Notes under the pieces: generated by a model
What the model saw: only the letters and a program-made list of their open reading frames with translations
What the model was told of the DNA's origin: nothing
Database searches by the model: none
Assembly: GCF_054482525.1 (NCBI RefSeq)
Contig: NZ_CM137006.1
Reading direction: 5' to 3' (one strand)
DNA: 64,000 nucleotides
Part shown: one piece after another, positions 1-64,000 of the stretch
Numbering within the stretch: the first letter of the stretch is position 1
How the letters are laid out: the number at the start of each line of letters is the position of its first letter
Made by a program: the position numbers and the translations under genes

Positions 1-552
1 ACATTAAACACACAGGGGACCGCTCATTCTGGCGCTACTACTAGTTTGTGGGGTAACTCTACCCGTCCGGTTGTATATGAAGTTGGTGCTGATGGTGGCG
101 CGTATATGTTCTATGCGCAGAAAAATACCGATAACACCTATATGTTAAGCGTTAATGGTGCATGTCATGCCACCGCATTTAACCAGCATTCCGACCGGGA
201 TCTGAAAGACAACATTCAGGTGATCGATAATGCAACCGACCGCATCCGTAAAATGAACGGCTATACATACACGCTTAAAGAAAACGGTATGCCCTATGCA
301 GGTGTCATTGCACAGGAAGCTCTGGAAGCAATCCCAGAAGTTGTAGGTTCCGCAATGAAATATCAGGACGGTGCAAGCGGATCGGAAGGTGAAGAAGGTG
401 AACGTTATTACACAGTAGATTATTCTGGTGTTACTGGCTTGCTTGTTCAGGTAGCCAGAGAGTCAGACGACAGAATAACAGTACTGGAAGAAGAAAACGC
501 AGAATTAAGGCAAAGATTATCTGCAATTGAGGCGACGCTTGCGTCTAAATAA
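1..552 (+). CDS. Phage tail fibre/tailspike protein, C-terminal fragment with S74-type intramolecular chaperone domain; 5' end lies outside the window
   Basis: Frame is open from nt 1 (ORF track starts at TTG 46). Translation has an SDRDLKDNI motif (Ser-Lys dyad as in self-cleaving tail-fibre chaperone domains) followed by a C-terminal coiled-coil-like LEEENAELRQRLSAIEATL. Confidence 0.6.
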   Translation, partial: TLNTQGTAHSGATTSLWGNSTRPVVYEVGADGGAYMFYAQKNTDNTYMLSVNGACHATAFNQHSDRDLKDNIQVIDNATDRIRKMNGYTYTLKENGMPYAGVIAQEALEAIPEVVGSAMKYQDGASGSEGEEGERYYTVDYSGVTGLLVQVARESDDRITVLEEENAELRQRLSAIEATLASK

Positions 553-563
553 TATTAAGGGCT

Positions 564-881
564 ATGCGCCCCGTTTTATTGGGTAGGATGAAAATGGATA
601 TAACACCTTTTCTTCATGCGCTTTGTGCTGTGGCTGCGCAGGTACTGGTTGGTTTTTTTACCGGAAACTGGGCTTACGGGGCGATAGCCGGTTGTACATT
701 CTTCATTGCGCGGGAACACACCCAGGCAGAATATCGCTGGATTGAAATGTTCGGGCATGGCAAGCGGATTAACATGCCGTGGTGGGGCGGTTTTGATCCA
801 CGTGCATGGGATGTGGCAAGCCTGATGGATTTTGCTGTGCCGGTGGTGGCGTGTCTGCTGATCTGGATGTTGATCCGTTAA
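564..881 (+). CDS. Small hydrophobic membrane protein at the prophage end (possible moron); function unknown
   Basis: 105-aa ORF directly after the tail-fibre fragment with about three hydrophobic segments; alternative ATG starts at 588 and 594, the latter with an AGGA Shine-Dalgarno. No family recognised. Confidence 0.4.
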   Translation: MRPVLLGRMKMDITPFLHALCAVAAQVLVGFFTGNWAYGAIAGCTFFIAREHTQAEYRWIEMFGHGKRINMPWWGGFDPRAWDVASLMDFAVPVVACLLIWMLIR

Positions 882-1229
882 ATATAAAAAGTAAAAAGCC
901 GCAGTAACTTGTCATGATAGGATACTGCGGCTGGCTGGTTAACTTTCGATAGTGCGAGTATTGAATGATTTCCAGCCGTTACCGATTTTATATAACTGCA
1001 GTGGAATTATTCAACACACAGGCAAAACGGAATAAGCTGAGAAAAAAGCGTGCTTACCCAATCTGGGGTAAATCACGTCTGAATGACACCTGAAAACAGG
1101 TGGTGGCCTCAAGAAGGCTTGGAATATTCTTCTTTAATGTTATGTAATTTATTGATTTTTCGTGTACGATTTTAAGACATTTATTCCAAGAAAAATTTTT
1201 AACTCTTTGATTTTTCGACTCTGTATCAT

Positions 1230-1291
1230 CGGTCTCGAAAACCGGAGTAGGGGCAACTCTACCGGGGGTTCAAATCCCCCTCTCTCCGCCA
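1230..1291 (+). repeat. 3' 61 nt of tRNA-Ser(CGA) (serU-like) without the 5' half; probable prophage attR core
   Basis: Sequence GGTCTCGAAAACCGGAGTAGGGGCAACTCTACCGGGGGTTCAAATCCCCCTCTCTCCGCCA matches the anticodon-loop to CCA end of a class II tRNA-Ser; upstream bases cannot form an acceptor or D arm. Confidence 0.6.
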
Positions 1292-1839
1292 CTTTATCAA
1301 TGACTTATCTCCCGACTTCCCGCCTTGCTTTTCCTAAACAGAACAATCGTAGAATATTCTTGAAGGGTTAGATCGTCACTGTTTTCTGTTCGATACTGTG
1401 ACATTCAGCACTTGATTCGCTATGGATCTGACAGGAAGGTCTCGAGCGAAAATCTGCAGTTATTCAGTCGTTTTCTTATCGGTCACCATTATTCTTTTAG
1501 ACATTGATCCTACGAAGCTGCCGCAAAGTTGGTGGTGGGAACTGAATTTGCGTAGAGAAGGGGTCAATAATTGAGCCAAAAAAGGAACGCGGCCGTCAGA
1601 TTAAAGCCGCGGGACAAAGTCCATAATTTCCAAGAGTTGTTGAATTTCCCAGCTTTTTTGAAAGCCTTTGTATCATACTAACAAGTAAAAAAGGTTTAAA
1701 TACCAAAATTAACCTATATTTCTGGTTAGCTTTACCATGACAGATGACTTGCTCCTGGAGACATTGGCGCAGCCAGTCTGTATTGGTGAGTTGTGTATTT
1801 ATTGTTCGCCGTTTTCTCAGTTTTTTTCTACAGACATAA

Positions 1840-1872
1840 TAAAAAAGACACGTCTCAAGCATGAGCGTGTCT
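1840..1872 (-). terminator. Rho-independent terminator downstream of zinT
   Basis: 7-bp stem AGACACG/CGTGTCT with an A-run on the plus strand (T-run on the minus strand) just 3' of the zinT stop. Confidence 0.45.
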
Positions 1873-1960
1873 GAGTTTGTCTTATTTATTTGTCTTGGTA
1901 AATTATTGTCGTTACTACCAGGCACTGTTCTGTTAAATAATTGAAGTCAGCGCAAAAAAA

Positions 1961-2611
1961 TCAATGAGACATCATTTCCTCGACCACTTCTTCGCTACTC
2001 AACTGATATGGATAATACGTTGGCCAGTTTTCCATTTCATTTAATAAAGATTGCTGTGAATCATTACCCATAAAAATGTGAAAATGAGATGATTTTCGTG
2101 GTGCAATTATATGATCGCTAAATTGTATATATTTAGGGGCTTTGCTTTTAGGATCTTTACATTCGAATAAGTAACGAACGCCTTTCTTGCCTGATTTATA
2201 GGTGAGTATTTTGTATCCATCGTAATCATATTTACAGGATGTTGTTTCATTATTTCTATGGAATTCAACAATGCCGTCCTCAATGCCAATCATCTCGATA
2301 TCTGTCACATAACCTTTGCGATAATAATCTTTAATTTCAGCAAATGTTTTAGTTTTATCTGCATCCGCTTTCTTCTGAAAGACGGGGTCAAGTTTGCCAC
2401 TTTGCAGTAAAGGATAAACGGATTGCCAGACTCCATCCCAGTCACTGAGCGTTCGGTTTTGTACATTGGCATCATCAAAAACACCATTAGCAGCTTTTTG
2501 TTCGACCTCTGTTAAGGGTTTGCCGTGTGAGTGATGACCATGCGAAAAGGCAGGAGCGCTAACAATAAAGACACCTAAAGCAACAGCCAGTTTATGAAGA
2601 CGAATCGCCAA
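1961..2611 (-). CDS. zinT: Zinc/cadmium-binding periplasmic protein ZinT
   Basis: 216-aa ORF with signal peptide and His-rich HGHHSHG motif; matches ZinT (YodA). Confidence 0.93.
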
Positions 2612-2642
2612 AACAGTTTCCTCCAGAGTTAATGTATATGAT

Positions 2643-2666
2643 GTGTAATGTTATATTGTAACACAT
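2643..2666 (-). promoter_or_regulatory. Putative Zur box in the zinT promoter
   Basis: AT-rich near-palindrome TGTAATGTTATATTGTAACACA about 35 bp upstream of the zinT start; zinT is a known Zur target. Confidence 0.35.
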
Positions 2667-2819
2667 AAAAAAATGCAACAACTCTTAGGAGACAAGAGAA
2701 TAGTTCTCTCAGGTGTGCTTATCTATCTTATTGAAATAAAATAAATTATGTCGATGATTTGAGGTTGATGACAAACGAAACATAACCTAATGCGATCTGT
2801 GTATGCCGGATAAGGCGCT

Positions 2820-3574
<755 letters not shown>

Positions 3575-3678
3575 ATCAGCATACTTGTCCTTAGCCTTCT
3601 GCAGTGACAGCTGGTAGTACAGCGTGCTTCTGGCCAGCCCTGCAGCCTTTAACAGGTCAGACTGGCAGTGTCCGCACC

Positions 3679-4209
3679 TCAGGCTCCGGATGACTTTCGT
3701 TTTTTCTCCAGCTCCTGGCGCTTTTTTTCCAGGAGATGCTCCTGCATGGCTTTCAGATATGCATTTTCTGCGCGAAGATAACGCAGCTCATTCTTCATCT
3801 CTTCCGGCGTCATGTTTGCCTCGTTTTCATGGGTATCATCAGAACGGGTCATGCTTTTCTCCTTCCTGCGCCTGATAAAGGCCTCATTACCAGATTTGCG
3901 GTAGCCTTTTATCCAGTTTTTAACCGTGTTGTGGCTGGGAATGTTAAACCGGGCAGCTACCCGGGGTAGAGACTCAGAATGCCCGAGAGCATAAAGAACC
4001 ACGCAAAGTTTATCTTCAGGAGAATAGCTACGCTTGTGTCTGCAATCCAGTGCCCGAGGACCGTGAAGAAGAAAAAGATTAATCCAGTGTGAGAGGCTGG
4101 TGTGAGAAAGTTGAAAGAGTTTTGCCGTAGAAATGATGCCTGCATGACCAGCCAGGTAATGATTTACAGCGGCAAGTTTTACTTCAAATGAATGTTTCAT
4201 AAACTGCAC
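3679..4209 (-). CDS. IS3-family transposase OrfA (helix-turn-helix DNA-binding subunit)
   Basis: 176-aa ORF with a basic, leucine-zipper-like C-terminus; slippery heptamer A AAA AAG at plus 3721-3728 in the 0 frame. Confidence 0.85.
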   Translation of the reverse strand: MQFMKHSFEVKLAAVNHYLAGHAGIISTAKLFQLSHTSLSHWINLFLLHGPRALDCRHKRSYSPEDKLCVVLYALGHSESLPRVAARFNIPSHNTVKNWIKGYRKSGNEAFIRRRKEKSMTRSDDTHENEANMTPEEMKNELRYLRAENAYLKAMQEHLLEKKRQELEKKRKSSGA

Positions 4210-4302
4210 CTTCAGATGTCAGATTATGTCCAACATTTGGGGTGCAGTTCAGCTCGCGCCGCATCCGGCAGGGATAACGCGTACTTTGTCGGCAATATGA
4301 AG

Positions 4303-4938
4303 TTATAGAGATAATTTGTTGTGAACCTGCTTGCGTAACCGGTTGAAAAGGGAAAGCAACTTCTTATACCGTAAGGCTAAAAGCAGTACCGCCAGCCCAG
4401 CGTAGATGAGTGGCTGCGGTGAAATAATCTTCACTGACCACAGATAATGTATTGGGGCCAGGATCACGACAAGATAGACGAAGTTATGCAACTGTTGCCA
4501 GTGTTTGCCGAGTTTTCGCTGCATCGCCTGGGTTGAAGTGAACGCTAAAGCAAGCAAAATAACCCAGCTGATAATTCCTAACGTTAAATAAGGCCGGGTA
4601 ATTAACTCCTTGCCTAATAACGCCAGATTATTCACGCCCAGCTCCAGTAATGCGTAACTGGTTAAATGCAGTGTCGCCCAGGCAAAGCACCATAAGCCTA
4701 ACAGGCGGCGAGTGCGTATCAATAACGGCTGTTTTGCGTAGCGTGCCAGAGGTGTGATTAACAAGGCCGCCAGCAAAAATTTCAGTGCAGTGCGACCAGT
4801 AAAATGCTGAATATCTTTCACCGGATCGGCACCCAATCCACCGTGATTAATCGCCCAGACCAGCCAGAGAAACGGCAACAATCCGGCAAGATGCAGGCAA
4901 ACTTTCAGCCATGTCACCTGTTTTGCTGTCAGACGCAT
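4303..4938 (-). CDS. msrQ: Methionine sulfoxide reductase haem-binding membrane subunit MsrQ
   Basis: 211-aa polytopic membrane ORF matching MsrQ (YedZ); translationally coupled to msrP. Confidence 0.93.
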
Positions 4939-5949
<1,011 letters not shown>

Positions 5950-6051
5950 TCACACTTTTTTGTCTTTAGCCAGCAAGAGCCGTTTACTGTTAATCTGTCA
6001 GGGAGTGTCCTCCCTAACAGTAGCAGAGATCTGCTTTTACATATTTATGCA

Positions 6052-6465
6052 TTAACTGCCACGATAGGTTGAATACCCATATTGGCTAAGTAATAAAGGC
6101 ACATGATAATGCTCGTTCACTTTATTAATATGAAATTCAACGGGGATCTCAGGGAAGAGACTTTCAAGATTTTGTTTCTTGAAATAGTCCCCGGTTTTAA
6201 ATACGACACGGTAATCGCCCGTAGTTGCAGTTTGCTCGGGCCACAGTGCCTTAATTCGTCCATCCTTATCTGTTTTGGCGGTATTAAGTTGTAACCAGCC
6301 GTTATCCGCTTTCTTTTCAAGAGTGACTGTCACGTCGGCAGCGGGTTTTCCTGTTTGCTGGTTCAAAATATGCACGCTAAGAATGTTTTGTTGTGCAGCA
6401 TAGACCAAAGAAGGTAATGAAAATGCAGCCGTTACTACGGAGAGTACTAAATAACGCTTTAACAT
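6052..6465 (-). CDS. hiuH: 5-hydroxyisourate hydrolase (transthyretin-like periplasmic protein)
   Basis: 137-aa ORF with signal peptide and C-terminal YRGS signature. Confidence 0.92.
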
Positions 6466-6534
6466 GTTTATATCCTTGTCATGTGAATGAGTTTTGAGGA
6501 TAGCGAAAAAGCGTCCAGGGTAACCTTACAGAAG

Positions 6535-6552
6535 CATTACAATTTTGTAATG
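6535..6552. promoter_or_regulatory. HprR/CusR-type response-regulator box in the hiuH-hprR divergent intergenic region
   Basis: Palindrome CATTACAATTTTGTAATG between hiuH and hprR. Confidence 0.5.
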
Positions 6553-6597
6553 AACCAGGCTGTTTCTATAACATATGATTTATGGCATATTATTTTC

Positions 6598-7269
6598 ATG
6601 AAGATTCTACTTATTGAAGATAATCAAAGGACCCAGGAATGGGTAACGCAGGGGCTTTCAGAAGCGGGTTATGTCATTGATGCCGTTACTGATGGCAGAG
6701 ACGGGCTTTATCTTGCGCTGAAGGATGATTATGCATTGATCATTCTGGATATTATGCTTCCGGGTATGGATGGCTGGCAGATCTTACAAACGTTAAGAAC
6801 GGCAAAGCAAACTCCTGTTATTTGCCTTACTGCAAGAGATTCTGTCGATGACAGAGTCAGAGGGCTGGACAGTGGGGCAAATGATTATCTGGTAAAACCT
6901 TTTTCATTTTCTGAGTTGCTGGCAAGGGTTCGGGCACAATTAAGGCAACATTACGCTTTGAATTCAACATTAGAAATCAGCGGCTTAAGAATGGACTCTG
7001 TTAGTCAAAGTGTGAGCAGGGACAATATCAGTATTACACTGACGCGCAAGGAGTTTCAGTTACTTTGGCTACTGGCCTCCAGAGCTGGCGAAATTATACC
7101 CAGAACGGTTATTGCGAGTGAAATTTGGGGAATCAACTTTGATAGTGATACCAATACGGTGGATGTCGCCATTCGCAGGCTCCGCGCAAAAGTTGATGAT
7201 CCTTTTCCTGAAAAGCTAATCGCCACAATCCGGGGGATGGGCTATTCATTCGTAGCGGTAAAAAAATAA
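6598..7269 (+). CDS. hprR: OmpR-family response regulator HprR
   Basis: Receiver domain (MKILLIEDN...D...) plus winged-helix output domain; start taken at the internal ATG giving 223 aa (ORF track begins at 6487). Confidence 0.9.
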   Translation: MKILLIEDNQRTQEWVTQGLSEAGYVIDAVTDGRDGLYLALKDDYALIILDIMLPGMDGWQILQTLRTAKQTPVICLTARDSVDDRVRGLDSGANDYLVKPFSFSELLARVRAQLRQHYALNSTLEISGLRMDSVSQSVSRDNISITLTRKEFQLLWLLASRAGEIIPRTVIASEIWGINFDSDTNTVDVAIRRLRAKVDDPFPEKLIATIRGMGYSFVAVKK

Positions 7270-8627
7270 TGAAAAGATTATCTATAACCGTCCGTTTAAC
7301 CTTGCTTTTTATATTGCTGCTGTCTGTTGCTGGCGCTGGAATTGTATGGACTCTCTATAATGGCCTGGCAAGTGAGTTGAAATGGCGCGATGATACAACA
7401 CTCATTAACCGGACAGCGCAGATCAAGCAGTTGTTAATTGATGGGGTAAATCCAGATACGTTACCTGTGTACTTTAACCGGATGATGGATGTTAGTCAGG
7501 ATATCTTGATCATTCATGGTGATAGCATCAACAAAATTGTTAACCGGACGAATGTCAGTGATGACATGTTAAATAACATACCTGCTACTGAGACAATCAG
7601 CGCAGCTGGCATTTACAGAAGCATTATTAATGATACAGAGATAGATGCTTTACGAATTAATATTGATGAAGTTTCGCCATCATTAACGGTTACTGTGGCT
7701 AAATTGGCTTCAGCCAGACATAACATGCTTGAACAGTATAAAATTAATAGCATTATAATTTGCATTGTCGCCATTATACTTTGCTCAGTATTAAGTCCGT
7801 TGTTAATCAGAACGGGGTTACGAGAGATCAAAAAGTTGAGTGGTGTAACGGAAGCGCTGAATTATAACGATAACCGGGAGCCTGTTGAGGTTAGCGCATT
7901 ACCGAGAGAACTAAAACCTCTTGGGCAGGCGTTGAATAAAATGCACCAAGCCTTAGTCAAAGATTTTGAACGCCTAAGTCAATTTGCTGACGATCTCGCT
8001 CATGAACTTAGAACACCAATTAATGCATTACTGGGTCAGAATCAGGTTACGCTCAGTCAAACCAGAAGTATCGCTGAATATCAAAAAACAATTGCCGGAA
8101 ACATTGAAGAGCTGGAAAATATTTCGCGGTTAACAGAGAACATACTGTTTCTTGCCAGGGCAGATAAAAACAATGTTTTGGTGAAACTGGATTCGCTTTC
8201 TCTCAATAAGGAAGTCGAAAATTTGTTGGACTATCTTGAATACCTTTCAGACGAGAAAGAGATTTACTTTAAGGTCGAGTGCAATCAGCAAATTTTTGCG
8301 GATAAAATTTTACTGCAACGAATGTTATCGAATCTTATTGTTAACGCTATTCGATATTCACCAGAAAAATCGCGCATTCAGATAACCAGTTTTCTTGATA
8401 CCAACGGTTCTCTTAATATTGATATCGCCAGTCCTGGAACGAAAATTCATGAGCCTGAAAAACTCTTCCGTAGATTTTGGCGGGGAGATAATTCGCGTCA
8501 TTCCGTAGGTCAGGGACTTGGTCTTTCTTTAGTCAAAGCGATTGCCGAATTGCATGGGGGAAGTGCTACGTATCACTATCTCAATAAGCATAATGTGTTC
8601 CGGATTACGTTACCGCAAAGAAATTAA
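7269..8627 (+). CDS. hprS: Sensor histidine kinase HprS
   Basis: 452-aa ORF with two transmembrane segments, H-box (LAHELRTPIN) and ATPase motifs; start overlaps the hprR stop. Confidence 0.92.
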   Translation: MKRLSITVRLTLLFILLLSVAGAGIVWTLYNGLASELKWRDDTTLINRTAQIKQLLIDGVNPDTLPVYFNRMMDVSQDILIIHGDSINKIVNRTNVSDDMLNNIPATETISAAGIYRSIINDTEIDALRINIDEVSPSLTVTVAKLASARHNMLEQYKINSIIICIVAIILCSVLSPLLIRTGLREIKKLSGVTEALNYNDNREPVEVSALPRELKPLGQALNKMHQALVKDFERLSQFADDLAHELRTPINALLGQNQVTLSQTRSIAEYQKTIAGNIEELENISRLTENILFLARADKNNVLVKLDSLSLNKEVENLLDYLEYLSDEKEIYFKVECNQQIFADKILLQRMLSNLIVNAIRYSPEKSRIQITSFLDTNGSLNIDIASPGTKIHEPEKLFRRFWRGDNSRHSVGQGLGLSLVKAIAELHGGSATYHYLNKHNVFRITLPQRN

Positions 8628-8660
8628 CATAGGGCTTCAGTACGCCATAAATTAACCGTG

Positions 8661-8698
8661 AAAAACGCAGCCACGTCGTGAGTACTAACGCGGCTGCG
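8661..8698 (-). terminator. Hairpin between the convergent hprS and hchA genes (likely hchA terminator)
   Basis: Stem CGCAGCC/GGCTGCG with a minus-strand T-run. Confidence 0.35.
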
Positions 8699-8733
8699 AT
8701 TGATTATGTGCTTACATTCAAACGTAACAGGGA

Positions 8734-9585
8734 TTAACCCGCGTAAGCTGCCAGCATTTCCTGCGCCGCCAGTTTACCCAACGCATTCGCTGCGAAAGGA
8801 CTGTCGCCGGTGAGAACTTTACGGTCCTTATGTACTCGCCCGGTGATGTCGTCATTAATAATGTTCATGCCCATTTTCTTCAGCTCTTCGCCGAAGTACC
8901 AGGTGAGATGACCCGGCATATAGCCTATCTCTGGCGTTTGTTTGTCTGCGGCGTCTGGGAATGCGCAAATGGAATAACCATTCAGTGGGTTATCGCCGTG
9001 GCGAAGCGCCAGAAATGCCGCCGGGCCGTGGCAAAGGGAGATAACAAAACGGTCATTTTTGATTGCCCACTGTAAAGCGGCAGCCACGTTCTGGCTTTCT
9101 GGTAAACCAATAAGTGCGCCATGACCACCAGGAACAAAGATTGCTGCATATTCGCTGTCAGCGTTGAGGCTGGCGACAACATCCGCGAGTTTCTTCGGAT
9201 TGCGGAACAACGATTTATGCTGCTCAAAGAATGGCATTACTTTTTCATCTTTGTGCGGCATAGCCCAGTATTCAAACTTGGTCATCAGACCGGAAATGGT
9301 CGCCACTTCGAATTCGAAACCTGCAGCGTGGAGATGATACAACGGCAGCAACGTTTCAATCGGATGGTTACCGGTCGAGAACAGTTTTCCGTTATCGGTC
9401 GGCAAATAACGTTCGTCCGCGGCGATCACCAGAATTTTATGTTTACCGCGATACGGTTTTGGATAGTCCACGCCATCAAGATCAGAGACAGGACTGGTAT
9501 ATTGGCTAAGCGAATATTCTGAAGGGAAGAATGCATTATCTTCAGCAATATCGACCTGCGGATTTTTACTTGTTTGAACAGTCAT
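8734..9585 (-). CDS. hchA: Hsp31 chaperone / glyoxalase III (DJ-1/PfpI family)
   Basis: 283-aa ORF matching HchA. Confidence 0.95.
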   Translation of the reverse strand: MTVQTSKNPQVDIAEDNAFFPSEYSLSQYTSPVSDLDGVDYPKPYRGKHKILVIAADERYLPTDNGKLFSTGNHPIETLLPLYHLHAAGFEFEVATISGLMTKFEYWAMPHKDEKVMPFFEQHKSLFRNPKKLADVVASLNADSEYAAIFVPGGHGALIGLPESQNVAAALQWAIKNDRFVISLCHGPAAFLALRHGDNPLNGYSICAFPDAADKQTPEIGYMPGHLTWYFGEELKKMGMNIINDDITGRVHKDRKVLTGDSPFAANALGKLAAQEMLAAYAG

Positions 9586-10096
9586 AGTGTATTCCTTATT
9601 GTTGCTTAGTTAGGGTAGTCACTATATTTGCGACTGAGCTGGTCGTTATTTTTACCCAGTCTGGAAAATTGAGTCAATATATCGAAAGCGGTAGTCGGCG
9701 GGCGTAAGTATGTAATGATGATGCTGCACTGGTGTTGAATATTATTCACGCCAAATTTTCCTTATGGAGCAACGCCGTCGCAAGTGGCCTCAATGATTTT
9801 AGACCATTATCAGAGGTCCGGGGCGGCAGGGAGAGATTTAATGTTGTGGAATATTGTGGTGCTGATGAATATTTATATCGCGGATTGGTAGAGAAAAAGC
9901 TTTTTTCATGCACTATTTTTGCAAATATTTCTATATGGACGGCGGTTTTGTTGCGGATTAATTCATAAAGAAATGCATTTGGGTGTTGGCTGGAAGAGAC
10001 GCTGGTAGATTTTATTGAGCCAGGAGGGGCGGGGTAATGTGCTGTATCGATATGCTTTGGCAATTGCGTGTGCCGCAGATGGAGATGAAATGCCAA

Positions 10097-10134
10097 TAAA
10101 AAAGCCTGAGTTCGATGAGGGACGAACTCAGGCT
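10097..10134 (-). terminator. Rho-independent terminator downstream of yedS
   Basis: 11-bp stem GCCTGAGTTCG/CGAACTCAGGC followed on the minus strand by TTTTTTATT. Confidence 0.5.
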
Positions 10135-10176
10135 ATTGTTAAGTTTTACAGTAACACGCCACGGCGCGTTGGCTGA

Positions 10177-11292
10177 TTAGAACTGGTAGACGATACCAAC
10201 TGCAAACTGGTCATCAGCTGCTGCGCCAGTAATGGCGGCGTCATCTTTATCCAGCATGTTGAATTTGTATGCAGTATAAACGTTCATGTTCTTATTGAAG
10301 TAGTACCAGGTACCAACTTCAATGTAGTTCACACGGTCAGCGTCAACATATCTATGTCCAGGTACACCTTTGATATCTTTACCTTTAGAATACACATAAC
10401 CTAAGGACGGACGCAGACCAAAGTCGAATTGATACTGAACAACCGCTTCAAAGTTCTGGGTTTCATTGATAAGTTGATCACGCATTATTGTATTGCCTTC
10501 TCGATCGGCAACACCTGTATCAATAGAACTCGGAGTCATATTACGAGTTTCACCGTACATTACAGCTGCGTAGACATTGTTCGCGTCATACTTTGCAGCC
10601 AATGACCACAGTTCAGCATTTGAACCGTTTCCATCGGCAACTTGATCGTTGGTGCGATCAGATTTGCTATATGCACCAACGATACCAAAACCATTGATGT
10701 TATAGTCTACAGACAACGCATAGCCGTCACCATTTTGTTTCTTAGTGCTACGGTTGCTGTTTTTGCCTTGGTACTGAATCGCAAAATCAAGACCATCAAC
10801 CAGACCAAAGAAATCAGAGTTACGGTAGGTTGCAACACCGTTGGTACGACCGTTCATGAAGTTGTCAGCGGACGCCCAGGAATCACCACCCCATTCAACT
10901 AACATATCGGTATAAGCTGCGGCATCATAAGCAACACCGTAGTTACGACCATAGTCGAAAGATCCTAACTCGTTATATTTCAAACCTGCGAAGGTTAAAC
11001 GGGTTTTTTCCTGATTAGAGCCTTCGGGCTTGCTGGCGTCGAGGTTGTATTCAAACTGACCAAAACCAGTCAGTTCGCTGGTGATTTGGGTTTCACCTTT
11101 AACACCGAAACGAGCATAGGAGGTATCTTCGTTTTCGCTGTTATTATCATCAGTATTTGACCAGATGCGTTCGCCAACCATCTTGCCGTAGAAATCAACT
11201 TTATTGCCATCTTTATTATAAATTTCAGCCGCATTTGCTGCGCCAGCAACTAATAACGCCGGGACCAGCATTGCCAGAACTTTTCTTTTCAT
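10177..11292 (-). CDS. yedS: Outer-membrane general porin of the OmpC/OmpF family (YedS), apparently intact
   Basis: Signal peptide [21 protein letters not shown], porin-like beta-barrel sequence, C-terminal ...VGIVYQF; start chosen at the ATG with an AAGGGA Shine-Dalgarno (ORF track begins at 11322). Confidence 0.85.
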
Positions 11293-11602
11293 TATGTATT
11301 CCCTTGTGATTATAATCTTCATGAATATATCAATAAGTGCTGTTATCCAAAAAAAAGCACATTTGGATACTATTCTATGAAGTTCATTTTATTTTAAAGA
11401 TTACATGTAACAAATGTATTTAAAAGATTTCAAAATGTTTCCAATCTATTTAATATAATTCAGAATTATGAATTCTAAATATAAGCATTCATGAAAATTA
11501 TAAATACATATCAATATGTTATGAGTTGAGCGGAAATATAGGGGGTATCAATGATTGTTGCGCCAAACGGCTGGTGTGATCACGCGCACATTAATGAAGA
11601 CA

Positions 11603-11700
11603 TAAAAAAAGCCGGCATCATGCCGGCCCAAAAAATATAAACAAGACGATAAAAGGCTAATAACGGAAGCATCATGACACAGAATAATAAAAAGGGATAA
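11603..11700 (-). ncRNA. rseX: Candidate small RNA upstream of yedS (position expected for RseX); 5' end not determined
   Basis: Minus-strand terminator (hairpin GCCGGCATGATGCCGGC plus T-run, plus 11604-11627) in the yedR-yedS intergenic region; RseX is known from this position in K-12. Confidence 0.3.
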
Positions 11701-11857
11701 TTGTAATCAGTGCTAATATATTGATCGAATGAATTAATAAAGCCGATATCAAAGATAAATAAAATCGCTCAAAACGATTTTTCCTGTATTCACTGCCATT
11801 GCGCAAAAATTATCTATTTGTTCAAAAAATGATTGAGTCTTGACTGGCTCATCCAAT

Positions 11858-12223
11858 GTGGAAAAATGTGACTTTTATCACATAATAGTACTAAGTCTGA
11901 ATTTTCCGGGTTATCTCAAAATGGAATACGGTTCGACAAAGATGGAAGAGAGACTCTCTCGCAGCCCTGGTGGCAAATTGGCTTTGTGGGCTTTCTATAC
12001 ATGGTGTGGCTATTTTGTCTGGGCAATGGCGCGTTACATCTGGGTGATGAGCCGGATCCCCGATGCCCCCGTGTCGGGATTTGAAAGCGATTTAGGCTCT
12101 ACCGCGGGAAAGTGGTTAGGGGCACTGGTCGGCTTTTTATTTATGGCTCTGGTCGGGGCATTGTTAGGCAGCATTGCCTGGTACACCCGACCTCGTCCCG
12201 CACGCAGCAGACGCTATGAATAA
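11858..12223 (+). CDS. yedR: Inner-membrane protein YedR
   Basis: Small ORF with two transmembrane segments; start uncertain (GTG 11858 gives 121 aa; ORF track begins at TTG 11840). Confidence 0.75.
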   Translation: MEKCDFYHIIVLSLNFPGYLKMEYGSTKMEERLSRSPGGKLALWAFYTWCGYFVWAMARYIWVMSRIPDAPVSGFESDLGSTAGKWLGALVGFLFMALVGALLGSIAWYTRPRPARSRRYE

Positions 12224-12262
12224 AAACTGCTAATGTTGCGACTCTTTGGCAACGGAGCGCGT

Positions 12263-12958
12263 ATGGACTTACAACACTGGCAGACACAGTTCGAAAACTG
12301 GTTGAAAAACCATCATCAGCACCAGGACGCGGCCCATGACGTGTGTCATTTTCGCCGCGTCTGGGCTACGGCACAGAAGCTGGCGGCAGATGACGATGTC
12401 GATATGCTGGTGATTTTAACCGCCTGTTATTTTCACGATATTGTGAGCCTGGCGAAAAATCATCCACAACGGCAGCATTCTTCAATCCTGGCGGCAGAAG
12501 AGACGCGTCGCCTGCTCCGTGAAGAGTTCGTGCAATTTCCGGCGGAGAAAATCGAGGCCGTTTGTCATGCCATTGCCGCTCACAGTTTCAGCGCGCAAAT
12601 CGCCCCCTTAACAACGGAAGCTAAAATCGTCCAGGATGCGGATCGGCTGGAAGCCCTGGGGGCGATTGGCCTGGCGCGCGTGTTTGCTGTTTCAGGGGCA
12701 TTGGGCGTGGCGCTGTTTGATGGTGAAGATCCGTTCGCACAGCATCGCCCGCTTGATGATAAACGCTACGCGCTGGATCATTTCCAGACTAAGTTGCTGA
12801 AGCTACCGCAAACCATGCAAACCGCAAGAGGCAAGCAGCTGGCGCAGCACAACGCGCAATTTTTAGTCGAGTTTATGGCGAAGCTCAGTGCCGAACTGGC
12901 GGGGGAGAATGAAGGTGTCGATCACAAGGTGATAGATGCGTTTTCACCCGCGGGCTGA
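12263..12958 (+). CDS. yedJ: HD-domain phosphohydrolase YedJ
   Basis: HD motif (CYFHDI) in the translation; start at the internal ATG giving 231 aa. Confidence 0.9.
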
Positions 12959-13024
12959 GCGCGTGGCCCTAAATGGCTGTAATTATGTTAACCTGTCGGC
13001 CATCTCAGATGGCCGGTTAAATCT

Positions 13025-14443
13025 ATGCAGGAAAATATATCAGTAACCGATTCATACAGCACCGGGAATGCCGCACAGGCAATGCTGGAGAAACTGCTGC
13101 AAATTTATGATGTTAAAACGCTGGTGGCGCAGCTTAATGGTGTGGGTGAGAATCACTGGAGCGCGGCAATTTTAAAACGTGCGCTGGCGAATGACTCGGC
13201 ATGGCACCGTTTAAGTGAGAAAGAGTTCGCCCATCTGCAAACGTTGTTACCCAAACCACCGGCACATCATCCGCATTATGCGTTTCGCTTTATCGATCTA
13301 TTTGCCGGTATTGGCGGCATCCGTCGCGGTTTTGAATCGATTGGCGGACAGTGCGTGTTTACCAGCGAATGGAACAAACATGCGGTACGCACTTATAAAG
13401 CCAACCATTATTGCGACCCGGCGACGCATCATTTTAATGAAGATATCCGCGACATCACCCTCAGCCATAAAGACGGCGTGAGTGATGAGACGGCGGCGGA
13501 ACATATTCGTCAACACATTCCTGAACACGATGTATTACTGGCCGGTTTCCCATGTCAGCCATTTTCGCTGGCTGGCGTATCGAAAAAGAACTCGCTCGGG
13601 CGGGCGCACGGTTTTGCCTGCGATACCCAGGGCACGCTGTTCTTTGATGTGGTGCGCATTATCGACGCGCGTCGTCCGGCGATGTTTGTGCTCGAAAACG
13701 TCAAAAACCTGAAAAGTCACGATAAAGGAAAAACGTTCCGCATCATCATGCAGACGCTGGACGAACTGGGCTATGACGTGGCTGATGCAGAAGATAACGG
13801 GCCGGACGATCCGAAAATCATCGATGGTAAACATTTCCTGCCGCAGCACCGTGAACGCATCGTGCTGGTGGGTTTTCGTCGCGATCTGAATCTGAAAGCC
13901 GATTTTACCCTGCGTGATATCAGCGAATGTTTTCCTGCGCAGCGAGTGACGCTGGCCCAGCTGCTGGACCCGATGGTCGAGGCGAAATATATCCTGACGC
14001 CGGTGCTGTGGAAGTACCTCTATCGTTATGCGAAAAAACATCAGGCACGCGGTAACGGCTTCGGTTATGGAATGGTTTATCCGAACAATCCGCAAAGCGT
14101 CACGCGTACTCTGTCTGCGCGTTATTACAAAGATGGCGCGGAAATTTTAATCGATCGCGGCTGGGATATGGCCACGGGTGAAAAAGACTTTGACGATCCG
14201 CTGAATCAGCAACATCGTCCACGTCGGTTAACGCCTCGGGAATGCGCGCGCTTAATGGGTTTTGAAGCGCCGGGAGAAGCGAAATTCCGCATTCCGGTTT
14301 CGGACACTCAGGCCTATCGCCAGTTCGGTAACTCGGTGGTCGTGCCGGTCTTTGCCGCGGTGGCAAAACTGCTTGAGCCAAAAATCAAACAGGCGGTGGC
14401 GTTGCGTCAGCAAGAGGCACAACATGGGCGACGTTCACGATAA
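13025..14443 (+). CDS. dcm: DNA-cytosine C5-methyltransferase Dcm
   Basis: 472-aa ORF with FAGIGG SAM-binding motif and PCQ catalytic motif. Confidence 0.97.
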
Positions 14444-14894
14444 GGCCACCCGCAGCAAAAATATGCGCGCGATTGCTACGCGTGATACGGCGATTGAGAA
14501 GCGCCTCGCCAGTCTGTTAACCGGGCAGGGCCTGGCATTTCGCGTTCAGGACGCGGATCTCCCCGGACGCCCGGATTTTGTCGTTGATGAATATCGCTGC
14601 GTGATATTTACCCACGGCTGCTTCTGGCATCATCATCACTGCTATCTGTTTAAAATGCCTGCGACTCGAACCGAGTTCTGGCTGGAGAAGATAGGTAAAA
14701 ATGTTGAGCGGGATCGCCGTGATATCAGTCGCTTGCAGGAGCTTGGCTGGCGTGTACTGATTGTCTGGGAGTGTGCGTTACGTGGGCGCGAGAAGCTGAC
14801 GGATGAAGCGCTTACCGAGCGTCTGGAAGAGTGGATCTGCGGCGAAGGTGCCAGCGCGCAGATCGACACGCAGGGGATTCATTTACTCGCTTGA
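14424..14894 (+). CDS. vsr: Very-short-patch repair endonuclease Vsr
   Basis: 156-aa product ([21 protein letters not shown]...); ATG at 14424 overlaps the last 20 nt of dcm in another frame. Confidence 0.95.
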
Positions 14895-15803
14895 TGCATC
14901 CTGAATAACTGGCGCAACTACGGGTTTTGCCGGGAAGAGATATTTTCCCAACGTGACCAGTACCACCGCGAAGACAATCACGCCGAGCGCCAGCCATTCA
15001 ATCTTCGACAGCGTCTCTCCGCCCAGTCCCGTACCCAGCAAGACCGCGACCACAGGGTTAACGTAGGCGTAGCTGGTGGCGAGAGCCGGACTGACGTTGC
15101 GGATTAAATACATATAAGCGTTAATGGCGATAATCGAACCAAACAGCGCCAGATAGCCGACCGCAAGGAAGCCTGAAAGGGAAGGGAGCGCCGTCAGTTT
15201 TTCACCCGCAATCATCGACGCGATCATTAACACCACGCCTGCCGCCAGCATCTCAATCGCACCCGCCATCATCCCTACAGGTAAGGTAATGCGCGAGCCA
15301 TAAACCGAGCCAAACGCCCAGCTAATCGAGCCGATTAAAATCAGAATCGCGCCCCACGGATTGCCGCTTAAATTTCCACCGCTATTGAGCATGATGATTC
15401 CGGCAAGCTCAATGGCGATACCCACCCATTCCAGTTTGCGCGTTTTAATGCCAAACAGGCGGCTGAAGCACAGGGTAAAAAGGGGCACGGTTGCAACCAC
15501 TACGGCGGCGATGCCGGAAGGAACATTTTGATGTTCGGCAACCGTCACCATGCCATTACCGACAGCCAGCAATAACAGGCCAATCAGCGCGGCATTGAGC
15601 AGCGGACGTAGCGGGGGGAGTTTGTGTCCGCGCAGTAGCAAAAATGCCAGCAATAAAATACCGGCTGCCAGGAATCGAACGCCCGCCATCATTAACGGAG
15701 GCCAGCTTTCCACGCCAATCCGAATGACAAAATAGGTTGAGCCCCAAATGATATACAACGCAAACAACGCGCCAAAAAGCGGTAACAACTGGCGGAAACG
15801 CAT
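14883..15803 (-). CDS. yedA: EamA-family (DMT) transporter YedA
   Basis: 306-aa ten-helix membrane ORF. Confidence 0.92.
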   Translation of the reverse strand: MRFRQLLPLFGALFALYIIWGSTYFVIRIGVESWPPLMMAGVRFLAAGILLLAFLLLRGHKLPPLRPLLNAALIGLLLLAVGNGMVTVAEHQNVPSGIAAVVVATVPLFTLCFSRLFGIKTRKLEWVGIAIELAGIIMLNSGGNLSGNPWGAILILIGSISWAFGSVYGSRITLPVGMMAGAIEMLAAGVVLMIASMIAGEKLTALPSLSGFLAVGYLALFGSIIAINAYMYLIRNVSPALATSYAYVNPVVAVLLGTGLGGETLSKIEWLALGVIVFAVVLVTLGKYLFPAKPVVAPVIQDASSE

Positions 15804-15975
15804 AATCCCTCACGGTGGAAATAAAAAGGTGGTTCATAGTAAACGTGAAAATCATTCTGCTGGCGAGAGATATAATTGCACTTGATTGTTAAAAAAATGT
15901 TGACCTGTGAAGCAAGTATCAGAGGTGCCGTTTTTGCTTCATACTTACACCCTTCAACAATAAAAATGAGAGGGA

Positions 15976-16893
15976 ATGCTTTTGGCCGGGAGTAGTTTAC
16001 TGACGTTGCTCGATGATATCGCCACACTGCTGGACGATATTTCCGTGATGGGCAAGCTGGCGGCGAAGAAAACCGCCGGTGTATTAGGGGATGACTTATC
16101 GCTCAATGCGCAACAAGTTTCAGGCGTGCGGGCCAACCGGGAACTTCCCGTGGTCTGGGGCGTGGCGAAAGGATCGCTGATCAATAAAGTGATTCTGGTG
16201 CCGCTGGCGCTGATCATCAGTGCGTTTATCCCGTGGGCGATTACGCCACTGTTGATGATTGGCGGCGCGTTTCTCTGCTTTGAAGGGGTAGAGAAAGTGC
16301 TGCATATGCTGGAGGCGCGTAAACATAAAGAAGATCCGGCGCAGAGTCAGCAGCGTCTGGAGAAGCTGGCGGCGCAGGATCCGCTGAAGTTTGAAAAAGA
16401 CAAAATAAAAGGGGCGATTCGTACCGATTTTATATTGTCTGCGGAAATCGTCGCCATCACGCTGGGGATTGTGGCAGAAGCGCCGTTGCTTAATCAGGTG
16501 CTGGTGCTTTCAGGCATCGCGCTGGTAGTGACCGTGGGCGTCTACGGTCTGGTAGGGGTTATCGTTAAGATTGATGACCTGGGGTATTGGCTGGCGGAAA
16601 AATCCAGCGCGCTGATGCAGGCATTAGGTAAAGGGTTATTGATCATTGCGCCCTGGTTGATGAAAGCGTTATCGATTGTCGGCACGCTGGCGATGTTCCT
16701 CGTCGGCGGCGGGATTGTGGTACATGGTATTGCGCCGCTGCATCACGCCATTGAACATTTCGCCGGGCAGCAAAGTGCAGTGGTGGCGATGATATTACCG
16801 ACTGTTTTAAATCTGATTCTTGGATTTATCATCGGCGGCATCGTGGTGCTGGGAGTGAAAGCAGTAGCGAAAATGCGCGGTCAGGCACATTAA
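15976..16893 (+). CDS. yedI: Inner-membrane protein YedI (DUF808)
   Basis: 305-aa membrane ORF. Confidence 0.9.
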
Positions 16894-16971
16894 TACTCGC
16901 ACTGGCTATTATGCAAAATTCGCCATCTTCAACTAAGGTGAACAAGTTTCACTCGAAAAAAGGAGGCGAGT

Positions 16972-17154
16972 ATGAGCTTTATGGTTAGTGAGGAAGTTAC
17001 GGTTAAAGAGGGCGGCCCGCGGATGATTGTCACCGGATACTCCAGCGGTATGGTTGAGTGTCGTTGGTATGACGGTTACGGGGTCAAGCGGGAAGCTTTT
17101 CATGAAACCGAGCTTGTTCCGGGGGAGGGGAGTCGTTCTGCGGAAGAAGTTTGA
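16972..17154 (+). CDS. yodC: Small protein YodC
   Basis: 60-aa ORF with a good GGAGG Shine-Dalgarno. Confidence 0.8.
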   Translation: MSFMVSEEVTVKEGGPRMIVTGYSSGMVECRWYDGYGVKREAFHETELVPGEGSRSAEEV

Positions 17155-17324
17155 AAGGGTATCATTAACACCAGGCCGGATCACATCCGGCCTGGTGTGC
17201 CAATGCCTGCAATGAATGATAGTCGCGTCTTATCATGCCACCATTATAAAATTATCGCTGTTTTGCGGTACGTTATCGCCGGGTTATGCCAGAATCATAA
17301 AAAAGCAGGTTGGGAGTCGTCAGG

Positions 17325-19849
<2,525 letters not shown>

Positions 19850-20028
19850 TTACCAGGATGATTCTTAAAACAGCACAAATTATCAAAGATGATTTTTTCG
19901 GGAGCGATCCCGTTGACGCCAGAGCCACCAAGGGGTGACGCGCGTCACATTTCTATTCATAAGTAGCGTTAATCATTCATATCACGAATATTTTCTTGTC
20001 AGCGAAAAAAATTGCGGATAAGGTGATG

Positions 20029-20116
20029 AACACATCAGATTTCCTGGTGTAACGAATTTTTTAAGTGCTTCTTGCTTAAGCAAGTTTCATCCCGACCCCC
20101 TCAGGGTCGGGATTTT
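20029..20116 (+). ncRNA. dsrA: DsrA small regulatory RNA
   Basis: Sequence AACACATCAGATTTCCTGGTGTAACGAATTTTTTAAGTGCTTCTTGCTTAAGCAAGTTTCATCCCGACCCCCTCAGGGTCGGGATTT including its terminator hairpin and U-run. Confidence 0.9.
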
Positions 20117-20128
20117 TTTATTGTGCAT

Positions 20129-20356
20129 TCAACGATTCACTTCAGAGACGCTGAAGTCATGAATATCCAGTTCGAAGGCATCCGCCAATTCACGCCATGT
20201 ATGATATTCACGTCCATCGACGCTAACGTGTTCAGAATCGTTCTGGCTGCGATGAACTTCGCTTTCGCTAATTTCATTGATCGCCGCCAGCAGGGCATCG
20301 ACATCGACGCTGACCTCACGTTTTGCGGTATCGCTGTACTCTTTTGCGGTTTTCAT
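20129..20356 (-). CDS. yodD: Stress-induced small protein YodD
   Basis: 75-aa product from the internal ATG (MKTAKEYSDTAKRE...). Confidence 0.8.
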   Translation of the reverse strand: MKTAKEYSDTAKREVSVDVDALLAAINEISESEVHRSQNDSEHVSVDGREYHTWRELADAFELDIHDFSVSEVNR

Positions 20357-20428
20357 CATCTTTCCTCGCAACCGTTACTCTGTTGTTGCCGCCAGTCGTT
20401 AAGTCCGCCTGGCATCTCTTAAGTATAG

Positions 20429-20707
<279 letters not shown>

Positions 20708-20750
20708 TCTAATTCAGCCTGACTGGTGGGAAACCACCAGTCAGAATGTG

Positions 20751-21374
20751 TTAGCGCATGTTGACAAAAATACCATTAGTCACATTATCCGTCAGTCGGA
20801 CGACATGGTAGATAACCTGTTTATTATGCGTTTTGATCTTACGTTTAATATTACCTTTATGCGATGAAACGGTCTTGGCTTTGATATTCATTTGGTCGGA
20901 GATTTGAATGGTTCCCTGACCTGCCATCCACATTCGCAACATACTCGATTCGGTTCGGCTCAATGATAACGTCGGCATATTTAAAAACGAGGTTATCGTT
21001 GTCTCTTTTTTCAGAATATCGCCAAGGATATCGTCGAGAGATTCCGGTTTAATCGATTTAGAACTGATCAATAAATTTTTTCTGACCAATAGATATTCAT
21101 CAAAATGAACATTGGCAATTGCCATAAAAACGATAAATAACGTATTGGGATGTTGATTAATGATGAGCTTGATACGCTGACTGTTAGAAGCATCGTGGAT
21201 GAAACAGTCCTCATTAATAAACACCACTGAAGGGCGCTGTGAATCACAAGCTATGGCAAGGTCATCAACGGTTTCAATGTCGTTGATTTCTCTTTTTTTA
21301 ACCCCTCTACTCAACAGATACCCGGTTAAACCTAGTCGGGTGTAACTACATAAATCCATAATAATCGTTGACAT
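20751..21374 (-). CDS. rcsA: Capsule-synthesis auxiliary regulator RcsA (LuxR-type HTH)
   Basis: 207-aa ORF matching RcsA. Confidence 0.95.
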
Positions 21375-21624
21375 GGCATACCCTCACTCAATGCGTAACG
21401 ATAATTCCCCTTACCTGAATATTTCATCATGACTAAACGGAACAACATGGGTCACCTAATGCGCCACTCTCGCGATTTTTCAGGCGGACTTACTATCCCG
21501 TAAAGTGTTGTATAATTTGCCTGGAATTGTCTTAAAGTAAAGTAAATGTTGCGATATGTGAGTGAGCTTAAAACAAATATTTCGCCGCAGGAGTATCCTG
21601 GAAGATGTTCGTAGGTATTATTTT

Positions 21625-21638
21625 TCGGATAATCCTTA
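21625..21638 (-). promoter_or_regulatory. RcsAB box upstream of rcsA
   Basis: Minus-strand TAAGGATTATCCGA matches the RcsAB consensus TaAGaatatTCctA. Confidence 0.5.
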
Positions 21639-21663
21639 GGATAACATGATAAACGTTACGGAA

Positions 21664-22449
21664 TTATATTAATGGCAATTCACTAATAATATCAGCCAGC
21701 AAATTAAACATCTCACTGAATAAATGTTCGCAAAAAGGCGCAATTAACGGCATTAATGCCGCCATTAAAGAGATACCGACAGTCAGAGTTAATGGAAATC
21801 CAATAACAAAAATGGATAATTGCGGGGCCATACGATTAAGTAAACCTAATGCCAGATTCAGGGTCAGCAGCAGAGTAATGAGCGGTAACGCCAGCATCAG
21901 CCCGTTAAGGAAAATCAAACTCCCTGCTTTGGTGAGTGCCAGAAACGCATTGCTGTTCAACGGTTCGCCACCAATTGGCAGGGTGTGAAAGGTATCGACC
22001 AGCAGTGAAATCAACCATAAATGACCGTTAAATGTCAGGAACAGCAATAATGCCAGCATATCCATGATACGCGCTAGAACGGGCATATTGAGATGGCTGG
22101 CCGGATCGACAAACGTCGCAAATGACAGCCCCATTTGCAGACCGATAATTTCGCCAGCGGTTCGTACAGCGGCAAAGGCAAATTGCATGGTAAAACCAAG
22201 CGCAATGCCGATCAGGATCTGCTGCACGGCCAGCCACAGAGCAAAGAACGAAAAAACAGGAACATCGTTGGCAGGTAATGATGGGGCAATAGCGAACGTG
22301 ATCATCATTGCCAGACCCAGTTTTACCCGTTTCGGCACGCTGCGTTCGCTCAGAATTGGCGCGGTAGAAATGAGCGCCAGCACGCGCAGTAACGGCCAGA
22401 AGTACAGACTTAGCCAGGAAAGCCATTGATCGCTTGTCACCTGCATCAT
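21664..22449 (-). CDS. fliR: Flagellar export apparatus protein FliR
   Basis: 261-aa polytopic membrane ORF in the fliL-R operon. Confidence 0.95.
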
Positions 22450-22457
22450 TGTACGGG

Positions 22458-22727
22458 CTACCCGATGATATACGGCAGGTTAGTGAACAAGGTGCGGACG
22501 TAATCCAGCAACAGATTGAGCATCCACGGTCCGGCAATAATAATGGCGATAAATACGGCGATGATTTTCGGAATAAACGACAGCGTCATTTCGTTAATCT
22601 GTGTGGCGGCCTGCAAAATACTGATGATAAGGCCCGTGACCAGCGCCACCAGCAACAGCGGGGCAGCCAGTGCCAGCGCGACTTTCATCGCTTCAGTCCC
22701 CATCATCATGACCGATTCAGGTGTCAT
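22458..22727 (-). CDS. fliQ: Flagellar export apparatus protein FliQ
   Basis: 89-aa two-helix membrane ORF. Confidence 0.95.
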
Positions 22728-22736
22728 TTTGCCTCT

Positions 22737-23474
22737 CTAGCTGTAAAAGCTCTGCGCCAGCGAACCGACCAGCAATTGCCAGCCATCCACCAGTACAAAC
22801 AGCATCAGTTTAAAGGGCAGAGCAATAGTGGCTGGGGGAACCATCATCATCCCCAATGCCATCAACACGCTGGCAATCACCAGGTCGATAATCAAAAAAG
22901 GAATGAAAATCGTGAAGCCTATCTGAAATGCGGTTTTCAACTCGCTGGTCACGTAAGCCGGGAGCAAAATGCGCATCGGCACGGCTTCAGGTCCCTGCAA
23001 CGGGCCAGTATTTGCCAGTCTGGCAAACAACCCTAAATCCGCCTCACGGGTCTGACGCAGCATAAACTCACGCAGCGGCTGCGCCCCTTTTTCCAGCGCC
23101 TCCTGCATTGATATTTTCTCTTCGCTGAATGGCTGGTACGCATCGACATAAATTTTGTCGATCACCGGTGACATAATAAAAAAGGTCAAAAACAGTGCCA
23201 GCCCCAGCAATACCTGGTTAGGTGGCGCGGAGGGCGTTCCCAGCGCGTTACGCAATAAACCAAAAACAATGATGATGCGGGTGAAACTGGTCATCATCAG
23301 TAAAATTGCCGGAATAAACGTCAACGAGGTGATGAATACCAGCGTCTGCACCGGGAGCGACCAGCTTTGTCCACCGCCAGGCAGCGGCTGGCTGGTGATA
23401 CCCGGCAGTTGCGCGAAGGCGAGGGGCGTAATCAGCCAGAGAAGGACAGGTGCGACAGACAACAAACGACGCAT
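22737..23474 (-). CDS. fliP: Flagellar export apparatus protein FliP
   Basis: 245-aa ORF with signal peptide. Confidence 0.95.
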
Positions 23475-23839
23475 CAGGATCTCCCGCTACGCTTAAGCAA
23501 GTTTTTCATGACCGACTGAAAATCGGTCTGCGGTATCTCTTCCGTTGGTGCTGAAGGGGGAAGTTTATGCAGCAGATTGATTTGCCCAGCGGTAACGCCG
23601 AGCACCAGCCGTGCATCTTCCACATCGACCACCACGACCCGTTCACGCGCGCCCAGCGAAGCACTGGCGCTAATTTTCAGACCGTTAACGCCAGTGCGTT
23701 TCTGGGCAAATCCCAGCCGTTTTACCAGCCAGGCAGCAGCGAGGATCAGGGCAATAATGGCGATGAGTGCGCCGCTCACCTGCAGCAGTGGCGCAGCAGA
23801 AACCGGCGCGGAAGATTGCACAGTAGCGTGGTTATTCAT
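23474..23839 (-). CDS. fliO: Flagellar protein FliO
   Basis: Single-transmembrane ORF; start one codon inside the tracked ORF (MNNHATVQ...); overlaps the fliP start. Confidence 0.9.
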
Positions 23840-23841
23840 CA

Positions 23842-24255
23842 CTAACGGCTCAGGCGGCGCATCCGCTCAGACGGAGTAATGATATCGGTGATCCGCACGC
23901 CATATTTATCAGCGACTACGACAACTTCGCCCTGAGCAATTAAATAACCGTTGATCAGAATATCCAGCGGTTCGCCCGCCAGACCGTCCAGCGCCACGAC
24001 TGATCCTTGCGTCAGACGCAATAACTCTTTGATGGTCATTCGTGTGCGGCCCAGCTCGACGGTCAGCTTGACCGGAATATCCATAATCAGGTCGATATCC
24101 TGTAACGTTCCGCTGACATCACCACCGCCAAATTGCTGGAACACCGCGTCGGCAGCGCTTTTGCTGCTGGTTGATTTTTGTTCGCTCAACGCTTCAGCCC
24201 ACAGATCGTCCATTGCGCCGTTGTTGTCATCGGCCGGATTATTCATGTCACTCAT
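23842..24255 (-). CDS. fliN: Flagellar motor switch protein FliN
   Basis: 137-aa ORF. Confidence 0.95.
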   Translation of the reverse strand: MSDMNNPADDNNGAMDDLWAEALSEQKSTSSKSAADAVFQQFGGGDVSGTLQDIDLIMDIPVKLTVELGRTRMTIKELLRLTQGSVVALDGLAGEPLDILINGYLIAQGEVVVVADKYGVRITDIITPSERMRRLSR

Positions 24256-25256
24256 TTGGGCTGTTCCTCGTTCAGAGAATTTAAAATCGGGTTAATCAAA
24301 TGTTCTATCCGTAACGCATATTGACCGTTGAGTGTGCCGTACTGACTGGTCAGCACCGGGACGCCGTCAACATGGGCGATGATGCGGTCGGGTTTTTCTA
24401 TCGGCAGGACGTCGCCGGGTTTCAGTTTTAAAATCTGCGACAGGCGTAGCGAGATATCGGCAAAGTTGGCGACCAGCTCCAGCTGTGAATGCTGCACCTG
24501 GCGCACCAGGTTATCGCGCCAGTTCTGATCTTCATTACGCGAGTTTTCCAGCGGCGGGTTAACCAACAATTCCCGTAGCGGCTCGATCATGCTGAATGGC
24601 AGGCAGATATTAAATTCGCCGGTCAGGTTGCCAATCTCCACATGGAACGGCGTGTTAACCACGATGTCGTTCGGCGAGGTGGTGATATTGGTAAATTTCA
24701 CCTGCATTTCCGAACGTACGTACTCAACTTCCAGCGGATTAATCGCCTTCCAGGCATCGCTATAGCCTTCAAGCGCCAGCTTTAACATGCGGTTGATGAC
24801 GCGCTGTTCGGTATGGGTAAACTCGCGACCTTCCACTTTAGTCGGGAAGCGTCCATCGCCGCCAAACAGGTTATCCACGGCGATAAACACCAGACTCGGT
24901 GAGAACACCACCAGCCCTGTGCCGCGCAGCGGTTTCAGATGGATAAGGTTCAGGTTGGTCGGCACCGGCAGGTTGCGGGCAAATTCATGGTACGGCTGAA
25001 TGCGGATGGCCCCGACGGTTATATCCGGGCTACGGCGCAGCAGGTTGAACAGCCCCATACGAAAATGGCGAGCAAAGCGCTCATTAATGATTTCCAGCGC
25101 CTGCAAACGTTCGCGCACAACCCGTCGTTGGGTATTCGGATCGTACGGACGAATGTCACTTTCGCCGCTTACACTGGCTGTCGGTTCGTCTTTGACTTCG
25201 CTGTCACCATTCAACAGCGCATCAATTTCAGCTTGAGAAAGAATACTATCGCCCAT
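24252..25256 (-). CDS. fliM: Flagellar motor switch protein FliM
   Basis: 334-aa product from the internal ATG (MGDSILSQAEIDALLNG...); the ORF track extends further upstream. Confidence 0.93.
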   Translation of the reverse strand: MGDSILSQAEIDALLNGDSEVKDEPTASVSGESDIRPYDPNTQRRVVRERLQALEIINERFARHFRMGLFNLLRRSPDITVGAIRIQPYHEFARNLPVPTNLNLIHLKPLRGTGLVVFSPSLVFIAVDNLFGGDGRFPTKVEGREFTHTEQRVINRMLKLALEGYSDAWKAINPLEVEYVRSEMQVKFTNITTSPNDIVVNTPFHVEIGNLTGEFNICLPFSMIEPLRELLVNPPLENSRNEDQNWRDNLVRQVQHSQLELVANFADISLRLSQILKLKPGDVLPIEKPDRIIAHVDGVPVLTSQYGTLNGQYALRIEHLINPILNSLNEEQPK

Positions 25257-25260
25257 GTCG

Positions 25261-25725
25261 TTATCGCAGAATAAAAGCGGTATACAGCACGTCGGTGACA
25301 TCCTGTTTCGGTTGCCCGGCAACAAGCGGGGTGGAAAGTGTGGTTTTAATCTCGGCAATCAGTTTTTTCTTGCCTTCTTCTGTCGCCAGTACGGCAGCAT
25401 CCTGACGCGAAAACAGTAACAGCAAACGGCTACGGACTTCCGGCAAATACTCACTCAGCCGCGAGCGGGTAGCTTCATCTTTCAGTCGCAGGGTTATGCC
25501 GATATAAAGCACGCGATCCGCATCGCCCAGATTGACCGTAAAGGTATCCAGCGCATAGAAGACCGGGGAGGGCACGACGCGTTGCTGTGCTTTGTCTTCA
25601 GCGGCAACCTGATGCGAATGCCAGTAGCTGTAACCTGCGCTGGCACAGGCCGCGAGGGTAATGAATACCAGAATCGGGATCCAAAGCGATCGCTTGCTTT
25701 TCTTGCTTATCGCGTAATCAGTCAT
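25261..25725 (-). CDS. fliL: Flagellar basal-body-associated protein FliL
   Basis: 154-aa single-transmembrane ORF. Confidence 0.95.
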
Positions 25726-25829
25726 GTGTTGCGGTCTTCCTGTGTCGCTACTGCTTATCGGCTAATTATCCTGCGTCTTGAGCGCAACAAAGCGGGGAAA
25801 AGACGCGGATTACGGTGCTACCTCTGACG

Positions 25830-40069: not shown

Positions 40070-41476
40070 TTACTTGGAATTACTGTTGTTTTCGAACTGC
40101 TGCGTTAAGTAGCTGCTGGTGCTATTTAACGAGGTCATTAAAACGTCCAGCTGGGTAAATTGTTCTTTGTAGCGAGCGACCTGCGCATCAATGCGATCGC
40201 TGGCGGCGTTATAGTCTTTAGTTAACTTATTCAGGGTCTTACTAACGCCATCGGTAGCGGCTTTAATAATGCCCGTTGTCGAAAGCCAACTGGTCAGGTT
40301 GCTGCCGATGGTGGTCGTGATGCCGGTTTTTTTACCATCGCCAACAATCAATGCACCTACGCCGCTGGCATCTTTTTTCAATGCAGCGGTGAGTTTGTCG
40401 GCATCCAGCTCCAGTTTGCCATCGCTGGGATCGGTCGTGATACCAATCTGCGCCAACGTTTTATAGTTGGAAGAACTAACGGTATTACTCAGCATCGACT
40501 TCAACTGCGTCTGAATCGTCCGCAACGTGGAGTCGCCGAGCAGTGCGCCATTGCTAGAACTCTGGCTATCAGCTCCCGCATCTACGGCGGTGTATTTGGT
40601 CAGGCTGCTGAAGGTATCTATTAGCGAGTTATAGGCATTCACCCAGTCTTTAATCGCCGTTTGCGCTTTGGAGGTGTCCTGAGTGATGGTTAGCGTCTGG
40701 TTGCCCGTGGTGACATCGTTCAGGTTCAGGGTGATGTTTTCCAGCGCGTCGCTGATGGTGTTGCTGCTGTTCTCAATGGCGACGTTGTTGACCGTCAGCT
40801 GCGCATTCTGGGCGGCGACCGAGACCTCCATGCCGTTGCTGCTGGCACTGGCGTCATAGCCCATAAAACTTTGTAGCGCATCATCACCGCTAACCGAGAG
40901 CGTCATCGCATTATCAAGGCCGGTGTCATTCGATGTGACTGACAGACGATATTCACCGTTACCCACGTTAATGATGCTTGCGCTTACACCTGCTTTTGCG
41001 TTGTTGATGGCATCACGGATCCCGCTTAACGACGAGTTAGCCGCGCTGATATCAATGGTGATCGGCTCTTTGTCGCCGCCTTGTTGAATGGTGAGTTTGC
41101 TGTCGCTGGTGGCGATCGCCGTTTTCGTATCGTCTCTGGTGGTGCGCGTGGTCAGGGTTTGCGCCTGCGCCAGATGGGTGACACTGATGGTGTATTTCCC
41201 GGCGATGGCGTTACCCGCAGTGGTGGCACTGAATGCGGTGGTGCTGCTGGTGGTGCTGGTGGCGGAAAAAAGATCGGCTTTAGACAATGCAGTATTGGCG
41301 GTCTGGAAAGTCGTCAGCGCGCTTTTCAGCGTACCGTAGGCGCTAAGTTTAGCGGTAAACGACGATTGCTGATTTGAAATGGGGGTTAGCGTCGCTTTTT
41401 GCGCGGCGGTGAGGCTATCAAGGATTGAACTTAAATCCAGACCTGACCCGACTCCCAGCGATGAAATACTTGCCAT
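40070..41476 (-). CDS. fliD: Flagellar filament cap protein FliD
   Basis: 468-aa ORF. Confidence 0.95.
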   Translation of the reverse strand: MASISSLGVGSGLDLSSILDSLTAAQKATLTPISNQQSSFTAKLSAYGTLKSALTTFQTANTALSKADLFSATSTTSSTTAFSATTAGNAIAGKYTISVTHLAQAQTLTTRTTRDDTKTAIATSDSKLTIQQGGDKEPITIDISAANSSLSGIRDAINNAKAGVSASIINVGNGEYRLSVTSNDTGLDNAMTLSVSGDDALQSFMGYDASASSNGMEVSVAAQNAQLTVNNVAIENSSNTISDALENITLNLNDVTTGNQTLTITQDTSKAQTAIKDWVNAYNSLIDTFSSLTKYTAVDAGADSQSSSNGALLGDSTLRTIQTQLKSMLSNTVSSSNYKTLAQIGITTDPSDGKLELDADKLTAALKKDASGVGALIVGDGKKTGITTTIGSNLTSWLSTTGIIKAATDGVSKTLNKLTKDYNAASDRIDAQVARYKEQFTQLDVLMTSLNSTSSYLTQQFENNSNSK

Positions 41477-41519
41477 GCGATTTCCTTTTATCTTTCGACA
41501 CGTAAAACGAATACCGGGG

Positions 41520-41546
41520 TTATCGGCCTGAATTGCGCAAAGTTTA
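41520..41546 (-). promoter_or_regulatory. Sigma-28 (FliA) promoter of fliDST
   Basis: Minus-strand TAAACTTT, 11-nt spacer, GCCGATAA. Confidence 0.7.
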
Positions 41547-41638
41547 CGTTTAATTGTTTTTTTTAATAGCGGGAATAAGGGGCAGAGAAAAGAGTATTTC
41601 GGCGACTAACAAAAAATGGCTGTTTGTGAAAAAAATTC

Positions 41639-41665
41639 TAAAGGTTGTTTTACGACAGACGATAA
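41639..41665 (+). promoter_or_regulatory. Sigma-28 (FliA) promoter of fliC
   Basis: TAAAGGTT, 11-nt spacer, GACGATAA, about 75 bp upstream of the fliC ATG. Confidence 0.65.
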
Positions 41666-41741
41666 CAGGGTTGACGGCGATTGAGCCGACGGGTGGAAAC
41701 CCAATACGTAATCAACGACTTGCAATATAGGATAACGAATC

Positions 41742-43430
41742 ATGGCACAAGTCATTAATACCAACAGCCTCTCGCTGATCACTCAAAATAATATCAACAA
41801 GAACCAGTCTGCGCTGTCGAGTTCTATCGAGCGTCTGTCTTCTGGCTTGCGTATTAACAGCGCGAAGGATGACGCCGCAGGTCAGGCGATTGCTAACCGT
41901 TTTACTTCTAACATTAAAGGCCTGACTCAGGCTGCACGTAACGCCAACGACGGTATTTCTGTTGCACAGACCACTGAAGGCGCGCTGTCCGAAATCAACA
42001 ACAACTTACAGCGTGTGCGTGAACTGACCGTTCAGGCAACCACCGGTACCAACTCCCAGTCTGACCTGGACTCTATCCAGGACGAAATTAAATCCCGTCT
42101 GGACGAAATTGATCGCGTATCCGGTCAGACCCAGTTCAACGGCGTGAACGTGCTGGCAAAAGACGGTTCCATGAAAATTCAGGTTGGCGCGAACGATGGC
42201 CAGACCATCACTATCGACCTGAAGAAGATTGACTCTTCTACCTTGAACCTGACAGGTTTTAACGTTAACGGTTCTGGTTCTGTGGCGAATACTGCAGCAA
42301 CTAAAGCTGATTTAACCGCTGCTCAACTCTCTGCACCGGGTGCAGCAGACGCAAATGGTACAGTTACTTATACTGTCAGTGCTGGTTATAAAGAATCCAC
42401 TGCTGCAGATGTTATTGCTAGCATCAAAGACGGCAGTGCTCCGACTTCTGCAATTACTGCAACCATTAATAATGGCTTCGGTGATTCCAGTGCGCTGACT
42501 TCCAATGACTATACTTATGACCCAGCAAAAGGCGACTTCACTTACGACGTAGCTTCAAGCGCCAATAATACTGCTGCCCAGGTTCAGTCCTTCCTGACGC
42601 CGAAAGCAGGTGATACCGCAAATCTGAAAGTAACCGTTGGTACGACATCGGTTGATGTCGTTCTGGCCAGTGATGGTAAGATTACAGCAAAAGATGGTTC
42701 TGCATTATATATCGACAGTACAGGTAACCTGACTCAGAACAGTGCTGGCTTGACCTCTGCTAAACTGGCTACTCTGACTGGCCTTCAGGGCTCTGGTGTT
42801 GCTTCAACCATCACTACTGAAGATGGCACTAATATTGATATTGCTGCTAACGGTAATATTGGTCTGACCGGTGTTCGTATCAGTGCTGATTCTCTGCAGT
42901 CAGCGACTAAATCTACGGGCTTTACTGTTGGTACTGGCGCTACAGGTCTGACCGTAGGTACTGATGGTAAAGTGACTATCGGCGGGACTACTGCTCAGTC
43001 CTACACCAGCAAAGATGGTTCCCTGACTACTGATAACACCACTAAACTGTATCTGCAGAAAGATGGCTCTGTAACCAACGGTTCAGGTAAAGCGGTCTAT
43101 GTAGAAGCGGATGGTGATTTCACTACCGACGCTGCAACCAAAGCCGCAACCACCACCGATCCGCTGAAAGCCCTGGATGAGGCAATCAGCCAGATCGATA
43201 AGTTCCGTTCATCCCTGGGTGCTATCCAGAACCGTCTGGATTCCGCGGTCACCAACCTGAACAACACCACTACCAACCTGTCTGAAGCGCAGTCCCGTAT
43301 TCAGGACGCCGACTATGCGACCGAAGTGTCCAACATGTCGAAAGCGCAGATCATTCAGCAGGCCGGTAACTCCGTGCTGGCAAAAGCCAACCAGGTACCG
43401 CAACAGGTTCTGTCTCTGCTGCAGGGCTAA
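41742..43430 (+). CDS. fliC: Flagellin FliC, long allele (562 aa) with a non-K-12 central domain
   Basis: Conserved N-terminus (MAQVINTNSLSLITQNN...) and C-terminus (...QVPQQVLSLLQG) flanking a long Thr/Ser/Gly/Ala-rich middle region. Confidence 0.95.
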   Translation: MAQVINTNSLSLITQNNINKNQSALSSSIERLSSGLRINSAKDDAAGQAIANRFTSNIKGLTQAARNANDGISVAQTTEGALSEINNNLQRVRELTVQATTGTNSQSDLDSIQDEIKSRLDEIDRVSGQTQFNGVNVLAKDGSMKIQVGANDGQTITIDLKKIDSSTLNLTGFNVNGSGSVANTAATKADLTAAQLSAPGAADANGTVTYTVSAGYKESTAADVIASIKDGSAPTSAITATINNGFGDSSALTSNDYTYDPAKGDFTYDVASSANNTAAQVQSFLTPKAGDTANLKVTVGTTSVDVVLASDGKITAKDGSALYIDSTGNLTQNSAGLTSAKLATLTGLQGSGVASTITTEDGTNIDIAANGNIGLTGVRISADSLQSATKSTGFTVGTGATGLTVGTDGKVTIGGTTAQSYTSKDGSLTTDNTTKLYLQKDGSVTNGSGKAVYVEADGDFTTDAATKAATTTDPLKALDEAISQIDKFRSSLGAIQNRLDSAVTNLNNTTTNLSEAQSRIQDADYATEVSNMSKAQIIQQAGNSVLAKANQVPQQVLSLLQG

Positions 43431-43473
43431 TCGTCCTAACCTGATTAACTGAGACTGATGGCAACGCCAAATT

Positions 43474-43573
<100 letters not shown>

Positions 43574-43604
43574 ACATGAAGCGTAATTTGTCAGCAACGT
43601 GATC

Positions 43605-43628
43605 CCCCGCCACCGGCGGGGTTTTTTC
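43605..43628 (+). terminator. Rho-independent terminator of fliC
   Basis: 7-bp GC stem CCCCGCC/GGCGGGG followed by TTTTTT. Confidence 0.7.
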
Positions 43629-43749
43629 TGTCCGCAATTTACCGGTAACCCCCAAATAACCCCTCATTTCACCCACTAATCGTCCGATTAAAAACCCTGC
43701 AGAAACGGATAATCATGCCGATAACTCATATAACGCAGGGCTGTTTATC

Positions 43750-44469
43750 GTGAATTCACTCTATACCGCTGAAGGTGTAATGGATAAACACTCGCTGTGG
43801 CAGCGTTATGTCCCGCTGGTGCGTCACGAAGCATTGCGCCTGCAGGTTCGACTGCCCGCGAGCGTGGAACTTGACGATCTGCTACAGGCGGGCGGCATTG
43901 GGTTACTTAATGCCGTCGAACGCTATGACGCCCTACAAGGAACGGCATTTACAACTTACGCAGTGCAGCGTATCCGTGGCGCTATGCTGGATGAACTTCG
44001 CAGCCGTGACTGGGTGCCGCGCAGCGTGCGACGCAACGCGCGTGAAGTGGCACAGGCAATAGGGCAACTGGAGCAGGAACTTGGCCGCAACGCCACGGAA
44101 ACTGAGGTAGCGGAACGTTTAGGGATCGATATTGCCGACTATCGCCAAATGTTGCTCGACACCAATAACAGCCAGCTCTTCTCCTACGATGAGTGGCGCG
44201 AAGAGCACGGCGATAGCATCGAACTGGTTACTGATGATCATCAGCGAGAAAACCCGCTACAACAACTGCTGGACAGTAATCTGCGCCAGCGGGTGATGGA
44301 AGCCATCGAAACGTTGCCGGAGCGCGAAAAACTGGTATTAACCCTCTATTACCAGGAAGAGCTGAATCTCAAAGAGATTGGCGCGGTGCTGGAGGTCGGG
44401 GAATCGCGGGTCAGTCAGTTACACAGCCAGGCCATTAAACGGTTACGCACTAAACTGGGTAAGTTATAA
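43750..44469 (+). CDS. fliA: Flagellar sigma factor sigma-28 (FliA)
   Basis: 239-aa ORF with GTG start. Confidence 0.95.
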   Translation: MNSLYTAEGVMDKHSLWQRYVPLVRHEALRLQVRLPASVELDDLLQAGGIGLLNAVERYDALQGTAFTTYAVQRIRGAMLDELRSRDWVPRSVRRNAREVAQAIGQLEQELGRNATETEVAERLGIDIADYRQMLLDTNNSQLFSYDEWREEHGDSIELVTDDHQRENPLQQLLDSNLRQRVMEAIETLPEREKLVLTLYYQEELNLKEIGAVLEVGESRVSQLHSQAIKRLRTKLGKL

Positions 44470-44514
44470 CGTCAGTAAATGCCGCACTTTAATTTTGACT
44501 ACCAGGAGTTCTTA

Positions 44515-45066
44515 ATGATGGTGCAGCACCTGAAAAGACGGCCATTAAGCCGCTATCTTAAAGACTTTAAACACAGCCAGACCCATTGCGCGCATTGCCG
44601 TAAATTACTCGACCGCATTACCCTCGTTCGCGACGGCAAAATAGTGAATAAAATCGAGATTTCCCGCCTGGACATGCTGCTTGATGAAAATGGCTGGCAA
44701 ACGGAACAAAAATCATGGGCGGCATTGTGCCGATTTTGCGGTGATTTACATTGCAAAACGCAGAGTGATTTTTTCGATATTATCGGCTTTAAGCAATTTC
44801 TTTTTGAGCAAACTGAAATGAGCCCAGGTACGGTGCGTGAATATGTCGTTCGTCTGCGCCGTTTGGGGAATCATCTACACGAGCAAAATATTTCCCTCGA
44901 TCAGCTGCAGGGTGGTTTCCTTGATGAAATCCTCGCCCCGTGGCTGCCCACCACCAGCACCAACAATTACCGCATCGCATTACGGAAGTATCAACACTAT
45001 CAGCGTCAAACGTGTACCGGACTTGTGCAGAAATCCTCCAGCCTGCCTGCTTCTGATATATATTAA
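44515..45066 (+). CDS. fliZ: Regulator FliZ
   Basis: 183-aa product from ATG 44515 (MMVQHLKRRPL...). Confidence 0.92.
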   Translation: MMVQHLKRRPLSRYLKDFKHSQTHCAHCRKLLDRITLVRDGKIVNKIEISRLDMLLDENGWQTEQKSWAALCRFCGDLHCKTQSDFFDIIGFKQFLFEQTEMSPGTVREYVVRLRRLGNHLHEQNISLDQLQGGFLDEILAPWLPTTSTNNYRIALRKYQHYQRQTCTGLVQKSSSLPASDIY

Positions 45067-45153
45067 ATAAGAATAAGATGTAGCGGAGTTGTTTTTGTGT
45101 TTACAAACAATGGCTCTACACTGCAAACAGACATAACAACATTCGGGGTGAAT

Positions 45154-47045
<1,892 letters not shown>

Positions 47046-47059
47046 CTCCGGAAACGCTC

Positions 47060-47728
47060 ATGCAAGAAAGTATACAACTGGTTATTGATTCCTTGCCGTT
47101 CCTGCTGAAAGGGGCTGGGTATACGCTGCAACTCAGTATCGGCGGCATGTTTTTTGGCTTACTGCTAGGGTTTGTTCTCGCGCTGATGCGCCTGTCGCCA
47201 ATCTGGCCCGTGCGCTGGCTGGCGCGTTTTTATATCTCTATTTTTCGTGGTACGCCACTCATCGCCCAACTGTTTATGATCTATTACGGCTTGCCGCAGT
47301 TTGGCATCGAACTAGATCCCATTCCGTCAGCAATGATTGGTCTGTCGCTAAACACTGCCGCCTATGCTGCCGAAACGCTGCGCGCCGCCATTTCTTCTAT
47401 TGATAAAGGTCAGTGGGAAGCTGCTGCCAGTATTGGTATGACGCCATGGCAGACCATGCGTCGCGCGATTTTGCCACAGGCGGCGCGGGTGGCGTTGCCG
47501 CCGCTGTCGAACAGCTTTATCAGCCTGGTAAAAGATACGTCGCTGGCCGCGACAATCCAGGTGCCGGAGCTGTTTCGTCAGGCGCAGTTGATTACCTCAC
47601 GCACGCTGGAGGTGTTCACCATGTACCTGGCGGCTTCGCTCATCTACTGGATCATGGCGACAGTGTTATCGACGTTGCAGAACCATTTTGAGAATCAACT
47701 TAATCGCCAGGAGAGAGAACCAAAATGA
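47060..47728 (+). CDS. tcyL: L-cystine ABC transporter permease TcyL (YecS)
   Basis: 222-aa membrane ORF with ABC-permease signature region. Confidence 0.93.
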   Translation: MQESIQLVIDSLPFLLKGAGYTLQLSIGGMFFGLLLGFVLALMRLSPIWPVRWLARFYISIFRGTPLIAQLFMIYYGLPQFGIELDPIPSAMIGLSLNTAAYAAETLRAAISSIDKGQWEAAASIGMTPWQTMRRAILPQAARVALPPLSNSFISLVKDTSLAATIQVPELFRQAQLITSRTLEVFTMYLAASLIYWIMATVLSTLQNHFENQLNRQEREPK

Positions 47729-48477
47729 GTGCCATTGAAGTTAAGAACCTGGTGAAAAAATTCCACGGTCAGACGGTGCTGCACGGTATCGACCTTGAGG
47801 TGAAGCCTGGCGAAGTAGTGGCAATTATCGGTCCAAGTGGTTCCGGCAAAACCACGTTGCTACGCAGCATAAATCTGCTGGAACAACCGGAAGCGGGAAC
47901 CATCACCGTTGGCGAAATCACCATTGATACTGCACGTTCATTAAGTCAGCAAAAATCGCTGATTCGCCAGTTGCGTCAGCACGTCGGGTTTGTCTTCCAG
48001 AACTTTAATTTGTTTCCGCATCGTACGGTGCTGGAAAACATTATTGAAGGGCCGGTGATCGTCAAAGGCGAACCGAAAGAAGAGGCCACGGCGCGCGCTC
48101 GCGAGCTGTTGGCGAAAGTTGGGCTGGCAGGTAAAGAAACCAGCTATCCACGTCGTTTGTCTGGCGGTCAACAGCAGCGTGTCGCGATTGCGCGAGCGCT
48201 GGCAATGCGTCCTGAGGTGATTTTGTTTGACGAGCCAACGTCGGCGCTGGATCCAGAGCTGGTGGGCGAAGTCCTGAACACCATCCGTCAGCTGGCGCAG
48301 GAAAAGCGCACGATGGTGATTGTGACGCACGAAATGAGCTTTGCCCGGGATGTTGCGGACCGGGCGATCTTTATGGACCAGGGGCGGATAGTCGAGCAGG
48401 GGGCCGCAAAAGCGTTATTTGCCGATCCTCAGCAGCCTCGCACCCGCCAGTTCCTCGAGAAGTTTCTGCTGCAATAA
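47725..48477 (+). CDS. tcyN: L-cystine ABC transporter ATP-binding protein TcyN (YecC)
   Basis: Walker A (GPSGSGKTT), signature LSGGQQQR, Walker B (LFDEPTSALD). Confidence 0.95.
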   Translation: MSAIEVKNLVKKFHGQTVLHGIDLEVKPGEVVAIIGPSGSGKTTLLRSINLLEQPEAGTITVGEITIDTARSLSQQKSLIRQLRQHVGFVFQNFNLFPHRTVLENIIEGPVIVKGEPKEEATARARELLAKVGLAGKETSYPRRLSGGQQQRVAIARALAMRPEVILFDEPTSALDPELVGEVLNTIRQLAQEKRTMVIVTHEMSFARDVADRAIFMDQGRIVEQGAAKALFADPQQPRTRQFLEKFLLQ

Positions 48478-48706
48478 TAAGAAAAAATCAGCCCCGACGA
48501 TTCACTTGTCGGGGCGGGACGCCATTTCAAGCGTAATAAAAGTGCTTAACAAATCAGCATAACTCATTAATAACATAAGAGAATGCGATGGCTTGCAAAA
48601 GTAATTCATTGCCTGAATAATATAAATTATATATAAATCTTATTTATGTGATAGTTTGAATTATCATTATAAATGATACTCACTCTCAGGGGCGTTGCGG
48701 TTTACT

Positions 48707-49429
48707 ATGCAGGATACGGATTTTTTCAGCTGGCGTCGCACGATGCTGTTGCGTTTTCAGAGGATGGAGGCCGCAGAAGAGGTCTACCATGAAATAGAGC
48801 TTCAGGCTCAGCAGCTGGAGTACGATTACTATTCGTTATGTGTTCGCCACCCAGTACCATTCACGCGACCTAAAGTGGCTTTCTACACCAATTACCCTGA
48901 GTCGTGGGTTAGTTATTATCAGGCAAAAAATTTTCTCGCAATTGATCCGGTGCTGAACCCTGAAAACTTTAGTCAGGGCCATTTAATGTGGAATGATGAC
49001 TTATTCAGCGAAGCACAGCCGTTATGGGAAGCTGCGCGCGCACATGGTTTACGCCGCGGTGTCACTCAGTATTTAATGCTGCCAAATCGGGCGCTGGGCT
49101 TTTTGTCCTTTTCCCGTTGCAGCACGCGCGAAATACCCATTCTTAGTGATGAACTGCAATTAAAAATGCAGTTACTGGTGCGCGAAAGTCTGATGGCTCT
49201 GATGCGTTTAAATGATGAAATAGTGATGACGCCAGAGATGAATTTCAGCAAGCGCGAAAAAGAAATTCTGAAATGGACGGCGGAAGGGAAGACATCAGCA
49301 GAGATAGCGATGATTTTGTCAATCTCTGAGAATACGGTCAATTTCCATCAGAAAAACATGCAGAAAAAAATCAATGCACCAAATAAGACCCAGGTGGCCT
49401 GTTACGCGGCCGCTACCGGCTTAATTTGA
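48707..49429 (+). CDS. sdiA: LuxR-family quorum-sensing regulator SdiA
   Basis: 240-aa product from the internal ATG (MQDTDFFSWRR...). Confidence 0.93.
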   Translation: MQDTDFFSWRRTMLLRFQRMEAAEEVYHEIELQAQQLEYDYYSLCVRHPVPFTRPKVAFYTNYPESWVSYYQAKNFLAIDPVLNPENFSQGHLMWNDDLFSEAQPLWEAARAHGLRRGVTQYLMLPNRALGFLSFSRCSTREIPILSDELQLKMQLLVRESLMALMRLNDEIVMTPEMNFSKREKEILKWTAEGKTSAEIAMILSISENTVNFHQKNMQKKINAPNKTQVACYAAATGLI

Positions 49430-49456
49430 TCGCTTTTCTTTCTGCGTGCCAGATGC

Positions 49457-49493
49457 AAAAACCGGCTGAAAGGCACGCTCTCAGCCGGTTTTA
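49457..49493. terminator. Bidirectional rho-independent terminator between the convergent sdiA and yecF
   Basis: 9-bp stem ACCGGCTGA/TCAGCCGGT flanked by an A-run and a T-run. Confidence 0.6.
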
Positions 49494-49495
49494 TA

Positions 49496-49720
49496 TTACT
49501 GACGGTAGGCTTGTTTAATTTGCTTAACCGTTTTGGAAAATACTGCAGCCTGGGTTTCGTCTTCGATCAGCGCAAGCTGTTTTTCCATCTTTAACATCAC
49601 GCGGCCCGCGTCAGCTTGTCCCATCGCCTGCAGCATCAGCGTCAGCATCGCTTTCAGGCAGGAGACTTCATTTGCCAGTTCTTGATTATTCTCGGCAGTA
49701 GAAAAATCAGGCGTACTCAT
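49496..49720 (-). CDS. yecF: Small protein YecF
   Basis: 74-aa ORF. Confidence 0.85.
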
Positions 49721-50178
49721 TTATTTTCCTCGTCATGTTGCAATGAAAATTTGCGGTGAAAAATGTTAAGGCGGCGGAGTATACCATAAGCTTTGCTAAA
49801 AATAGCAGTGGTTGTTTTTTGAGCGTGACAGCGGCAGTGCTATAAAATACGTTAATATAATGACCAATAAATATTTTTATCATGAATGTTTTTTGCCCGT
49901 ATTGTTCGGGTTAATTAATGTTACATATTCAGCGGGCTGATTTTCATTTTTGCTGAATAAAGTCAATTTTTGTCACATTTCATCGCAGGGCTTACTGTGA
50001 AACGATCCCGGAAGCCGTTGGTGACGGGCGTGACCATAACTGTGGACAATCGAATTGACAAAAACGAGAGAAAAATCGAATACCCACCATTTTTAACGTT
50101 TCAAAGTTGCAATAAAAACCGCTAATATACGAATGACTAACTATCAGTAGCGTTATCCCTATTTCTGGAGATATTCCT

Positions 50179-50835
50179 TTGATCAACGTTCTACTTGTTG
50201 ATGACCACGAACTGGTGCGCGCAGGGATACGACGCATTCTGGAAGATATAAAGGGTATAAAAGTCGTCGGTGAGGCATCGTGCGGTGAAGACGCCGTTAA
50301 ATGGTGCCGGGCAAATGCCGTTGACGTGGTGCTAATGGACATGAGTATGCCGGGCATTGGCGGTCTTGAGGCGACGCGTAAAATCGCGCGTTCCACAGCT
50401 GATGTCAAAATCATCATGCTTACCGTCCATACAGAAAACCCTTTACCAGCGAAAGTCATGCAGGCCGGTGCTGCGGGCTACCTCAGCAAAGGCGCGGCTC
50501 CGCAGGAAGTCGTGAGTGCGATCCGTTCTGTCTATTCAGGGCAGCGTTACATTGCTTCTGACATCGCTCAACAAATGGCGTTAAGCCAGATCGAACCAGA
50601 AAAAACAGAAAGCCCATTTGCCAGTTTGTCTGAACGTGAATTGCAGATTATGCTGATGATCACCAAGGGCCAGAAGGTCAATGAGATCTCAGAACAGCTC
50701 AATCTCAGTCCGAAAACGGTGAACAGCTACCGCTATCGTATGTTCAGTAAACTAAACATTCATGGCGATGTTGAGCTGACTCACCTGGCAATTCGCCATG
50801 GTCTGTGTAATGCGGAGACATTATCAAGTCAGTGA
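50179..50835 (+). CDS. uvrY: Response regulator UvrY (partner of BarA)
   Basis: 218-aa ORF with TTG start; receiver plus LuxR-type HTH; stop overlaps the uvrC start. Confidence 0.93.
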
Positions 50836-52664
50836 GTGATCAGTTTGACGCAAAAGCGTTTTTAAAAACCGTAACCAGCCAGCCAGGCGTTTATCGCATG
50901 TACGATGCTGGTGGTACGGTTATCTATGTCGGCAAAGCGAAAGACCTGAAAAAACGGCTTTCCAGCTATTTCCGTAGCAACCTCGCTTCGCGCAAAACCG
51001 AAGCGCTGGTCGCCCAGATCCAGCAAATTGATGTCACGGTTACTCATACAGAAACCGAAGCGCTGTTGCTGGAACACAACTACATCAAACTCTATCAGCC
51101 GCGTTACAACGTTTTGCTACGCGATGATAAATCTTATCCTTTTATCTTCCTGAGTGGCGATACCCACCCGCGTCTGGCGATGCATCGTGGTGCGAAGCAT
51201 GCCAAAGGTGAATATTTCGGCCCGTTCCCGAATGGCTATGCCGTACGTGAAACACTGGCGCTACTGCAAAAGATATTCCCCATTCGCCAGTGCGAAAATA
51301 GTGTTTATCGCAATCGCTCGCGTCCGTGTCTGCAATATCAGATAGGGCGCTGTCTGGGACCGTGCGTTGAAGGACTGGTGAGTGAAGAAGAATACGCTCA
51401 GCAGGTCGAGTATGTGCGCCTGTTTTTGTCTGGCAAAGATGATCAGGTGCTTACGCAACTCATTAGCCGTATGGAAACTGCCAGCCAGAATCTGGAGTTT
51501 GAAGACGCGGCACGTATTCGCGACCAAATTCAGGCGGTGCGACGCGTCACCGAAAAACAGTTTGTGTCCAATACCGGCGACGACCTTGACGTTATTGGTG
51601 TGGCGTTCGATGCGGGCATGGCTTGTGTCCACGTATTGTTCATTCGTCAGGGTAAAGTGCTCGGCAGCCGCAGCTATTTCCCGAAAGTGCCTGGCGGTAC
51701 GGAACTGAGCGAGGTGGTGGAAACCTTCGTAGGTCAGTTCTATTTACAAGGCAGCCAGATGCGCACCTTACCGGGTGAGATCCTGCTCGATTTTAATCTT
51801 AGCGATAAAACGCTGCTCGCCGATTCCCTTTCAGAACTGGCGGGACGCAAGATTAATGTTCAAACCAAACCTCGCGGCGATCGGGCGCGTTATCTGAAAC
51901 TTGCGCGCACCAATGCGGCGACGGCCTTAACCAGCAAACTTTCGCAGCAATCTACCGTTCACCAGCGACTGACCGCGCTTGCCAGCGTGTTGAAATTACC
52001 GGAAGTGAAGCGGATGGAGTGCTTTGACATCAGCCATACCATGGGTGAACAAACCGTCGCTTCCTGTGTGGTGTTTGATGCTAACGGCCCGCTGCGTGCG
52101 GAGTATCGGCGCTATAACATTACTGGCATTACGCCGGGCGATGATTATGCGGCGATGAATCAGGTGCTGCGTCGCCGTTATGGTAAAGCCATCGACGACA
52201 GTAAGATCCCGGATGTGATCCTTATCGACGGCGGCAAAGGCCAGCTTGCCCAGGCGAAAAATGTCTTCGCCGAACTGGATGTCTCATGGGATAAAAATCA
52301 TCCGCTGCTACTTGGCGTTGCCAAAGGTGCAGATAGGAAGGCAGGGTTGGAAACGCTGTTCTTTGAGCCGGAAGGCGAGGGATTCAGTTTGCCGCCAGAT
52401 TCTCCCGCGCTGCATGTTATCCAACATATTCGCGACGAATCACACGATCACGCGATTGGTGGGCACCGTAAAAAACGGGCGAAGGTCAAAAATACCAGTT
52501 CCCTGGAAACCATTGAAGGCGTCGGGCCAAAACGTCGGCAAATGTTGTTGAAATATATGGGCGGTTTGCAAGGTTTACGTAACGCCAGCGTCGAGGAAAT
52601 TGCAAAAGTGCCGGGTATTTCGCAAGGTCTGGCAGAAAAGATCTTCTGGTCGTTGAAACATTGA
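50832..52664 (+). CDS. uvrC: Excinuclease ABC subunit C (UvrC)
   Basis: 610-aa ORF with GIY-YIG N-terminal nuclease motif. Confidence 0.97.
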
Positions 52665-52720
52665 TGTCTCTGTAGCAACATAGGGGTAATCTTACTGACA
52701 ACAGATAGTTACCCGTCATT

Positions 52721-53269
52721 ATGCAATTTAATATCCCTACGTTGCTTACACTGTTCCGTGTCATCCTTATCCCATTCTTTGTATTGGTCTTTTATCTGCC
52801 TGTCACCTGGTCGCCGTTTGCCGCCGCGCTCATTTTCTGCGTCGCGGCGGTGACTGACTGGTTCGATGGTTTTCTGGCACGCCGCTGGAACCAGAGTACC
52901 CGGTTTGGTGCTTTCCTTGACCCTGTGGCAGATAAAGTTCTCGTGGCTATCGCCATGGTGCTGGTAACCGAGCATTATCACAGCTGGTGGGTGACCTTAC
53001 CGGCGGCAACGATGATCGCCCGTGAAATTATTATTTCTGCGCTACGCGAATGGATGGCGGAGTTGGGTAAACGCAGTAGCGTGGCTGTCTCCTGGATTGG
53101 GAAAGTGAAAACCACTGCCCAGATGGTGGCGCTGGCCTGGCTGCTGTGGCGTCCGAACATTTGGGTTGAGTACGCCGGTATTGCACTATTCTTTGTGGCT
53201 GCGGTATTGACTCTGTGGTCAATGTTGCAATATTTGAGCGCTGCGCGTGCAGATTTGCTTGATCAGTGA
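52721..53269 (+). CDS. pgsA: CDP-diacylglycerol-glycerol-3-phosphate 3-phosphatidyltransferase PgsA
   Basis: 182-aa membrane ORF with CDP-alcohol phosphatidyltransferase motif. Confidence 0.95.
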
Positions 53270-53420
53270 TCGTTTCGGCGCAATTTTCAGCAAACGATCA
53301 AAAGTGGTGAAAAATATCGTTGACTCATCGCGCCAGGTAAGTAGAATGCAACGCATCGAACGGCGGCACTGATTGCCAGACGATAATAAAATCAAGTGAT
53401 TAACTGATTGCTTGATGAAT

Positions 53421-53496
<76 letters not shown>

Positions 53497-53550
53497 GTTT
53501 AAAAGACATCGGCGTCAAGCGGATGTCTGGCTGAAAGGCCTGAAGAATTT

Positions 53551-64000: not shown

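Follow-up and report, generated by a model that had tools for sequence, protein, structure and literature searches.

The first 1,291 bases of the 64,000-nt stretch of DNA analysed here (contig NZ_CM137006.1 of RefSeq assembly GCF_054482525.1, referred to below as the window) bring together the end of a tail-fibre gene, a small open reading frame and a piece of a tRNA-Ser gene. Such an arrangement raises the question of whether a prophage ends at this place and, if so, at which base and by which route its DNA was joined to the chromosome. The evidence assembled below identifies positions 1 to 1291, with high confidence, as the right end (attR) of a lambda-like prophage integrated in serU, the E. 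coli gene of tRNA-Ser(CGA). An attR made by integration into a tRNA gene had already been proposed in a preliminary description of the sequence. That proposal is borne out by host homology starting at the tRNA copy (in K-12 and SCU-102), by phage DNA on its left and by a reciprocal end in strains F344 and 405. The features on which the argument is built are the following.

1 to 552, plus strand: 3' end of a tail-fibre gene, comprising the last 183 codons and the stop of a 346-aa protein (Pfam PF13884, phrog_4563, annotation in relatives)
594 to 881, plus strand: predicted small conserved inner-membrane protein of 95 aa, phrog_1443, named 'Ybl63' in UniProt (phrog_1443 profile, RefSeq starts, AlphaFold2)
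882 to 1229, no strand: non-coding phage-side DNA of 36% G+C (882 to 990, mosaic block of the tail fibre and small ORF; 1035 to 1229, serU-type P arm)
1230 to 1291, plus strand: very probable displaced 3' fragment of serU (tRNA-Ser CGA), positions 29 to 90, attR core (exact 62-nt identity, unique in the window, no tRNA called)
1292 to 1738, no strand: chromosomal flank 3' of serU, B' side (K-12 homology; identical to SCU-102)
1739 to 1960, no strand: 222-bp segment in place of 995 bp of K-12 containing yodB (K-12 alignment; SCU-102 arranged alike)
1961 to 2611, minus strand: zinT, first host gene right of the junction (ORF and annotation of relatives)

Tyrosine integrases recombine the attachment site of the phage with a tRNA gene. 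In the case considered here, the phage site would carry its own copy of serU positions 29 to 90. The 5' part of the host gene would be joined to this phage-borne 3' part, and a working tRNA would be rebuilt beside the integrase at the left end of the prophage. The original 3' part of the host gene would end up some 41 kb further on, at the right end, where it would form window positions 1230 to 1291.

The tRNA-Ser fragment

Window positions 1230 to 1291 are identical to positions 29 to 90 of the K-12 serU gene at 62 of 62 nucleotides, and the 28 nt found immediately upstream of 1230 bear no relation to serU. The 62-mer is unique in the 64-kb window, and none of 100 shuffles contained it. The fragment had been described as a 61-nt tRNA-Ser 3' copy devoid of the 5' half; its status as a partial copy derived from serU stands, and its length has to be corrected to 62 nt. 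An intact tRNA-Ser across 1200 to 1291 was also considered as a candidate and was ruled out by direct alignment, by ARAGORN and by Rfam. ARAGORN, applied to the window, called no tRNA at 1230 to 1291, its only calls being tRNAs for Gly, Cys and Leu at 53.4 to 53.7 kb. The Rfam tRNA model gave no match at 1230 to 1291, either at its gathering score or at E<=1. Other Rfam models match weakly there (Plastid-psbl-rps4, sX4 and tmRNA). None of these matches reaches its gathering score, and they stem from the T-arm and variable arm that the fragment retains.

The boundary between phage and host DNA

Phage DNA ends at position 1229 and host DNA starts at position 1230. Homology to K-12 begins exactly at 1230 and runs to 1738, with 96.7% identity to K-12 positions 2043529 to 2043021. 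The same limit is obtained with strain SCU-102, whose serU is unoccupied and which displays mtfA, intact serU, zinT, IS1397 and msrQ without any insert. Over window positions 1230 to 9000, a single mismatch in 7771 nt separates SCU-102 from the window, and the match starts at base 29 of the SCU-102 serU gene. Beyond the junction, the flank keeps to the chromosomal order, passing zinT, msrQP and hprRS and reaching DsrA and glyW-cysT-leuZ, and no phage genes were found right of the 62-nt copy in the window. The replacement of yodB is a host polymorphism located outside the prophage, because the empty-site strain SCU-102 is arranged alike over the 222-bp segment; yodB is kept in other serU lysogens (L016 and L020).

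All the DNA left of 1230 is of phage origin. Bases 1 to 872 match phages Tritos, 2G7b and HannyBb at 94-95% identity, and this block is common to other phages as well. Bases 1 to 990 are 99.9% identical to a prophage inserted at a different chromosomal site (L019), in which a module boundary is visible near 990.

For annotation purposes, the right boundary of the prophage is thereby fixed to the base, an apparent tRNA pseudogene is explained, and the serU site of this strain can be recorded as occupied.

The opposite prophage end in related genomes

The window starts inside the tail-fibre gene, and the description of the integrase and of the intact serU gene is therefore drawn from genomes that are 98.7-98.9% identical across the junction. 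The best complete genomes display 98.3-98.9% identity over it. The junction and the final four prophage genes are common to F344 (NZ_OY754421.1), 405 (NZ_CM132957.1) and W46 (NZ_CP163115.1), with 98.3-98.8% identity over positions 1 to 2000; the serU prophages of these three strains differ from the window by about 1.2-1.7% divergence. F344 is the only one among the complete genomes listed to combine the prophage, the absence of yodB and IS1397, and it is 98.9% identical to the window over 9 kb.

The left end in F344 consists of mtfA, serU on the plus strand and a tyrosine integrase gene located 27 bp past the tRNA, followed by DUF4224 and exonuclease genes. These precede a Rac-like early region, Q, four tRNAs and lysis genes, after which the head genes, of HK97 type, and the tail genes, of lambda type, are found. 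The right part is made of J, Lom, a split side tail fibre, the small ORF and the 62-nt copy, and the distance from the end of the tRNA to this copy amounts to 41,007 bp. Strain 405 displays a like organisation over 41,155 bp. The lambda-type gene order is complete in both F344 and 405, and the window itself holds the last two genes only.

The intact tRNA and the integrase had been predicted to lie to the left of the window. Both were located there, 41.0 and 41.2 kb to the left, in relatives F344 and 405 only, and with an integrase annotated as frameshifted. Judged in these same relatives, phage genes and a second att copy are present within the 60 kb or so to the left for which they had been anticipated.

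The frameshift annotated by RefSeq in the integrase of both 405 and F344 bears on the state of the element, which may as a result no longer excise. The junction could accordingly be real while the prophage is a decayed or immobile remnant, having suffered for instance the inactivation of its integrase or a partial deletion. Replacements and deletions are reported among serU prophages (PMC7067040), and the left side of the window's own genome lies beyond view. On the other hand, the relatives keep a full lambdoid gene set over 41 kb, an uninterrupted integrase of 341 aa is annotated in ON470583, which has a like left end, and both the tail-fibre frame and the small ORF are intact in the window. 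A decayed element is therefore possible, although we consider it rather unlikely.

The same block in lambda-type phages

Integration in serU also has to be weighed against the presence of a very similar block within phage genomes. Phages ev099, mEp332 and PhiR70_1 carry positions 1035 to 1569 as one contiguous piece, which comprises the P arm, the 62-nt copy and 278 bp of host flank. These lambda-type phages rely on lambda Int together with the attP core of lambda, GCTTTTTTATACTAA. The 62-nt copy of the window could by analogy be a fossil attR enclosed in phage DNA, with the true prophage end situated further right. The homology of these phages nevertheless stops at 1569, where an AraC-type regulator and IS remnants follow, whereas the flank of the window stays collinear with the chromosome up to glyW-cysT-leuZ, differs from SCU-102 at the single position mentioned above and is free of phage genes, as well as of any lambda-type att half-site right of 1569. 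A fossil copy is accordingly very improbable at this locus.

Since the same block is found in free phages, the signature by itself is no proof of a junction, and it is the collinear host flank that decides. The point has some practical weight: a partial serU beside tail-fibre genes is insufficient to place a prophage end, and the flank needs to be checked, since the fossil block travels in lambda-type phages. Phages ev099 and mEp332 were also considered as the free form of the present element, with the copy serving as attP. They were rejected in this role on account of their lambda Int and adjacent lambda core, the 278 bp of host flank and a variable arm of host type.

Origin of the two serU copies and position of the crossover

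Integration in serU predicts that the 3' part of the regenerated gene should be of phage type and that the displaced fragment should be of host type. This is what was found, the left-end data being those of relatives. The rebuilt serU of 405, F344, ON470583 and ON470580 differs from that of K-12 by A48G and T59C. The left-end serU of 405, F344, 689R5 and 606R7 has G48/C59, and the window fragment, the other right-end copies and the empty sites all have the host-type A48/T59. Positions 48 and 59 pair in the stem of the variable arm, and the two substitutions are therefore compensatory.

The presence of A48G/T59C on the left and of the host type on the right allows the crossover to be bounded. 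It must fall after 1229, a position with a phage T in place of the host C, and before 1249, the first difference between phage and host inside the copy. The exchange would thus have taken place within the 19 nt from 1230 to 1248, in or next to the anticodon loop, as judged from these sequence differences. The anticodon stem-loop falls within this interval, its loop CTCGAAA occupying 1234 to 1240. Strand exchange in the anticodon loop is reportedly the commonest pattern for integrases that target tRNA genes. The general principle of integration into tRNA genes is stated in the Islander paper (PMC4383910). Typical of the anticodon-loop class are a shared segment that begins in the anticodon stem and extends as far as the 3' terminus of the tRNA, an intact gene restored beside the integrase and a fragment carried to the opposite end of the element. 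The present locus displays the same features and nothing unusual, with a crossover that is bounded to 19 nt rather than mapped.

A pseudogene left by a deletion or duplication of serU, without site-specific integration, is hardly conceivable: incomplete tRNA genes may have other origins and no integrase is visible in the window, but the breakpoint at 1230 parts phage from host DNA to the base, the fragment begins in the anticodon stem as anticodon-loop integrases predict, a reciprocal junction with a phage-type variable arm exists in relatives and a like junction is found in 836 of 5426 genomes.

The phage arm

Within the non-coding phage-side DNA, positions 1035 to 1229 are shared only with attachment regions of the serU type, namely those of ev099, mEp332 and PhiR70_1, to which phage SerU-LTIIb is added from 1107 on. 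Four candidate protein-binding sites were noted in this P arm.

1118 to 1125, plus strand: CTTGGAAT, candidate arm-type integrase site (clustering of the pattern in both arms)
1145 to 1157, minus strand: match to the IHF consensus YAANNNNTTGATW (consensus match only)
1183 to 1190, minus strand: CTTGGAAT inverted, second candidate arm-type site (clustering of the pattern)
1200 to 1212, minus strand: second match to the IHF consensus (consensus match only)

The first IHF match overlaps the first copy of a direct repeat, TTGATTTTTCG, at 1152 to 1162, and the second overlaps the other copy of the repeat at 1207 to 1217. Three copies of CTTGGAAT exist in 64 kb, two of which sit within 73 bp in the P arm; the count over the whole window is not above chance, and the clustering is the only notable aspect. 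Three tandem copies of the same pattern are found in the P' arm of 405 and F344, 46-76 bp past the end of the tRNA and inside the 3' end of int. The complete order of sites thus reads arm, IHF-like, arm, IHF-like, core and three tandem arm sites. On the basis of this pattern, the CTTGGAAT repeats and the IHF-like sites at 1118 to 1217 would represent the protein-binding sites of the P arm used for excision.

The layout resembles that of lambda attR and attP in several respects. The int gene lies beside the left junction and the end of the tail-fibre gene beside the right one, two candidate arm sites alternate with two IHF-like sites in the P arm, and three further candidates stand in tandem in the P' arm. 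It differs from lambda in its target, which is a tRNA gene with a shared segment of 62 nt instead of a 15-bp core between gal and bio, and in its integrase, which shares only about 23% identity with lambda Int.

The two genes at the prophage end

Frame 1 is open over positions 1 to 549 and ends with a TAA stop at 550 to 552. The encoded residues read ...NQHSDRDLKDNIQVI..., with the SDRDLKDNI motif at nt 190 to 216 (HSDRDLKDNI at nt 187 to 216). Residues 64 to 115 match Peptidase_S74 (Pfam PF13884, 'chaperone of endosialidase') at E=5e-14, over model positions 1 to 57 of 58. The 183 residues cover positions 164 to 346 of phrog_4563, a tail-fibre family of 346 positions, at E=3e-118. It follows from the latter match that the window opens at about residue 164 of a tail fibre of 346 aa, and the gene is annotated in 405, W46 and F344 as a 346-aa 'tail fiber domain-containing protein'. 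The reading of the SDRDLKDNI sequence as the C-terminal part of a chaperone-bearing tail-fibre gene at the opening of the window, made earlier from the motif, is confirmed by the PF13884 and phrog_4563 matches.

The chaperone domain starts at Ser64 (nt 190 to 192), with Lys69 at nt 205 to 207. The SDRxxK stretch aligns with SDRRIK of PDB entry 6f45, a solved fibre tip. Ser64 and Lys69 are five residues apart at the putative cleavage site, in a Ser-x4-Lys spacing that we take to be that of the catalytic pair of the S74 family. The tail fibre may, by analogy with this family, trim its own C-terminal chaperone at Ser64. The fibres and tailspikes of the S74 type, such as K1F endosialidase, T5 pb1 and S16 gp37 (the protein of 6f45), have in common with the present gene the PF13884 match and the S64/K69 pair at the start of the domain. 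In contrast to these proteins, only the last 183 residues of the fibre are held in the window and self-cleavage is a prediction.

The small ORF that follows is 105 aa long in its longest reading, from the first ATG (564 to 881). Residue 11 of this long ORF, encoded by the ATG at 594, is where the phrog_1443 profile begins and also where RefSeq places the start in relatives, and an AGGA is present 7 nt 5' of that codon. The protein therefore most likely comprises 95 aa starting at 594 and not 105 aa. The hydrophobic ORF reported earlier between the fibre and the tRNA copy is thus present as described, with a length that is probably 95 aa instead of the 105 aa first given.

The match to phrog_1443 covers residues 11 to 105 of the long ORF at E=2e-57. 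Sequence searches of the small ORF against Pfam, NCBIfam and PDB gave zero matches, and PHROGs returned only families without a functional annotation. A Pfam domain was found in none of the 576 clusters of homologues. An AlphaFold2 model (mean pLDDT 92) displays three helices at residues 4-23, 26-53 and 74-94. When this model was submitted to Foldseek against AFDB50, only uncharacterised homologues were returned, some of which are named 'Ybl63', together with a weak resemblance to DUF2784 and DUF2238; a literature search found the name 'Ybl63' in no paper. Across 54 aligned homologues, 19 residues are invariant, many of which are polar: D2, H8, R40, E41, Q44, A45, E46, Y47, R48, W49, I50, R58, P62, W64, G65, G66, F67, W72 and D79.

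The small membrane protein is encoded by an accessory gene at the end of the late operon. A role of the uncharacterised Ybl63 protein as a lysogenic-conversion or superinfection-exclusion factor in the inner membrane can be put forward as a speculative model, and we regard it as doubtful. The idea is based on the position at the end of the late operon, on the 19 invariant residues and on the existence of a stand-alone chromosomal homologue in Aeromonas. Among eight contigs examined that encode an identical small protein, the IS1397 arrangement was found in none. A 9-bp hairpin at about 899 to 937, 3' of the small ORF, was rejected as a candidate intrinsic terminator: the terminator scan did not call it, its loop being too long and a T-run being absent.

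Occurrence and known counterparts

The mechanism of integration has been textbook knowledge since lambda and P22. The junction described here is of an already known and common kind and involves no new biology. In STEC O145:H28, serU is among the loci named as standard prophage sites (PMC7067040). A matching right junction is present in phage SerU-LTIIb (KU052038), a lambdoid serU prophage with LT-IIb enterotoxin genes. Its P arm is shared from 1107 on, with 95.6% identity over 1107 to 1738, and a 62-nt pseudo tRNA-Ser is annotated at 9169 to 9230, before yodB. SerU-LTIIb differs from the present prophage by its stf/stf2 tail fibres, neither an S74 fibre nor the small ORF being reported for it, by its toxin cargo and by the yodB gene downstream, which is absent in the window.

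The prevalence of the junction was determined with a probe of 261 nt extending across the P arm, the 62-nt copy and the flank, which had to be covered at >=80%. By this measure, the junction type is present in 836 of the 5426 complete E. coli genomes. The junction accompanied by the present tail-fibre module is rarer and was found in 48 genomes. Most of the remaining genomes match the probe only from 1230 on, at an annotated tRNA-Ser.

Junction copies in free phages and the mosaic boundary

A fossil serU right junction is carried in the b-region of the free lambda-type phages ev099 (locus L006, LR597635.1) and mEp332 (locus L004, PV340541.1), where positions 5001-5535 and 4001-4535 of the respective loci correspond to window 1035-1569. 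The copy consists of the P arm (the phage-side attachment DNA), the 62-nt tRNA fragment in its host-type form and, from the E. coli chromosome, 278 bp of flanking DNA; it is followed by an AraC-type regulator and IS remnants. The integrase of both phages is that of lambda, and the lambda core GCTTTTTTATACTAA adjoins. The host DNA in this fossil junction looks to have been taken up by an old imprecise excision and later spread via recombination. The AraC/IS segment was found in 178 E. coli genomes, presence being scored when at least 80% of a 2133-nt probe was covered.

On the phage side, window 1-990, which holds the 3' part of the tail-fibre gene and the small ORF, is 99.9% identical to positions 9408-10397 of locus L019 (GCA_964041855.1). 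That block belongs to a prophage located at another chromosomal site, where the next genes are DinI, an integrase and a member of the Dus family. The mosaic module boundary falls near window 990; by 1035 the arm specific to serU has begun.

Small membrane protein family

The small ORF (window 594-881) is a member of phrog_1443, 'Ybl63', a family with 19 invariant residues including H8, R40, E41, Y47, W49 and D79. Structure prediction gives a confident three-helix model for the phrog_1443 protein. A gene of the family comes after gpJ in a Comamonas prophage (L012, 6001-6303), and another stands alone on the chromosome of Aeromonas rivipollensis (L013, 6001-6309), with a pirin gene on one side and a RIO1 kinase gene on the other.

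Related prophages and a second element at serU

The serU-type integrase of the related prophages in strains 405 (L002, 12262-13312) and F344 (L022, 8739-9789) is called frameshifted near its 3' end by RefSeq. This 3' end overlaps a run of three CTTGGAAT repeats in tandem, which lies in the P' arm at the integrase side of the prophage. In the ON470583 annotation, the serU-type integrase is intact, with 341 aa, and ends 56 nt from the tRNA; the frameshift call may reflect either a true defect or a convention of annotation. Both prophages also carry a cluster of four tRNA genes, flanked by the gene for the antiterminator Q on one side and the lysis genes on the other:

L002 26682-26991 (405): genes for tRNA-Ile, tRNA-Lys, tRNA-Thr and tRNA-Gly
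L022 23075-23384 (F344): genes for tRNA-Ile, tRNA-Lys, tRNA-Thr and tRNA-Gly

Identity to the window ends precisely with the last base of the 62-nt fragment (locus ~10637-10698 onward) in GCA_000460215.1 (L015) and GCA_054792645.1 (L018). A different island, with DUF6387, AlpA, H-NS-like and RepL-like genes, follows the fragment in both, and a prophage and a second element can therefore occupy serU in tandem.

Host flank and remaining chromosome

The features to the right of the junction are as follows:

~2612-4300: IS3-family element, IS1397 by annotation in relatives (ORFs 2852-3574 and 3679-4209, minus strand)
11604-11693, minus strand: RseX small RNA
20029-20115, plus strand: DsrA small RNA
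53421-53723, plus strand: glyW-cysT-leuZ tRNA cluster

The two small RNAs and the tRNA cluster are found at their expected chromosomal positions, and the remaining window is therefore confirmed as unremarkable E. coli chromosomal DNA that runs collinear with K-12. The yodB gene (putative cytochrome b561) is missing, a 222-bp segment at 1739-1960 standing in place of the 995 bp that include yodB in K-12. Since yodB is likewise replaced in SCU-102, whose serU site is empty, its absence is a polymorphism of the host and does not depend on the prophage. The gene is retained in two other serU lysogens (L016 and L020). The IS1397-type element sits between zinT and msrQ; this insertion is common to the window, SCU-102, PCN033 and F344, is missing in 405 and W46, and constitutes a useful marker of the lineage of the source strain.

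Follow-up and report, generated by a model that had tools for sequence, protein, structure and literature searches.

Genes and features at the prophage end

The gene analyzed here lies close to the beginning of the window, by which we mean the whole 64,000-nucleotide stretch of DNA under study; coordinates refer to it unless another locus is named. The window opens with the 3′ end of a distal side-tail-fibre gene (1–552, plus strand), which encodes a Peptidase_S74 intramolecular-chaperone domain (Pfam PF13884, E = 2.9e-14) followed by a C-terminal coiled coil. The same segment matches phrog_4563 'tail fiber protein' (E = 3e-118), and RefSeq annotates the complete fibre as a 346-aa 'tail fiber domain-containing protein'. 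After a gap of 41 nt comes the gene for a 95-residue membrane protein (594–881, plus strand), and further on a displaced fragment of tRNA-Ser that constitutes the att core (1230–1296, plus strand). The S74 and phrog_4563 matches on one side and the tRNA-Ser match on the other confirm that the gene sits between a tail-fibre gene and the att core and is the last one before att, as the initial annotation had proposed. Beyond the att fragment, the window continues with zinT and then msrQP. Two minus-strand ORFs in overlapping frames (2852–3574 and 3679–4209, found in the segment 2800–4300) resemble the orfA/orfB transposase pair of the IS3 family and are inserted between zinT and msrQ; in W46, an otherwise identical genome that lacks the insertion, the zinT–msrQ gap measures 258 nt.

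The initial annotation had described an ORF of 105 codons on the plus strand, starting with the ATG at 564 and ending at 881. This ORF is present as described, but the conserved protein almost certainly starts at the ATG at 594 and has 95 residues instead of 105. The profile of the phage protein family phrog_1443 covers residues 11–105 of the long form, the starts of all homologues correspond to its M11, and RefSeq, in a genome identical to ours over positions 1–1400 of the window, calls the gene at 594–881 (WP_001534124.1, 95 aa, 'hypothetical protein'). The in-frame upstream extension MRPVLLGRMK (564–593, plus strand) thus lies outside the conserved protein. In most E. coli loci, moreover, only 9–13 nt separate the end of the upstream gene from the start, too few for such an extension. 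A Shine–Dalgarno-like AGGA (585–588, plus strand) precedes the ATG at 594 by 5 nt, and a ribosome-binding site is annotated at the same relative position in the phage 21 record. The gene is also less obscure than its earlier description as possibly unannotated implied, since both RefSeq and phage records list it, under the name 'hypothetical protein'.

A large family without an assigned function

The stretch 594–881 is a real, conserved gene encoding a three-helix membrane protein of the uncharacterized family phrog_1443. The match to this profile is full-length, with residues 11–105 of the long form aligned to profile positions 1–95 of 97 (E = 2e-57; E = 1.4e-57 with the 95-aa form), and all 55 diverse relatives that we tested match it as well. 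At the nucleotide level, a median pairwise dN/dS of 0.14 among 59 distinct alleles, taken from 80 IMG/VR prophage loci, indicates purifying selection. At 90% identity the family falls into 576 clusters, and at 50% identity it is covered by 335 representatives, each about 90–110 aa long; its alphaproteobacterial branch contains at least 2345 clusters. Carriers account for 2067 of the 5426 complete E. coli genomes (38%) and have 2 copies in the median and 8 at most, and every copy listed from these genomes is annotated 'hypothetical protein'. The exact protein of the window occurs on 627 contigs. Among free phages, the copy in phage 21 is CPT_21_24, 'putative membrane protein', whose DNA is 93% identical and which occupies the same place after the side-tail-fibre genes.

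Consistent with the initial annotation, which recognized no family, the searches assigned no function to this protein. Neither Pfam nor NCBIfam nor PADLOC contained a matching family, and the 55 relatives gave only isolated weak matches there; the defence and exclusion models of PADLOC-DB in particular did not match the window protein and gave isolated weak matches in 3 of the 55. In PHROGs the only matches were phrog_1443 and its fragment family phrog_34165, both of unassigned function. A sequence-profile search of the PDB yielded nothing significant, its sole match spanning 33 residues that we judged to be a chance alignment, and Foldseek searches of the PDB and BFVD were likewise without significant hits. 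We found no literature on the protein by accession, PHROG identifier or topic. For serotype-conversion membrane proteins, of the GtrA-like or other kinds, Pfam returned no match with E below 0.7. Clear homology to a tail-assembly or holin family was the observation that, according to the initial annotation, would count against its reading, and none was found in Pfam, PHROGs or NCBIfam.

Three hydrophobic helices and an invariant polar segment

AlphaFold2, supplied with a 32-sequence alignment, predicted three helices at residues 4–23, 26–52 and 74–94 with a mean pLDDT of 91.2, and the hydropathy profile agrees, marking helix 1, the first half of helix 2 and helix 3 as hydrophobic. The earlier estimate of about three transmembrane segments was therefore sound. 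Helix 1 (603–662) carries the near-invariant residues H8 and Q16. The second half of helix 2 (669–749) contains the motif R40-E41-x-x-Q44-A45-E46-Y47-R48-W49-I50, which is followed by a conserved, Trp-rich loop of residues 53–73 (750–812) reading G-x-G-K/R-R-x-N-M-P-W-W-G-G-F-D-x-R-x-W, and helix 3 (813–875) includes the invariant residues D79 and P83; all four segments are encoded on the plus strand. Across the 55 sequences, which diverge down to 31% identity, R40, E41, Q44, W72 and P83 are invariant and H8, A45 and E46 nearly so, while the longer pattern R-E-x-x-Q-A-E-Y-R-W-I ... R-x-N-M-P-W-W-G-G-x-D ... W ... D ... P is fixed within subfamilies. Such conservation would not normally be expected of a small membrane protein from a phage. 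The helix formed by residues 40–50 is conserved on all its faces, which suggests that, in the predicted structure, this region forms a packed mini-domain at the membrane interface and not a simple anchor.

Signals for the orientation of the protein in the membrane conflict with each other. The counts of lysine and arginine (5.6 in the loop versus 0.7 in the C-terminal tail) favour a cytoplasmic loop. By contrast, the Arg-rich turns and C-terminal tails of the alphaproteobacterial members favour a periplasmic one, as does the phage 21 record, which cites a TMHMM prediction of 2 transmembrane domains with both termini inside.

Three transmembrane helices within some 95–105 residues are also found in class I holins of the lambda S type, and we therefore considered whether the protein could be associated with lysis as a holin, an antiholin or an accessory that adjusts lysis timing. 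Some members would fit such a role: on one phage contig the stop codon of the gene overlaps the start of a Phage_holin_3_3 gene, in a Comamonas prophage three small overlapping genes of unassigned function come after it, and one distant member among the 55 relatives matches Phage_holin_8 weakly (E = 0.0036). Against this, no holin family matches phrog_1443 as a whole, the window protein ends in ...WMLIR and the E. coli members lack a charged C-terminal tail, and the long invariant polar loop does not resemble holins. Lambdoid phages have their lysis cassettes elsewhere in the genome than the fibre and b regions, and the neighbours of the gene in the E. coli loci that we examined were tail-fibre and b-region genes, with none for lysis. 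Given, in addition, that stand-alone chromosomal copies are conserved in five Aeromonas species and in capsule loci (see below), we regard a role in lysis as quite unlikely.

A probable shared transcript with the fibre gene, and a hairpin read as part of int/att

The position between a fibre gene and att had been taken as typical of a moron, an autonomously expressed cargo gene as defined by Hendrix and colleagues, with a hairpin at about 898–932 as its possible terminator. Several observations speak against this label. The gap to the fibre gene is too small to hold a promoter of the gene's own; we saw no sigma-70-like site in these 41 nt by a consensus scan, which could miss a weak or embedded promoter, and promoter-like sites are no more frequent in positions 1–2000 than in shuffled sequence. 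Other phages leave 0–13 nt between the gene and the one upstream, or have overlapping stop and start codons. From this spacing alone we infer that the gene is probably made with the late (virion) transcript and not as an autonomous moron expressed in the lysogen. Between the fibre stop codon and the conserved start lies a short GC stem of the form GGGC...GCCC followed by TTTTATT (556–582), which is improbable as a terminator, as its folding energy does not depart from that of shuffled sequence (z = −0.2). The composition of the gene differs from that of the fibre gene (GC 0.52 versus 0.455; GC3 0.53 versus 0.39), although the odd one out in this respect may be the fibre cassette and not the gene.

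The hairpin itself is real (897–932; ΔG −21.5 kcal/mol, z = −3.8). It is the minus strand, however, that carries the T-run, reading ...GCGGCUUUUUACUUUUUAUAUUU, while the plus strand has no U-run; it is not the terminator of the gene. Phage Tritos has an equivalent hairpin, built on different stem bases, about 290 nt downstream of int, whereas its copy of the gene is 1.9 kb away; there the structure accompanies int/att. The match to free phage PhiR47_1 passes through the hairpin and ends at 990. We assign the hairpin, from its strand and from its location in Tritos, to the int/att module as a predicted intrinsic terminator of leftward transcription whose position corresponds to that of lambda tI/sib. 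In lambda, tI/sib is located across attP from int, and the two elements have in common a strong hairpin, a T-run on the int-coding strand, a place just across attP from int and separation from int in the prophage; as far as we tested, their sequences are unrelated.

Overlapping the end of the hairpin is a 66-nt element (925–990) that blastn also detects in other lambdoid phages, in their int-proximal or b regions, namely at 6739–6805 of the Tritos locus (L006; 91% identity) and at 9038–9102 of the phage 21 locus (L002; 85%). In Tritos it recurs about 230 nt downstream of int, with the equivalent hairpin before it. RefSeq (PGAP) places a 'capsid protein' pseudogene fragment at 922–990, a label that is probably spurious. 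The stretch from 991 to 1229 between this element and the att core is AT-rich (GC 37% over 900–1228), and this composition, together with the end of the PhiR47_1 homology at 990, leads us to read it as the attP arm of the prophage. The att core at 1230–1296 is 100% identical to the 3′ part of tRNA-Ser genes annotated in other E. coli; ARAGORN reported no whole tRNA there, which makes it the displaced tRNA fragment of an att site, and Rfam gave partial, T-arm-like matches.

The adjacency of the gene to att is incidental. The same gene precedes sitDCBA in phage 21 and Lambda_4C10, pin in Tritos and in the Qin prophage of E. coli B, dinI-int in PhiR47_1, and baseplate or holin genes elsewhere. 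Most of the initial description has held; its start codon and the assignment of the hairpin as the gene's own terminator have not, and the moron label finds no support.

The constant neighbour is a fibre or tailspike gene

The gene is the last of a side-tail-fibre module and is co-oriented with the fibre genes. Its constant neighbour is the tail-fibre or tailspike gene 0–45 nt upstream, what comes downstream being variable; in 53 phage records and many prophages it always stands behind fibre genes. In the 80 E. coli prophage loci it begins 9–45 nt after either an S74-type distal fibre gene or the gene for a small protein of phrog_1361. The order in E. coli is Stf, an acidic protein of about 92 aa (phrog_1361), an optional S74 distal fibre of 227–346 aa, and then the gene, and phage 21, PhiR47_1, Tritos and Lambda_4C10 have the same arrangement.

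Linkage to fibres extends to unrelated phages. In HP1/P2-like myovirus prophages of Aeromonas and Leclercia, the stop codon of the fibre gene abuts or overlaps the start of the gene, the partner being a Phage_tail_fib protein with or without S74, and baseplate genes follow. A 935-aa pectate-lyase and S74 spike abuts the gene in Desulfovibrio. Its predecessors in Comamonas are J and a 72-aa gene, or else a fibre and a phrog_18574 protein; in Pantoea it stands behind DUF4376 fibre proteins, and in Chelativorans behind a lectin-like fibre. The phage contig with the holin overlap mentioned above, which is of metagenomic origin, places the gene between a fibre-like gene and the Phage_holin_3_3 gene with stop/start overlaps on both sides. 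A strict pairing with S74-chaperoned fibres is rejected by the phage 21-type, Comamonas and Pantoea contexts, which lack S74.

A second uncharacterized partner of the module is the small, acidic, soluble protein of about 92 aa (phrog_1361/phrog_18574) that follows Stf-type fibres. In prophages of E. coli, Comamonas and Pantoea, its gene is found again directly before that of the membrane protein (for instance L001, 5221–5502; L002, 4721–4999; L094, 5714–6001; L107, 5432–5998; L103, 5484–5999). The Qin prophage of E. coli DL21, apparently a laboratory strain of the B/BL21 type (L217, 2067–5424), likewise contains an stf remnant, then genes for 93 aa, for a 234-aa S74 fibre and for the membrane protein (97 aa), after which come a tfa remnant and pinQ. 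If the strain does derive from BL21, a widely used laboratory background would already contain the gene.

The membrane protein does not follow the variation of its neighbours. In a set of 60 distinct E. coli pairs, the gene product averages 92% identity where its fibre neighbours share less than 30%, which argues that it is not tuned to a particular receptor.

This constancy bears on the idea that the protein is a fibre morphogenesis factor, occupying the position of P2 G or lambda Tfa and aiding the folding or attachment of fibres at the membrane. The place directly after the fibre gene, often with translational coupling, in siphovirus and myovirus prophages alike, and the frequent presence of the second small conserved protein alongside would both suit such a factor. 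Yet the protein is unchanged across unrelated fibres, many of which bring their own S74 chaperone, and it is an integral membrane protein of three hydrophobic helices, whereas known fibre chaperones are soluble. Nor did Pfam, PHROG or NCBIfam searches connect it to the Tfa, gp38 or DUF4376-type chaperones. As chromosomal loci devoid of any phage genes also carry phrog_1443 members, we consider this function very unlikely.

Chromosomal relatives near capsule and Kdo genes

About half of the loci retrieved from data with one genome per species lie outside prophages. In five Aeromonas species, the gene comes after a pirin gene and faces genes for a PA4780-type kinase and for two lpxM-type Kdo2-lipid IVA acyltransferases. 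The stand-alone Aeromonas copy occupies one syntenic site (L003, L093, L095, L096 and L099, around 6001–6309), and other Aeromonas strains contain a second, prophage-borne copy behind a P2-like fibre. We rejected the possibility that the 'RIO1' neighbour is a Kdo kinase, as NCBIfam identifies it as a PA4780-type, RIO1-like kinase. In Novosphingobium the gene begins 13 nt after kdsA (identified by its best PDB match, E = 5.6e-108), and in another lineage, represented by five samples, 37 nt after a gene for arabinose-5-phosphate isomerase. A Devosia metagenome-assembled genome and four metagenome samples have it within a kps-like capsule locus, together with Poly_export, KpsC-like Kdo transferases (PDB 6mgb, E = 3e-52), kpsF, kpsU/kdsB (PDB 3oam, E = 3e-38), kdsA and a sugar acetyltransferase. 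Among alphaproteobacterial homologues, synteny with kpsF/U/C/S/D and kdsA is seen in such loci; Sphingomonas-type contexts lack it, and it has no bearing on the prophage copy in the window.

Other neighbourhoods offer no clue, with ligA, nadB and cfa beside the gene in Sphingomonas and genes for LysR, GNAT, porin and transporter proteins in Leclercia and Silvania. One member (L010, JGI contig P0106, 1395–1694) resides in a non-phage island with a RelE/MqsA-type toxin–antitoxin system, a Fic protein and a transposase. When metagenomes were scanned with the alphaproteobacterial alignment, 76 of the 80 loci recovered were E. coli prophage copies, and one extra kpsF-linked contig was added. All the E. 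coli copies that we saw are prophage-borne; the kps locus of E. coli thus has no such gene, which weighs against the Kdo reading discussed below. By a rough, post hoc estimate, Kdo-glycolipid genes occur within 3 kb in roughly 4 of 13 independent chromosomal contexts, a proportion that, as far as such an estimate goes, exceeds the chance expectation.

The miscellaneous character of many chromosomal neighbourhoods would be expected if the protein served generic membrane homeostasis and the gene were a hitchhiker, or a recombination anchor, at the 3′ boundary of an exchangeable fibre cassette. Its high conservation beside hypervariable fibre genes and the difference in GC3 fit this explanation too. 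What it does not account for is the selection on protein function shown by the dN/dS and by polar residues that are invariant across bacterial classes, and hitchhiking alone hardly explains why unrelated phage lineages show the linkage to fibres independently. We accordingly rate it as unlikely.

The chromosomal contexts matter equally for superinfection exclusion of the kind exerted by T4 Imm, P22 SieA and HK97 gp15, in which DNA entry would be blocked at the cytoplasmic membrane irrespective of the outer-membrane receptor. These proteins resemble the phrog_1443 protein in size class, membrane location and carriage by prophages; it is encoded by many prophages, often in several copies per genome, and its failure to co-vary with the receptor-binding protein is what a post-adsorption block predicts. 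HK97 gp15, a small membrane exclusion protein with chromosomal homologues, provides a precedent even for the copies outside prophages. However, the protein has neither sequence nor fold similarity to exclusion or defence models in Pfam, PHROGs and PADLOC, and the gene is placed for late expression with no promoter-like site of its own. The chromosomal homologues, furthermore, are embedded and co-oriented in capsule/Kdo loci, and the family spans four bacterial classes whose injection machinery and membrane partners differ. Exclusion by this route is therefore doubtful, if less far-fetched than a role in lysis or fibre assembly.

Discussion

In this study we examined a small gene at the end of an E. 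coli prophage, corrected its start codon and the assignment of the hairpin next to it, and placed it in phrog_1443, a family that was already known but is functionally unannotated. A lysogenic-conversion or exclusion role for this gene is putative but plausible, the homologues in capsule loci being indirect evidence for it. The reading that we favour, with a probability of roughly 0.3, is that the protein is a late-expressed inner-membrane factor that would act on Kdo-linked surface glycoconjugates and so alter the layer in which the fibres find their receptors. Three features suggest this: the fixed linkage to fibre or spike genes, the independence from fibre specificity, and the relatives in capsule/Kdo loci. 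Fibres with S74 or pectate-lyase domains are typically directed at polysaccharides, and many of the partner fibres and spikes have domains of polysaccharide type (S74, pectate lyase, lectin).

In this proposal, the end of helix 2 (R-E-x-x-Q-A-E-Y-R-W) and the M-P-W-W-G-G-x-D loop would together make up the mini-domain at the membrane interface, which would bind or act on a conserved, lipid-linked, Kdo-containing surface glycoconjugate or on the machinery for its export or assembly. Candidate targets are the Kdo-linker pathway of capsules (KpsS/C/MT) and Kdo2-lipid A/LPS core. The outcome would be an altered surface polysaccharide layer, the one that fibres and tailspikes bind, and because the target would be independent of serotype, one protein could serve phages with unrelated receptor-binding domains. 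The phage might benefit through exclusion of other phages, or its progeny might be spared adsorption to debris.

Our confidence in this mechanism is low; its link to capsule and Kdo genes is guilt by association, and the association was noticed post hoc. The main evidence against the Kdo reading is that the sequence offers no clue to an activity, that the topology signals conflict, and that the family is abundant in sphingomonads, bacteria that have no LPS.

Receptor-linked accessory genes are well known in phages, examples being llp of T5, cor of phi80 and N15, neuO of CUS-3, and the small O-antigen polymerase inhibitors of epsilon15 and D3. Like these, the phrog_1443 gene encodes a small envelope protein beside a receptor-binding gene, for which we propose a change or masking of the receptor, although the protein has no sequence similarity to any of them. 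Llp and Cor have been described as lipoprotein-type blockers of one outer-membrane receptor each and are expected to track receptor specificity. The phrog_1443 protein, by contrast, is an inner-membrane protein of three helices that shows no co-variation with the fibre. From Imm, SieA and gp15 it is set apart by the lack of homology, the placement for late expression and the relatives inside capsule/Kdo loci, and from lambda S-type holins by the lack of a family match and of a charged C-terminal tail and by the invariant polar loop.

A bolder version, which we think unlikely but state for its consequences, is that phrog_1443 represents a so far missing part, or a modulator, of Kdo-linked glycolipid pathways that sits in the inner membrane and does not depend on serotype, the pathway being that of either the lyso-PG-Kdo linker of capsules or Kdo2-lipid A. 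It would have been kept in the kps-like loci of Alphaproteobacteria, and its capture by phages of several morphotypes would have been followed by fixation beside their receptor-binding genes, as a general-purpose switch for the polysaccharide layer that serves as receptor on the host surface.

Mechanistically, nothing shown here is surprising yet, and if the Kdo hypothesis is false, the gene is no more than another conserved hypothetical that closes a tail-fibre module. It is nevertheless a common gene to be left without an assigned function, present in more than one-third of complete E. coli genomes and often in multiple copies, and its fibre-linked position in unrelated phages, combined with its relatives in capsule/Kdo loci, yields a concrete hypothesis that can be tested cheaply. 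If the hypothesis is true, prophages would possess a widespread, receptor-independent route for altering the surface of their host cell, and the family could identify an unrecognized component of ABC-transporter-type capsule pathways.

Follow-up and report, generated by a model that had tools for sequence, protein, structure and literature searches.

The closest described counterpart of the element considered here is the box that YedW/HprR and CusR share between hiuH and hprR in E. coli, which two papers print as CATTACAAAATTGTAATG (PMC9302797; bioRxiv 10.1101/2021.09.09.459708, citing Urano et al. 2015, 2017). In K-12, HprR binds the hiuH-hprR spacer in gSELEX with an affinity described as lower than that at cusC-cusR, and in O157:H7 its binding at the hiuH promoter is documented by ChIP-seq, ChIP-qPCR and EMSA. 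RT-PCR has shown that hiuH-msrP-msrQ constitute one tricistronic operon. HOCl raises the hiuH mRNA approximately 1500-fold and the yedWV (hprRS) mRNA approximately 20-fold, with induction of the operon being dependent on YedVW; the copper induction of msrP/hiuH-msrPQ, in turn, is dependent on CusSR. A ChIP study of CusR at 2 mM copper recovered a single peak at cus and none at hiuH-hprR; thus, CusR occupancy at the latter box may be weak or conditional. In the literature that we examined we found no experiment in which the box had been mutated.

Three further systems offer instructive comparisons. The cusC-cusR box is bound by the same two regulators and displays a comparable architecture: in the E. 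coli K-12 cusC promoter it reads ATGACAATTTTGTCAT-TTTT-CTGTCAC-N22-TAAAGT, i.e. an inverted repeat that can be parsed as 7-2-7 or 6-4-6, a four-nucleotide gap, a third half-site and a -10-like hexamer. It is the higher-affinity HprR target in gSELEX and the only CusR ChIP peak, and differs in having the arms ATGAC/GTCAT as against ATTAC/GTAAT at hiuH-hprR. The AgrR box of Cupriavidus metallidurans, with the consensus ATKACANNNNTGTMAT, is flanked by in-phase direct repeats, and activation suffers when either the inverted repeat or the direct repeat nearest the promoter is mutated; AgrR controls divergent operons, activates its own synthesis and adopts a class II-type positioning (PMC7380067). 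The core of the hiuH-hprR box fits the AgrR consensus perfectly, and the composite nature of the operator is likewise mirrored, with an in-phase promoter-proximal half-site in all 19 loci and also at cusC. The two systems differ in regulator and organism, in that AgrR acts unphosphorylated in the mutant studied, and in that the contribution of a third half-site has been demonstrated for AgrR, whereas for hiuH activation we infer it by analogy. Finally, the Pho box of PhoB is comprised of tandem direct repeats in an 11-bp register. The tandem TTGTAAT-N4-CTGTAAG at hiuH has the same 11-bp periodicity and its half-site resembles CTGTCAT; however, the Pho box lacks an inverted partner and replaces the -35 element closer to the -10, whereas the hiuH box additionally retains the symmetric pair.

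The window analyzed here, a stretch of 64,000 nucleotides, is from position 1230 to its end (1230-64000) 99.98% identical to the chromosome of E. coli PCN033, for which RefSeq gives the gene order zinT, IS1397, msrQ, msrP and hiuH, followed divergently by hprR and hprS, and then by hchA and a porin gene. On the plus strand, hprR (6598-7269) codes for a response regulator combining a receiver domain (Pfam Response_reg, PF00072) with a winged-helix output domain (Trans_reg_C, PF00486), which places it in the heavy-metal subfamily of the OmpR/PhoB family. The protein matches the HprR NCBIfam equivalog model with 480 bits (cut-off 353) across residues 1-223 of 223 and TIGR01387 with 378 bits, shows 52% identity to K-12 CusR, and differs from K-12 HprR by 3 substitutions with D51 being retained. 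The adjacent hprS (7269-8627, plus strand) encodes a full-length sensor histidine kinase with HAMP, HisKA and HATPase_c domains in Pfam, in which the H-box histidine H245 is retained along with M72, M73, M100, M153 and C165, the residues implicated in HprS sensing by the study that described the HOCl induction through YedVW. On the minus strand lie hiuH (6052-6465; NCBIfam equivalog, 294 bits), which encodes 5-hydroxyisourate hydrolase and is the first gene of the target operon, msrP (4939-5943), for the catalytic subunit of the periplasmic methionine sulfoxide reductase (annotation and Pfam Oxidored_molyb), and msrQ (4303-4938), for its haem-binding membrane subunit (annotation and Pfam Ferric_reduct). 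All five proteins are full length, carry the domains expected of them in Pfam, differ from their K-12 counterparts by 3 to 10 substitutions each and preserve the key catalytic and sensing residues. The cognate HprR/HprS pair beside the box is apparently functional. A 260-residue open reading frame starting from an ATG at 6487 was rejected as a mechanical N-terminal extension of hprR: the HprR model, covering residues 1-223, begins at 6598 and the orthologs share that methionine. The IS3-family element IS1397, with a programmed frameshift, occupies 2852-4209, where it separates zinT from the 3' end of msrQ; PCN033 carries this insertion, K-12 W3110 and strain 405 lack it, and the coding sequences of the operon are not interrupted by it.

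The start codons of the divergent genes (hiuH ATG at 6465-6463 on the minus strand, hprR from 6598) are separated by a spacer of 132 bp (6466-6597), and within it the 18-base inverted repeat CATTACAATTTTGTAATG occupies 6535-6552 on the plus strand, 87 to 70 bp upstream of the hiuH ATG (6552-6465 = 87; 6535-6465 = 70). It is organized as CATTACAA-TT-TTGTAATG, with two fully complementary arms of 8 nt each around a non-symmetric TT spacer of 2 nt, and includes the 16-bp core ATTACAATTTTGTAAT at 6536-6551. The sequence-only reading had reported a perfect palindrome at this position between divergent hiuH and hprRS genes. Its placement is borne out by the sequence and by the identities of the genes, and the word perfect holds for the arms but is slightly loose for the 18-mer as a whole, which is not self-complementary: on the hiuH strand it reads as its reverse complement, CATTACAAAATTGTAATG, and in this orientation it is 18/18 identical to the published box. 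In K-12 the YedW/HprR (CusR) box comprises the same 18 bases at the same 87 to 70 bp from the hiuH ATG and between the same genes, and the entire spacer is 131/132 identical to that of W3110, the K-12 strain used for this comparison; the sole difference, A6532 in the window as against C, falls outside all three half-sites discussed below. Hence, the element is an already published HprR/CusR operator, and the observation made from the letters is confirmed and its interpretation supported. The assignment to the HprR/CusR type is well supported for HprR, given the identity with the published box and the gSELEX, ChIP and EMSA results from K-12 and O157:H7, and weaker in vivo for CusR, whose ChIP peak was confined to cus and whose genes, cusRS, are situated beyond the window. 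The further suggestion that the box joins msrPQ, hiuH and hprRS into one oxidative and copper stress module agrees with the published HprRS-dependent induction of hiuH-msrPQ by HOCl and its CusRS-dependent induction by copper, and the binding assays with HprR that had been proposed, EMSA and ChIP, are in the literature as gSELEX in K-12 and as ChIP and EMSA in O157:H7.

Compared with the ATKACANNNNTGTMAT consensus, which typifies the copper box of heavy-metal response regulators, the site shows no mismatch, and a search of the 64 kb allowing up to 2 mismatches to the box pattern recovered this one match against 0.03 expected, with no second site under these relaxed settings. Perfect 8-2-8 inverted repeats of any sequence number two in the window as against 1.1 +/- 1.0 in shuffled versions, the other being CAGTCATAACTATGACTG at 19755-19772 within the coding region of yedP. 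As such repeats are not rare (2 observed against 1.1 expected), symmetry alone proves nothing; rather, the significance of the box comes from the combination of its identity with the published box, its position and its conservation.

To place the site in a wider context we examined its conservation within E. coli. Of 5426 complete genomes, 5412 contain the spacer with an identity of at least 90%, and the differences between the variants sampled lie solely outside the half-sites. Position 6532, which is situated between the box and the third half-site, 3 bp outside the former, is an A/C polymorphism: of 5417 E. coli records about 55 share the A allele of the window, whereas K-12 and most others have C. 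In E. coli SY033 an IS3-family element (2537-3918 of locus L084) is inserted directly after the box, at the equivalent of 6552/6553 of the window; it parts the box from the hprR promoter and leaves the hiuH side intact, thereby constituting a natural test of the requirement for the box in hprRS autoregulation.

A scan with HprR, using one genome per species, yielded 17 loci of other species whose HprR is 63-96% identical to the query; loci L020-L082 (44-58% HprR identity) represent other members of the heavy-metal response-regulator family rather than orthologs and were left out of the footprint. The box is present in all 17 ortholog loci, either at a fixed position or upstream of msrP, and is conserved above the background of the spacer. 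Twelve of these (from Escherichia albertii, Salmonella diarizonae, Pseudescherichia, Enterobacter, Pantoea, Kosakonia, Phytobacter and Shimwellia) share the layout of the spacer before the regulator pair, with a divergent hiuH detected in 11 and none detected in Pantoea conspicua. Each of the 12 displays an ATKAC-N6-GTMAT repeat (ATKACNNNNNNGTMAT) 45-50 nt before the hprR ATG, while the remaining spacer is poorly conserved. The adjacency of msrPQ to hiuH-hprRS was seen in Escherichia only and not in L004-L014; therefore, the linkage of the whole msrPQ-hiuH-hprRS module is lineage-specific. Consistent with this, in Salmonella CopRS is encoded beside hiuH but msrP is not under its control, being regulated by CpxR instead (PMC10083560). 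The five remaining loci (L015-L019), all from the Morganellaceae (Proteus, Providencia, Moellerella and Morganella), have the gene order hprR-hprS-msrP and lack hiuH. In these, no box was found upstream of hprR, and a perfect ATGACAANNTTGTCAT accompanied by TGTCAG occurs in the hprS-msrP spacer, at about 4535-4561 of each locus. With the Morganellaceae box placed upstream of msrP, the comparison shows the box to travel with the regulator and the operon that it controls, and so lends independent support to its role.

We then stacked 19 loci on the box without gaps, which revealed a common arrangement in 19/19: the 16-bp core, 4 nt, a YTGWMAG motif, 21-22 nt and a TATAAC-like -10 element. In the window the motif, a third half-site, is CTGTAAG on the minus strand (CTTACAG on the plus), at 6525-6531, and forms a direct repeat of the proximal arm TTGTAAT at a start-to-start distance of 11 bp. 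It is conserved to the same degree as the arms, with CCTnnCA being invariant in alignment A2 and GTCAG (TGTCAG) in alignment A3; hence, the operator is probably larger than the palindrome as judged from these alignments. At this distance, which is fixed at 21-22 nt in all 19 loci, the window has the predicted -10 hexamer of hiuH, TATCCT at 6497-6502 on the minus strand, the first two bases of which (TA) are invariant in A2. This would put the transcription start of hiuH near 6490, about 7 nt after the -10; with such a start the third half-site is predicted to span about -41 to -35 and the center of the 16-bp core to lie near -53.5. A symmetric third half-site is not conserved on the hprR side, where CAGGCTG (6556-6562) agrees at only 4 of 7 positions and does not keep the register in other genera. 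The E. coli literature that we examined prints the 18-mer only, with no third half-site, and the primary papers may cover a wider footprint.

The corresponding element on the other side of the spacer is the predicted extended -10 of hprR, TGgCATATT (TGGCATATT; 6583-6591 on the plus strand, with the hexamer CATATT at 6586-6591), which ends 6 nt before the ATG. The pattern TGnCAnAnT is near-invariant across the alignment (columns T..TG.CA.A.T) and in 11 of the 12 species compared its distance to the ATG is exactly 6 nt; a Shine-Dalgarno sequence before hprR is missing from this alignment. This configuration predicts a leaderless hprR mRNA starting at A6598, in agreement with a ribosome-profiling paper that has hprR among the known leaderless E. 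coli genes; the supplement of a paper on kasugamycin does not mention it. The center of the box would then lie at -54.5 from A6598, and the 16-bp core is almost midway between the two -10 hexamers (33 nt and 34 nt). A scan of 6300-6750 with the sigma-70 consensus called no promoter, and both promoters are hence called from conservation only.

Taken together, we place the probability that the divergent hiuH-msrPQ and hprRS promoters share the inverted repeat as their operator at about 0.93. The expectation of about one perfect 8-2-8 inverted repeat per 64 kb might be held in favor of a chance palindrome, or of a hairpin in RNA or DNA that acts in termination or processing and involves no regulatory protein; however, the element has the exact sequence of a box published as binding protein, is situated upstream of both transcription starts, and has both arms conserved in 17 other species with a symmetric drift between ATTAC/GTAAT and ATGAC/GTCAT, so that such an origin is all but excluded. 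The hairpin or terminator form of this explanation was dropped as effectively refuted, in light of its unremarkable folding energy (-7.7 kcal/mol, z = -1.08) and the lack of any Rfam match in the spacer, along with the conservation and position of the site. Somewhat less remote, but still very improbable, is that the right arm doubles as the -35 element of a basal, leadered hprR promoter repressed by occupancy of the box. Reading TTGTAA (6545-6550) as the -35 and TATAAC (6567-6572) as the -10 gives 4/6 and 5/6 matches with a 16-nt gap, but this TATAAC is restricted to Escherichia and is not found in the other 10 genera, in contrast to the conserved ATG-proximal extended -10; moreover, the promoter scan did not call it, hprR is reported to be leaderless, and the rise of the hprRS (yedWV) mRNA by approximately 20-fold on HOCl is contrary to the action of a repressor.

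A more serious question concerns the unit that activates hiuH. This might be the tandem TTGTAAT-N4-CTGTAAG, bound head-to-tail in a PhoB-like manner and centered near -43.5, with the distal arm serving mainly the hprR side or the cooperative loading of the regulator. In its favor, the third half-site equals the arms in conservation and lies 11 bp from the proximal one, in helical phase with it, and OmpR-family regulators usually bind direct repeats (discussed in PMC7380067). Nevertheless, a purely tandem site is unlikely, given that the Morganellaceae retain a fully conserved distal arm even though there is no divergent promoter there; likewise, mutation of the symmetric C/G of the AgrR inverted repeat almost abolished activation (PMC7380067). 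More plausible than the tandem, yet less likely than not, is an arrangement that retains both kinds of repeat: rather than the 18-bp palindrome, the functional HprR/CusR operator could be a conserved three-half-site unit, comprised of two inverted arms and, adjoining the -35 region, an in-phase repeat on the promoter-proximal side, with a fixed spacing of 21-22 nt to the -10. Such a unit would be common to hiuH, the Morganellaceae msrP and cusC, with possible further tuning by a switch in the arms.

Under the shared-operator reading, reactive chlorine or peroxide stress would lead HprS to activate HprR, and the phosphorylated HprR would bind the two arms as a symmetric dimer, while copper would act via CusS on the paralogous CusR, which would bind the same arms with a different affinity. 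On the hiuH side, the in-phase half-site CTGTAAG (about -41 to -35) would extend the occupied DNA to the -35 region, and a third protomer or an additional contact there could allow activation despite the poor -10 (TATCCT) and the lack of a recognizable -35. On the hprR side the same dimer, centered at -54.5 from the leaderless start, would bring about positive autoregulation. The box is seen as the cis-element that turns on both the MsrPQ-dependent repair of periplasmic methionine sulfoxide and HiuH under chlorine or peroxide stress and copper stress, and as mediating the autoinduction of the HprRS sensor system.

The arms drift symmetrically across the orthologs, being ATGAC/GTCAT in most genera, ATTAC/GTAAT in Escherichia and mixed in Salmonella and Pseudescherichia. 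We compared this with the recognition helix of HprR (residues about 183-198, encoded by 7144-7191 of the window), which is TNTVDVAIRRLRAK in each of the five species that carry ATTAC in one or both arms and TNIVDVAIRRLR(R/K)K in most of those whose arms are ATGAC; Shimwellia instead combines TNT with RRLRRK. This pattern may reflect co-variation of protein and DNA, but is confounded by phylogeny as the species concerned form one clade. The switch of both arms in Escherichia from ATGAC/GTCAT to ATTAC/GTAAT, along with the occurrence of alanine in place of arginine or lysine after the RRLR motif, may tune the sharing of the site between HprR and CusR or its partition from the cus site. The unchanged box in this PCN033-like strain indicates that the known circuit is intact, which helps annotation and is no discovery. 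The conserved three-half-site layout with fixed spacing and the lineage-specific arm switch are modest additions, and the primary literature may already cover both. The layout, with its third half-site, fixed -10 spacing, midpoint position and leaderless regulator gene, provides a concrete target for studies on HprR/CusR cross-regulation.

Several features in other parts of the window merit mention. Positions 1-1229 correspond to the tail-fiber end of a lambdoid prophage and are 100% identical to the zinT-adjacent prophage end in strains 405, XH992 and W46. PCN033 has mtfA and a tRNA-Asn gene at that place, and homology to it restarts at 1230, a point that falls within its tRNA-Ser gene. The junction at 1230 is probably an attachment-site remnant, because ARAGORN finds no intact tRNA there. 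An intact gene for an OmpC-like porin is situated at 10177-11322, at the place of the yedS pseudogene of K-12. It is adjoined by the gene for the small RNA rseX at 11604-11693 (Rfam, 97.7 bits), and DsrA is found at 20029-20115.

Follow-up and report, generated by a model that had tools for sequence, protein, structure and literature searches.

An intact general-diffusion porin at the yedS site of Escherichia coli PCN033, outside the lineage of the K-12 yedS pseudogene

The gene at positions 10177-11292 (minus strand) of the 64-kb window, that is, of the whole stretch of DNA analysed, is intact and codes for a general-diffusion porin of the OmpF/OmpC/PhoE family that is maintained by selection. 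Sequence comparison placed it outside the lineage of K-12 yedS, in a lineage of its own (here, family A). The explanation that best joins the observations, and which we consider probable, is that of an intact and maintained family-A porin, predicted to form an OmpK35/OmpF-like channel and to be under quiescent control by H-NS, OmpR, CRP and RybB. The first-pass annotation had described the gene as an intact yedS porin: an intact porin was indeed found at the yedS position, but it was not a member of the K-12 yedS lineage.

Reading frame and signal peptide

The 64-kb stretch, porin gene included, was 100% identical to the chromosome of E. coli PCN033, a pig pathogen, in which the gene carries the RefSeq label "porin" (WP_000824360.1). 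The uninterrupted frame noticed at first pass was confirmed from the open reading frame list and the sequence: an ATG at 11292-11290, 371 codons with no internal stop, and a TAA at 10179-10177. A longer open reading frame would use an in-frame ATG further upstream, at 11322; the start at 11292 was favoured because an AAGGGA Shine-Dalgarno sequence (11300-11305, minus strand), read from the sequence and kept across genera, lies 7 nt 5' of its ATG, and because all the homologs start with MKRKVL.

The signal peptide and the C-terminal aromatic residue that had been claimed, both of them assembly features of general outer-membrane porins, were present. The former, a Sec signal peptide read off the alignments, covers codons 1-21 (11230-11292, minus strand) with cleavage before AEIYNK, in the same ANA/AE context as in OmpC and OmpF, and falls inside a 5' coding stretch of about 95 nt which is near-identical across all the allele families described below; at the other end, the protein finishes in GIVYQF, with a terminal Phe. 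An intrinsic-terminator-like hairpin (10103-10134, minus strand; 12-bp stem and T run) was found by a terminator scan 43 nt 3' of the stop codon. The upstream region was AT-rich, as described: the GC content was 0.22 at 11300-11499 and 0.29-0.38 up to about 11900, vs. 0.41-0.47 within the gene.

Protein family, predicted fold and pore

The protein matched the Pfam family Porin_1 (PF00267) with 399 bits against a cut-off of 23.7, residues 27-371 aligning with profile positions 1-337 of 337. OmpK35 was the best sequence match in the PDB (490 bits) and also the top Foldseek match (5o77, TM 0.95) of the AlphaFold2 monomer model (pLDDT 80.8, pTM 0.79), with OmpF next and a TM range of 0.90-0.95 for both. 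The model contained 17 strand segments, corresponding to a 16-strand barrel with the terminal strand split. In the alignment, the constriction zone was kept (K16, R42, R82 and R132 vs. D113 and E117 in OmpF numbering), as was the L2 latching residue E71, and L3 carried the motif VEWGGD, as in OmpK35 (general form (P/V)E(F/W)GGD). Loop L6 of the PCN033-type alleles has a 14-residue extension when aligned with OmpF and OmpK35.

OmpK35 of K. pneumoniae is thus the closest solved structure, sharing the L3 motif, the basic ladder and the acidic pair, but it is only 66% identical to the PCN033 porin and its gene lies between asnS and aspC (the ompF site), not at the yedS site. E. coli OmpF is 60% identical and has its own gene at the asnS-aspC site. 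An assignment of the PCN033 gene as an ompF ortholog was rejected on the different locus and on its score for the OmpF equivalog NF007446 (454 vs. a cut-off of 583); the porin also fell below the cut-offs for the NCBIfam "porin OmpC" subfamily (NF007841, 418.9 vs. 484) and for PhoE. Judging from the model and the alignments, the protein would form an OmpK35/OmpF-like trimeric channel of 16 strands, which would admit small hydrophilic solutes, beta-lactams included. By analogy, an effect of an OmpK35-like pore on beta-lactam and carbapenem permeability is plausible; an active YedS with a role in carbapenem resistance had already been reported (Warner et al. 2013, as cited in passages of PMC4048246 and PMC11267920).

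Selection and inactivation at the site

Within and between intact alleles, dN/dS was 0.08-0.20. In other strains the site carries independent lesions, which range from nonsense mutations and frameshifts to a deletion and the insertion of IS110 (K-12, O157:H7, TUM13936 and 17-07187 are among those affected), and this sporadic inactivation suggests that the porin is dispensable in some settings. The spread of such lesions over several lineages, together with an AT-rich control region that is probably silenced by H-NS, would also be expected of an open but cryptic relic, never expressed and drifting neutrally toward a pseudogene as in K-12. This alternative is unlikely in view of the dN/dS values and of the sequence features retained: every pore-lining residue is kept, four genera have retained orthologs at this position, the translation-initiation region and the RybB site (see below) are conserved at synonymous positions, and six of seven further sampled PCN033-like matches were full-length and ungapped at about 98% identity, the seventh being frameshifted. 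In surface extracts of STEC O26:H11, moreover, one paper detected a porin to which it ascribed "50% homology" to K-12 YedS (PMC9731836).

Orthologs and origin of family A

In E. fergusonii, Citrobacter, Enterobacter and K. oxytoca, comparison of sequence and gene order identified the porin adjoining yedJ/drpB as the positional ortholog of family A. The site of these relatives was syntenic (yedA-vsr-dcm-yedJ-(drpB)-porin), and identity to the PCN033 porin was 90-99% for other E. coli alleles, 85% for E. fergusonii, 75-78% for Citrobacter and Enterobacter, and 73% for K. oxytoca. When species genomes were scanned with yedJ as anchor, Escherichia species were returned, but not Salmonella.

The match to OmpK35 as best solved structure, and the fact that the closest relatives outside Escherichia are the Citrobacter and Enterobacter porins, could suggest that the yedS site recently acquired an ompF/ompK35-type porin by horizontal transfer, with Klebsiella, Enterobacter or Citrobacter as the donor. 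Such an import is very improbable: the nearest relatives of all are the other E. coli alleles and that of E. fergusonii, the allele is carried by many complete E. coli genomes from several hosts (see below), the gene is flanked by ordinary E. coli DNA free of mobile-element genes, and OmpK35 is encoded at another locus. The dS values with respect to Citrobacter and Enterobacter (1.5-1.7) indicate that the split was not recent, and neither a copy more than 95% identical in another genus nor mobile-element scars at the junctions were seen.

Distance from K-12 yedS

The disruption of yedS in K-12 (b4496), stated in the first-pass annotation, was verified against the intact relative NCTC9699 (94.5% DNA identity to K-12): compared with it, codon 162 of K-12 is TAG instead of CAG, and one nucleotide is missing at nt 663. 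Intact K-12-type alleles encode proteins of 395-405 aa that are 83-94% identical among themselves. The PCN033 porin, of 371 aa, was only 60-61% identical to them at the amino-acid level, comparable to OmpF with respect to OmpC (64.7%), and the strands alone were 60% identical, so the divergence extends beyond the loops. L3 is PEFGGD in the K-12 type, vs. VEWGGD in PCN033, and L4, L5 and L7 are much shorter in PCN033. The alignment with the K-12 yedS DNA, proposed at first pass as a check, gave a good match at the two ends only (~95 nt at the 5' end, ~20 nt at the 3' end); along the coding sequence, the identity profile was 92-100% up to nt ~95 and 30-80%, with many indels, over nt 95-1112. PGAP also names the two differently: "porin OmpC" for the intact K-12 type and "porin" for the PCN033 type.

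What the two have in common is the site, with rseX upstream, the Porin_1 family, an identical signal peptide, and a near-identical control region and first ~95 nt of coding sequence. The shared position between rseX/drpB and hchA and these shared 5' sequences are the grounds on which the gene could be taken for K-12 yedS itself, in a strain that never had, or reverted from, the K-12 stop and frameshift; as stated, that reading was refuted by the divergence of the barrel in protein and DNA, by the existence of true intact K-12-type alleles such as NCTC9699 and by the PGAP names, and it has next to no credibility left.

Control region

The control region of PCN033 was near-identical to that of K-12. 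A sigma-70-like promoter candidate was predicted by a consensus scan at 11386-11413 (minus strand), with a -35 box TTGTTA (11413-11408), a 16-nt spacer and a -10 box TAAAAT (11391-11386); this candidate is weak on its own, because such matches were no more numerous in the region than in shuffled sequences. A putative OmpR-like region (11402-11442, minus strand) overlaps it. This contains TGTWACAW at 11405-11413, over the predicted -35, A[A/T]AC repeats with a spacing of about 10 bp, and an 11-mer, ACATTTTGAAA (11428-11438), which is common to the C1 OmpR site of ompC. The TGTWACAW motif comes from OmpR ChIP-seq in S. Typhi, in which two copies lie upstream of ompS1 (PMC3586657), and had only five distinct sites in the window. 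An OmpR PWM based on six known sites gave no strong match in the region; its best match in the window lay within the presumed 5' UTR, on the other strand.

A CRP-like site, TGTGCgcgtgaTCACA, was read from the sequence at 11575-11590 (minus strand), just 3' of the rseX terminator and ~285-300 nt 5' of the ATG; a Footprint-seq table (PMC12871828) gives a CRP site, with yedS as its assigned gene, at the corresponding K-12 position (2033766). In hns/stpA mutants of K-12, rseX "and surrounding areas" were up-regulated (PMC8313858), and binding of H-NS has been shown for rseX in K-12. The structure of the 5' UTR of the porin mRNA was not notable (z +0.55).

From these elements, transcription would start in an AT-rich region silenced by H-NS/StpA, as in K-12, would depend on OmpR at or near the -35, and would be modulated by CRP; under envelope stress, the mRNA would then be repressed by RybB pairing at codons 2-7. 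With such silencing, activation and repression the porin would be quiescent and not an extra one made constitutively, and this is what the control region of PCN033 suggests. An AT-rich control region is also found at the quiescent porins OmpN of E. coli, with micC, and OmpS1 and OmpS2 of Salmonella. For Salmonella ompS1, silencing by H-NS/StpA and de-repression by LeuO (PMC4264507) and binding of OmpR (PMC3586657) have been described, whereas the control of the PCN033 porin is predicted. For PCN033, the gene would offer beta-lactams a further potential way into the cell, and phages or colicins a potential receptor, only where silencing is lifted.

rseX and pairing of small RNAs with the porin mRNA

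The small RNA gene rseX was located at 11604-11693 (minus strand; terminator at 11609-11629), in the same orientation as the porin and 311 nt 5' of its ATG, with a score of 97.7 bits for Rfam RF01401 (gathering score 50); it has no ncRNA row in the PCN033 RefSeq record. In all the Escherichia species sampled, rseX lies upstream of the porin, whichever the porin family. A porin beside an omp-regulating small RNA gene is also seen for micC at ompN and micF at ompC; the difference from loci of the OmpN/micC type is that rseX is in tandem with the PCN033 porin, not divergent.

A pairing site was predicted for RybB, which is sigma-E-dependent: its 5' 16 nt would pair with coding positions +4 to +21 (codons 2-7; 11272-11289, minus strand), with an in silico duplex energy of -17.2 kcal/mol (z -4.2; 1 of 300 shuffles as good) and a cofold gain of -21.5 kcal/mol (0 of 40 shuffles), the latter comparable to the MicF-ompF control. 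The site coincides with that of ompN, and it was conserved in Escherichia, Citrobacter and Enterobacter. Regulation of related genes is consistent with it: the ompS gene of Salmonella is a RybB target (PMC1804206), and in K-12 the gene listed as "yedS (ompS1)", and thereby equated with Salmonella OmpS1, was down-regulated 2.5-fold upon sigma-E induction (PMC2731931).

The positive controls MicF-ompF and MicC-ompC were clearly positive in the same pairing tests. MicC with the yedS translation-initiation region was no better than the shuffles (duplex of -13.9 kcal/mol), and MicF gave a duplex of -11.2 kcal/mol (z +0.4) and a cofold gain of -9.6 kcal/mol (10 of 40 shuffles). MicF is said to regulate YedS, according to the 2013 work of Warner; a control of this kind was neither supported nor excluded by these values. 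Pairing of RseX with the mRNA of the neighbouring porin was also considered, the raw duplex between the RseX terminator hairpin and yedS +5 to +35 being -30.7 kcal/mol (z -5.6), and was rejected: once intramolecular structure was counted, the value was -13.9 kcal/mol (13 of 40 shuffles), and E. fergusonii has a different rseX terminator but the same target.

Allele families at the drpB-rseX-porin-hchA site

Comparison of the alleles showed that the porins at the yedS site of E. coli fall into at least three families, which have diverged deeply from one another: family A, with a PCN033 type of 371 aa and an RM10466 type of 357 aa; family B, the ABU83972 and Nissle type (352 aa); and family C, the K-12 type. 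Among 5,426 complete E. coli genomes, full-length matches numbered 1,626 for A, 1,662 for C and 1,865 for B together with the RM10466 type, each family being full-length in roughly 17-31% of the genomes. Alleles similar to that of PCN033 were full-length in ~900-1,000 of these genomes, with pigs, primates, humans and chickens as hosts; the gene is not special to PCN033. Most of the sampled genomes had an intact porin of some family at the site; the presence of one in PCN033 is largely ordinary, such porins being common in E. coli.

The 700 nt upstream, the first ~95 nt of the coding sequence and the downstream DNA were mostly 90-100% identical among families. On these alignments, families A, B and C are different barrels joined to one common control region and 5' end. 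The site may represent an old, multi-allelic "porin cassette" polymorphism, with a fixed control module and interchangeable, divergent barrels, a reading that we offer tentatively and at somewhat less than even confidence. On this reading, the conserved module would take in the rseX small RNA, a silenced, AT-rich promoter, the signal peptide and the RybB site, and different E. coli lineages would join it to different barrels. These differ as distinct porin paralogs do (~40% of residues); each is appreciably frequent and under purifying selection, and two of them occur also in other Escherichia species or in other genera. Family A may be the ancestral occupant and the K-12 "yedS" lineage a replacement, and phages, colicins or host immunity, acting in a frequency-dependent manner on a surface protein that is normally silent, may be what preserves the diversity. 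In the literature searched, no description of a porin cassette polymorphism at yedS was found. If true, the cassette reading would make the yedS locus a natural system for studying how a silent surface protein stays diverse, and would show one regulatory module (H-NS/OmpR/CRP/RybB) serving interchangeable channels. A second porin at the E. fergusonii locus was considered as the source of the other families and rejected, being unrelated, with a different signal peptide and 54-65% identity to all the other porins.

In genomes other than K-12, at least three very different porins go under the name "yedS", so that resistance or proteomics work which uses the K-12 sequence to score the gene as intact or disrupted will misclassify most strains. 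In RefSeq, one of these porins is called "porin OmpC" and the others "porin".

Reading frame, fold and pore of the PCN033 porin

The window is part of the chromosome of E. coli PCN033, a phylogroup D porcine extraintestinal pathogen (PMC4578781), and 10177-11292 was 100% identical to NZ_CP006632.1. The gene, annotated in RefSeq as "porin" (WP_000824360.1), was a single uninterrupted frame of 371 codons on the minus strand, from the ATG at 11292 to a TAA stop at 10177, with a Shine-Dalgarno sequence (AAGGGA) 7 nt 5' of the ATG, a signal peptide followed by AEIYNK as mature start, and GIVYQF as C-terminus. GC content was 0.22 upstream (11300-11499) vs. 0.41-0.47 within the gene. The K-12 annotation lists yedS as a pseudogene; set against an intact relative, it has a stop at codon 162 (CAG to TAG) and has lost 1 nt at nt 663. 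The open frame, termini, AT-rich upstream DNA and K-12 lesions therefore make the observation in the first-pass annotation (yedS intact here, with a signal peptide, a C-terminal aromatic residue and very AT-rich upstream DNA, and a disrupted pseudogene in K-12) correct in every particular; the interpretation was right in part only, the gene not being K-12 yedS.

The gene is an ordinary, already annotated member of the general porin family. Pfam Porin_1 matched end to end (399 bits), and the best solved relatives by sequence were OmpK35 (490 bits), then Enterobacter Omp35/PhoE, then OmpF and OmpC. The expected 16 strands were present in an AlphaFold2 model (47 homologs, mean pLDDT 80.8), for which Foldseek gave TM 0.95 with OmpK35 (normalised to target) and about 0.91 with OmpF. 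With residues numbered as in OmpF, the constriction kept its basic ladder (K16, R42, R82 and R132) and, on L3, the acidic D113 and E117; the latching residue E71 and a Phe as last residue were present as well. The L3 motif was VEWGGD, as in OmpK35, in place of PEFGGD, and loop L6 of PCN033-type alleles had a 14-residue extension with respect to the nearest relatives. Unlike the PCN033 porin, OmpK35 has its own locus at the asnS-aspC (ompF) site, and the likeness is therefore one of type, not of orthology.

Divergence from K-12 yedS

The alignment with K-12 yedS proposed in the first-pass annotation matched well at the two ends only: the DNA was near-identical over ~95 nt at the start and ~20 nt at the end, and 30-80% identical with many indels between them. 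Protein identity to intact K-12-type YedS (strains NCTC9699, UID2309220033 and S42) was 60-61%, no closer than that between OmpF and OmpC (64.7%). Predicted strands were 60% identical and external loops 36%; with strands at this level, the divergence is not limited to surface loops. NCBIfam scores were under the cut-offs for OmpF (454 vs. 583), OmpC (419 vs. 484) and PhoE (417 vs. 599), and K-12-type alleles are named "porin OmpC" by PGAP. As judged by these comparisons, PCN033 has an intact porin at the yedS site but not K-12 yedS made whole.

Allele families at the yedS site

The drpB-[porin]-hchA site was sampled in other complete E. coli genomes, and divergent porin families were found there. 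With the PCN033 type (371 aa) as reference, family A also included the RM10466 type (strain RM10466, 357 aa, 91% overall identity); family B (ABU 83972, Nissle 1917 and FDAARGOS_943, 352 aa) was 68% identical, and family C, the K-12 type (NCTC9699, UID2309220033, S42 and others, 395-405 aa), 60-61%. The RM10466 allele (2001-3074 of comparison locus L003) was identical in DNA to the PCN033 allele to nt ~485 and 24-94% identical beyond; it is an intragenic mosaic, a recombinant inside family A. All families agreed to 90-100% in almost all 50-nt windows of the 700 nt upstream, which contain rseX and the entire control region; the same held for the signal-peptide codons and for the DNA 3' of the stop. 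At the sequence level, "yedS" thus appears as one regulatory and 5' module bearing interchangeable, anciently diverged barrels. This shared module is the less ordinary aspect of the site beyond what the first-pass annotation claimed, and no description of it was found in the literature searched.

Over 5,426 complete E. coli genomes, megablast counts of full-length matches (at least 80% coverage), together with samples drawn at even intervals from the ranked matches, gave approximately 900-1,000 genomes with the PCN033 type, about 700 with the RM10466 type, approximately 1,000-1,200 with family B and about 1,660 with family C; the remaining genomes matched in part or not at all. In an evenly spaced sample of family C, 6 of 12 genomes were intact, and 3 of the 6 disrupted ones were K-12 laboratory derivatives. 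As judged from the allele counts and sampled loci, E. coli thus commonly has an intact porin at the yedS site, and intactness is the rule rather than a peculiarity of PCN033. Inactivation is sporadic and independent between strains: a stop codon plus frameshift in K-12, a 1-nt deletion at nt 608 in O157:H7, TAG at codon 313 in TUM13936, a frameshift plus transposase fragment in 17-07187, an IS110 insertion in Z1322HEC0010, and a deletion also taking out hchA in Z1323CEC0017.

Several strains also had annotations of a disrupted or split drpB (yedR), the small cell-division gene lying upstream of rseX (loci L006, L007 and L009: internal stop in FDAARGOS_943, frameshift in O157:H7 F8797, two fragments in NCTC9699).

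An active YedS is cited as involved in the resistance of a clinical isolate to carbapenems (Warner et al. 2013, as cited in PMC4048246 and PMC11267920). Proteomics of an O26:H11 strain detected a porin described as having "50% homology" with K-12 YedS (PMC9731836), which hints at expression of a non-K-12 family.

Proposed origin of family A

The nearest non-E. coli relatives of family A, in E. fergusonii (85% identity to the PCN033 porin), Citrobacter (78%), Enterobacter hormaechei (77%) and K. oxytoca (73%), sat in a syntenic neighbourhood, yedI-yedA-vsr-dcm-yedJ-(drpB)-porin. When species genomes were scanned with yedJ as anchor, family C was intact in E. albertii, E. whittamii and 3 other Escherichia species-level genomes, and one further E. 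coli-named genome had family B. Throughout the compared alleles dN/dS was 0.08-0.20, and dS between E. coli alleles within one family was 0.39-0.49; within-species dS is usually far below this. Low dN/dS and high dS indicate that the allele lineages are old and were kept functional. We infer that the site was ancestrally occupied by family A, and that in the K-12 lineage the barrel-coding part has been replaced.

In E. fergusonii (L016, 5663-6772 and 7231-8688), the stretch from the family-A porin to hchA contained, in this order, an unrelated second porin of 369 aa (with signal peptide MKKLTVAVSAVAASILMAMSAQA and 54-65% identity to the others) and a TrkH-family gene. An mtfA-like gene (Peptidase_M90) lay directly 3' of the porin in Citrobacter (L019) and K. 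oxytoca (L052); in E. coli the block hchA-hprSR-hiuH-msrPQ-(IS1397)-zinT (window ~311-9585) separated porin from mtfA, and looks like an Escherichia-specific insertion. The IS1397 (IS3-family) transposase, with a programmed frameshift, was at 2852-4200 between msrQ and zinT in PCN033. In the flagellar region (~32660-34130), yedL and fliE had between them a gene for a leucine-rich-repeat protein together with an integrase fragment.

Probable transcriptional control, and rseX

The control region of the PCN033 porin was shared with K-12, where rseX "and surrounding areas" are silenced by H-NS acting with StpA (PMC8313858). Salmonella ompS1, with which yedS is identified in the literature (PMC2731931), is a quiescent porin that H-NS/StpA silence and LeuO de-represses (PMC4264507), and at which OmpR binds TGTWACAW motifs (PMC3586657). 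By analogy, H-NS/StpA may silence the PCN033 porin in its AT-rich control region. A TGTWACAW motif at 11405-11413 overlay the best predicted -35 candidate, and an 11-mer of the ompC C1 OmpR site was found at 11428-11438; OmpR may control the promoter at the -35 motif, if the Salmonella case is a guide. A CRP-like palindrome (TGTGCgcgtgaTCACA, 11575-11590) lay past the rseX terminator, ahead of the porin promoter region, and differed from its K-12 counterpart in the spacer only; a Footprint-seq table (PMC12871828, 2026 preprint) counts the latter among CRP sites, and CRP probably acts at the putative PCN033 site.

The small RNA gene rseX was located at 11604-11693 (minus strand, Rfam 97.7 bits), where the PCN033 RefSeq annotation had no ncRNA row. 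All Escherichia genomes examined had it upstream of the porin, whichever the family, and it was not detected in Citrobacter or Enterobacter. The RseX terminator hairpin (11604-11632) was complementary to porin mRNA +5 to +35 (11258-11288; raw duplex -30.7 kcal/mol); this pairing was lost after correction for the hairpin's own structure and showed no co-variation in E. fergusonii, and is probably a coincidence.

Predicted small-RNA pairing

Pairing of MicF and MicC with the porin mRNA was no better than chance. The conserved 5' 16 nt of RybB paired with +4 to +21 (11272-11289, codons 2-7) at -17.2 kcal/mol (z -4.2, a value reached by 1 of 300 shuffles); when intramolecular structure was counted, the cofold gain matched that of the MicF-ompF control, at -21.5 kcal/mol, which none of 40 shuffles reached. 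The same scan recovered GCAGUGGC-containing sites in the 5' untranslated regions of ompC and of ompF, which we take to be the known RybB sites. It also placed a site in ompN at the same position as in the PCN033 porin, and a 16-bp RybB duplex is reported in the ompN 5' coding region (PMC1804206).

The predicted site was common to all allele families. The Shine-Dalgarno sequence and first 21 coding nt were conserved in Escherichia and Enterobacter, with one synonymous change (GTT to GTA) in Citrobacter, and the codons beyond varied between genera. This putative site is, among the signals predicted, the strongest regulatory one of the porin, and is post-transcriptional; RybB would probably repress the mRNA by pairing at codons 2-7. 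No paper that names E. coli yedS among RybB targets was found in the literature searched. The predicted pairing fits the 2.5-fold decrease of "yedS (ompS1)" in K-12 upon sigma-E induction (PMC2731931) and the RybB targeting of Salmonella ompS (PMC1804206).

Follow-up and report, generated by a model that had tools for sequence, protein, structure and literature searches.

The rseX small RNA gene between drpB and an intact porin gene: an orthologue of the Escherichia coli K-12 locus

According to Douchin et al. (2006), as reported in PMC8313858 and PMC7648144, the small RNA RseX suppresses, in multicopy, the essentiality of RseP, which is how it was found, and its repression of ompA and ompC depends on Hfq. 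Its list of targets has since become longer. The mRNAs of fimB and ihfB are repressed through direct pairing (PMC8313858), and that of fepA is repressed through the terminator loop of RseX, which is reported to be necessary for the effect, without detectable base-pairing (PMC11979758). In the curated record of MG1655 the gene (ncRNA rseX, b4603) occupies 2033649..2033739, flanked by drpB (yedR) and by yedS, there a pseudogene.

The native RNA is rarely seen. It went undetected in wild-type K-12 and in Salmonella, sigma-E induction and exposure to polymyxin included (PMC1804206); it became visible only in hns mutants, and de-repression in RNA-seq was greatest in the hns stpA double mutant (PMC8313858). 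The Salmonella homologue lies outside the sigma-E regulon, and RseX has no sigma-E consensus (PMC1804206, PMC8313858). Since RseX is silenced by H-NS and does not depend on sigma-E, the sigma-E-inducing condition proposed for RNA-seq in the preliminary description of the present locus is the wrong one. Such an experiment would probably show nothing, without refuting rseX; an hns-deficient background would be informative.

The DNA analysed here is a stretch of 64,000 nucleotides (the window), all of which was scanned against Rfam 15. On its minus strand, at 11604..11693, it contains a full-length match to RF01401 (rseX, an Hfq-binding RNA), which spans positions 1-94 of the 94 of the model and scores 97.7 bits (E = 3.2e-12) against a gathering score of 50. 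Alignment with the curated rseX of MG1655 (b4603) gave identity at all 90 bases, the tail being seven U in the window and eight in K-12. The gene is divergent from drpB and lies between drpB (yedR) and yedS, as it does in K-12, and the region is 100% identical to that of E. coli PCN033. The preliminary description had put forward a candidate for RseX at this position on the strength of a minus-strand terminator, and had named the K-12 alignment and the covariance-model search as checks. Both have now been run and, together with the synteny, they bear the candidate out. Its reservation that the 5' end could not be defined has to be dropped, because homology to the mapped K-12 start allows the 5' end to be defined at 11693; this +1 derives from the K-12 annotation and from the K-12 5' mapping cited in PMC8313858. 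The 3' end is at 11604. That the element is the orthologue of K-12 rseX we consider practically certain (a probability of about 0.97). It is thus an already known gene, and as a feature it is ordinary. PGAP has left rseX without annotation in those RefSeq records of E. coli that were listed, the PCN033 record among them.

The terminator deserves some attention, as it was the starting point. Read from the sequence, the minus strand shows GGGCCGGCAUGAUGCCGGCUU followed by a U-run. The Rho-independent terminator extends over 11604..11629 on the minus strand, with a stem-loop at 11629..11609 and a U7 tail at 11610..11604; its core is GCCGGCA-UGA-UGCCGGC. On the plus strand the same interval reads AAAAAAA-GCCGGCATCATGCCGGCCC, which becomes GGGCCGGCAUGAUGCCGGC plus seven U on the minus strand. 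On the plus strand the hairpin precedes an A-run, and hence it terminates minus-strand transcription only. When 11250..12000 (750 bp) was scanned for terminators, this hairpin with its T-run (a 3-nt loop and 9 pairs, 6 of them G-C) was the sole terminator-like site, whereas shuffled sequences are expected to yield 0.4 ± 0.6 sites. The hairpin is also the centroid structure of the folded RseX RNA, at -14.6 kcal/mol. Sequence reading, scan and fold therefore agree with the minus-strand intrinsic terminator claimed earlier, and the transcript end predicted here, 11604, is next to the earlier estimate of about 11603. The statement that no protein gene lies upstream of the hairpin on its own strand holds as well: mechanical ORFs of 35-50 aa are all that the window offers there, and the identical PCN033 record has no annotated CDS upstream of the hairpin on the minus strand.

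An intact porin gene of 371 aa occupies the yedS position (10177..11292, minus); it shares the strand of rseX and lies 311 nt downstream. Its resemblance to K-12 yedS, a pseudogene, is limited: blastn aligns only the first ~510 nt, at ~74% identity. The intergenic region upstream of the porin is 97% identical to K-12. The porins encoded at the same position in other Escherichia (another E. coli included) and in Citrobacter share 53-56% protein identity with that of the window. This is a hypervariable porin slot behind a conserved small RNA.

The arrangement invites the idea that the element acts mainly in cis, as a leader or attenuator for the porin gene behind it, the short RNA being a by-product of transcription that stops at the hairpin or reads through it. 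The porin gene does follow on the same strand in the window, and one lies downstream in K-12 and in all six homologous loci that were fetched (see below); moreover, "RseX and surrounding areas" are de-repressed together in hns mutants (PMC8313858). The terminator is, however, a strong one (7 core pairs, G-C or A-U, and a U7 tail), and the promoter scan places two promoter-like sites between rseX and the start of the porin gene. RseX supplied from a plasmid acts in trans on ompA, ompC, fimB, ihfB and fepA (PMC11979758, PMC8313858), and K-12 keeps rseX unchanged though its yedS is a pseudogene. A leader function as the main role is therefore very improbable.

On the other side, drpB (yedR) runs divergently from rseX on the plus strand, at 11921..12223 if the ATG-22 start of PMC7648144 is adopted. 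Its start is given inconsistently: PGAP has 93 aa from 11942 (3403..3684 in L002 coordinates), the curated K-12 record and PMC7648144 have 100 aa from the ATG at 11921. The drpB promoter has been mapped between GTG-1 (11858) and ATG-22 (11921) (PMC7648144), and one candidate of our promoter scan, 11859..11886, lies within this interval. Farther away, the window contains a full-length gene for the small RNA DsrA at 20029..20115 on the plus strand (RF00014, 102.5 bits), as expected in this chromosomal neighbourhood, and a cluster of three tRNA genes at 53421..53720, also on the plus strand, with Rfam tRNA matches of 69.1, 54.0 and 57.7 bits.

RseX is widely distributed. The RNA is present in 4879 of 5426 complete E. 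coli genomes, in 1622 of them with at least 99% identity, and ~10% are without it. In the sole rseX-less genome that was examined (NZ_OX460316.1, 2587..4045 of locus L011), IS1A stands in the place of rseX, of yedS and of the 5' portion of hchA; this points to a deletion mediated by the IS. Two rseX matches are reported on plasmids. Beyond the complete E. coli genomes, the GTDB representatives were searched once with a degenerate pattern, and six loci emerged: five in Escherichia (E. albertii, E. whittamii, two further species and another E. coli) and one in Citrobacter amalonaticus; the Rfam rseX model confirmed all six, with 70.9-95.2 bits. Only the E. coli E69 fragment is without drpB among these loci, and the four that reach far enough have a complete yedJ. 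From Salmonella, the degenerate core pattern picked up nothing among the GTDB representatives. A Salmonella RseX homologue is described in the literature (PMC1804206); the pattern was probably too strict.

The RNA stays conserved as far as Citrobacter while its flanks diverge. Within it, the alignment of homologues shows nt 12-23 and nt 29-49 to be invariant; variation is seen in the 5' tail and in the loop that closes the first hairpin. The longer block, nt 29-49 (CGUUAUUAGCCUUUUAUCGUC; 11645..11665, minus), does not vary across 8 homologues that range from Escherichia to Citrobacter, and is likely the seed for target pairing. The 5' hairpin of the Rfam consensus (nt 14-38; 11656..11680, minus) is weak, with 7 pairs, 3 of them G-U. 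Support from covariation was sought for it and turned out uninformative, the stems being invariant; the terminator shows one compensatory change, from G-C to A-U at the base of its stem, in Citrobacter. As a whole, the RNA is not folded with unusual stability (z = -1.33), which is typical for a small RNA with an open seed and a terminator. A U6 run at 11630..11635 on the minus strand, read from the sequence, directly precedes the terminator. A U-rich run combined with a 3' U-tail is the usual Hfq-binding module of Hfq-dependent small RNAs. By this analogy, the U6 run and the U-tail would provide RseX with a putative link to Hfq.

A small protein gene was also considered. A 31-aa ORF at 11580..11675 (minus) starts with an ATG at nt 19 of the RNA. 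Within Escherichia its amino-acid sequence is conserved over the first ~15 codons; this apparent conservation, however, results from the invariant nucleotide block. No Shine-Dalgarno sequence precedes the ORF, which passes through the terminator without a stop codon inside the RNA; the Citrobacter start codon is AUU, and a 1-nt indel shifts frame and stop between species. The protein reading was rejected on these grounds, its chances being negligible. Equally negligible is a functionless GC palindrome that arose by chance in AT-rich intergenic DNA: the failure to detect native RseX in wild-type bacteria under laboratory conditions (PMC8313858, PMC1804206) and its lack in ~10% of the complete E. 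coli genomes, by an IS1-associated deletion in the one examined, might suggest it, yet it is ruled out by the score of the covariance model (E-value 3e-12), by the conservation of the RNA beyond that of its flanks and by the published experimental activity (PMC11979758, PMC8313858).

For the small RNA, then, the question of targets arises. Pairing was assessed by a scan for contiguous helices, with mononucleotide shuffles as the reference. With ompC the result is clear: RseX nt 30-43 form 14 contiguous pairs with positions -14..-1 of the mRNA. Their energy, -14.1 kcal/mol, was reached by no more than 7 of 1000 shuffles. This helix covers the Shine-Dalgarno sequence up to the AUG, and its RseX side falls within the invariant block. 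With ompA, helices of 9 bp can be formed by this block, one at -22..-14 and one at -15..-7, the energy of which is matched by 125 of 1000 shuffles; a local duplexfold on the initiation region was matched by 18 of 500. The predicted ompA pairing is thus not clearly better than chance. Other procedures proved less useful. Full-length RNAduplex of RseX with the 5' regions of ompA, ompC and yedS produced loop-ridden, AU-rich duplexes barely unlike those of shuffles, and the local duplex version, run against the initiation regions, likewise produced long, AU-rich duplexes near those of shuffles; both were replaced by the contiguous-helix scan.

Pairing with the mRNA start of the neighbouring porin was considered too and was rejected: in its initiation region the scan found nothing above chance, 935 of 1000 shuffles being as good. 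The region that encodes the porin signal peptide (11233..11260, minus) holds CGUUAUUAG, a 9-nt identity to RseX nt 29-37. It has the same sense as the seed and is not complementary to it; in AT-rich sequence this is probably a coincidence. One may still ask whether rseX and the hypervariable porin gene constitute a single porin-swap cassette silenced by H-NS, in which RseX, once de-silenced, would clear OmpC and OmpA from the outer membrane and the adjacent porin would replace both. The adjacent porin gene is intact and its mRNA is not predicted to pair with RseX. The conserved linkage of rseX with a porin gene permits a co-silenced module of this kind, and does not show it; we regard the cassette as an unlikely proposal.

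The promoter of rseX appears to be weak. The candidate -10 box is TACAAT at 11700..11705 on the minus strand, i.e., at -12..-7 relative to a +1 at 11693, and it is conserved among the Escherichia homologues. The candidate -35 box, TCGATC at 11723..11728 (minus), was read from the sequence; it is a weak one, with 3 of 6 matches and a 17-bp spacer. With 8 of 12 positions matching in the two hexamers, the site was not called by the simple promoter scan, which needs 9 of 12; as far as sequence can tell, this fits a weak rseX promoter.

Upstream of rseX the window differs from K-12 by TA>CG at -34/-33 and by A>C at -3. The exact 67-nt upstream allele (11694..11760, minus) is a rare one. Among the 5426 complete E. 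coli genomes it is carried by only 4, namely PCN033, SCU-102, MEI003 and 19KM1776. The TA>CG change, which is specific to the window in this comparison, is carried by the candidate -35 box. It yields TCGATCAATA, an 8/10 match to the nucleation motif of H-NS, which reportedly reads tCG(t/a)T(a/t)AATT (Lang et al. 2007). It also falls inside the interval -42..-32, in which the H-NS motif of K-12 rseX has its peak (PMC8313858). The rare allele could therefore alter the silencing of rseX by H-NS.

The top sigma-70-like match in the region is a different one. It is located on the plus strand at 11674..11701 (ATGACA-16-GATAAT, 10/12; TATAAT in K-12), where it is antisense to the 5' end of rseX and overlaps the rseX -10 box. 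Its -35 hexamer, when reverse-complemented, gives UGUCAU, an invariant motif of RseX. The match may be spurious or may be an antisense promoter. As the drpB promoter it was rejected, since the latter has been mapped between 11858 and 11921 (PMC7648144).

Taken together, the following scheme can be proposed. A weak promoter of the sigma-70 type, with TACAAT as -10 and a poor -35, would start transcription at 11693, and the GC hairpin with U7 would halt it at 11604 to release an RNA of 90 nt. RseX, which binds Hfq according to published work on the same sequence, would do so via its U-rich 3' module, and the single-stranded invariant block, nt 29-49, would base-pair with the ompC and ompA mRNAs at their ribosome-binding regions. 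This pairing is presumed to block translation and to promote decay of the mRNAs. RseX would also repress fimB, ihfB and, via the terminator loop, fepA. Normally, the RNA would be almost absent, its AT-rich promoter region being silenced by H-NS and StpA. The present analysis itself shows the identity of the gene, its boundaries and terminator, its synteny and conservation, and its complementarity to ompC; Hfq binding, repression in vivo and silencing by H-NS would apply to the present strain by extension from the literature.

What has been gained is modest. A real gene, missed by automated PGAP annotation, has been recovered by a scan, which is of little import beyond annotation. On the timing of RseX expression or on its linkage to the variable porin gene, the sequence alone adds nothing.

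Compared with K-12 RseX, the RNA of the window has the same bases, the same position between drpB and yedS, the same terminator, the same -10 box and the same seed block; it differs in the tail, which makes it 90 nt long with U7 instead of 91 nt with U8. With MicC, MicA, MicF and RybB it shares the general design: these are Hfq-dependent, trans-acting RNAs of roughly 70-110 nt that end in a Rho-independent terminator and pair at the ribosome-binding site of omp mRNAs. Even targets are shared, ompC with MicC and RybB, and ompA with MicA (PMC1804206). Because Rfam assigns the element to rseX only, however, it has no sequence relationship to these porin-repressing RNAs. RseX also differs from them in being silenced by H-NS instead of being controlled by sigma-E or OmpR (PMC8313858, PMC1804206). 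The 3' ends of SdsR and ArrS, finally, resemble RseX in a repression of fepA that depends on the terminator loop (PMC11979758). Their sequences are unrelated to RseX, the loop of which is identical in the window.

Follow-up and report, generated by a model that had tools for sequence, protein, structure and literature searches.

The dcm–vsr junction of Escherichia coli: a known, conserved 20-nt gene overlap consistent with translational coupling

Does a short overlap between two genes tie the translation of the second to that of the first, or may it be a mere trace of a lost stop codon? The question is raised by the dcm–vsr junction of Escherichia coli, considered here in a window of 64,000 nt (the whole stretch of DNA analyzed, from contig NZ_CM137006.1). 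Dcm methylates CCWGG sites, and Vsr nicks the T:G mismatches left by deamination of 5-methylcytosine. It has been known since the early 1990s that linking the methylase to its cognate repair enzyme keeps C-to-T hot spots at CCWGG in check. The junction itself is real, is kept in related gut bacteria, and has been textbook knowledge for the same time.

The dcm coding sequence occupies positions 13025–14443 of the plus strand (ATG to TAA, 472 amino acids) and vsr, a very-short-patch endonuclease gene, positions 14424–14894 of the same strand (ATG to TGA, 156 amino acids), both as uninterrupted open reading frames. According to a scripted ORF check, they have in common the 20 nt at 14424–14443, ATGGGCGACGTTCACGATAA, which comprise codons 467–472 and the stop on the dcm side, and codons 1–6 plus two bases of codon 7 on the vsr side. 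The vsr frame is +1 relative to dcm ((14424 − 13025) mod 3 = 1), the A of the vsr ATG being the third base of the dcm codon for His467. The dcm stop TAA (14441–14443), at a distance of 17 nt from the vsr start, straddles two vsr codons: its T is the last base of codon 6 (GAT), and its AA opens codon 7 (AAG). In E. coli PCN033 and K-12 MG1655, RefSeq has the same two coding sequences, likewise overlapping by 20 nt; script and annotation thus agree with the sequence-only reading, which had reported a 20-nt overlap in different frames and placed the vsr ATG within the last seven dcm codons, here six sense codons and the stop. Other co-directional overlaps annotated within 32 kb about the locus in PCN033, those of fli and hprSR genes, measure 1–8 nt; that of dcm and vsr is the longest locally, yet within the common range below 30 nt. 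A Shine–Dalgarno-like AAGAGG (14412–14417, plus strand) lies 6 nt 5′ of the vsr ATG, within dcm codons Gln463–Glu464–Ala465; the energy predicted for its pairing with the anti-Shine–Dalgarno (anti-SD) sequence is −5.8 kcal/mol, and positions 14414–14415 (G and A) are nearly invariant between species. Sequence alone is no proof of coupling, vsr having its own correctly spaced Shine–Dalgarno site.

Both proteins fall into known families. Dcm matches PF00145 over residues 87–448 (2.6e-77, 260.9 bits, cut-off 22), has a DNA_meth_N domain, and scores 951.6 bits against the subfamily model NF007772 (cut-off 710) and 352 bits against TIGR00675. When the translation is read against the consensus of the C5-methyltransferase catalytic and AdoMet-binding motifs (I, FxGxG; IV, PCQ; VI, ENV; VIII, QxRxR; X, GNSV), all five are seen, namely, FAGIGG, PCQ with the catalytic Cys, ENV, QHRER, and GNSV, respectively, and from the near-identity to K-12 Dcm we infer methylation of the inner C of CCWGG. 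The methyltransferase domain ends at residues 448–450, the last ~22 residues being a tail outside the conserved fold; hence, the overlap falls in the Dcm C-terminal tail beyond this fold. Vsr matches PF03852 from residue 3 (2.7e-39, 133 bits, cut-off 27) and TIGR00632 from residue 1 (181.6 bits, cut-off 97.85), and is identical to K-12 Vsr at 153 of 156 positions (98%). It also has 98% identity (E = 4e-105) to the 155-residue chain of PDB 1CW0, which is aligned to residues 3–156 and itself corresponds to Vsr residues 2–156. Given these start points of the profiles and the structure, ATG 14424 is the real vsr start. In the alignment to K-12 Vsr and 1CW0, the catalytic Asp51 and His69, the zinc ligands Cys66, His71, Cys73, and Cys117, and the intercalating Phe67, Trp68, and Trp86 are all in place. 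The family matches and the 98% identity to K-12 Vsr bear out the earlier remark that this is a known pair and not a new system. The N-terminal arm of Vsr matters for its function: without the first 14 residues, the enzyme is less active and is no longer stimulated by MutL (PMC2715241).

Over the 2.1 kb round the junction, identity is 100% to three chromosomes, that of E. coli PCN033 and those of two further strains, and this segment is found in 5358 of 5426 complete E. coli genomes; the 86-nt junction is present with at most four mismatches in 5316 of the 5426. Two base differences from K-12 are seen in 138 aligned positions, each synonymous in at least one frame: GGC here against GCC gives Gly2 instead of Ala2 in Vsr and is synonymous in dcm (GGG/GGC, Gly468), and ACC/ACT is synonymous in vsr. 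As the junctions are nearly identical, experiments on K-12 apply to the window. The Gly2 codon (GGC, 14427–14429) is itself rare, the 86-nt junction being matched at 99% identity or more in only four of the 5316 genomes.

According to the RefSeq annotation transferred from PCN033, dcm is preceded by drpB (yedR; 11942–12223, plus strand) and yedJ (12263–12958, plus strand), the latter encoding an HD domain, and vsr is followed by the convergent yedA for an EamA transporter (14883–15803, minus strand). In K-12, yedR-yedJ-dcm-vsr form one operon with full-length transcripts observed by SMRT-Cappable-seq (10.1101/262964), and reviews and recent papers call dcm and vsr co-transcribed. An internal sigma70 promoter for vsr was considered as well, and a consensus scan found no sigma70-like match in 12700–15300, including the inside of dcm, which is weak negative evidence; the terminator-like sites found by a scan of the plus strand all lie far from the junction. 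The 3′ ends of vsr and yedA form a 12-nt convergent overlap (14883–14894), at which no terminator-like hairpin was found.

The yedJ–dcm intergenic region (12987–13021) contains a perfect 9-bp palindrome, CGGCCATCT-C-AGATGGCCG, at 12997–13015, nested in an outer inverted repeat GTTAACC/GGTTAA that ends a few bases 5′ of the dcm ATG at 13025. The inner palindrome is confined to Escherichia, and the flanking TTATGTTAACCTGTC...GGCCGGTTAAAT is kept in Citrobacter and Salmonella. For dcm, no obvious Shine–Dalgarno site is seen and the leader is structured; the predicted cost of opening the ribosome-binding site is 15.5 kcal/mol for dcm versus 10.1 for vsr. The palindrome could serve to control dcm, and indirectly vsr, at the level of translation or transcription. 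Elsewhere in the window, Rfam models match the small RNAs rseX and DsrA at 11604–11693 (minus strand) and 20029–20115 (plus strand), respectively, and a three-tRNA cluster at 53421–53720. The genes for tRNA-Ser and tRNA-Asn, placed near the window start by PCN033 coordinates, were not found in the window by Rfam, and thus strict collinearity of the window with PCN033 does not extend beyond the dcm locus. An IS1397 lies near the region in PCN033. The porin gene upstream of rseX and drpB (L001 278–1393, about 10177–11292 of the window, minus strand) is intact in the PCN033 annotation, and its K-12 counterpart, yedS, is a pseudogene.

How widely the overlap is kept was seen by searching a single genome of each species with the Vsr protein, which yielded 80 Enterobacteriaceae loci at 72–95% identity. 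The genes overlap in 59 of the 80, by 14–35 nt. The dcm-frame TAA is at the position equivalent to that of E. coli (+18 to +20, that is, the 20-nt position) in 53 overlap loci; in five, the stop comes one codon earlier, which yields 17 nt, or 14 nt where vsr has a GTG start one codon downstream. This earlier stop arises when vsr codons 5–6 are CAT AAY. In Siccibacter (L040), GAC at vsr codon 6 abolishes the TAA and lengthens the overlap to 35 nt, and a few Raoultella-like loci have shifted start codons and overlaps of 17–23 nt. Counted within the 59 are two loci with deleted dcm. In Escherichia sp. MOD1-EC7003, dcm lacks the codons for amino acids 38–306 through an internal deletion that keeps the frame (L002 1930–2520), and in Klebsiella indica dcm is reduced to a 25-codon remnant ORF (L028 2443–2520). 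In both, vsr is intact, and the TAA within it still ends the upstream remnant ORF.

In a short-gap class, five loci (Cedecea, Dryocola, and two labeled “Enterobacter sp.” among them) have a Dcm that ends in AVKKR and a 10–12-nt spacer with AAGGAG, GGAG, or GGGGG before the vsr ATG. One Buttiauxella of this class has a gap of 35 nt. Five other Buttiauxella loci (L043, L047, L048, L054, and L078) have an opposite-strand ORF of 172 codons between dcm and vsr (about 1535–2203), with a signal-peptide-like N-terminus; there, vsr must have a promoter of its own. Ten loci have no dcm-like sequence 5′ of vsr, with the upstream sequence covered amounting to 80 nt in one of them. A vsr gene without adjacent dcm is seen in genomes of the Kosakonia, Phytobacter, and Pseudescherichia type (L030, L033, L038, L045, L056, L058, and L066, around 1745–2501; also L029 and L031), where it encodes an orphan repair nuclease and has a strong Shine–Dalgarno site; the gene order in the Kosakonia/Phytobacter-type loci inspected is yedJ-vsr-yedA. 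Judging from these sequences, vsr evidently functions in relatives with a gap of 10–35 nt, with an inserted opposite-strand gene, or with no dcm, that is, without the overlap.

In a rough neighbor-joining tree of Vsr, rooted with plasmid homologues, the non-overlap loci with dcm form one clade, that of Cedecea, Dryocola, and Buttiauxella, and the overlap loci the other, with the dcm-less lineages nested in the overlap clade; loss of dcm is hence secondary. The split sits at the root, so that loss and gain of a stop are both compatible with the tree. The distribution of the overlap probably reflects about one event in an ancestor and long retention since then, and therefore the 59 species are not 59 independent observations.

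Constraint inside the overlap was analyzed column by column in the 49 loci that have the standard TAA and in which vsr starts with ATG or GTG at the place equivalent to that in E. coli. The first and second codon positions of vsr are invariant or nearly so, and what varies is the third, which in the dcm frame is a first position. Vsr residues 1–7 come in only eight variants, which differ mostly at position 2 (Ala/Thr) and position 6 (Asp/Asn/Ser), and the last ten Dcm residues in 29. By this comparison the Dcm tail is a free-drifting passenger, its last residues dictated by the constrained Vsr N-terminus. In none of the 59 overlap-class junctions does a dcm-frame stop precede the vsr ATG, although in each species a mean of 2.8 single-base changes in the Dcm tail would create a stop; for a drifting tail, this is suggestive of selection. 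In one sequence, 11 stop-free codons are unremarkable, with a chance probability of (61/64)^11 ≈ 0.59, but the junction recurs in 5316 of 5426 E. coli genomes and an overlap in 59 of 80 species loci.

The Shine–Dalgarno sites of vsr also differ between the classes, the median anti-SD energy being −5.8 kcal/mol for overlap loci, −8.3 for the short-gap loci, and −8.2 for the dcm-less ones; many Citrobacter overlap loci have sites of only about −3 kcal/mol. The sites are weaker in overlap loci than in non-overlap and dcm-less loci (one-sided Mann–Whitney p = 0.0003), a test that ignores kinship and a comparison that amounts to only about three independent phylogenetic contrasts. The weaker sites are in line with coupling that would stand in for Shine–Dalgarno strength.

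We consider it likely, with a probability of roughly 0.65, that dcm and vsr are read from one mRNA and that vsr is fed largely by dcm ribosomes re-initiating at the nearby Shine–Dalgarno site and AUG, with some initiation de novo. The proposed sequence of events would be as follows. The drpB-yedJ-dcm-vsr genes would be transcribed into one mRNA starting upstream, and Vsr would be made as a separate 156-residue protein from ATG 14424, served by a moderate Shine–Dalgarno site in the unconstrained dcm tail. Ribosomes translating dcm would cross the vsr start site and terminate at the TAA 17 nt downstream of the vsr AUG, after which they may be recaptured by the nearby Shine–Dalgarno site and AUG, through short-range re-initiation or ribosome delivery, and a part of vsr initiation would take place de novo. 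Synthesis of the anti-mutagenic nuclease would thereby be tied to that of the mutagenic methylase, with Vsr kept below Dcm. Also in favor of this reading are the overlap retained in 59 of 80 loci with no earlier dcm-frame stop, the weaker Shine–Dalgarno sites of overlap loci, and the two dcm-deleted lineages in which a short upstream ORF still ends at the TAA.

The K-12 dcm-vsr operon was described by Sohail et al. in 1990, Hennecke et al. in 1991, and Dar and Bhagwat in 1993; the last reportedly found that Vsr is a separate protein of about 18 kDa made from the dcm transcript and that premature termination of dcm lowers Vsr synthesis. The dcm-6 allele of K-12 is a nonsense mutation at codon 45 that abolishes vsr activity as well, according to the statement in PMC4444293 that cites Dar and Bhagwat (1993). 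Two modes of coupling have been described in a review, RNA unfolding and ribosome re-initiation or scanning (PMC12548453). The vsr ribosome-binding site has no conserved or unusually stable structure, which argues against the unfolding mode, and thus we infer that the coupling mode is re-initiation and not RNA unfolding. A search for ribosome-profiling literature naming both dcm and vsr found none. Against coupling, the vsr Shine–Dalgarno site is correctly spaced and the ribosome-binding site is not predicted to be sequestered, so that independent initiation seems feasible as far as the modeled structure goes; the poor coupling of long overlaps in synthetic series and the relatives in which vsr evidently works with a gap, an inserted gene, or no dcm also count against it. 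The statement that the arrangement is consistent with translational coupling stands, in view of the 17-nt distance between stop and start, the single operon in K-12, and the dcm-6 phenotype as given in that citing statement.

It may also be that the overlap is a neutral by-product, namely, a dcm read-through tail that arose through loss of an earlier stop near codon 462 and a change of one base in the spacer, with vsr translated independently from its own Shine–Dalgarno site, and that dcm nonsense mutations lower Vsr solely via transcriptional polarity or mRNA instability. On the first part of this explanation, the Dcm tail lies past the Pfam domain (which ends at residue 448) and is highly variable, the Vsr N-terminus is conserved, and Dcm of the sister clade, with its AVKKR end, stops exactly at the place where E. 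coli Dcm continues as AVALRQ, followed by the 10–12-nt spacer with AAGGAG or GGAG and the ATG. Moreover, vsr has a Shine–Dalgarno site, its ribosome-binding site is predicted to be accessible, and long overlaps are poorly coupled in synthetic constructs, where coupling declines with longer overlap and is absent at −25 nt (PMC12548453). As for the second part, the effect of dcm-6 on vsr could be due to Rho-dependent transcriptional polarity or mRNA decay instead of translational coupling. However, no species of the overlap clade has regained a stop 5′ of the vsr ATG despite several one-step routes, and the Shine–Dalgarno site is very weak in many overlap species, such as Citrobacter, and strong where dcm is gone. 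The reduced Vsr synthesis reportedly seen by Dar and Bhagwat upon premature dcm termination also speaks against the by-product. Taken jointly, its two parts seem to us unlikely to hold.

An opposite effect of the overlap would be occlusion: ribosomes finishing dcm would cover the vsr ribosome-binding site, and Vsr would be scarce and rise as translation slows in the stationary phase. The geometry agrees with that, since a ribosome terminating at 14441–14443 would cover 14412–14426; besides, Vsr overproduction is mutagenic, and VSP repair occurs mainly in the stationary phase, when Vsr is reportedly higher (PMC2715241; PMC12907096). Yet occlusion predicts that Vsr goes up when dcm translation is abolished, which is the opposite of the dcm-6 phenotype in its cited description, and dcm appears to be weakly translated, given its leader, so that occupancy may be low. 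We regard this explanation as highly improbable.

For coupling through RNA unfolding, a candidate hairpin at 14393–14453 (plus strand; arms 14393–14400 and 14445–14453) encloses the vsr ribosome-binding site, the vsr start, and the dcm stop, and would be melted by dcm ribosomes. Its stem is part of the minimum-free-energy fold computed for E. coli, and alignment columns 15 and 64, both synonymous sites, show 19 double changes across species. But the fold is no more stable than those of shuffled sequences (z = −0.62), RNAalifold on the 59 species does not return the stem, paired cells amount to 65.2% versus 64.4% in shuffles, 24 sequences break the covarying pair, and the covariation score (14/500) is marginal and inside the stated false-positive range of the tool. 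The opening cost of 10.1 kcal/mol, in turn, is less than the dcm-internal median of 13.7 and below that of 85% of dcm positions, and it is alike in overlapping and non-overlapping species. A conserved hairpin over the vsr ribosome-binding site was hence rejected by the shuffles, RNAalifold, pair counts, and opening energies, and we give the unfolding mechanism hardly any chance. Finally, a Dcm–Vsr fusion by +1 ribosomal frameshifting near the dcm end, or an N-terminally extended Vsr, has in its favor that the vsr frame is open for 57 codons 5′ of the ATG in E. coli, but is excluded for practical purposes by in-frame stops 1–9 codons 5′ of the ATG in 10 of 57 species (in Salmonella, a TAG directly before it) and by the family models and the 1CW0 chain, which start at ATG 14424, with no conserved shift-prone motif seen.

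Returning to coupling by re-initiation, a bolder version of it would make the −20 junction an evolved valve that sets the Vsr:Dcm ratio by inefficient termination–reinitiation, which we hold to be distinctly doubtful. Were it true, overlaps of 14, 17, 20, 23, and 35 nt and gaps of 10–12 and 35 nt would make up a ready-made natural allelic series, including dcm-less loci with strengthened Shine–Dalgarno sites and the remnant leader ORFs of MOD1-EC7003 and Klebsiella indica. Such a series could be used to test a trade-off between overlap length and Shine–Dalgarno strength in coupling, and the valve could help to explain the growth-phase dependence of Vsr.

On the linkage of dcm and vsr as such the window adds nothing new, and the additions made here are modest and comparative: the overlap marks one clade of Enterobacteriaceae, with a natural length of 14–35 nt; the Dcm tail is a freely drifting read-through set by the Vsr N-terminus; and a stronger vsr Shine–Dalgarno site goes with loss of dcm or of the overlap.

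Among known systems, the closest is the K-12 dcm-vsr operon (b1961/b1960), which has the same genes, the same drpB-yedJ-dcm-vsr order with convergent yedA, and the same 20-nt +1-frame overlap, Shine–Dalgarno site, and dcm stop, and differs only allelically, Vsr of the window having Gly2 for Ala2, Asp45 for Ser, and Met78 for Val. Classical coupled pairs, such as trpE-trpD (−1), the many −4 ATGA pairs, and coat–lysis of phages fr and MS2 (−38/−50), are likewise co-directional genes on one mRNA, with the downstream start near the upstream stop and, according to the literature, with expression that depends on the upstream ORF; however, the −20 of dcm/vsr is longer than the common −1, −4, and −8 classes, and, unlike MS2 coat–lysis, it has no supported inhibitory structure. 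The unrelated M-V-R restriction-modification operons of plasmids resemble dcm-vsr in that a C5-methyltransferase gene is followed by vsr with the stop and start overlapping, by 1 nt in Pseudomonas syringae pB26-2 and by 8 nt in Rhizobium leguminosarum pRltTA1C. In these operons, the overlaps are shorter and a restriction endonuclease gene comes after vsr, whereas E. coli dcm is solitary, with no restriction partner here.

Follow-up and report, generated by a model that had tools for sequence, protein, structure and literature searches.

What drives transcription out of the 265 bp that separate fliD and fliC, and does each of the two genes have a sigma-28 promoter of its own there? In the flagellar cascade, class 2 transcription supplies FliA, and FlgM holds FliA until the hook-basal body is complete. 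A preliminary description, made from the letters of the DNA, had placed a pair of divergent sigma-28 promoters, for fliD and fliC, at 41477-41741 of the window, that is the whole 64,000-nucleotide stretch analysed here (contig NZ_CM137006.1 of assembly GCF_054482525.1). This reading was borne out: it is nearly certain that the spacer holds two non-overlapping, outward-facing sigma-28 (FliA) class 3 promoters, one for fliC and one for fliDST. The pair is already known and ordinary, being the same element as the K-12 fliC and fliDST FliA promoters.

The window covers the fli region of E. coli, running in the opposite direction to that of K-12, and 41477-41741 is exactly the fliD-fliC intergenic region. 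A 421-bp probe covering the spacer matched, at 100% identity, many E. coli chromosomes of RefSeq that have fliD and flagellin annotated there, and gene order agreed across 40 kb around the spacer in the RefSeq comparison. Relative to K-12 MG1655, 263 of the 265 positions are identical, the two SNPs being at 41527 and 41626. Three genes of the region matter for what follows.

40070..41476, minus strand: fliD (filament cap), first gene of fliDST; ORF of 468 aa, NCBIfam FliD equivalog at 685 bits (cut-off 387), and annotated as such by RefSeq in identical DNA.
41742..43430, plus strand: fliC flagellin, 562 aa, with an H15-type variable region; NCBIfam match above the curated cut-off, RefSeq annotation of identical DNA.
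43750..44469, plus strand: fliA, the cognate sigma-28 factor; NCBIfam FliA at 363 bits against a cut-off of 201.

The sigma factor is thereby encoded 2 kb from the spacer. The variable middle of fliC (42250-42950) was 100% identical to that of O7:H15 and O166:H15 strains, a type of middle present in 50 of 5,426 complete E. coli genomes, and by this identity the flagellin of the window strain is classed as H15-type. The experimental evidence cited below comes from K-12 or from other species, the H15 strain of the window being known here by its sequence.

Small ORFs of the spacer (20-58 aa) were judged mechanical, because the region is promoter and leader and carries indels between alleles. No Rfam family matched inside the spacer, nor was there any Rfam match 3' of fliC in the window, where the sRNA FliX is annotated in K-12; the gathering-level matches were DsrA, RseX and three tRNAs (20029-20115, 11604-11693 and 53421-53720). 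Further away, between fliE and yedK, lies an intact 379-aa ORF (32992-34131, plus strand), the similarity of which to the leucine-rich repeats of SspH2/SlrP-type effectors is weak and far under the family cut-offs; the strain that best matches the spacer has emrE-ybcLM and an IS200/IS605 element in its place.

The two promoters consist of the following parts, the invariant columns being those of an alignment of 27 enterobacterial sequences.

41539..41546, minus strand: fliD sigma-28 -35 element TAAACTTT, found by motif scan; 8 of 8 columns invariant, present in 57 of 61 divergent-fliD loci.
41528..41538, minus strand: fliD promoter spacer GCGCAATTCAG, 11 nt; conserved in length and not in sequence (0 of 11 columns invariant, 4 of 11 bases identical to the ST131-type allele).
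41520..41527, minus strand: fliD sigma-28 -10 element GCCGATAA, without mismatch; nearly invariant in the 27 spacers, exact in 46 of 61 divergent-fliD loci.
41639..41646, plus strand: fliC sigma-28 -35 element TAAAGGTT, found by motif scan; 8 of 8 columns invariant, same as the K-12 ChIP motif.
41647..41657, plus strand: fliC promoter spacer GTTTTACGACA, 11 nt; 0 of 11 columns invariant, 4 of 11 bases identical to the ST131-type allele.
41658..41665, plus strand: fliC sigma-28 -10 element GACGATAA, with one mismatch; 8 of 8 columns invariant.

Both spacers are 11 nt long, as had been stated beforehand. Against the pattern TAAA-N15-GCCGATAA, the fliD motif agrees at 12 of 12 positions and the fliC motif at 11 of 12. 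Compared with the full consensus TAAAGTTT-n11-GCCGATAA (Hollands 2010, PMC2859248), the scores are 15/16 for fliD (7/8 in the -35, 8/8 in the -10) and 14/16 for fliC (7/8 in each half), and both -10 elements retain an intact CGA core. Each motif lies on the strand of its gene, the -10 being separated from the ATG by 43 nt for fliD and by 76 nt for fliC. With 92 bp between their -35 elements, the promoters are divergent and do not overlap.

How far these motifs stand out was measured by scanning both strands of the window for TAAA-N15-GCCGATAA, with shuffled controls. Allowing up to two mismatches, 14 matches were found, against 6.0 +/- 2.4 in the shuffles. With at most one mismatch there were four (fliD, fliC, fliL and one antisense in fliZ), where about 0.28 are expected analytically per 128 kb of strand, and the first three of them are published FliA sites; a match with zero mismatches is expected 0.008 times per window. 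For a PWM we then took the published FliA ChIP motifs (Fitzgerald et al.), minus the four sites that lie in this region, and scored the window with it. The fliD site obtained the top score of the window, 21.9 bits, the null maximum never exceeding 18.6, whereas the fliC site came tenth with 12.8 bits, a value inside the null range, where maxima average 14.5. Judged by sequence alone, then, the window has one outstanding site, that of fliD, and the fliC score lies within chance. The earlier claim of a close match to the consensus on both sides is accordingly sound for fliD (12/12, top PWM score) and, taken strictly, too generous for fliC (11/12, 12.8 bits). The case for the fliC promoter rests on position, orientation, conservation and published experiments.

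Two other sigma-28 motifs of the window, those of fliAZY (TGCAGAAACGGATAATCATGCCGATAAC, 43698-43725, plus strand) and of fliLMNOPQR (TCAAGACGCAGGATAATTAGCCGATAAG, 25754-25781, minus strand), are the same as the K-12 FliA ChIP motifs. Three further matches, at 44779-44806 (minus strand, antisense in fliZ), 35904-35931 (plus strand, in a yedE-like ORF) and 19616-19643 (minus strand, in a 271-aa ORF), score 12-17 bits and are absent from the K-12 FliA ChIP-seq list; they probably represent chance matches or weak sites inside genes.

In K-12, both promoters are documented FliA promoters, with ChIP-seq peaks over the two motifs. The peak for fliC covers TAAAGGTTGTTTTACGACAGACGATAAC (FAT 110, among the strongest of the table) and that for fliDST covers TAAACTTTGCGCAATTCAGACCGATAAC (FAT 43; Fitzgerald 2014, PMC4183435, Table 2). 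The fliC motif string of the window is exactly the K-12 ChIP string, and the fliD string differs by one base. After conversion of coordinates (window position = 2043372 minus NC_000913.2 position), the ChIP motif centres fall at about 41651 for fliC and 41531 for fliDST, and the peak centres at 41680 and 41516, that is about 28 nt and 15 nt downstream, toward each gene. A downstream offset of the peak was described by the authors for holoenzyme-bound FliA (Fitzgerald 2014, PMC4183435), and the offsets seen here are as expected of an outward-facing holoenzyme.

Expression data add to this. Deletion of fliA in K-12 lowered fliC from 2319 to 11, and fliD from 633 to 356, a change that was not significant (Fitzgerald 2014, PMC4183435); in another study the deletion decreased fliC 78.8-fold and fliD 9.9-fold (Zhao 2007). 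Deletion of flhD or flhC in K-12 lowered fliD from 633 to 3, the K-12 fliDST promoter was positive in FlhDC ChIP-qPCR, and overexpression of fliA restored fliD in an flhD deletion (PMC4183435). Dependence on fliA in the K-12 literature is thus clear for fliC and partial for fliD. The comparison of wild type with a fliA mutant that the preliminary description had proposed is, for K-12, essentially published already.

At aer, transcription has been mapped to start on the 6th base past the -10 octamer (Hollands 2010, PMC2859248). By analogy, the two starts of the spacer would be placed as follows, to be compared with a reported 5' end.

41512..41515, minus strand: predicted start of sigma-28 transcription for fliD, 5-8 nt beyond the -10 octamer; 5'UTR of about 36-39 nt.
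41671..41674, plus strand: predicted fliC transcription start, from aer geometry; 5'UTR of about 68-71 nt.
41555, minus strand: minor 5' end reported for fliD, lying upstream of the sigma-28 -35 (Kim et al. 2012, converted coordinate).

The last of these, the one fliD 5' end that was retrieved, is a low-count TSS in the supplement of Kim et al. 2012 (2001817 in NC_000913.2, 79-nt leader). It is preceded by TATTAA, and fits neither the sigma-28 promoter nor the class 2 start predicted near 41534 (see below). The same dataset has no sigma-28 start for fliC, and its fliC end lies inside fliD, which is implausible; we suspect that the cells used were poorly motile. Our literature search, which covered published TSS tables in part, retrieved no sigma-28 start resolved to the single nucleotide for either fliC or fliD: neither Melamed 2023 nor the ProQ paper has a start for fliC, and Cho 2014 gives expression values only, with no start site. 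For Enterobacter fliC, an RNA-seq start was reported to agree with the promoter elements (Wiegand et al.).

Conservation was followed within E. coli and then across genera. Three very divergent versions of the spacer exist in E. coli. In about 3,190 genomes the spacer is at least 95% identical to that of the window, in about 1,315, including ST131, it is about 70% identical, and in about 880 the match is limited to the 5' end of fliC. Two members of this last class were examined (O111:H8 and strain GD33), and both have fliC annotated at a distance of 254 bp from a divergently oriented fliD. In O111:H8, the single spacer read of the class, the promoter string and spacer sequence of fliC are those of Salmonella and Citrobacter, an identity that suggests exchange of a fliDC segment between genera; this Salmonella-like version keeps TAAACTTT-N11-GCCGATAA for fliD and has TAAAGTTC-N11-GCCGATAC for fliC. 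Between the window and the ST131-type allele, 175 of 265 positions are identical overall (66%); the motif bases agree at 32 of 32 and the bases of the 11-nt spacers at 8 of 22.

The fliD -10 itself differs between the window strain, which has GCCGATAA, and K-12 MG1655 together with an H48 strain, which have ACCGATAA (41527, C versus T). The G form is that of O157:H7, of the ST131-type and H8-type alleles and of 46 of the 61 loci of other species, and among the E. coli sequences compared ACCGATAA was found at fliD only in K-12-type (H48) records. The form carried by the window is, in the sequences compared, the widespread one.

Two other differences between E. coli alleles were observed. A 19-bp segment, ACAAAAAATGGCTGTTTGT (41609-41627), located between the candidate FlhDC block described below and the A-tract of fliC, is present in the window/K-12 allele and in most other genera, and missing from the ST131-type allele and from Pseudocitrobacter. 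In E. coli 23CRST049, the spacer's fliD side has given way to an element of the IS66 family: fliC no longer has fliD, the fliD promoter or the left portion of the spacer beside it, and its own sigma-28 promoter and leader are intact.

Across species, one genome per species was scanned for the first 20 nt of fliC, a criterion blind to the promoter, which gave 74 loci. Spacer lengths of 10-12 nt were allowed in the motif search, and the best-scoring motif had an 11-nt spacer at every locus examined. In 59 of 76 evaluable flagellin upstream regions, a motif with at least 7/8 matches in each octamer and an 11-nt spacer was present 59-94 nt (mostly 69-80) before the ATG. The seemingly imperfect form TAAAGGTT-N11-GACGATAA was shared by 35 loci from many genera, and on these comparisons the fliC variant TAAAGGTT/GACGATAA reads as a conserved form rather than a decayed consensus. 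On the other side, wherever the TAAACTTT -35 was found at divergent fliD genes (57/61), it was followed by an 11-nt spacer, with the -10 at 35-53 nt before the fliD ATG. The fliD promoter is kept even where FliD identity falls to 35-55%, in Salmonella, Citrobacter, Proteus, Edwardsiella, Serratia and Yersinia.

In the alignment of 27 enterobacterial sequences, 30 of the 32 motif columns are invariant, versus none of the 22 spacer columns. Two conserved blocks around a spacer of fixed length and free sequence are the footprint expected of a two-block promoter, and conservation of the octamers while the spacers diverge supports function. The motifs had also been proposed as an internal check on gene orientation and choice of start codon, and they are consistent with both, the -10 to ATG distances of 43 and 76 nt being conserved across genera.

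Some loci from this survey deserve a separate mention. In Proteus and a related MAG (L017, L024, L028, L040, L072 and L073), the flagellin copy beside fliD has TAAAGGTT-N11-GCCGATAA; in a second class of Proteus flagellin copies, which in L017 and L073 follow in tandem downstream, no more than a degraded motif is present, such as TAAATCCC-N11-GACGATAG. Two MAG contigs labelled 'Collinsella sp.' carry enterobacterial fliD-fliC loci, one (L058) with a FliD 100% identical to that of the window and the same promoter strings, the other (L059) with an H8-type fliD spacer; both contigs are probably misbinned or contaminant. The 20-mer was also matched in a Staphylococcus lugdunensis contig and in a Devosia MAG contig.

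Conservation extends somewhat beyond the octamers on the fliC side, where the flanking bases are likewise invariant (41637-41647 and 41658-41666, 27 sequences). Two neighbouring elements are listed here.

41628..41638, plus strand: conserved A-tract GAAAAAAATTC, abutting the fliC -35 upstream; mean majority frequency 0.92 (27 sequences).
41675..41702, plus strand: conserved pair of short hairpins at the fliC leader's 5' end, CGGC/GCCG (41675-41688) and GGGU/ACCC (41691-41702); RNAalifold, 17 distinct leaders.

The A-tract is a possible UP element. Of the eight pairs formed by the hairpins in the 17 leaders, seven never vary and one shows UA/UG/CG variation, which is weak support for the structure; the hairpins may act as a stabilising 5' stem-loop.

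We conclude that fliDST is dual-controlled and is not a pure class 3 operon: it also receives FlhDC-dependent class 2 transcription. An FlhD4C2 box is made of two inverted arms of about 17 bp, 10-11 bp apart, upstream of a weak sigma-70 promoter. A candidate for this box lies between the two promoters.

41563..41609, no strand assigned: conserved imperfect palindrome (inverted repeat I3), candidate FlhD4C2 box of the fliDST class 2 promoter, with conserved blocks TTAATAG and GAGTATTTC.

Its layout is TTAATAG...GAATAAGG-N11-GAGTATTTC...CTAAC, with 17 bp between GAATA and TATTT, as in the FlhDC consensus, and its AAATA...TATTT spacing agrees as well. Agreement with this consensus is 18/26, which is below the random maxima of 19-21 and no better than chance. 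Scanning with it gave matches upstream of fliA and yecR, the latter a published FlhDC target, with no discrimination from random sequence. A scan of 41300-41900 for sigma-70 promoters and terminators found no promoter-like site and no terminator.

It is conceivable, if rather doubtful, that the fliD sigma-28 -35 octamer doubles as a -10 hexamer, TAAACT (41546-41541), for the class 2 promoter that sigma-70 reads under activation by FlhDC. On this reading a class 2 start is predicted near 41534, and the centre of the palindrome, at about 41586, would be some 52 bp upstream of it, a layout that matches the geometry measured at fliA in the window (box 43647-43689, reported start 43720). If true, the same 8 bp would serve two holoenzymes one after the other, and this could explain the near-invariance of TAAACTTT and its fixed distance to the palindromic block across genera.

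The account that we favour is the following. As is well established, completion of the hook-basal body leads to export of the anti-sigma factor FlgM and thereby to release of FliA. Bound to TAAAGGTT-N11-GACGATAA, E-sigma28 would transcribe fliC rightward from about 41671-41674, and bound to TAAACTTT-N11-GCCGATAA it would transcribe fliDST leftward from about 41512-41515, both starts being predicted. Transcription of fliC would depend almost wholly on its sigma-28 promoter. The same spacer would hold an FlhDC-dependent sigma-70 class 2 promoter, from which fliDST is transcribed earlier too, and the sigma-28 promoter of fliDST would thereby be an auxiliary one, for late expression or repair. The preliminary description had counted starts located elsewhere than downstream of the motifs as evidence against it; because fliDST is dual-controlled, fliD transcripts that start upstream of the motif would be no refutation of the sigma-28 promoter.

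How much of the fliDST mRNA comes from each promoter can be read in different ways. The chances are about even that, under ordinary growth, it comes mostly from the FlhDC-activated class 2 promoter, sigma-28 serving only for filament repair or swarming. The modest and non-significant drop of fliD without fliA (633 to 356), set beside its collapse to 3 without flhD or flhC, speaks for this, as do the positive FlhDC ChIP-qPCR, the conserved palindromic block at 41563-41609, and a Salmonella literature summary that gives fliD promoters of class 2 as well as class 3 and a role in repair. However, fliD was down 9.9-fold in the fliA deletion of Zhao 2007, overexpressed fliA restores fliD when flhD is deleted, and a sigma-28 motif of perfect consensus, almost invariant across genera, argues for strong selection. 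Dominance of class 2 transcription at fliDST would in any case refine the dual-promoter account and not replace it.

Two other explanations would deny sigma-28 its part. That the octamers are kept for another factor, such as a repressor, a nucleoid protein or phage RNA-guided TldR, appears very improbable. Prophage-encoded TldR guide RNAs do target the FliA -10 region of fliC in Enterobacter, with GTTAT as TAM beside the target (Wiegand et al.); GTTAT is the reverse complement of ATAAC, found at 41662-41666 in the window, and the adjoining target sequence occupies 41643-41661. An off-target TldR ChIP peak was reported in the E. coli fliC-fliD spacer (Wiegand et al.), and the invariance of the bases flanking the fliC octamers also speaks for it. 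But TldR exploits the promoter and gives no account of conservation in hosts free of the prophage, two blocks with a fixed 11-nt spacer of free sequence are a sigma-28 signature, and FliA ChIP and fliA-dependence are direct. Still less credible, to the point of being negligible, is that both motifs are functionless chance matches to a short consensus. It is true that the best random match in 64 kb can reach the PWM score of the fliC site, and that several window sites of similar score are missing from the FliA ChIP list. Chance, however, would have had to put a zero-mismatch site (expectation 0.008 per window) and a second site with at most one mismatch in one 265-bp spacer, each facing its gene, and to keep them completely conserved while the spacers diverged, at places where K-12 ChIP-seq finds FliA. 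We rejected the chance explanation on the conservation pattern and on the published ChIP and expression data.

Sigma-28 promoters on both sides thus remain the preferred reading. They bear out how fliD and fliC are oriented and which start codons the two genes use, and have little import beyond annotation. The H15 strain retains the standard late-flagellar control circuit, and the promoter pair, with its 11-nt spacers and distances to the ATG, is held in three divergent E. coli alleles and in many enterobacterial genera.

Among known systems, the closest are the K-12 fliC and fliDST FliA promoters (Fitzgerald 2014), which share locus, spacing and ATG distances, with an identical fliC string. 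K-12 differs by its fliD -10 (ACCGATAA versus GCCGATAA in the window), by the second SNP, at 41626, and by its H48 fliC, where the window has H15. The Salmonella/Citrobacter type shares the divergent layout, the fliD promoter TAAACTTT-N11-GCCGATAA, the 11-nt spacers and outward transcription. However, its fliC promoter is TAAAGTTC-N11-GCCGATAC instead of TAAAGGTT-N11-GACGATAA, its -10 to ATG distances are shorter (69 versus 76 nt for fliC, 38 versus 43 for fliD), and its inter-promoter sequence is unrelated to that of the window.

The E. coli aer promoter (Hollands 2010, PMC2859248) likewise consists of two octamers and an 11-nt spacer, but its elements, TAAAGATA and GCCGACAT, are weaker and it needs CRP at -49.5, whereas the window data on fliC and fliD show no activation of the CRP type. 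Finally, at the overlapping class 2/class 3 promoters of fliAZY (43698-43725) and fliLMNOPQR (25754-25781), which the window contains and the FliA ChIP list includes, the sigma-28 motif adjoins an FlhDC-dependent sigma-70 promoter, as proposed for fliDST. Their -35 halves are poor (TGCAGAAA and TCAAGACG), in contrast with the near-perfect -35 of fliD.

Follow-up and report, generated by a model that had tools for sequence, protein, structure and literature searches.

In flagellins, the conserved ends of the protein form the D0/D1 core, which polymerizes under the FliD cap and sets supercoiling, and the centre forms the H-antigen surface domains. Richness in threonine, serine, glycine, and alanine is typical of flagellin outer domains. 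Filament entries exist for EPEC H6 (7SQJ and 7SN7) and EHEC H7 (7SN4), and in both filaments the outer domains D2–D4 dimerize or tetramerize into an outer-domain sheath, which stabilizes an intermediate waveform and prolongs tumbling (PMC8931119). The sheath of the EHEC H7 filament is dimeric, whereas that of EPEC H6 is built of tetramers with a seam. Mutating N319 and N323 at the D4 dimer site of H7 disrupts the sheath and impairs motility, and Achromobacter joins H7 and H6 among the known sheath formers, whereas the H48 filament has neither the outer-domain sheath nor the tumbling behavior that it confers (PMC8931119).

For antigen H15, the type strain is E39a (GenBank AY249999.1; accession from PMC4753304). 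Two isolates from a Japanese aEPEC outbreak, 2022H047 and 2022H048, gave a PCR type of Hg15, and H15 antiserum from the Statens Serum Institut agglutinated them (PMC12175500). The term “H15” is absent from the text of PMC7018530, PMC7168681, and PMC8767331. The porcine ExPEC strain PCN033 belongs to serogroup O11 and phylogroup D, and its genome paper gives no H type; electron microscopy and swarming assays showed the strain to be flagellated and motile, and it carries a Flag-2 lateral system elsewhere in its genome (PMC4578781). Our search for a PCN033 H type in the searchable literature returned serogroup O11 only.

The DNA analyzed here, referred to as the window, is a stretch of 64,000 nucleotides that contains a flagellin gene. 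The 25 kb around this gene are 100% identical to PCN033, and also to strains SCU-102 and 19KM1776. An original prediction made from the letters alone had described the gene as a long fliC allele with a divergent central H-antigen domain. The gene and its conserved and variable parts are as follows.

41742 to 43430, plus strand: fliC, H15 allele, encoding the 562-aa flagellin that forms the filament subunit; intact open reading frame with an ATG start, product identical to RefSeq WP_000079748.1.
41742 to 42257, plus strand: conserved N-terminal part, aa 1–172, predicted D0/D1 helical core; 97% identical to H6, with AlphaFold2 (AF2) helices at aa 2–127.
42258 to 43151, plus strand: central hypervariable region, aa 173–470, predicted surface-exposed outer domains and H15 antigenic determinant; 35% identical to H6, modeled with pLDDT of about 85–95.
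43152 to 43427, plus strand: conserved C-terminal part, aa 471–562, predicted D1/D0 helices; 96% identical to H6.

The coordinates, plus strand, and ATG start of the predicted 562-aa reading frame were all exactly right. RefSeq names the product only as “FliC/FljB family flagellin.” Both helical domains of that family were found with Pfam, Flagellin_N (PF00669) at aa 5–140 (E = 4.6e-46) and Flagellin_C (PF00700) at aa 475–560 (E = 4.8e-32), together with the FliC domain (PF12445) at aa 349–466, and all three scored far above their gathering scores. The FliC protein of K-12 MG1655 (NC_000913.3) has 498 aa, making the window flagellin 64 residues longer, in line with the roughly 60 that had been estimated. 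In a global alignment to K-12 FliC scored in blocks of 20 residues, identity was 90–100% across aa 1–160, fell to 0–45% across aa 161–460, and rose through 55% (aa 461–480) and 80% (aa 481–500) to 100% across aa 501–562. The proposed conservation of both termini is therefore apparent at aa 1–160 and 501–562, and the possibility that the central region might be identical to the K-12 H48 allele was tested and is contradicted by these block values. With its three flagellin domains, its canonical locus (below), and a centre unlike that of K-12, the gene fits the original description.

Composition followed the same division. The middle third of the gene, roughly 42250 to 43150, had been called rich in threonine, serine, glycine, and alanine, and these four residues indeed make up 53.8% of aa 170–470, against 35.5% and 33.7% in the N- and C-terminal parts, respectively (two-proportion test on the counts, z of about 4.5); over the whole K-12 protein they account for 42%. 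We set the variable block at aa 173–470 (298 residues), which corresponds to 42258 to 43151 of the window and nearly coincides with the predicted span. Within this block, GC content at third codon positions (GC3) was 35%, versus 59–70% at the conserved ends. We rejected this low central GC3 as something special to H15: K-12 fliC shows the same drop, from 57–65% at its ends to 26% in its centre, and it is thus a general property of E. coli fliC. Self-BLAST of the central region found no internal repeats.

We then compared the surroundings of the gene with the fliC locus of K-12. The features that define the locus in the window are the following.

40070 to 41476, minus strand: fliD, encoding the filament cap, divergent neighbor; open reading frame, annotated fliD in PCN033.
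41520 to 41546, minus strand: sigma-28 promoter-like site for the divergent fliDST operon, TAAACTTT-N11-GCCGATAA; pattern match in a region conserved with K-12.
41639 to 41665, plus strand: putative sigma-28 (FliA) class 3 promoter of fliC, TAAAGGTT-N11-GACGATAA; pattern match.
43434 to 43627, plus strand: fliC 3′UTR, homologous to the K-12 small RNA FliX (b4827), with REP-like elements; alignment to K-12.
43605 to 43627, plus strand: predicted intrinsic terminator of fliC, in which a T run follows a 7-bp all-GC stem; terminator scan, same stem in K-12.
43750 to 44469, plus strand: fliA, encoding sigma-28, downstream neighbor expected to drive fliC transcription; open reading frame, annotated fliA in PCN033.

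The order of genes, with fliT-fliS-fliD on the minus strand and fliC followed by fliA-fliZ-tcyJ-dcyD on the plus strand, is that of the canonical E. coli fliC locus; the K-12 record has the same order in the opposite orientation. In keeping with membership in the FliC/FljB family, the gene occupies the chromosomal fliC locus: fliDST points away from it, fliAZ lies downstream, and a site matching a sigma-28 class 3 promoter precedes it. Conservation of the regulatory sequence is high, with 263 of the 265 nt between fliD and fliC identical to K-12. The spacer between fliC and fliA measures 319 nt versus 320 nt in K-12; the two align with one 1-nt gap and are mismatched at 14 positions. On the strength of established knowledge of K-12, the site at 41639 to 41665 is presumably an active promoter; a generic sigma-70 promoter scan gave no relevant match, which is no surprise for a sigma-28 gene. 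Downstream, the K-12 record annotates the ncRNA fliX directly after fliC, and Rfam placed REP-derived families at 43495 to 43582 of the window, with naRNA4 below its gathering score and ES036 at its gathering score. The FliX-like 3′UTR differs from its K-12 counterpart by a handful of substitutions, and the terminator tail is one T shorter. Overall, the gene shares with K-12 fliC (H48) the locus, promoter, terminator, FliX-type 3′UTR, and D0/D1 core, and differs from it in the centre and in length.

From these features, a conventional path to the filament can be outlined. FliA (sigma-28) would transcribe fliC from the class 3 promoter at 41639 to 41665, and the product would be exported via the flagellar type III apparatus and polymerize beneath the FliD cap. 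The conserved ends (aa 1–172 and 471–562) would form the D0/D1 coiled-coil core that serves polymerization and supercoiling and contains the TLR5 epitope, and the 298-residue centre would fold into outer domains that are rich in beta structure, lie at the surface of the filament, and define the H15 antigen.

The original prediction had held that the serotype cannot be called from the sequence alone. This is correct as far as it goes, and comparison with typed genomes adds an assignment, namely H15. Across its full length, the gene matches fliC of 22 complete RefSeq E. coli genomes without a single DNA difference, and it is likewise 100% identical to fliC of PCN033. Serotype labels were present on four of the 22, all of them H15: “O7:H15 strain ST70” once and O166:H15 three times (JNE strains). 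Among 5,426 complete E. coli genomes, only 50 carry the central region at an identity of at least 98.4%, and no H label other than H15 was found on these 50. Of the other alleles that sensitive blastn aligned across the entire central region, the closest reaches only 66.6% identity, which marks the allele class as discrete and leaves a clear gap between H15, the best match among typed alleles, and the other H types.

Because serotype labels on genomes may themselves be in silico calls, we sought a phenotypic anchor and found it in 2022H047 and 2022H048. The window fliC is 98.4% identical in DNA to the fliC of both isolates overall and 99.6% identical in the centre. Compared with 2022H047, there are 27 nucleotide differences, most of which fall within the conserved 5′ and 3′ ends, and four residue differences (V92I, P261S, E480D, and A547S), of which only P261S is central. 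The central region of the window gene therefore matches that of a strain agglutinated by H15 antiserum. In the described carriers of fliC-H15 (aEPEC O45:H15 2022H047, O7:H15, and O166:H15), the 562-aa length and the locus are the same, and no functional differences emerged.

That the gene represents an H type not yet catalogued, and only a relative of known alleles, might be suspected from the lack of a name in the original prediction and from the unspecific RefSeq annotation. Such a reading is scarcely credible and is refuted by the complete identity to fliC of H15-labeled genomes and by the near-identity, with one central amino acid difference, to the serologically confirmed 2022H047; the exact 562-aa protein is, moreover, found on at least 1,000 contigs. 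Judged by its sequence, the gene is the known, catalogued fliC-H15, intact and in its normal chromosomal place. The call draws on labeled genomes plus one serologically confirmed outbreak clone.

A second H15 sub-allele was also observed, in strain 144 and 23 other genomes (L004, 3501 to 5189), which make up 24 of the 50 genomes carrying the central region. It is 98.3% identical in DNA and has 10 amino acid changes, eight of them in the variable centre, with S326N, inside the D4 motif described below, among them.

Whether this gene encodes the H antigen that the cell displays depends on other flagellins in the genome. In E. coli, certain H types are specified by loci other than fliC (PMC8767331), and the window shows only 64 kb of its genome; a second flagellin of the flkA, fllA, flmA, or flnA type, together with a fliC repressor, could in principle set the serotype while fliC is present and not expressed. 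We consider this very improbable. A second flagellin gene nearby was looked for with tblastn and rejected, as none was found in the 64-kb window, and megablast located only one fliC-like place in PCN033. Strains with near-identical fliC agglutinate as H15, and both promoter and reading frame are intact. We therefore favor, with high confidence, the reading that the gene is the H15 allele of fliC and encodes the single structural subunit of the peritrichous (Flag-1) filament in an E. coli that matches PCN033 over 25 kb.

That the protein would polymerize into a flagellar filament is suggested indirectly, by analogy with PCN033, which is exact over 25 kb and both flagellated and motile (PMC4578781). 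As PCN033 also has Flag-2, its published motility is no proof that this fliC alone is expressed; expression of fliC-H15 and its effect on motility are points that we infer. Gene identity, allele identity, locus, conservation of regulatory sequence, and homology were observed directly, and the gene, allele, and locus are all already known. The assignment provides a molecular H type, which would read O11:H15 if the strain is PCN033 or a close relative and can be used in epidemiological labeling; beyond annotation, it carries little weight.

Next, we examined how the H15 outer domains relate to those of flagellins of known structure. The best sequence match in the PDB, by phmmer, was the EPEC O127:H6 filament (7SQJ/7SN7), which aligned end to end with E = 3.5e-179, followed by EHEC O157:H7 (7SN4). 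H15 and H6 are 97% and 96% identical in the two conserved ends and share the GNLT-x-N motif of the D4 dimer site, whereas their centres are only 35% identical, H15 is 14 residues longer, and the antigens differ. Alignment to 7SN4 located the corresponding motif in the window.

42708 to 42749, plus strand: YIDSTGNLTQNSAG, aa 323–336, candidate counterpart of the D4 dimer-site motif of the H7 and H6 sheath-forming flagellins; phmmer alignment to 7SN4.

In this alignment, which has low posterior confidence and many gaps in the centre, H7 N319 corresponds to N329 and H7 N323 to N333, so that both asparagines of the H7 Sn:Sn+27 D4 dimer are kept as identical residues, as in sheath-forming flagellins; H7 itself has 585 aa, and its D316 at the dimer site is replaced by Ser326. 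Across 31 aligned homologues, residues G328, L330, and T331 hardly vary, and identity to H6 rises from 35% across the centre to 51% over aa 301–345 around the motif. A word-indexed homologue search with the central region, in which 8,000 candidates were scored and 41 matches obtained, provided an alignment for AlphaFold2 and is no census. The monomer model built on the homologue alignment reached pLDDT of about 85–95 for aa 180–470. The top five Foldseek matches to this model were H7 (two chains, best E = 1.1e-36), H6, an Azotobacter vinelandii filament, and Achromobacter, with E-values from 1e-36 to 6e-24, and Salmonella FliC was found at E = 1e-18. Global TM-scores to 7SN7 and 7SN4 were low (0.33–0.39) for this elongated, multi-domain monomer model, which we attribute to inter-domain orientation; the Foldseek E-values and the ranking of matches were used in their place. 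Collectively, phmmer, AlphaFold2, and Foldseek point to outer domains homologous to D2–D4 of H6 and H7.

With homologous outer domains and both asparagines kept, the H15 filament probably carries an H6/H7-like outer-domain sheath, as far as sequence and model can indicate. The opposing possibility is that fliC-H15 forms a canonical filament, with outer domains that decorate it independently, no dimerized sheath, and no H6/H7-like effect on tumbling. The limited identity of the centre to H6 and the replacement of H7 D316 by serine would be compatible with such a filament, as would the difference in sheath geometry that already exists between H6 and H7 and makes geometry unpredictable from homology alone. 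We regard this outcome as possible and the less likely of the two: the full-length alignments to H6 and H7 span all outer domains, both D4-interface asparagines validated by mutagenesis are kept, the surroundings of the motif are the best-conserved part of the centre, and three known sheath formers are among the top structural neighbors. Within the favored, sheathed reading, outer domains that are about 35% identical to those of H6 and yet keep the D4 dimer motif could also assemble into a lattice that differs from both the H7 dimer and the H6 tetramer-with-seam forms. We consider a distinct lattice unlikely, though if true, it would add another structural form to the sheathed flagella of E. 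coli, and this form might have a waveform or tumbling behavior of its own. The comparison as a whole makes a modest structural prediction, in which H15 joins the H6/H7-like flagellins, a group with outer domains capable of forming a tumbling-altering sheath.

We also compared the wider fliC region with that of labeled H15 genomes. The window and an O166:H15 genome are identical over 5.2 kb, from 40125 to 45323, which takes in most of fliD and extends through fliZ into tcyJ, and the flanks of this block show ~10–20 differences per kb (about 1–2% divergence). An O7:H15 genome departs from the window at only one position between about 34000 and 43580, beyond which the two sequences diverge. Identical blocks whose boundaries differ between backgrounds argue for recombinational transfer of the fliC region. 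The pattern is a sequence signature consistent with an H15 allele that spreads along with stretches of fliD, fliA, and fliZ of differing extent, and fliC-H15 would thus move between lineages by homologous recombination. This agrees with published work in which H type and phylogeny are uncorrelated (PMC7018530). That recombination shuffles H antigens between E. coli lineages is well known, and the shifting block boundaries near this fliC are one example of it.

Two minor observations concern the surroundings and the relatives of the gene. Between fliE and yedL, the window holds a gene for a 379-aa leucine-rich-repeat protein (32992 to 34131, plus strand) and an integrase fragment (32668 to 32808). 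Both are also found in the O7:H15 strain, whereas the O166:H15 strain lacks the leucine-rich-repeat gene, and its alignment to the window breaks at 32909 to 34126. Finally, members of the 90%-identity protein cluster that includes the window flagellin are recorded under Shigella sonnei and Kluyvera georgiana, and relatives of the central domain at 41–58% identity (P0018, P0027, and P0028) come from Kluyvera cryocrescens, Atlantibacter hermannii, and Yersinia rochesterensis. These Shigella, Kluyvera, Atlantibacter, and Yersinia records reflect either sharing of the outer-domain type across genera or mislabeled records.
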